Assembly: GCF_001306055.1 (NCBI RefSeq)
Contig: NZ_LGHJ01000026.1
Location: 1 to 12,786 of the forward strand
Origin: Bellilinea caldifistulae
Lineage (GTDB): Bacteria > Chloroflexota > Anaerolineae > Anaerolineales > Anaerolineaceae
Length of the DNA: 12,786 nucleotides
Direction: 5' to 3'
The position numbers and the translations under genes are program-made. The notes beneath the pieces were generated by a model that worked only from the letters and a program-made list of their open reading frames with translations, did not search any database and was not told the DNA's origin. Positions 1-12,786 of the stretch are shown piece after piece. Position 1 is the stretch's first letter. Each line of letters starts with the position of its first letter.

Positions 1-225
1 GCAGTAAGCCATGGCTTGCCGCACTCGCACATCAGATAGAATTGGATGCGGAGTGGAAAAGGACTGTTCTTCTGTAGGCTGTTTTTCAACTTCAACAACC
101 TTTTCAACCACTTCCGTTTTGACAACTTCTTTTTCAACTTCAATGGTCTCGACAGCTGGCTGACAAGCACTTATCACCAGTGATACTGCAATCAGCAGCA
201 CCCAAACAAGGTTCAAGCGTTTCAT
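1..225 (-). CDS. Extracellular solute-binding protein, family 5 (Opp/Dpp/Nik-type) lipoprotein; N-terminal 75 codons only, continues off the left edge
   Basis: My reverse-complement translation from ATG 225..223 gives MKRLNLVWVLLIAVSLVISACQPAVETIEVEKEVVKTEVVEKVVEVEKQPTEEQSFSTPHPILSDVRVRQAMAYC. It has a signal peptide with lipobox ISAC, then an E/V/K-rich linker. The SDVRVRQAMAY motif is typical of the start of mature SBP_bac_5 proteins. Weak SD AAGGAA lies upstream. The ORF track omits it because it has no stop in the window. Confidence 0.75.
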   Translation of the reverse strand, partial: MKRLNLVWVLLIAVSLVISACQPAVETIEVEKEVVKTEVVEKVVEVEKQPTEEQSFSTPHPILSDVRVRQAMAYC

Positions 226-313
226 CTTCTATTCCTTTCAAAGTAAGGTTGGAAAAAGGGCAAAATCTCTTTCAAGTTATTGTTTTTGGGGATTCACCTC
301 CGAACACGGATGG

Positions 314-348
314 ATTTGGAATTAAAAAACTACGGTTTAATTCCAAAT
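314..348. repeat. Perfect 13-bp inverted repeat ATTTGGAATTAAA-N9-TTTAATTCCAAAT in the 5' region of the solute-binding protein gene; candidate operator
   Basis: Arms 314-326 and 336-348 are exact reverse complements, with spacer 327-335. It sits about 90 nt upstream of the ATG at 225. There is no proper U-tract after it on the minus strand, so it does not look like a terminator. Confidence 0.8.
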
Positions 349-456
349 GATTTTCAATCAACCTCTTGTTTTTGTAATCTGCTCAAATACCAGTTTCATA
401 CCTGTTACTTTGGACAGGAAGTAAACTGGCCGATTTTCCAGGTAAAAATCCCCCCT

Positions 457-488
457 AAAAAAACAACCGGTCACTTTACCGGTTGTTT
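457..488 (-). terminator. Rho-independent terminator of the glutaredoxin-like/groES operon
   Basis: Perfect 11-bp stem (461-471 pairs with 478-488) and a 6-nt loop. On the minus strand the stem runs directly into a U-tract (the distal arm ends UUU and is followed by UUUU at 460-457). It lies 23 nt past the groES stop. Confidence 0.85.
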
Positions 489-511
489 TCAAGTCAGCCA
501 TCCGATATTTG

Positions 512-787
512 TTAATCCAGCACTTTGGCTAGAACATCGCTGCATTCCATGATGAGATAATCGTCATTGCCCAGTTTTATTTCTGTCCCACTATATTTGG
601 CGAATAAAATCTTATCGTTTACCTTTAGCTTGATTTCCTCATCATCACCAACCGCCACAACCACACCGGTTTGAGGTTTCTCTTTGGCTGTTTCAGGGAT
701 GTACAAACCGGTTGCGGTTTTATTTTCCTGTTCCAGCGGTTTTACCAAAATACGGGCTCCCATCGGTTGAACTTTGATTTGTGACAT
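512..787 (-). CDS. groES: Co-chaperonin GroES (Hsp10), short-roof variant
   Basis: The 91-aa product aligns along its length with the GroES pattern: RILVKP, the mobile loop TATGLYIPETAKEKPQ, GVVVAVG, and YLIMECSDVLAKV. Strong SD AGGAGGT lies 5 nt upstream of the ATG. Confidence 0.95.
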   Translation of the reverse strand: MSQIKVQPMGARILVKPLEQENKTATGLYIPETAKEKPQTGVVVAVGDDEEIKLKVNDKILFAKYSGTEIKLGNDDYLIMECSDVLAKVLD

Positions 788-803
788 TTTTTACCTCCTG
801 TGG

Positions 804-1061
804 TTATTTGATCCCTAAATACTGGTTTATTTTTGGACGATCAAAACCAATCACAATTTTTCCGCCAATATCCAGCACAGGCACTCCCATTTGCCCAGAC
901 CGTCTCACCATATCTTTTGCAGCAGCGGGATCACGACTGACATCCACTTCTTTAAACCGAATGCCTTTTTCACGCAGGTATTTTTTGGTCATGTTGCAAT
1001 ACGTACAGGTTGGTGCCGTGAAAATGATTACCTTGGGTTGATTGCCTTTTGTTTCAGCCAT
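804..1061 (-). CDS. Glutaredoxin-like protein, YruB/NrdH-like thioredoxin fold (CxxC = CTYC)
   Basis: The 85-aa product VIIFTAPTCTYCNMTKKYLREKGIRFKEVDV...GVPVLDIGGKIVIGFD matches the small glutaredoxin layout (CxxC, cis-Pro VP, GF). Its stop is 16 nt upstream of the groES ATG. Confidence 0.9.
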   Translation of the reverse strand: MAETKGNQPKVIIFTAPTCTYCNMTKKYLREKGIRFKEVDVSRDPAAAKDMVRRSGQMGVPVLDIGGKIVIGFDRPKINQYLGIK

Positions 1062-1280
1062 TGAATTTCTACTCCATCAAATGGGGTTACCAAATGATTA
1101 GATGAATTTAGAGCGAATTTGTTACAAAATCGGGGCGCGTAAAATCAGTTATAATAAAAATACTGGCTTATTTGGCGTAAAGGATCACTCGCCATCACCC
1201 ACCCATTATGAGAATGTTTTATCGGTGGATGAAAAGCAGAAACTTCTTGATTCAATTTCGTCAATAAACTGGAGGTGATA

Positions 1281-2930
1281 ATGAAAACCGTAGTTGCCGG
1301 CGCACTAGGAGAATGTGTCCATGTTGCCGGTGTGAGTAATTTCCTCAGGTTGGCGGAGATGGCTGGCTGGCGGACTGTTTTCTTAGGCCCAGCGGTTCCG
1401 GTAAAAGAGTTTATTCAAGCAGCAATACGAGAAAAAGCCGACCTGGTTGGGGTTTCATATCGCCTGACCCCAGAAACCGGCGAAAGATTGCTGGGGGAAT
1501 TTGCTGAAGCGGCCGACGAATTACGATCAAAAGGGGTCCGGTTTGCTTTTGCTGGAACACCGCCGGTTGCCGAGCGTGCTCAAAAACTGGGATTTTTCGA
1601 GCAAATTTTTGACGGATCAGAATTGACCGAGGATACCTTAGCCTACCTGCGTGGGGAAGCCTCATCCCAAGCGGGATCATCGTCGTTTCCTCAAACCACT
1701 ATTGAAAGGCGTTTGTGGAAAGCGCCCTTTCCTCTCCTGCGCCATCATTTCGGCCTACCGAGCCTGGAAGAAACCCGGGAAGGGATTCGGAAAATCGCCG
1801 AAGCCCGGATCTTGGATGTAATCTCACTTGGTATTGATCAGGATGCTCAGGAAAATTTCTTTCATCCCGAAAGACAAGATCCGCGCCGGAAGGGAGCCGG
1901 CGGCGTTCCGGTGCGTACTGCCGAGGATTATCGAATGCTCTATGAAGCGTCTCGAACCGGCAATTTTCCCCTTTTACGAACTTACTCGGGCACGGATGAC
2001 TTTATCCGACTGGCAGAGTTGTACCTGGATACCATCCATAATGCCTGGTGCGCTATTCCTTTGTTCTGGTTCAATCAAATGGATGGGCGCGGGCCTTGGG
2101 ATTTGGCTGGCTCAATTCATGAGCACCAGCAAGTAATGGCATGGTATGGAGCGAGAAATGTTCCAGTTGAGTTGAACGAACCGCATCACTGGGGTATGCG
2201 GGATGCGCCGGATGTCATTTTCGTCGTTTCAGCCTTTCTCTCGGCTTACAATGCCAAAGCCTTTGGGGTAAAGGATTACATTGCCCAAATGATGTTCAAC
2301 AGCCCTCCCGGTACTTCTGATGCAATGGATCTGGCTAAAATGTTGGCCATTCTGGAGATGATCCAACCTTTAGCCGGTCCAGATTTTCGCATCTGGATTC
2401 AAACTCGCACCGGTTTATTGTCCTACCCCCTGGATCCCGCAGCTGCCCGCGCTCATCTTTCTGCCAGCATTTACTTACAAATGGCCCTGAAACCAGATAT
2501 TGTCCACATCGTCGGTCATACTGAGGCCGACCATGCCGCCACGGCTGATGAGGTGATTGAAGCCGCAAAAATGGCTCGTCGAGCAATCGAGAATGCCCTC
2601 GCAGGTCAACCGGCGATGATTTACGACCCTCTTTTGATGAGAAGAAAGGAGGAGTTAATTCAGGAGGCAAAAATTACCCTCCGAGCAATCCAAAACCTGT
2701 CCTCAGATGAGAACCGAGATCCTTTTACCGACCCCAACGTTCTGGCTGCATCGGTAACCTCTGGCATCATGGATGCTCCCCAGCTGAAAAACAATCGCTT
2801 TGGAAGAGGGAAAATTCGCACCCGAATCATTGGCGGGGCATGTCTCGCAGTAGATGAAAACGGCACACCCATATCAGAATCACAGAGGTTGGAAAAATTC
2901 TTTAAAACGGGAGGGATAATCAATGACTGA
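1281..2930 (+). CDS. Fusion protein: N-terminal GlmS/MutS-like cobalamin-binding domain, Ser-rich linker, then a roughly 410-aa domain that may be a B12-mutase-type (GlmE-like) TIM barrel
   Basis: The track ORF begins at GTG 1275. ATG 1281 is preferred because SD GGAGG (1271-1275) lies 5 nt upstream. Residues 4-115, KTVVAGALGECVHVAGVSNFL...VPVKEFIQAAIREKADLVGVS, resemble the glutamate mutase S subunit (KTIVLGVIGSDCHAVGNKIL...SPQENFIKAAIETKADAILVS). The linker is EASSQAGSSSF (about 1656-1688). The C-terminal assignment is inference only. Confidence 0.8.
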   Translation: MKTVVAGALGECVHVAGVSNFLRLAEMAGWRTVFLGPAVPVKEFIQAAIREKADLVGVSYRLTPETGERLLGEFAEAADELRSKGVRFAFAGTPPVAERAQKLGFFEQIFDGSELTEDTLAYLRGEASSQAGSSSFPQTTIERRLWKAPFPLLRHHFGLPSLEETREGIRKIAEARILDVISLGIDQDAQENFFHPERQDPRRKGAGGVPVRTAEDYRMLYEASRTGNFPLLRTYSGTDDFIRLAELYLDTIHNAWCAIPLFWFNQMDGRGPWDLAGSIHEHQQVMAWYGARNVPVELNEPHHWGMRDAPDVIFVVSAFLSAYNAKAFGVKDYIAQMMFNSPPGTSDAMDLAKMLAILEMIQPLAGPDFRIWIQTRTGLLSYPLDPAAARAHLSASIYLQMALKPDIVHIVGHTEADHAATADEVIEAAKMARRAIENALAGQPAMIYDPLLMRRKEELIQEAKITLRAIQNLSSDENRDPFTDPNVLAASVTSGIMDAPQLKNNRFGRGKIRTRIIGGACLAVDENGTPISESQRLEKFFKTGGIIND

Positions 2931-4047
2931 CATTTCGAGATTTGCAGTAATTGGTGCGGGTAATGGTGGTAAAGCCATGGCTGCCCATTTGGCTTTAATG
3001 GGTTTTGATGTGTCTCTTTACAACCGCACCTATGCCCATGTTGAGATCATTGCCAAGCGTGGGGGAATTGATCTGGAAAGTTACGAAGGAGGGCCTAAAG
3101 GCTTCGGAAAAATTCGGCTGGTTACCGATGATATCGCAACTGCCATCAAAGATGCACAGGTGATTATGGTAGTCTTGCCATCTTCTGCTCATGCGGAAAT
3201 TGCCCAAAAAATGGCCTGTCACCTGAAAGAAGGGCAAACCATCATTCTCCATCCGGGCAGAACCCTGGGTGCCATTGAATTTGATGTCATTCTTCGCAGA
3301 AGCGGATGCAATGTCGAGGTCAACGTCGCAGAGGCAGAAACCTTTATCTATGCCAGCCGCACAGACGGGCCTGCCCAGGCACGTATATTCCGTATCAAGG
3401 AAGCCGTTCCACTGGCAGCTTTACCCGCGGTAAAGACTCCTCTAGTTCTTGAACAAATCCGTATCGCATTTCCGCAATACATTGATGGCATTAATGTACT
3501 GCACACCGGGTTGAATAACATGGGGGCAATTTTTCATCCGGCTCTGACCATCCTCAATGCCGGATGGATCGAAGCCACCCACGGGGACTTTCAATTTTAC
3601 ATTGATGGAGTGACCCCATCCGTCGCCCGCGTACTGGAGATTCTGGATCGAGAAAGGGTGACGGTGGCTTCTGCTTTAGGAATTCGTGCCCGCACGGCAT
3701 TAGAATGGCTGGAATTGGCTTACAACGTCACAGGCGAAACATTACACGAGCGTATTCACAACCAGACAGGCTATTACGGAATTAAAGCCCCGGCTACGCT
3801 TAACCACCGCTATATTTTTGAGGATGTCCCGATGAGCCTCGTACCAATAGCATCACTGGGAGAACGTTACGGCGTTTCAGTCAATGGAATTAATAGCGTG
3901 ATCAGGCTGGCCTGCATCATTCACCGCACCGATTATTGGCGGCGTGGTAGAACATTGGAAAAGTTGGGCATTAAAGATTTGAGTGTCAGCGAGCTGACTA
4001 CCTATGTAACTTCTGGCTGGAAAGATATCGAAAGCTTTAGCGGCTAG
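2923..4047 (+). CDS. NAD(P)-dependent opine (octopine/nopaline) dehydrogenase family oxidoreductase
   Basis: N-terminal Rossmann motif FAVIGAGNGGKAMAAHLALMGFDV. The C-terminal helical domain shows family-typical segments (IFHPALTILNAGWIE, FYIDGVTP, EDVPMSLVP). SD GGGAGGG lies at 2909-2915. The ATG overlaps the upstream stop (ATGACTGA, 8-nt overlap). Confidence 0.85.
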   Translation: MTDISRFAVIGAGNGGKAMAAHLALMGFDVSLYNRTYAHVEIIAKRGGIDLESYEGGPKGFGKIRLVTDDIATAIKDAQVIMVVLPSSAHAEIAQKMACHLKEGQTIILHPGRTLGAIEFDVILRRSGCNVEVNVAEAETFIYASRTDGPAQARIFRIKEAVPLAALPAVKTPLVLEQIRIAFPQYIDGINVLHTGLNNMGAIFHPALTILNAGWIEATHGDFQFYIDGVTPSVARVLEILDRERVTVASALGIRARTALEWLELAYNVTGETLHERIHNQTGYYGIKAPATLNHRYIFEDVPMSLVPIASLGERYGVSVNGINSVIRLACIIHRTDYWRRGRTLEKLGIKDLSVSELTTYVTSGWKDIESFSG

Positions 4048-4070
4048 GAAGCAAATAGCCAAAACGATAA

Positions 4071-4097
4071 GTCCCGCAACTCAGCGGGGCTTTTTTT
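4071..4097 (+). terminator. Rho-independent terminator after the B12-fusion/dehydrogenase pair
   Basis: GTCCCGC-aactca-GCGGGGC forms a 7-bp GC-rich stem with one G-U pair, followed by T7 (4091-4097). It starts 24 nt past the stop. Confidence 0.85.
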
Positions 4098-4179
4098 ACT
4101 TGATTTTTACGAAAAGACAATCAAATTTGTAATATTATACTTGATTGAATGTGTATAATAAATAAACATTATACGATAT

Positions 4180-6177
4180 ATGTTCCCCTCAAAAGTCATT
4201 ATTGCCTCCACAGATTCATCTCTCAACCACACATTGGTAAATTTTCTCCAAAAATCGGGTTGGGTGGATATTCAAATTGCTCGCTCATTTGATCATCTTT
4301 TAGAATTTTGCTGCCTGACCGATCAGGAAATTCTTATTTTTTTATATCCCCCAGCCCCTTCATCATGGCAGTTGCTCGAATCACTCCAATCCCTTAGAAG
4401 AAAATCCAAAGCCTTACTGATATTAATCCTTGATCCCAACCAGATTGAAAACCAATCACACAATGCTTTAGGAAAGTTGATTGACGGTTTTCTTCTTCAA
4501 CCAGTCAACGAGTATTATCTGAATGCCACCCTGATGATGGCCAGAGAACGAAGACAACGGGAATTGGATCTATTGAAAAGCGAAGAAAAATTTCAACGTC
4601 TTTTTCTTAAATCCAATGACCCAAGTCTTTTGGTACTCAATCAAATCATTATTGACTGCAATCAGGCGGCACTCAACCAACTCCGCGCAGAACGCCGGGA
4701 AATTCTTGGCAAATCGCTAGCAGATCTTTCACCCGAAATTCAACCGGATGGTAATTTCTCGGTTAATCAAGCCGATTTCTATACGAACGAGGCATTGAAA
4801 ACAGGGTTTATTGAATTTCGATGGCTTCATCGGCGGTTTGACGGCAGTCAATTTCTTGCCGAAGTGTCTTTGACCGCAATCCCCTATGCGGGGGATTTGG
4901 CTTTGTTTGCCAAATGGCGGGATGTAACCGAAATCGAACAGTACAAAAAATCCCTGCAAATGAGCGAACAACGCTATCGCCAACTTTTTGAAACCATGTT
5001 GAATGGTTTTGCGCTTCATGAAATGATTTTTGATGAACACCACAAACCCGTAGATTATCGTTTTATTGCGGTAAATCCGGCTTTTGAAAAGTTGACCGGA
5101 CTATCAGCGGATGCCATTCTGGGAAAAACAGTTCTTGAGGTATTGCCGAATACCGAACCATACTGGATAGAAACCTACGGAAAAGTTGCCTGGAGTGGTG
5201 AACCGGTGTTGATAGAAAATTACTCGCAGGAATTGGATCGGTATTACCGGGTTTTTGCGTTTTCTCCCGTCAAAGGCCAGTTCGCAACCTTGTTTGAGGA
5301 CATTACCATCCAAAGAAAAAACGAACGCTACCAATCGGCTTTACTACAACTTTCGGAAAAAATTCGGCAAGCTTACACCACGGAAGAGATGGCTCAAACC
5401 ATTGTTCATACGATTGGCTTGATATTAGAGTTAGAGACAGCAGCCATTGCATTGAAATCACCCGAAAACGCCGACAAATTCCGGTTTGTTTTTGGAACCG
5501 GTAAGGCAAAAGAGTGGATCGGAGCCGAATTTACAAAGGATCAGGGTATAACCGGTTACACCTTACGCAGTAAAACTCCTTATTTCCAAAACAATTTAGC
5601 CAACGATCCATATTATCTCCGTGACCAGCCGCAATATTATCACCCATTTGTAGCTGCCGTACCGTTAATCTCCGGAGAGGATCCCATTGGAGTACTTCTG
5701 CTGGGAAGAAACAAATCTTTTACCGATACGGATCAACTGATTGTTACTTCCATGAGCGAGCTGATCGGTAATGCTCTTCAAAGAATGCTTCTTCAGGAAA
5801 AGACTCAGCAAACCGTGGACTACCTGTCTGCCTTGCGCAAAATTGACTTGACCATCACCCTCGGCAGAGATTTGGGAGACCGTTTGAGCGTTTTACTGGA
5901 AGTTGTTGTCGAACATCAAAAAGTGGATGCAGCCAGCATCTGGTTGAAAGAACCGCAAACCGATTTTTTCAACCTTGCAGCAATTCGAGGATTTCGATCA
6001 GGTACTCTTCCACTACCGACTTCACCTTATCCGGGAATAACGGGCAGTCCCAATCAATTCTTGCACCTTCAAAATCAGGAATTGCAATCCGCACTGGATG
6101 GGGAATTTGGACAAATTATTCGGAAGGAAGGATTTACCGATTATATGGGAATTCCTCTAACTACAAAAAAAAAATGA
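4180..6177 (+). CDS. Signalling protein, 5' fragment: pseudo-receiver, PAS, PAS, GAF, and first part of GAF2; the reading frame ends inside an A10 run
   Basis: The 665-aa ORF has a REC-like N-terminus, two PAS modules (SEEKFQRLF..., SEQRYRQLFETMLNGFALHE...) and GAF-like segments (GITGYTL..., AAVPLISGEDPIGVLLLGR). It ends GIPLTTKKK* in the middle of a GAF beta strand. Confidence 0.85.
   Translation: MFPSKVIIASTDSSLNHTLVNFLQKSGWVDIQIARSFDHLLEFCCLTDQEILIFLYPPAPSSWQLLESLQSLRRKSKALLILILDPNQIENQSHNALGKLIDGFLLQPVNEYYLNATLMMARERRQRELDLLKSEEKFQRLFLKSNDPSLLVLNQIIIDCNQAALNQLRAERREILGKSLADLSPEIQPDGNFSVNQADFYTNEALKTGFIEFRWLHRRFDGSQFLAEVSLTAIPYAGDLALFAKWRDVTEIEQYKKSLQMSEQRYRQLFETMLNGFALHEMIFDEHHKPVDYRFIAVNPAFEKLTGLSADAILGKTVLEVLPNTEPYWIETYGKVAWSGEPVLIENYSQELDRYYRVFAFSPVKGQFATLFEDITIQRKNERYQSALLQLSEKIRQAYTTEEMAQTIVHTIGLILELETAAIALKSPENADKFRFVFGTGKAKEWIGAEFTKDQGITGYTLRSKTPYFQNNLANDPYYLRDQPQYYHPFVAAVPLISGEDPIGVLLLGRNKSFTDTDQLIVTSMSELIGNALQRMLLQEKTQQTVDYLSALRKIDLTITLGRDLGDRLSVLLEVVVEHQKVDAASIWLKEPQTDFFNLAAIRGFRSGTLPLPTSPYPGITGSPNQFLHLQNQELQSALDGEFGQIIRKEGFTDYMGIPLTTKKK
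6165..6174 (+). other. A10 homopolymer at the junction of the two reading frames of the HD-GYP gene (frameshift or slippage site)
   Basis: Frame 1 stops at TGA 6175-6177. Frame 2 is open from 6161 and reads LQKKNDWGILQLWKRSEIRPTFEWMNFLEMLAGQAAIAIED, which is the expected continuation of the GAF domain. Confidence 0.9.
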
Positions 6178-6232
6178 TTGGGGAATTCTCCAGCTTTGGA
6201 AACGTTCAGAAATCAGACCAACTTTTGAGTGG

Positions 6233-6901
6233 ATGAATTTTTTAGAAATGCTGGCCGGTCAGGCCGCCATTGCAATTGAGGACAGCCAATTACTATCGGA
6301 TCTCCAGTACCACATCAACGAATTGCAAACCGCTTACGATACAACCTTACAGGGATGGGCAAAAGCTCTCGAAATTCGCGATGCCGAAACCCAAAACCAC
6401 AGCCAGCGAGTTACGCAAATCACGCTCGCACTGGCAAAGAGGTTGGGAGTTGATGAAACGCAATTACCGCATATCCGGCGGGGAATACTACTCCATGATA
6501 TTGGCAAAATGGGTATTCCTGATTCGATCCTGAACAAGGCCGGTCCCCTGACGCCCGAAGAATGGGAAATTATGCGTCGCCATCCTCAAATGGCCTATGA
6601 TGTCCTCTCCGGAATTCCCTTTCTGAGGCCGGCGCTTGACATTCCATATTACCACCATGAAAAGTGGGATGGTAGCGGTTATCCGCAAGGGTTGAAAGGC
6701 GAGGAGATACCGTTGGCTGCCCGGATTTTTGCAGTTGTGGATGTTTGGGATGCCTTATTATCAGATAGACCCTATCGCCCGGCGTGGGAAAAAACCAAGG
6801 TAATATCCTATTTACGCGAACAGGCTGGAAAACATTTCGATCCAAAAATTGTGGAGGTATTTTTAGAGTTAATTTTAGAAGAGGAAGAAAAAAACGATTA
6901 G
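6233..6901 (+). CDS. Signalling protein, 3' fragment: end of GAF2 plus an HD-GYP domain (c-di-GMP phosphodiesterase type)
   Basis: HSQRVTQITLALA, LLHDIGKMGIP and HHEKWDGSGYP are the diagnostic HD and GYP motifs. The open frame extends upstream to 6161, so ATG 6233 is probably not a real start. Confidence 0.85.
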   Translation: MNFLEMLAGQAAIAIEDSQLLSDLQYHINELQTAYDTTLQGWAKALEIRDAETQNHSQRVTQITLALAKRLGVDETQLPHIRRGILLHDIGKMGIPDSILNKAGPLTPEEWEIMRRHPQMAYDVLSGIPFLRPALDIPYYHHEKWDGSGYPQGLKGEEIPLAARIFAVVDVWDALLSDRPYRPAWEKTKVISYLREQAGKHFDPKIVEVFLELILEEEEKND

Positions 6902-7353
6902 TTTTGAGGCAATTTGACCGGCACAATCAATTCGACTTGCCCCTGATTTTCAAAAATTAATGTGATATTGATCTTCTGAGACGGCAACACATCCTGATTA
7001 AGATTTCTCAATCGAACCGATAAGCCGGTTTTTGGAGAAAGCACAACTTTCTCTCCTGGCAGTAGGCGAATTTCCTTACCTTCAAAACCGATAATTTCCA
7101 CCTCTTCACAAATTTCGCTAAAACCCCCTATCAATGCATCCTCGACCTGCCCCTCATTAATAACCTGAAAATAAACAGGCGTATCACTGCCAACTGGGAT
7201 ATGATAAGCATGCTCAGACATCTTGTCCGAATATGCCAGGAGTGCAGCCTGGACCCACGCATCAATGATTTTTATGTCACCAGCCTGGAAAACCGTACAG
7301 CCGCTCAAGAACAACAGGAGAAAAGCCAGTGCAGCTACAATTCGTCTATTCAT
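6898..7353 (-). CDS. Lipoprotein with PCu(A)C/DUF461-like fold, canonical Cu ligands absent
   Basis: The track ORF starts at GTG 7401. ATG 7353 is preferred because it yields MNRRIVAALAFLLLFLSGC, a signal peptide with lipobox LSGC. The mature part follows the PCuAC pattern (IIDAW..., YFQVINEG..D.LIG, VEI, LPGEKVVLSP, ITLIFENQGQVELIVPV). Family assignment is by eye. Confidence 0.6.
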   Translation of the reverse strand: MNRRIVAALAFLLLFLSGCTVFQAGDIKIIDAWVQAALLAYSDKMSEHAYHIPVGSDTPVYFQVINEGQVEDALIGGFSEICEEVEIIGFEGKEIRLLPGEKVVLSPKTGLSVRLRNLNQDVLPSQKINITLIFENQGQVELIVPVKLPQN

Positions 7354-7372
7354 GGCTATGCGAATTTTTAGA

Positions 7373-7855
7373 TCAGATGGACTTTTCCACAATACGACCA
7401 CCGCGCACTGTAGCCCCCACCACCAATCCCGCTGAAATCAAAACTAGATTCTTGATGATGTACTGGCCTTCGAGCGTCGGAGCGTACGGAAAACGCACAA
7501 AGGTTTCTGCAGGGAATAACACCAGCGGCGTCAGTGTACCTGCCATTTGTAGAAAGAGCAACAGTAAGGTTGCTCGCAAAAACTTTCCGGAGATTAAACC
7601 CAAACCGATCAGGCATTCCCATAACGCCAGTAATGGCACTGAGATCTCACTACCAATCAATCCGAACGAGAGAACCTCAATCGTTTTTGCGGCTAGGCCT
7701 TGAGCCGGACTTAAGCCCGGAAAAAACTTCAACACACCAAACCAGAAAAAATTGATCCCAAGGCTGATCCTCAAGAAAGTGATCGAATAGCGCGCCATGA
7801 AACCGGTAATCACTGGATCAATTCGATGGAAAATGGTCATCACACGGTCAATCAT
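7373..7855 (-). CDS. Small polytopic membrane protein, DoxX/DUF417-like
   Basis: ATG 7855 is preferred over the track start at 7876. SD GGAGAGG (7863-7869) lies 5 nt upstream, and the ATG sits 1 nt after the ABC gene stop. The product has about four hydrophobic segments (LRISLGINFFWFGVLKFFP, LALWECLIGLGLI, LLLLFLQMAGTLTPLVLF, IIKNLVLISAGLVVG). Confidence 0.6.
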   Translation of the reverse strand: MIDRVMTIFHRIDPVITGFMARYSITFLRISLGINFFWFGVLKFFPGLSPAQGLAAKTIEVLSFGLIGSEISVPLLALWECLIGLGLISGKFLRATLLLLFLQMAGTLTPLVLFPAETFVRFPYAPTLEGQYIIKNLVLISAGLVVGATVRGGRIVEKSI

Positions 7856-7856
7856 T

Positions 7857-9692
7857 TCAACCTCTCCATTCAACATTAATTTCTTCTTTTAGTTTCCCTG
7901 CCTGCTCGATATATGTTAAAGATTGATGCCGAAAATATGTGTTGTACAGTTCAGCGTAATGCCCCCCTGCTGACATCAATTCCTGATGGGTACCTTGCTC
8001 GATGATTTTACCGTGGTCAAGCACGATGATTCGATCGGCAGATTTAACCGTCGAAAGTCGGTGGGCAATCAAGATGCTGGTAGATTGTGCCAGAACCATT
8101 GATAGGGCTTGTTGGATTTGTCTTTCTGTGAAAGGATCAATGCTGGCAGTGGCCTCATCCAGCACGAAAATTGCCGGTTTTTGAACCAAAACCCGCATCA
8201 AAGAAACCAATTGTCGCTGCCCCATAGATAAGCGGCTTCCTCGCTCACCCACTTGTGTCAACAAACCCTCCGGTAAGGCTTCCAGCCACTCACCATTGCC
8301 GATTTGATAGGCAAGGCGTTCAATCTCTTTTGGACTGGCGCCTTTGCAGGAATACTGGATATTTTCCAACACGGTACCCGAAAACAAAAAAGGTACCTGC
8401 GAAACAATCCCCAGCTGACAGCGGTAACTGCCCAAATCAAAACTGCGGATGTCCAAATGGTCTATCAAGATTTCACCTGCTTGGAATTCATAAAACCGGG
8501 CAATCAATTTAACCACCGAGGATTTTCCTGCCCCCGTGTGACCCACCAGAGCCACCGATTCACCCGGTCGAATGTGCAGGTTGAAATCCTCCAAAACCGG
8601 TTCATTGTCTTTGTAGCGGAAATATACATGCTTGAAATCAATCTGTCCCTTCAATGGCGGAGCTTTGACATTGCCGATTTGAACCACGCTCGGGTCAGCA
8701 TCAATCAGCGCAAAAACCCGTTCGGCTGCCGAAAGACCATTTTGGATTTGAGTCCAGAACGAAGACAGATTCATGACCGGGAACATGAAACGGTCGAGGC
8801 TCAATAAAAACAGATACCACGCCCCTACGGTTACCGCCCCTTGAACAGCGCTCAACCCGCCAACATAAACCAGCAAGGCCGTCATCCAGCCGCCAACGGT
8901 GTTGAGTACCGGGAATACCATAGACAAGACCAGCCCTCGACGAACATTAACCTGATAGGACATTCGGTTAGACTGGTCAAAGATTTCAAAAATTCGACCT
9001 TCTTGGCGAAAATTTTTGGCAACAGCAATTCCAGATACCGTTTCTTTGATCGTTTGATTGACATTTGCCATGGCTCTCATTCCGGCTCGAGTGACTTTGC
9101 GCGCCAGTCCACGAAAACTGGCCGCCAAAAGCACCACAATCGGGATTACCGCAAAGAGAGTTAGCGACAATTGCCATTCAATGTTTATCAGTACAATGGC
9201 AAGGATGAGCGACTCGACCACCTGCGAAATCAGATCGGTGGTCAAAACCACCAGCTGACCAAAGTCCTGTGTATCGCTCGTAATTCGGGAAGCAATTCGT
9301 CCGGAGGAAAACTGGTCGTAAAAAGACAAATCGTGCTCCGCTGCCGAAGCAAAGGCTTCATTGGCCAGTCGAGCAACGACATCAGCCACTGAACGTACCA
9401 CCAGACGGCGTGCCTGCCAGTTTGCCAGCCAGGCAATCACTCCGGTGAGCATGACCGCAAACGGGACAAGCAGCACATTGATCGTTGTCAATTCCTGCTT
9501 AAGAAAATCAATTCCTCTGGAAACCAGTACGGGCAGCAATGCACCCGAACCGGAAACCACCAGAACCAGCAATCCCACCAGTATCAGCCGACGATAATGG
9601 GGGCGGAAATAGACCAGAATACGCCGGACCAGCTCTCGATCACTGTATTTTCGGTCGTATTTTTCGGCATCTAATCCGGCAAAAAATCCCAT
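7857..9692 (-). CDS. ABC exporter fused permease/ATPase subunit (type IV exporter fold); carries the consensus catalytic Glu but a non-canonical signature
   Basis: Six-TM N-terminal domain. Walker A is GHTGAGKSS. The signature is LSMGQ (M490 at 8223-8225). Walker B is IFVLDE (E513 at 8154-8156). The H-loop is IAHRL. Confidence 0.95.
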   Translation of the reverse strand: MGFFAGLDAEKYDRKYSDRELVRRILVYFRPHYRRLILVGLLVLVVSGSGALLPVLVSRGIDFLKQELTTINVLLVPFAVMLTGVIAWLANWQARRLVVRSVADVVARLANEAFASAAEHDLSFYDQFSSGRIASRITSDTQDFGQLVVLTTDLISQVVESLILAIVLINIEWQLSLTLFAVIPIVVLLAASFRGLARKVTRAGMRAMANVNQTIKETVSGIAVAKNFRQEGRIFEIFDQSNRMSYQVNVRRGLVLSMVFPVLNTVGGWMTALLVYVGGLSAVQGAVTVGAWYLFLLSLDRFMFPVMNLSSFWTQIQNGLSAAERVFALIDADPSVVQIGNVKAPPLKGQIDFKHVYFRYKDNEPVLEDFNLHIRPGESVALVGHTGAGKSSVVKLIARFYEFQAGEILIDHLDIRSFDLGSYRCQLGIVSQVPFLFSGTVLENIQYSCKGASPKEIERLAYQIGNGEWLEALPEGLLTQVGERGSRLSMGQRQLVSLMRVLVQKPAIFVLDEATASIDPFTERQIQQALSMVLAQSTSILIAHRLSTVKSADRIIVLDHGKIIEQGTHQELMSAGGHYAELYNTYFRHQSLTYIEQAGKLKEEINVEWRG

Positions 9693-9714
9693 AGCAAATG
9701 GTTCCTATCGCCCT

Positions 9715-11466
9715 TTATAGTTCCTGAAAGATATTCCGATATGTTTCACTGGTTTTCATCAATTCTTCATGACTGCCAACAGCAACCAGCTCGCCTTTGC
9801 GTAAAACCAAAATCAGATCTGCCCAACGGATTTGAGAAAGACGATGGGTAATAATAAAGGTGGTTCGCCCTTGAGCGGCGGTGTAAATCGCGCGTTGAAT
9901 CTTGTCCTCGGTTGCCGAGTCGATTGCGCTGGTTGAATCATCCAGTATCAAAATGCTGGGCTGGGTCAAAAAGGCACGCGCCAATGCCAATCGCTGGCGC
10001 TGGCCACCCGATAGCGTTACACCCCGCTCACCGATGACCGTATCATATCCTTTATCAAAAGACCGGATAAACTCATCAGCCTGTGCAGCGGTGGCAGCCT
10101 TGACAATTTCATCCATGGAAGCACCCGGTTTACCGAAGGCAATATTTTCTGCAATGGTTTGAGAAAACAGGAAAATGTCCTGTTCAATGATTGAAATCTG
10201 CCGCCTTAAGGATTCCAGATTCCAATCCCGAACATCAACTCCATCCACCAGCACTCGTCCACTGGTAACATCGTAAATCCGATTGATCAGCTTTACCAGC
10301 GTGGTTTTACCGCTTCCGGTTTGCCCGACAATTGCCACAATTTGTCCAGGACGCACATGGAAAGAAACATCTTTCAACACAGTTTCGTTGTTCTGATAAG
10401 CAAAACTGACTTGATCAAACACCACATCCCCTTGCATTATGCCATGGTGACCGTTTTCATTTTGGTCGAGATTGTTCTCTCGATTCATCAATTCCAAAAT
10501 CCGCCGGGCACCGGCCAGGCCCAACGATATGCGCGAGTAAGCAAAAATGGAAACGAAAGTCGGGAAAGAAAGCATGACCAGTAATCCAAAGTAAGCAACC
10601 ACATCACCTGTGTTGATCAATCCCTGTTTGAAAAGAATCAGGGCATGCAAAAGACCACCCCCCATGGCAACAGCCAGCAGTAAGGCCGGCAAAAAACGGG
10701 CTTCAATATCTCCTTGCTTAATCGCAGCTTTGCGGTAGCGATCCACATTTTTACCAAAAAGCATGACCTCGCCCTGTTCTTGGGCAGCTCCTTTGACCAC
10801 CTCAATCCCATCCAGGGCTTCGTTCAGTCGGGTGTTGAGAATTCCGAATGAGTAACGTACTTCATCGGTGACCGGTTCCAGTTCTTTCAGGTAGAACCTC
10901 AATAGAATAAAATAGATCACCACAAACAAAAGTGGTACCAAAACCAGGGAAGGATGATAACGAGGAGCAACCACTATAGGAACAAAGATAAAAATCAACG
11001 AACCAATCACCAGATTGACACCGGGAGAAAATAAGAAGTTAACCTCACGGACATCGTTAGTTGCCCGTGCCATGGTGTCTCCCACCGGTTGAAGGCTGTG
11101 AAAGGTCATGCTCTTTCCTAAAAGGGACACATATAATTCCTGCCGGATGTTTCGTTCAATCCTCTGAGCAATCACTTCAAAACCGAAGTTACGGGCAAAT
11201 TGCAGTACACCTCGAATTGTCTGGGAAATCACGATGATCAGGACAATTTGCAGCAGGCGATTGCGATCAAAATTGCCCCCGTTCACCAGATTAACCGCCT
11301 GGCCGATCATCACTGGCACAACACCGGCAAGTCCGGCGTTACCCAATGCGCCAATCACGGCAACAATCACCAGCCACCATTGATATTTCAGGTGGGATAA
11401 AATCCAGCGCACCGGGCCGCGCCGGTCAGTAGAATACAAATGGGGGAAGGAAAATTCAGCGTTCAT
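9715..11466 (-). CDS. ABC exporter fused permease/ATPase subunit; canonical signature but catalytic Glu replaced by Asp
   Basis: Walker A is GQTGSGKTT. The signature is LSGGQRQR. Walker B is ILILDD, with D510 (9937-9939) at the catalytic-base position. The H-loop is ITHRL. A 22-nt gap separates it from the downstream partner gene. Confidence 0.95.
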   Translation of the reverse strand: MNAEFSFPHLYSTDRRGPVRWILSHLKYQWWLVIVAVIGALGNAGLAGVVPVMIGQAVNLVNGGNFDRNRLLQIVLIIVISQTIRGVLQFARNFGFEVIAQRIERNIRQELYVSLLGKSMTFHSLQPVGDTMARATNDVREVNFLFSPGVNLVIGSLIFIFVPIVVAPRYHPSLVLVPLLFVVIYFILLRFYLKELEPVTDEVRYSFGILNTRLNEALDGIEVVKGAAQEQGEVMLFGKNVDRYRKAAIKQGDIEARFLPALLLAVAMGGGLLHALILFKQGLINTGDVVAYFGLLVMLSFPTFVSIFAYSRISLGLAGARRILELMNRENNLDQNENGHHGIMQGDVVFDQVSFAYQNNETVLKDVSFHVRPGQIVAIVGQTGSGKTTLVKLINRIYDVTSGRVLVDGVDVRDWNLESLRRQISIIEQDIFLFSQTIAENIAFGKPGASMDEIVKAATAAQADEFIRSFDKGYDTVIGERGVTLSGGQRQRLALARAFLTQPSILILDDSTSAIDSATEDKIQRAIYTAAQGRTTFIITHRLSQIRWADLILVLRKGELVAVGSHEELMKTSETYRNIFQEL

Positions 11467-11484
11467 GGAGTCATCCGGGAAAAA

Positions 11485-11493
11485 ATTGTATCA
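11485..11493 (-). promoter_or_regulatory. Candidate extended -10 promoter (TGaTACAAT) for the ABC operon
   Basis: The minus strand reads TGATACAAT. The implied TSS near 11478 leaves only about 12 nt of leader before ATG 11466, with no SD. There is no good -35 (TGGGAA at 17-nt spacing). Confidence 0.45.
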
Positions 11494-11665
11494 TAGTTAA
11501 ACCCGGCTTCCCATCTCAGCCTTGTTTTGTAAAAAGATCAGATGATAAGTGAACTGCCCCCTCGCTCTTATAAAGAAATGGTCAGAAGGATTATTGGGCT
11601 TCAAGAGCAAGCATTACGAGCATCCTGATTTTCGATGACAAATTGCCATAATCGCCATAAACGGG

Positions 11666-11694
11666 TTGAAATGAGAAAGATTTTTTGCTACAAT
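11666..11694 (+). promoter_or_regulatory. Sigma-70-type promoter of the Lrp/AsnC regulator gene: TTGAAA, 17 nt, TACAAT, with TGc extended -10
   Basis: TTGAAA lies at 11666-11671, followed by an exact 17-nt spacer. TG lies at 11686-11687 and TACAAT at 11689-11694. The -10 overlaps the ATG at 11693 used by the ORF track. Confidence 0.6.
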
Positions 11695-11740
11695 GGGTAT
11701 TGCCTATTCGGAATACATTTTTTCCGTTTCGGAAATTCCC

Positions 11741-12220
11741 ATGACAAAATCAGCACAGTTCGATTTACTGGACTACCAGATCATATTGGAATTACGCAAA
11801 GATGCGCGCAAATCGGCATCGGAAATCGCCCGCGCCCTGAAGGCGAATGAACGCACCGTTCGCAATCGGATTGACCGATTGGTAGAGTCCGGCGCTGTCC
11901 GCCTGACCTCCATCCTTGATCCGCACGCCTTTGGTTATGTCAACACGGTGGATATTTTCCTCGAAGTTGATTCTGATCAGGAACAGTCCGCCATCGAGCA
12001 ATTACTCAAAATGCACGAAGTCTCCTACCTGGCTTACGGTCTGGGAACACAGGACATTTCAATCGAGGCTCGTTTCAAAGACAACGCTGAAATGCGCCAA
12101 TTTTTGGGTAAGGTATTACCTTCTATCCCCGGTGTTCGCGTAAAGGGCTACGCTCTGGTCCCCCGCATACTGCGCAACATTGACGAGTGGTTGCCCAAAC
12201 CCGAGGATTTTGAGGGATGA
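11741..12220 (+). CDS. Lrp/AsnC family transcriptional regulator
   Basis: The HTH_AsnC pattern LDYQIILELRKDARKSASEIARALKANERTVRNRIDRLVESGAV is followed by a RAM-like C-terminal domain. ATG 11741 is preferred over 11693 because the promoter overlaps 11693. Confidence 0.9.
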   Translation: MTKSAQFDLLDYQIILELRKDARKSASEIARALKANERTVRNRIDRLVESGAVRLTSILDPHAFGYVNTVDIFLEVDSDQEQSAIEQLLKMHEVSYLAYGLGTQDISIEARFKDNAEMRQFLGKVLPSIPGVRVKGYALVPRILRNIDEWLPKPEDFEG

Positions 12221-12269
12221 CCCGATGAATATAATGACTATACGAAAATTTTTCTAAGGAGGAACCCCA

Positions 12270-12786
12270 ATGACCTTAAAACACTTTATCGACACTCAGG
12301 ATTTCAGTAAAGAAGAGCTCCTGGAACTGATCGAACTCACCCGTTTGATCAAAGCTGCCGACAAACAAGGCTGCACCCCCAAATTACTCCAGGATGCTAC
12401 ACTGGCGATGATTTTCGAAGAACCGTCCACCCGCACACGGGTTTCTTTCGAGGTCGCCATGACCGAACTGGGCGGTCATGCGCTCTACCTCAAACCCGGC
12501 GAAATTCACCTGGGGGTGCGCGAATCGCTCGGCGATACGGCACAGGTGCTTTCCCGTATGTGCGATGCGATCATGGCACGCACTCTCAAGCACGAGACCA
12601 TCACCGGCCTGGCAAAATACGCTACCGTGCCGGTCATCAACGGACTGACCGACTACAACCATCCGACTCAGGTCGTTTGTGATGTTCTGACCATGATCGA
12701 ACACGCTCCCGCCGGCAAAAAACTGGAAGATTTTAATGTGACCTTCATTGGAGATGCCACCAATGTACTTTCCTCTCTGATGCTCA
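12270..12786 (+). CDS. Ornithine/putrescine carbamoyltransferase family protein, N-terminal 172 codons; continues off the right edge
   Basis: My translation from ATG 12270 gives MTLKHFIDTQDFSKEELLEL...AMIFEEPSTRTRVSFEVAMTELGGHALYL...VPVINGLTDYNHPTQVVCDVLTMIEH. STRTR and HPTQ are the carbamoyl-phosphate binding motifs. SD AAGGAGG lies at 12257-12263. It is absent from the ORF track because it has no stop in the window. Confidence 0.85.
   Translation, partial: MTLKHFIDTQDFSKEELLELIELTRLIKAADKQGCTPKLLQDATLAMIFEEPSTRTRVSFEVAMTELGGHALYLKPGEIHLGVRESLGDTAQVLSRMCDAIMARTLKHETITGLAKYATVPVINGLTDYNHPTQVVCDVLTMIEHAPAGKKLEDFNVTFIGDATNVLSSLML

Follow-up and report, generated by a model that had tools for sequence, protein, structure and literature searches.

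A two-gene operon of Bellilinea caldifistulae, a member of the Anaerolineae, pairs a single-chain protein, ORF A, made of a GlmS-like cobalamin-binding domain and a modelled GlmE-type barrel, with an opine dehydrogenase (ODH), ORF B, which is a near-obligatory partner of the ORF A family. On balance we favour, with modest confidence, an explanation in which ORF A would be an adenosylcobalamin (AdoCbl) radical isomerase acting on a substrate other than glutamate and, together with ORF B, would supply an unusual amino or imino acid. The operon was read from a window of 12,786 nucleotides (the whole stretch of DNA that was analysed), and its features are the following:

1271..1275, + strand: Shine-Dalgarno GGAGG of ORF A, 5 nt upstream of the ATG, from the sequence
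1281..2930, + strand: ORF A, single-chain B12-binding/GlmE-like barrel protein, 549 aa (sequence; P0001)
1281..1655, + strand: N-terminal GlmS/MutS-like cobalamin-binding Rossmann domain, aa 1-125 (PF02310, 1be1_A, Foldseek 1cb7_A)
1308..1331, + strand: lower-ligand motif G-E-C-V-H-V-A-G, residues 10-17, with the His14 codon CAT at 1320-1322
1656..1694, + strand: Ser-rich interdomain linker E126-Q138, EASSQAGSSSFPQ (sequence, pLDDT dip, alignments)
1695..2927, + strand: predicted GlmE-like (beta/alpha)8 barrel and C-terminal subdomain, aa 139-549 (AF2, Foldseek, hhalign)
2523..2525, + strand: Glu415 codon, aligned to GlmE Glu330 (hhalign alignments)
2909..2915, + strand: internal Shine-Dalgarno GGGAGGG of ORF B, within the end of ORF A, 7 nt upstream of the ORF B ATG
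2923..2930, + strand: 8-nt overlap ATGACTGA of the ORF B start and the ORF A stop (sequence)
2923..4047, + strand: ORF B, NAD(P)-dependent opine dehydrogenase family enzyme, 374 aa (PF02317, CENDH 1bg6)
4069..4099, + strand: intrinsic terminator after the two-gene operon, 9-bp stem with 6 GC pairs, 6-nt loop and T-run

ORF A runs from the ATG at 1281 to the TGA at 2928-2930, is identical (100%) to database protein P0001, and recovered more than 7,500 homologues in a protein database search. Its S-like and E-like parts lie in one chain and not in separate S and E polypeptides, and the linker that joins them had lower pLDDT in the AF2 model and was variable and gapped across the alignments. The 8-nt overlap suggests that ORF A and ORF B are translationally coupled. 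This layout had been called in the original prediction, namely a Shine-Dalgarno of its own before ORF A, a Ser-rich linker leading to a domain of ~410 aa, a stop overlapping the ATG of an opine-dehydrogenase-like gene and a terminator after the pair; each of these elements was found, with a C-terminal part of 410 aa following the linker.

The assignment of ORF B to the opine dehydrogenase family, also anticipated there, was confirmed by the match of its helical domain to Octopine_DH (PF02317; E 2e-47), whose 161 bits exceed the cut-off of 30, and by that of its N-terminal NAD(P) Rossmann domain to NAD_Gly3P_dh_N, with 39.9 bits where 23.1 are required. The protein aligned end to end with CENDH, the N-(1-D-carboxyethyl)-L-norvaline dehydrogenase of Arthrobacter sp. 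1C (1BG6; E 2e-78, aa 4-358), and it carries the Rossmann GxGxxG motif, like CENDH and the octopine/nopaline dehydrogenase family. Residues H205, R296, and D301 of ORF B were aligned to H202, R292, and D297 of CENDH, which we take to be the catalytic His/Arg/Asp positions from the CENDH and OcDH structures. Among the partner dehydrogenases of all clades His205, Arg296, and Glu300 are invariant; Asp301 is shared by 6 of 7 aligned enzymes and replaced by Glu in the one from L006. Judged by its sequence, ORF B is a true member of the opine dehydrogenases.

In the N-terminal domain of ORF A, the Pfam B12-binding family (PF02310) matched aa 3-104 (E 3e-10), and phmmer aligned aa 2-97 with MutS 1be1_A (E 1.2e-4, ~32% identity), including the FI.AAI..KADL..VS block, with His14 on the ligand His of MutS. 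Foldseek gave 1cb7_A for this region (TMt 0.72), and the best sequence matches in the PDB and NCBIfam were glutamate mutase S. The resemblance to GlmS/MutS proposed for the first ~115 residues is real, although moderate and not close as had been claimed, and the NCBIfam equivalog for glutamate mutase subunit S was far from reached (26.5 against a cut-off of 110). A likeness to CarH-type photoreceptor B12 domains (8jbs) was also seen.

The predicted lower-ligand motif E-C-V-H-V-A-G and its His codon were found in place, but the change with respect to the canonical motif is not a displaced acid: in the alignment the Asp of D-x-H becomes Cys in the ORF A clade (C-x-H-x-x-G), and the acid at His-3 occurs in part of the family. 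The conservation of ExxHxxG holds among close relatives, where G-E-C-V-H-V-A-G was kept in 30/30 and 120/120 and Glu at His-3 in 120/120, but an acid stands at that position in only 11 of the 20 C-x-H-bearing 50%-identity cluster representatives. Canonical D-x-H-x-x-G is present in distant clades of the family, and His14 and Gly17 are kept by 90% or more of a set of 33 diverse members. The full D-x-H-x-x-G ... S-x-L ... G-G fingerprint was not found in ORF A, which reads E-C-V-H-V-A-G, S59-Y-R, and A91-G92. Since Asp is replaced by Cys and S-x-L by S-Y-R, cofactor handling may differ in the C-x-H clade.

The loss of this Asp would also fit a B12 domain without radical chemistry, whether degenerate or serving to carry methyl groups or to sense light or redox state, joined to a barrel with a non-B12 activity; the His is wholly lost in some relatives, e.g., P0152, and the likeness to CarH points the same way. 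We consider this highly improbable, taking into account that the motif His and Gly remain in at least 90% of the diverse members, that there is no helical cap domain as in methyltransferase corrinoid proteins or CarH, that the barrel matches AdoCbl isomerase barrels only and no methyltransferase barrels, that the Ado-ribose Glu is conserved, and that fusions to a MutL reactivase-type protein exist.

According mainly to its predicted structure, the C-terminal part of ORF A is a GlmE-type TIM barrel, as had been proposed for the ~410-aa domain behind the GlmS-like one. The AF2 models had pLDDT of 81.5 and 88.1, with a whole-chain pTM of 0.81. Glutamate mutase E was the best Foldseek match of the whole model (E 1e-13), and with the barrel alone 6h9e_B (GlmE) was at the top (E 2.6e-16, TMq 0.73, TMt 0.64; model pLDDT 88), with the second match trailing by five orders of magnitude. 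After GlmE the search ranked OraE, KamD, MCM, and IcmF, and each of the 31 top-ranked PDB structures for the barrel was the catalytic subunit of an AdoCbl isomerase, so that this structural check led to other AdoCbl isomerases and not to a non-mutase family. The hhalign comparison with GlmE covered the whole barrel (E 0.002, 354 columns, ~16% identity) with a low profile-profile probability (12%), and it recovered the specific ORF A/GlmE segment pairing that had been suggested from the DNA. The search for Met_asp_mut_E (PF06368) had a mixed outcome: in the Pfam scan ORF A itself gave no match at E<=1, but 8/30 close homologues matched weakly (best 6e-6), the best scanned one reaching 25.4 of the required 26.6 bits, and the distant relative P0129 passed just over this cut-off with 27.5 bits along profile positions 21-383, nearly the whole profile. 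R154, G158, S182, G208, Y235, D268, E297, D311, and H409 are invariant across the family and E415 is near-invariant; all of these residues map to the C-terminal end of a barrel strand or just past it.

Considering that OraE and KamD were the second-best structures (E 6e-11 to 6e-9), ORF A could be viewed as a B12 aminomutase that works with PLP, in the manner of the ornithine 4,5- and lysine 5,6-aminomutases, with the ODH oxidising the shifted amino group. The known OraSE/Ord and KamDE/Kdd pathways do place an NAD(P) dehydrogenase after the mutase (PMC4413051). Nevertheless, GlmE matched ~100,000-fold better than OraE/KamD, and the partner is an opine dehydrogenase and not a diamino-acid dehydrogenase. 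The lysines that carry PLP are Lys629 of OraE and Lys144 of KamE; no lysine of the B12-binding domain of ORF A is conserved across the family, and K353, conserved in at least 90%, is in the barrel and lies elsewhere. An aminomutase of this type is thus very unlikely.

With regard to the active site, E415 of ORF A fell on GlmE Glu330 in two hhalign runs. In GlmE this is the glutamate that binds the adenosyl ribose, with counterparts in MCM (Glu370) and OAM (Glu338) (PMC4413051). E415 is kept in at least 90% of the 33 diverse members. The residues that we take, from the GlmES structures, to bind glutamate in GlmE are Arg66, Arg100, Arg149, Glu171, and Tyr177/181. They were not kept in ORF A according to hhalign, a remote alignment of uncertain register in which R66 corresponds to H156, R100 to Q190, R149 to Y235, and E171 to Q266, the last position being variable within the family; the Y177-K183 loop, which holds Tyr177/181, is deleted in the same remote alignment. 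Given these replacements, glutamate is unlikely to be the substrate, and ORF A probably works as a B12 mutase, yet not as a glutamate mutase.

These replacements are the main argument against a fused divergent glutamate mutase, which would convert L-glutamate into 3-methylaspartate while the ODH joins either 3-methylaspartate or glutamate to a 2-oxo acid. To its credit, GlmE is by far the nearest structure, Met_asp_mut_E is the only Pfam match of the barrel in relatives, MutL fusions occur among them, and the best N-terminal matches in the PDB and NCBIfam are glutamate mutase S, with which Foldseek agrees. Moreover, Arg154 and Arg233 of ORF A each lie two residues before a replaced arginine and, the alignment being remote, a shifted arginine claw is conceivable. 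The four substitutions, with the variability at E171, the deleted Y177-K183 loop and the NCBIfam equivalog scores well under cut-offs (26 vs 110) make us regard a true glutamate mutase as unlikely.

By comparison with the Clostridium enzyme (GlmS/GlmE, that is, MutS/MutE; EC 5.4.99.1; 1CCW, 1I9C, 6H9E), ORF A likewise starts directly with a small B12 domain, whose His ligand falls at position 14-16 counted from residue 1. It also agrees in the strand order of its TIM barrel, in a similar C-terminal subdomain and in a Glu at the Glu330 position. The reactivase MutL/GlmL is encoded together with glutamate mutase, and in the ORF A family it is found fused to the members P0166, P0170, and P0163 (PF13941, E down to 2e-82); apart from these fusions, no MutL was found within ~6-10 kb of the fusion gene among 166 loci, nor in the window. 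In contrast, glutamate mutase has separate S and E in an E2S2 complex, whereas ORF A is one chain in S-to-E order with a Ser-rich linker; its clade has C-x-H-x-x-G and not the D-x-H-x-x-G of GlmS; its barrel, ~16% identical, does not retain the arginine claw (R66, R100, R149), the E171 or the Tyr177/181 loop that GlmE has; and the partner is an opine dehydrogenase, not the methylaspartate ammonia-lyase pathway. An engineered GlmES fusion, a linked S-E glutamate mutase of Chen and Marsh in 1997, was reportedly active as a single chain; unlike ORF A, it is artificial, runs from E to S and has true glutamate mutase sequence. Methylmalonyl-CoA mutase (MCM), IcmF, and 2-methyleneglutarate mutase also have barrel and B12 domain in one chain, and base-off/His-on binding is predicted for ORF A as well, but their B12 domain is C-terminal instead of N-terminal, their structural matches were weaker than that of GlmE, and the substrates of MCM and IcmF are CoA esters threaded through the barrel.

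We propose that ORF A would be a single-chain AdoCbl-dependent radical isomerase of glutamate-mutase ancestry. The GlmS-like domain would bind the corrin base-off, with His14 as lower ligand, and would cap the C-terminal face of the GlmE-like barrel. Substrate binding would trigger Co-C homolysis, and the 5'-deoxyadenosyl radical, placed by Glu415, would take a hydrogen and lead to a 1,2-rearrangement of a non-glutamate, probably polyanionic, amino-acid-derived molecule. ORF B would use NAD(P)H to condense an amino acid reductively with a 2-oxo acid, or would run the reverse reaction; most likely it would make an N-carboxyalkyl amino acid for the mutase to rearrange, or act on the mutase product. 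The two-enzyme module would yield an unusual branched amino or imino acid, and in other phyla ATP-grasp amide ligases may pass it to amino sugars, glycans or cell-wall peptides. The logic, with no homology claimed, resembles that of pyrrolysine PylB/PylC/PylD, where a radical mutase, an ATP-grasp amide ligase and an NAD-dependent dehydrogenase give an unusual amino-acid derivative; unlike ORF A and ORF B, PylB belongs to the radical-SAM enzymes instead of using B12, and PylD does not belong to the opine dehydrogenases.

The gene linkage was counted in loci whose two flanks each span 4 kb or more. In Anaerolineae an ODH shares the strand of the ORF A homologue in 55/55 of these loci. The distant clade with the canonical D-x-H, which includes a member named as Rikenellaceae, has the same arrangement in 26/27. 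It directly adjoins the mutase-like gene in 3/6 Firmicutes loci and is adjacent in one of two MutL-fusion contexts (P0170) and in one archaeal-looking locus; no nearby ODH was found in the other 3/6 Firmicutes loci (two distinct contexts) and in both P0166 loci. The gap between the two genes had a median of 19.5 nt in Anaerolineae, and there were overlaps in Firmicutes loci. The fusion-dehydrogenase adjacency, whose lack of conservation would have counted against the original prediction, is conserved across phyla. The suggestion that it belongs to an unrecognised pathway also stood, as no description of the pair was found in curated families or in the literature; we know of no characterised opine dehydrogenase tied to a B12 mutase gene, and ORF B differs in this from the characterised ones. 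Neither an adenosyltransferase nor a B12 riboswitch was found near the pair. Relatives of ORF A are distributed in Chloroflexota, Bacillota, Bacteroidota, and apparently DPANN archaea (one Woesearchaeota-named protein and the archaeal-looking locus), and the pairing apparently extends to archaea.

In 85 non-Anaerolineae loci the commonest neighbours were ODH (60), two ATP-grasp types (34 and 26), and DegT aminotransferase (25), followed by sugar transferase (16) and aldo-keto reductase (13), often beside Wzy, flippase, and glycosyltransferase genes. Some of the ATP-grasp neighbours match PylC-like_N, and P0129 is fused to an ATP-grasp domain. A more specific reading, put forward tentatively and with somewhat less confidence than the general one, is that of a widespread AdoCbl carbon-skeleton mutase whose substrate would be an opine or close relative from the ODH partner, and whose branched product would go to surface glycans or wall peptides. 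In most Anaerolineae loci the pair is alone, without ligase or glycan genes, and therefore the biosynthetic role seen in other phyla may not be transferable to this class.

This isolation, together with the reversibility of opine dehydrogenases, would also suit a catabolic pair in which an imported secondary amine of opine-like type would be cleaved by oxidation through the ODH, and the mutase would pass the released amino acid on to fermentation. The source of CENDH is a soil bacterium that degrades opine-like compounds, and B12 mutases are classically the first step of amino-acid fermentations. An oligopeptide-type ABC transporter is near the pair on its own contig and in ~15/81 loci, and also beside the P0166 fusion, but it is on the opposite strand and its linkage is weak. 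No linked ammonia-lyase, hydratase or lyase genes were found, and in Firmicutes, the distant D-x-H clade and the archaeal-looking locus the pair is inside glycan/peptide-ligase biosynthetic clusters (ATP-grasp, DegT, glycosyltransferases, Wzy, flippase), which makes a catabolic role improbable. If the more specific reading with an opine-type substrate is correct, ORF A and ORF B would together form a new route of two enzymes leading to a branched imino or amino acid, this opine-mutase route would be apparently conserved across the sampled Anaerolineae, and the mutase would have been previously unrecognised in spite of its more than 7,500 non-redundant proteins. The pairing points to an undescribed B12-dependent step toward an unusual amino-acid building block. 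Within Anaerolineae, an AsnB-type amidotransferase adjoins the pair in 17/81 loci.

ORF A, a fusion of an N-terminal B12-binding domain like glutamate mutase subunit S (GlmS, MutS), a linker and a C-terminal barrel like subunit E (GlmE, MutE), and its opine dehydrogenase (ODH) family partner ORF B form a self-contained two-gene operon, since the glutaredoxin and GroES genes upstream of ORF A lie on the opposite strand. The elements of the operon are the following, those of ORF A and both purine-rich motifs being read from the sequence:

1271-1275, + strand, Shine-Dalgarno GGAGG of ORF A
1281-2930, + strand, ORF A, fusion protein of 549 aa (ATG 1281, TGA 2928-2930)
2909-2915, + strand, GGGAGGG, 7 nt 5' of the ATG of ORF B
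2923-4047, + strand, ORF B, opine dehydrogenase of 374 aa (ATG 2923)
about 4069-4092, + strand, terminator after ORF B, a 9-bp stem (6 GC pairs) followed by a T-run

The start of ORF A was set at ATG 1281, and its homologues begin with MKTVVAG. The two genes overlap in ATGACTGA. All the elements named in the original prediction (B12 domain, linker, remaining domain, stop/ATG overlap and terminator) were present in the window. A B12 riboswitch or other RNA element was searched for upstream of ORF A and none was found. The window and Logan contig L001 are strain variants with scattered SNPs (window 1016-1481) and a 2-nt indel at window 1206, in the intergenic leader 5' of ORF A.

The N-terminal 104 residues of ORF A matched the Pfam B12-binding family (E 3e-10), and the best PDB sequence match of this end was the glutamate mutase S chain 1be1_A (E 1.2e-4, aa 2-97), at about 32% identity and with the FI.AAI..KADL..VS block included. 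The predicted likeness to GlmS/MutS is real, but with such values the claim that the domain tracks it closely was too strong. When the structural model of ORF A was searched against the PDB, its N-terminal domain matched GlmS separately (TMt 0.72). A Ser-rich stretch, E126-Q138, joins the B12 domain to the remaining 410 residues.

The lower-ligand motif of ORF A reads GECVHVAG (residues 10-17, + strand; His14 codon 1320-1322), and the form [D/E]-C-x-H-x-x-G was found in all 120 closest relatives. Among the full-length (at least 480 aa) representatives of the clusters at 50% identity, C-x-H was present in 20, with an acid at -3 in 11 and N, Q, S or P in 9, and the canonical D-x-H-x-x-G was present in 16 further ones; a Firmicutes clade reads D-A-H-T-L-G in 119/119 members. 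The displacement of the acid, as originally described, holds for ORF A, but at the level of the family the change is better called Asp→Cys, because HMMER aligned the canonical Asp with the Cys of ORF A, not with its Glu, and the acid at -3 is only partial. This natural variant of the His-on motif is a probe for how the ligand triad tunes the reactivity of the Co-C bond. The His was lost in a few lineages of the family. P0152 and about 10 other cluster representatives at 50% identity had no His-x-x-Gly in their first 45 residues, and P0152 reads GDPKYTNEF at that place. Judging from these sequences, some members may no longer ligate cobalamin, or may bind it in another way, with the barrel kept.

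The C-terminal 410 residues of ORF A had no sequence match of their own in Pfam, NCBIfam or PDB, and homology to GlmE became visible only when homologues were scanned, profiles were compared and the structure was predicted. The AlphaFold2 model of the whole ORF A (30-sequence alignment, pLDDT 81.5, pTM 0.81) is formed by a Rossmann domain, an eight-stranded beta/alpha barrel and a small C-terminal subdomain. A second model was limited to residues 135-549 and built on a more diverse alignment of 42 sequences (pLDDT 88.1, pTM 0.90). The structure search proposed together with the original prediction put GlmE on top in both cases, with E 1.1e-13 for the whole chain (1cb7_B) and E 2.6e-16 for the barrel (TMq 0.73-0.74). 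For the barrel model the next match was OraE (6e-11) and the top 31 PDB matches were all catalytic subunits of AdoCbl isomerases. For the whole chain, GlmE was followed by ornithine 4,5-aminomutase, lysine 5,6-aminomutase, methylmalonyl-CoA mutase and IcmF; the rival reading of ORF A as a PLP-dependent aminomutase would draw on the first two of these, which ranked below GlmE. A methyltransferase or photoreceptor was also considered and rejected, there being no cap domain and no match to a methyltransferase barrel.

The sequence evidence agreed weakly with the fold. Pfam Met_asp_mut_E was matched by 8 of 30 close homologues (best E 6.4e-6), the best one scoring 25.4 bits against a cut-off of 26.6, and the distant relative P0129 covered profile positions 21-383 of 441 with 27.5 bits. 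The hhalign comparison with a single GlmE sequence, checked against 6h9e_B, gave E 0.014 and a probability of 3%, and that of a 33-member family alignment with a GlmE alignment placed residues 150-533 on GlmE 60-440 (E 0.0023, probability 12%). The pairing of TRTGLLSYPLD...IVHIVGHTEADHAAT with ...KVIVKTPHEAIGIPT, given as one example when the resemblance to GlmE was first proposed, was reproduced exactly by hhalign.

In this remote alignment Glu415 (codon 2523-2525) falls on GlmE Glu330, and it was at least 90% conserved across 33 family members of 26-53% identity. GlmE Glu330 stabilises the dissociated adenosyl group (cf. Glu370 of MCM and Glu338 of OAM; PMC4413051). For a non-radical role of the B12 domain, which is a rival explanation for ORF A, the conservation of Glu415 speaks against it and the lineages devoid of the ligand His speak in favour. 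Regarding the substrate, we considered the glutamate-binding residues of GlmE, namely Arg66, Arg100, Arg149, Glu171 and Tyr177/Tyr181. By hhalign, the first four correspond in ORF A to His156, Gln190, Tyr235 and Gln266 (a variable position), respectively, and the tyrosines to a deletion. This mapping, anchored by conserved glycines, is a lead and not a proof, as it comes from a remote alignment. We rejected ORF A as a bona fide glutamate mutase, these residues of GlmE being replaced or absent. As for the rival that it is a plain but divergent glutamate mutase, GlmS/GlmE is the nearest family and has in common with ORF A the fold and the cofactor-handling residue; the two differ in how the chain is built, in the ligand motif and the substrate residues, and in pathway context. 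Given that the cofactor machinery is kept and the substrate residues are changed, ORF A would work like an AdoCbl mutase and would fall outside glutamate mutase proper.

The invariant residues of the fusion family are R154, G158, S182, G208, Y235, D268, E297, D311 and H409, and H156, D179, Q190, R270, N299, R307, Q336, R376 and E415 are near-invariant. On the predicted barrel, the conserved residues map to the C-terminal strand ends or just past them, where the catalytic face is. Low confidence was confined to three loops of the model (187-207, 266-272 and 413-417), and several conserved residues are located there, as would be expected for ligand-dependent loops. Considering that several arginines are conserved, a polyanionic substrate is suggested.

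A word-indexed search retrieved more than 7,500 non-redundant homologues of ORF A, of which the best 120 were all at least 73% identical and all from Anaerolineae; when only the barrel was used as query, exhaustive HMMER searching gave 577 clusters at 50% identity. The few members named or identified by context belong to Anaerolinea, Bellilinea and Longilinea, to Tissierellia and Clostridia (Proteiniborus, Anaerosalibacter, Schnuerera), to Rikenellaceae and to a Woesearchaeota archaeon. Where family members are annotated in databases, the names are either unspecific or incorrect ('cobalamin B12-binding domain-containing protein', 'methionine synthase', 'MCM cobalamin-binding subunit', 'hypothetical'). 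No NCBIfam equivalog and no Pfam family for the barrel covers the fusion family, and full-text literature searches found no paper on it or on its pairing with ODH. Some homologues carry further domains: P0166, P0170 and P0163 have a C-terminal MutL/GlmL domain, the glutamate mutase reactivase (PF13941, E down to 2e-82), P0129 a glutathione-synthetase-type ATP-grasp domain, and P0141 a weak match to VanY-like peptidase M15. In clostridia, the MutL/GlmL gene lies between those of glutamate mutase. Outside the MutL fusions, no MutL, adenosyltransferase-like or other accessory genes were found in the fetched loci.

ORF B aligned over its whole length with CENDH, the Arthrobacter opine dehydrogenase (1bg6, E 2e-78). 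It has the GxGxxG motif, and its His205, Arg296 and Asp301 stand at the positions of CENDH His202, Arg292 and Asp297. Partner enzymes of other clades were 28-36% identical to ORF B, with His205, Arg296 and Glu300 invariant. An ODH homologue was present in 81/81 genome loci fetched with the fusion, namely 80 Anaerolineae-type MAGs of distinct GTDB species and L001, the window's own Logan contig. Linkage was then counted among loci flanked by 4 kb or more at each end. ODH was found in 55/55 Anaerolineae loci, always on the same strand and with a median gap of 19.5 nt, in 26/27 metagenomic loci of the distant D-P-H-T clade, on the same strand, and in 3/6 Firmicutes loci, upstream and overlapping the start of the fusion. 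The co-occurrence of fusion and dehydrogenase, proposed as a check of the original prediction, was kept in Anaerolineae, in the D-P-H-T clade and in half of the Firmicutes loci. Cultured Anaerolinea thermolimosa (GCA_001050195.2, DF967965.1, locus L169) also has the two-gene unit; ODH ends 2 nt before the start of the S-E-MutL triple fusion P0170, and in an archaeal-looking locus the order is ODH, fusion and a D-Ala-D-Ala-ligase-like ATP-grasp. Fusion and ODH have stayed together down to about 30% identity, in several bacterial phyla and apparently also in archaea, whichever gene comes first and often with an overlap; on this basis they are coupled in function and may also associate physically.

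In Anaerolineae the pair is mostly alone, and neighbourhood clustering gave only weak partners beyond ODH: AsnB (17/81), a DUF5698/DUF2179 membrane protein (23/81) and ABC ATPases (15/81). The membrane protein and an AsnB-type glutamine amidotransferase recur beside the pair, upstream or downstream (L006-L081). Several top clusters were dropped as artefacts of antisense ORFs within the fusion and ODH genes. Among the 85 loci outside Anaerolineae, the commonest neighbours were ODH (60), an ATP-grasp of about 410 aa (34), the 'sugar-transfer associated' ATP-grasp PF14397 (26), a DegT/EryC1 sugar aminotransferase (25), an initiating sugar transferase (16) and an aldo-keto reductase (13), and the clusters around them also contain glycosyltransferases, Wzy, flippases and dTDP-sugar enzymes. 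The rival that fusion and ODH form a catabolic opine pathway has to account for these clusters; the near-lone pair of Anaerolineae would sit more easily with it. In L088/L089 (6809-15273, Rikenellaceae-type) the order, within a polysaccharide cluster, is ATP-grasp, fusion, ATPgrasp_ST, aldo-keto reductase, CapA-like PGA_cap protein, ODH and DegT; the presence of a CapA-like gene is suggestive of poly-gamma-glutamate-like chemistry or of that of peptide side chains. In L167 a Mur-ligase homologue and a FemAB-family peptidyltransferase (4450-6578, - strand) lie beside ODH (7916-8998) and the P0170 gene (9001-12801), which hints at a tie to wall-peptide synthesis.

A mechanism can be proposed that goes beyond what was observed for ORF A and ORF B, namely the identity of their domains, the fold, the conservation of residues and the linkage of the genes. 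ORF A would bind AdoCbl base-off/His-on through His14, and the substrate on the barrel face would trigger Co-C homolysis; the adenosyl radical, held by Glu415, would abstract a hydrogen and a 1,2-shift would follow. Because the glutamate pocket is gone and ODH is near-universal, we favour as substrate a dicarboxylic or tricarboxylic amino acid that ODH makes or consumes and that is modified by an N-carboxyalkyl group (opine-type) or in another way. Amide ligases would then take over the product and attach it to amino sugars or wall peptides.

We read ORF A as an AdoCbl isomerase, and there is a realistic chance that its reaction is new. To our knowledge, the AdoCbl-dependent isomerase reactions described so far number only about a dozen, and with every addition novel radical chemistry and metabolism came to light. 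The fusion family is large, sharply conserved and wholly without annotation; it bears the hallmarks of these enzymes, lacks the substrate pocket of its nearest relative and has a fixed partner of the opine dehydrogenase family, a combination that had not been described. If the proposal is true, a new B12-dependent reaction would be added, a B12 requirement of Anaerolineae, abundant in anaerobic digesters and sediments, would be explained, and the source of an undescribed amino acid that decorates surface glycans of gut Bacteroidota and Firmicutes would be identified.

Elsewhere in the window, two ABC exporter genes stand in tandem (7857-11466, - strand), their products of 611 and 583 aa each combining a transmembrane and an ATPase part, and are followed by a divergent AsnC/Lrp-like regulator (11693-12220, + strand), all assigned by eye from the translations; no link of these genes to the fusion/ODH pair was found in other loci. 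Downstream of the operon, a PAS/GAF/HD-domain signalling gene is split into ORFs 4180-6177 and 6233-6901 by one extra A in a poly-A run (window 6157-6166), as compared with the near-identical L001, in which the gene is undivided and encodes 906 aa. Possible reasons for the split are an error of homopolymer sequencing, a pseudogene or a phase-variable tract.

Follow-up and report, generated by a model that had tools for sequence, protein, structure and literature searches.

The window analysed here is a stretch of 12,786 nucleotides at the start of contig NZ_LGHJ01000026.1 of Bellilinea caldifistulae GOMI-1, and all features described below lie on its forward strand. ORF translation and Pfam matches identified a reading frame of 665 amino acids at positions 4180–6177. 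The translated frame begins with ~135 residues that have no Pfam match, followed by two PAS domains, a GAF domain (GAF1), and a second GAF domain (GAF2) that lacks its last quarter, and it ends in ...GIPLTTKKK-TGA. The TGA stop codon that closes it (6175–6177) lies immediately 3' of a run of ten A residues (6165–6174), which is the longest homopolymer of the window. This A10 run is the frameshift site; conspecific strains have one A fewer there, an A9 that keeps the frame. From position 6161 onwards the +1 frame is open; it reads NDWGILQLWKRSEIRPTFEWMNFLEMLAGQAAIAIED... from 6173 and runs to a stop codon at 6899–6901, and its part at 6173–6901 encodes the C-terminal ~35 residues of GAF2, followed by a linker and an entire HD-GYP domain. 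Gene callers report an ORF in this frame as a separate HD-domain gene of 222 amino acids (6233–6901), or of 217 amino acids depending on the gene caller. The ATG at 6233 corresponds to an internal methionine of GAF2 that is conserved in all orthologues. The first-pass annotation had described the KKK-TGA end directly after ten A's and an adjacent frame leading from 6161 into an intact HD-GYP domain; the former was seen again in the sequence and translation, and the latter in the translation and the Pfam matches.

The first-pass annotation had also stated that removing one A would give a single gene of 906 codons. This agreed with P0131, the 906-amino-acid product of a near-identical strain, which carries the whole A9 allele; the hot-spring contig that encodes it is 30.9 kb long and shares 99.3% identity with the window. 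The frame at 6173–6901 equals residues 664–906 of P0131, except for Ile instead of Thr at the codon holding position 6486. GAF2 spans residues 564–699 of P0131 in Pfam, and the break falls at residue 664/665. The break is thus inside the second GAF domain, as had been proposed, but roughly at the end of its third quarter rather than in its middle.

The downstream frame matched the HD_5 profile (PF13487) with an E value of 7e-43 and a score of 146.7 bits (cut-off 27.2), covering profile positions 5–170 of 170, and P0131 gave the same match. The HD and HHExxDGxGYP motifs were read from the translation as LLHDIGK and HHEKWDGSGYP. By family membership, the intact gene has the architecture PAS-PAS-GAF-GAF-HD-GYP and is a putative c-di-GMP phosphodiesterase linked to sensor domains. 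The B. caldifistulae genome contains many HD-GYP paralogues.

Since indel miscalls classically fall at long homopolymers, we considered whether the strain truly has A9 and a whole gene, as in the error explanation raised in the first-pass annotation. The A10 run is present in DF967971.1, the B. caldifistulae GOMI-1 sequence obtained by MiSeq (2x250, 180x), on which the 665-amino-acid product is found identically. The window, which was identical to DF967971.1 over 7,998 and 21,035 bases, is a separate assembly of GOMI-1 that may be a re-assembly of the same sequencing; a literature search returned no further genome paper for the strain. Public runs were compared at the level of Logan contigs, which drop minor variants. 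On this basis, A10 was also found in a contig of an independent data set, the biocathode metagenome DRR198553 (run X1), with no letter missing at 6165 at a depth of 72, and this contig encodes the same pair of 665- and 222-amino-acid ORFs. The contig assembly did recover A9 for the same tract in two other runs (X2 and X5).

A census of the 3.66-Mb genome identified four A/T runs of at least 10 bases and thirteen of 9 bases. The A10 run is the only run of at least 9 bases in the genome that is flanked by long open frames on both sides, while G9 and C9 runs and another A/T run of 9 bases lie inside intact ORFs. Genome-wide, a frameshift signature occurred at 0.6–1.9% of runs of 6–8 bases and at 0.84% of random places, so that homopolymers showed no excess of frameshift signatures over random positions in the whole genome. 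Matches to this signature at C8 and T8 runs were also looked at, and those inspected were ordinary gene ends or junctions. The A10 run was judged from contigs rather than reads, which leaves room for a systematic miscall or a mixed A9/A10 population. However, with A10 recovered from the MiSeq assembly, the window's assembly, and a metagenome strain that differs by two SNPs, and with no surplus of frameshift signatures at homopolymers, we regard a sequencing or assembly error as very unlikely.

The first-pass annotation had asked whether related sequences carry A9, A10, or an interrupted run, and conspecific strains were found to carry A9 and sister species an interrupted run (A6GA2). The A9 tract, with one letter missing at 6165, was found in a contig of SRR24079451 (X2) at a depth of 23.7. 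It was also found in X5 on a single contig at a depth of 2.8, which is weak by itself, and the point is carried by X2. The sister species G009 and G007 read ACA AAA AAG AAT at the tract in single ORFs; the uninterrupted ORF of G009 has ~908 amino acids, and reading in G007 is continuous across the tract site. Orthologues came from a search among proteins of near length, which gave five homologues of 906–908 amino acids, each in one frame; P0124, P0126, P0127, and P0128 (906–908 amino acids) all contain PL(I/V)TKKNxWG. A separate search among proteins of at least 1165 amino acids, a range that lies above the 906-amino-acid form, returned generic multi-PAS proteins only. Every orthologue examined was one gene, and no split two-gene orthologue was found among them; two stably separate orthologous genes had been named in the first-pass annotation as the case that would speak against a broken gene. 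The A9 tract itself is young. Judged from the sequences compared, A10 is limited to the lineage of GOMI-1 and the near-identical strain of the biocathode metagenome.

The two A10 strains, GOMI-1 and the one represented by the 44.8-kb contig of DRR198553, differed by two SNPs in 13,141 bases. Both SNPs are nonsynonymous and both fall in the 2.7-kb gene, with a chance of ~0.04 for both to lie there. At position 4789, the window has G (Glu, ancestral) and DRR198553 has A (Lys). At position 6486, only the type strain has T (ACA>ATA), which replaces Thr by Ile at a residue three places ahead of the HD dyad. C, and hence Thr, was present here in all four public runs compared and in all orthologues, and the HD-GYP paralogues of the genome have mostly Ala or Gly at the position of this codon. 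When amino-acid changes were polarised with outgroups, ~3 derived changes were shared by the A10 strains and one was private to each, compared with three in the A9 strain, while five changes were ambiguous. The SNPs hint at relaxed constraint on the gene in the A10 strains, with a sample of two SNPs and with similar numbers of polarised changes on the A10 and A9 sides.

The surroundings of the run were searched for elements that might stimulate slippage or frameshifting. RNA folds of 6105–6164, 6175–6250, and 6120–6220 had z scores of -0.01, -0.47, and -1.21 relative to shuffled sequences, and a candidate pairing of GGGAATTCC with GGGGAATTCTCC across the run was not significant relative to shuffles. 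No Shine–Dalgarno (SD)-like element was found upstream of the run (CCTCTAACTAC). The contigs of a metatranscriptome run (X9) covered most of the gene at depths of 2.5–4.5, with a coverage that excludes positions 6123–6332. A +1 programmed ribosomal frameshift of the prfB type was not supported: a stop codon is present, but the AAA codon would need to pair anew with AAU, the SD-like element is missing, and the layout is not conserved. The resemblance to +1 recoding contexts suggested by the first-pass annotation thus failed on the stimulator, the poor re-pairing, the RNA structure, and conservation alike.

Taken together, A10 is probably a genuine one-base insertion that arose when strands slipped in a tract of nine A's, and it would represent a young null or hypomorphic allele of an ordinary kind and no programmed device. 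The recent inactivating or phase-variable mutation listed in the first-pass annotation was supported by A9 in the conspecific strains and A6GA2 in the sister species. A6GA2 would first have become A9 through a synonymous G>A change (AAG>AAA) that fused A6 and A2, and a slipped-strand event in the A9 tract would then have produced A10. The default product would be a 665-amino-acid fragment with an incomplete GAF2 and no output domain, and the allele would therefore be null or strongly hypomorphic. Minority transcripts lacking one A through RNA polymerase slippage, or ribosomes sliding on the A run, could yield some full-length protein. By analogy with known runs, such rescue through slipping of RNA polymerase at A10 is plausible, and the residual full-length protein from a one-base insertion would represent leakiness of the mutation rather than a programmed device. 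Loss of the interrupted gene is likely tolerated, given the many HD-GYP paralogues in the genome. Nothing suggests a new mechanism.

The same alleles could also be states of a reversible switch, in which slipped-strand mispairing would turn the phosphodiesterase ON in A9 and OFF in A10 and different habitats would favour different states. Strains with 99.3% identity to each other carry tracts of different length in an otherwise intact gene, and runs of 9–10 A are hypermutable (PMC1088944). The digester isolate and the biocathode strain both carry the OFF allele; the ON allele came from a hot spring and from run X5. However, two states in two or three lineages fit a one-off mutation equally well, the tract is young and missing from the sister species, and long A/T runs in coding sequence are very few in this genome, where such loci form no pattern, so we consider phase variation unlikely. 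A quite unlikely variant would be a reversible A9/A10 switch softened by RNA polymerase slippage, which would set the phosphodiesterase level, OFF in reactors and ON in hot springs. If true, it would be a first case of phase-variable c-di-GMP signalling in Chloroflexota, here in a filamentous thermophile. Slippage could instead be programmed, with A9, A10, and A11 transcripts made deliberately to give both a truncated sensor and a full-length phosphodiesterase. The arrangement of A10 followed by a stop codon resembles Citrobacter tssM1, where an A11 run before a stop codon is rescued by slippage (PMC4256274), and Thermus dnaX, where an A9 run with stops nearby gives ~50% slipped product (PMC1088944). 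Like Thermus, B. caldifistulae is thermophilic; no stop interrupts the downstream frame, which retains the catalytic motifs; and A10 reaches the length of at least about nine A or T at a frame junction considered for slippage, at which selection against coding A/T runs also begins in many bacteria (~9 nt; PMC1088944). Programmed slippage is nevertheless very improbable because A10 is not conserved: the run and the two-frame layout are replaced by an in-frame A9 in conspecifics, by A6GA2 in the sister species, and by single frames in the five homologues. The flanking RNA has no significant structure, and the downstream frame has acquired the private Thr>Ile change adjoining the HD motif.

A stable division of the gene was weighed as well, in which a 665-amino-acid sensor would coexist with a stand-alone HD-GYP enzyme of 222 amino acids translated separately from ATG 6233. 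Stand-alone HD-GYP proteins form a known class, and both ORFs were annotated by gene callers. The sequence upstream of 6233 offers just GAG..GG, which is poorly spaced, although the missing SD is not decisive because the start of the parent gene is likewise without a clear one. The cut falls inside GAF2 rather than between domains, ATG 6233 is an internal methionine kept across orthologues, and no orthologue is divided. We therefore regard a stable split as highly improbable.

Under the preferred reading of a young one-base insertion, the adjacent ORFs of 665 and 222/217 amino acids in the type-strain genome should be annotated as one frameshifted PAS-GAF-GAF-HD-GYP gene rather than as a sensor that lacks an output domain and a separate phosphodiesterase. 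The locus provides a small and clean example of how a synonymous change may create a hypermutable run that then breaks a gene, with both alleles present in public data. If the tract does switch, or if slippage rescues the gene usefully, it would offer a naturally occurring system in which to test RNA polymerase slippage in a thermophilic member of the Chloroflexota.

Several known systems share features with this locus. Like tssM1 of Citrobacter rodentium (PMC4256274), the A10 allele has a long A run directly before a stop codon and a C-terminal domain that lies out of frame; in tssM1, RNA polymerase slippage can bring this domain back into frame, as may be possible at A10. For tssM1, however, experiments demonstrated the slippage itself, the two products, and the ratio between them, and the device occurs in a second species, whereas the B. 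caldifistulae allele is described here at the DNA level and its conspecific strains have a plain in-frame gene. With dnaX of Thermus thermophilus (PMC1088944), the A9 allele has in common a thermophilic host and a coding A9 run near which the other frames contain stops. The dnaX run makes two functional subunits, while the A9 run of B. caldifistulae appears to be a by-product of a recent synonymous change and is absent in sister species. Compared with HD-GYP phosphodiesterases (PF13487), the downstream frame has the full-length HD_5 match and both diagnostic motifs, but in GOMI-1 the domain is disconnected from a start codon and from the upstream sensor part, and it has Ile where orthologous domains have the Thr that adjoins the HD dyad. 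With frameshift pseudogenes and contingency loci that arise by slipped-strand events, the locus shares a change of one base in a run, a length difference between close strains, and a truncated product. Classic contingency loci usually govern surface-structure genes, whereas the B. caldifistulae gene encodes a predicted cytoplasmic signalling enzyme.

The longest homopolymer of the window is a run of ten A's at 6165–6174 (A10), which splits a PAS-PAS-GAF-GAF-HD-GYP gene between two frames of the forward strand. The upstream ORF extends from ATG 4180 to TGA 6175–6177 (665 aa) and ends with ...GIPLTTKKK, and the +1 frame is open from 6161 to its stop at 6899–6901, reading NDWGILQLWKRSEIRPTFEWMNFLEMLAGQAAIAIED... 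from 6173. Pfam assigned two PAS domains and one GAF domain to the upstream part and a full-length HD_5 (HD-GYP) match to the downstream part (E 7e-43), with the HD and HHExxDGxGYP motifs both kept. Sequence and Pfam thus bore out the first-pass annotation on the run, the 665-aa ORF with its KKK-TGA end, and the open +1 frame into an intact HD-GYP domain. Its placement of the break inside the second GAF domain (GAF2) was correct, but not in the middle: with the break at residue 664/665 and GAF2 at residues 564–699 on the intact allele (protein P0131), it is nearer three quarters through the domain, and ~35 C-terminal GAF2 residues are lost. The stretch before ATG 4180 (4150–4182) is AT-rich and has no recognisable Shine-Dalgarno (SD) motif. 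A convergent LpqE-like gene lies on the minus strand at 6898–7401, and its stop codon overlaps that of the HD-GYP frame by four bases (6898–6901).

Bellilinea caldifistulae GOMI-1 (class Anaerolineae) is an anaerobic thermophile whose source was a thermophilic digester, and its genome was sequenced by Illumina MiSeq (2x250, 180x) and assembled with SPAdes (PMC4574363). The window is the entire contig C22 (12,786 bases) of a 3.66-Mb genome in 31 contigs (99.7% complete). The identical 665-aa product is also encoded on DF967971.1 (assembly GCA_001050215.2, one scaffold, 3,698,317 bp), which was 100% identical to the window across 7,998 bases and to the neighbouring contig C7 across 21,035 bases. 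Since DF967971.1 crosses the C7/C22 junction without N where the window's assembly is broken, the strain is represented by two distinct assemblies, possibly made from shared reads. C22 and C7 share their first 127 bases (positions 1–127 of each), in opposite orientation, and are joined gap-free in DF967971.1 and both metagenome contigs, so the window's left end is an assembly break and not a biological end.

A10 is present in both assemblies of the type strain. The Logan contig of DRR198553, a biocathode metagenome from 2019 (44.8 kb, mean depth 72), also has A10 and codes for the same pair of 665-aa and 222-aa proteins; it represents another clone, as two SNPs separate it from the type strain in 13,141 bases. 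A crude frameshift signature (a long open frame ending at a run and another long one starting there) was found at 0.85%, 0.63%, and 1.9% of runs of 6, 7, and 8 bases, respectively, and at 0.84% of random positions. The matches were mostly ordinary operon junctions, and this genome-wide census showed no excess of frameshift-like breaks at homopolymers. Given these near-random rates, and intact ORFs spanning a G9 run, a C9 run, and another A/T9 run, the genome does not look error-prone at homopolymers. The two assemblies, DRR198553, and the census all say that A10 is real, as read from contigs, the form in which the four compared sequencing runs were seen. A plain sequencing or assembly error, one of the explanations offered in the first-pass annotation, is very unlikely in the face of these results. 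Genome-wide, the two runs that exceed all others in length are T23 (C18:30070–30092), 14 codons into a long minus-strand open frame and possibly just upstream of or at the gene start, and T16 (C30:175225–175240), with no long open frame around it.

A hot-spring metagenome contig of SRR24079451 (depth 23.7) was 99.3% identical to the window over 7 kb and had exactly one A fewer at 6165. It encodes one 906-aa protein, P0131, reading ...PLTTKKNDWGILQLWK..., and the uninterrupted 906-codon gene that had been predicted from removing one A thus exists as an A9 allele. The same one-A deletion was found on a single low-depth contig of a further run (X5). Among other species of the genus, G009 has one uninterrupted ORF of ~908 aa, and the frame of G007 is continuous across the site, its gene being split by a contig end with a masked stretch within. 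The halves of the G007 orthologue lie on overlapping ends of C152 and C71 (L024/L025), and the masked N run falls within the HD-GYP domain. Four further homologues in the protein database had 906–908 aa and 60–73% identity, all four with PL(I/V)TKKNxWG at the site. The only shorter match was the 648-aa P0125, apart from the locus's own protein cluster, which contains 665-, 222-, and 217-aa pieces. Instead of stably split orthologues, which the first-pass annotation had considered, single-frame genes were found in G009, P0131, and the four further homologues, and the A10 two-frame layout is not conserved.

The codons at the site are ACA AAA AAG AAT in G009 and G007 and ACA AAA AAA AAT in the A9 strain, and the window has one A more; the run is thus A9 in SRR24079451 and X5, interrupted by a G in the sister species, and A10 in the window. 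This series suggests a simple two-step history, in which a synonymous AAG>AAA change would have joined A6 and A2 to form a slippery tract of nine A's and one A would then have been gained in one lineage. A9 in a 99.3%-identical strain and a single-frame gene in sister species agree with the recent inactivating or phase-variable mutation proposed earlier. The strains show one more minor length change: the hot-spring strain (contig L028) has two extra T's at window position 1205, which is intergenic and upstream of a B12-binding-domain gene (1275–2930).

The DNA of the A10 lineage specifies a 665-aa protein that lacks an output domain and the end of GAF2, and the HD-GYP frame is left orphaned behind it. 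We infer a null or strongly hypomorphic allele. A stable split into two working genes is extremely unlikely: the cut lies inside a domain and not between domains, and the Met at which the gene-caller's 222-aa ORF begins is a conserved internal GAF2 residue in every orthologue. Only a weak and badly spaced purine patch precedes this Met, a soft argument because the parent gene's own start also has no clear SD. A/T runs in coding regions are selected against from ~nine bases up in many bacteria, and about half of the product of Thermus thermophilus dnaX is slipped at an A9 run (PMC1088944). In Citrobacter rodentium, tssM1 is rescued by an A11 run preceding a stop codon (PMC4256274). Because RNA polymerase slips on such runs, some nine-A transcripts, and hence some full-length protein of ~100 kDa, would be expected from A10. 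No flanking RNA structure boosting slippage or ribosomal frameshifting was found around the run, and the site has no prfB-type SD-like stimulator and poor re-pairing of AAA on AAU, which argues against the suggested +1 recoding context. Programmed slippage with both products needed is quite improbable, given the in-frame A9 conspecific and the single frame of the sister species.

Reversible phase variation of the tract is a serious rival to a simple frameshift allele, but on balance an unlikely one. Tract length differs between strains 99.3% alike, as a switch would give. OFF comes from an isolate of digester origin and from a biocathode community; ON comes from a hot-spring sample and from a second run whose habitat is not on record. 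However, the two or three lineages show only two states between them, the tract is of recent origin, and long A/T runs in coding sequence are otherwise almost absent from the genome.

The type strain and DRR198553 differ by 2 SNPs in 13.1 kb, both within the 2.7-kb HD-GYP gene and both protein-changing; the probability of two random SNPs both landing there is ~0.04. The SNP at 4789 (Glu>Lys) is derived in DRR198553, and that at 6486 (Thr>Ile) is derived in the type strain, with T (Ile) versus C (Thr). Thr was found in all four compared sequencing runs and all orthologues. The Ile, private to the type strain, lies three residues ahead of the HD catalytic dyad, where 17 of the genome's 21 HD..GK-motif sequences have Ala/Gly and only one other has a bulky aliphatic residue. 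This pattern would fit relaxed constraint after the frameshift, on the thin basis of two SNPs. Compared to the hot-spring strain, the gene had 12 nonsynonymous and 10 synonymous changes (1 and 10 in the two upstream genes), and changes polarised with outgroups split about evenly between the lineages, so the sensor part just evolves quickly in this species.

Another gene for c-di-GMP turnover lies nearby, a 983-aa dCache-HAMP-PAS-GGDEF-EAL gene at L029:12855–15806 of the type-strain record (C7 in the window's assembly), ~9 kb beyond the left end of the window. At least 10 HD-GYP-like paralogues in the genome matched the gene's DNA, and together with the 21 HD..GK-motif sequences they suggest a c-di-GMP phosphodiesterase repertoire that is large for a genome of 3.7 Mb.

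In practical terms, these results correct the reading of two type-strain ORFs. The locus adds a previously undescribed example to a familiar type of event, the homopolymer frameshift. It lies outside the programmed-slippage class, because the conservation that defines this class was tested and single-frame genes were found in its place. The A10 locus therefore resembles tssM1 and dnaX in anatomy only, and it works like the many known homopolymer frameshift alleles.
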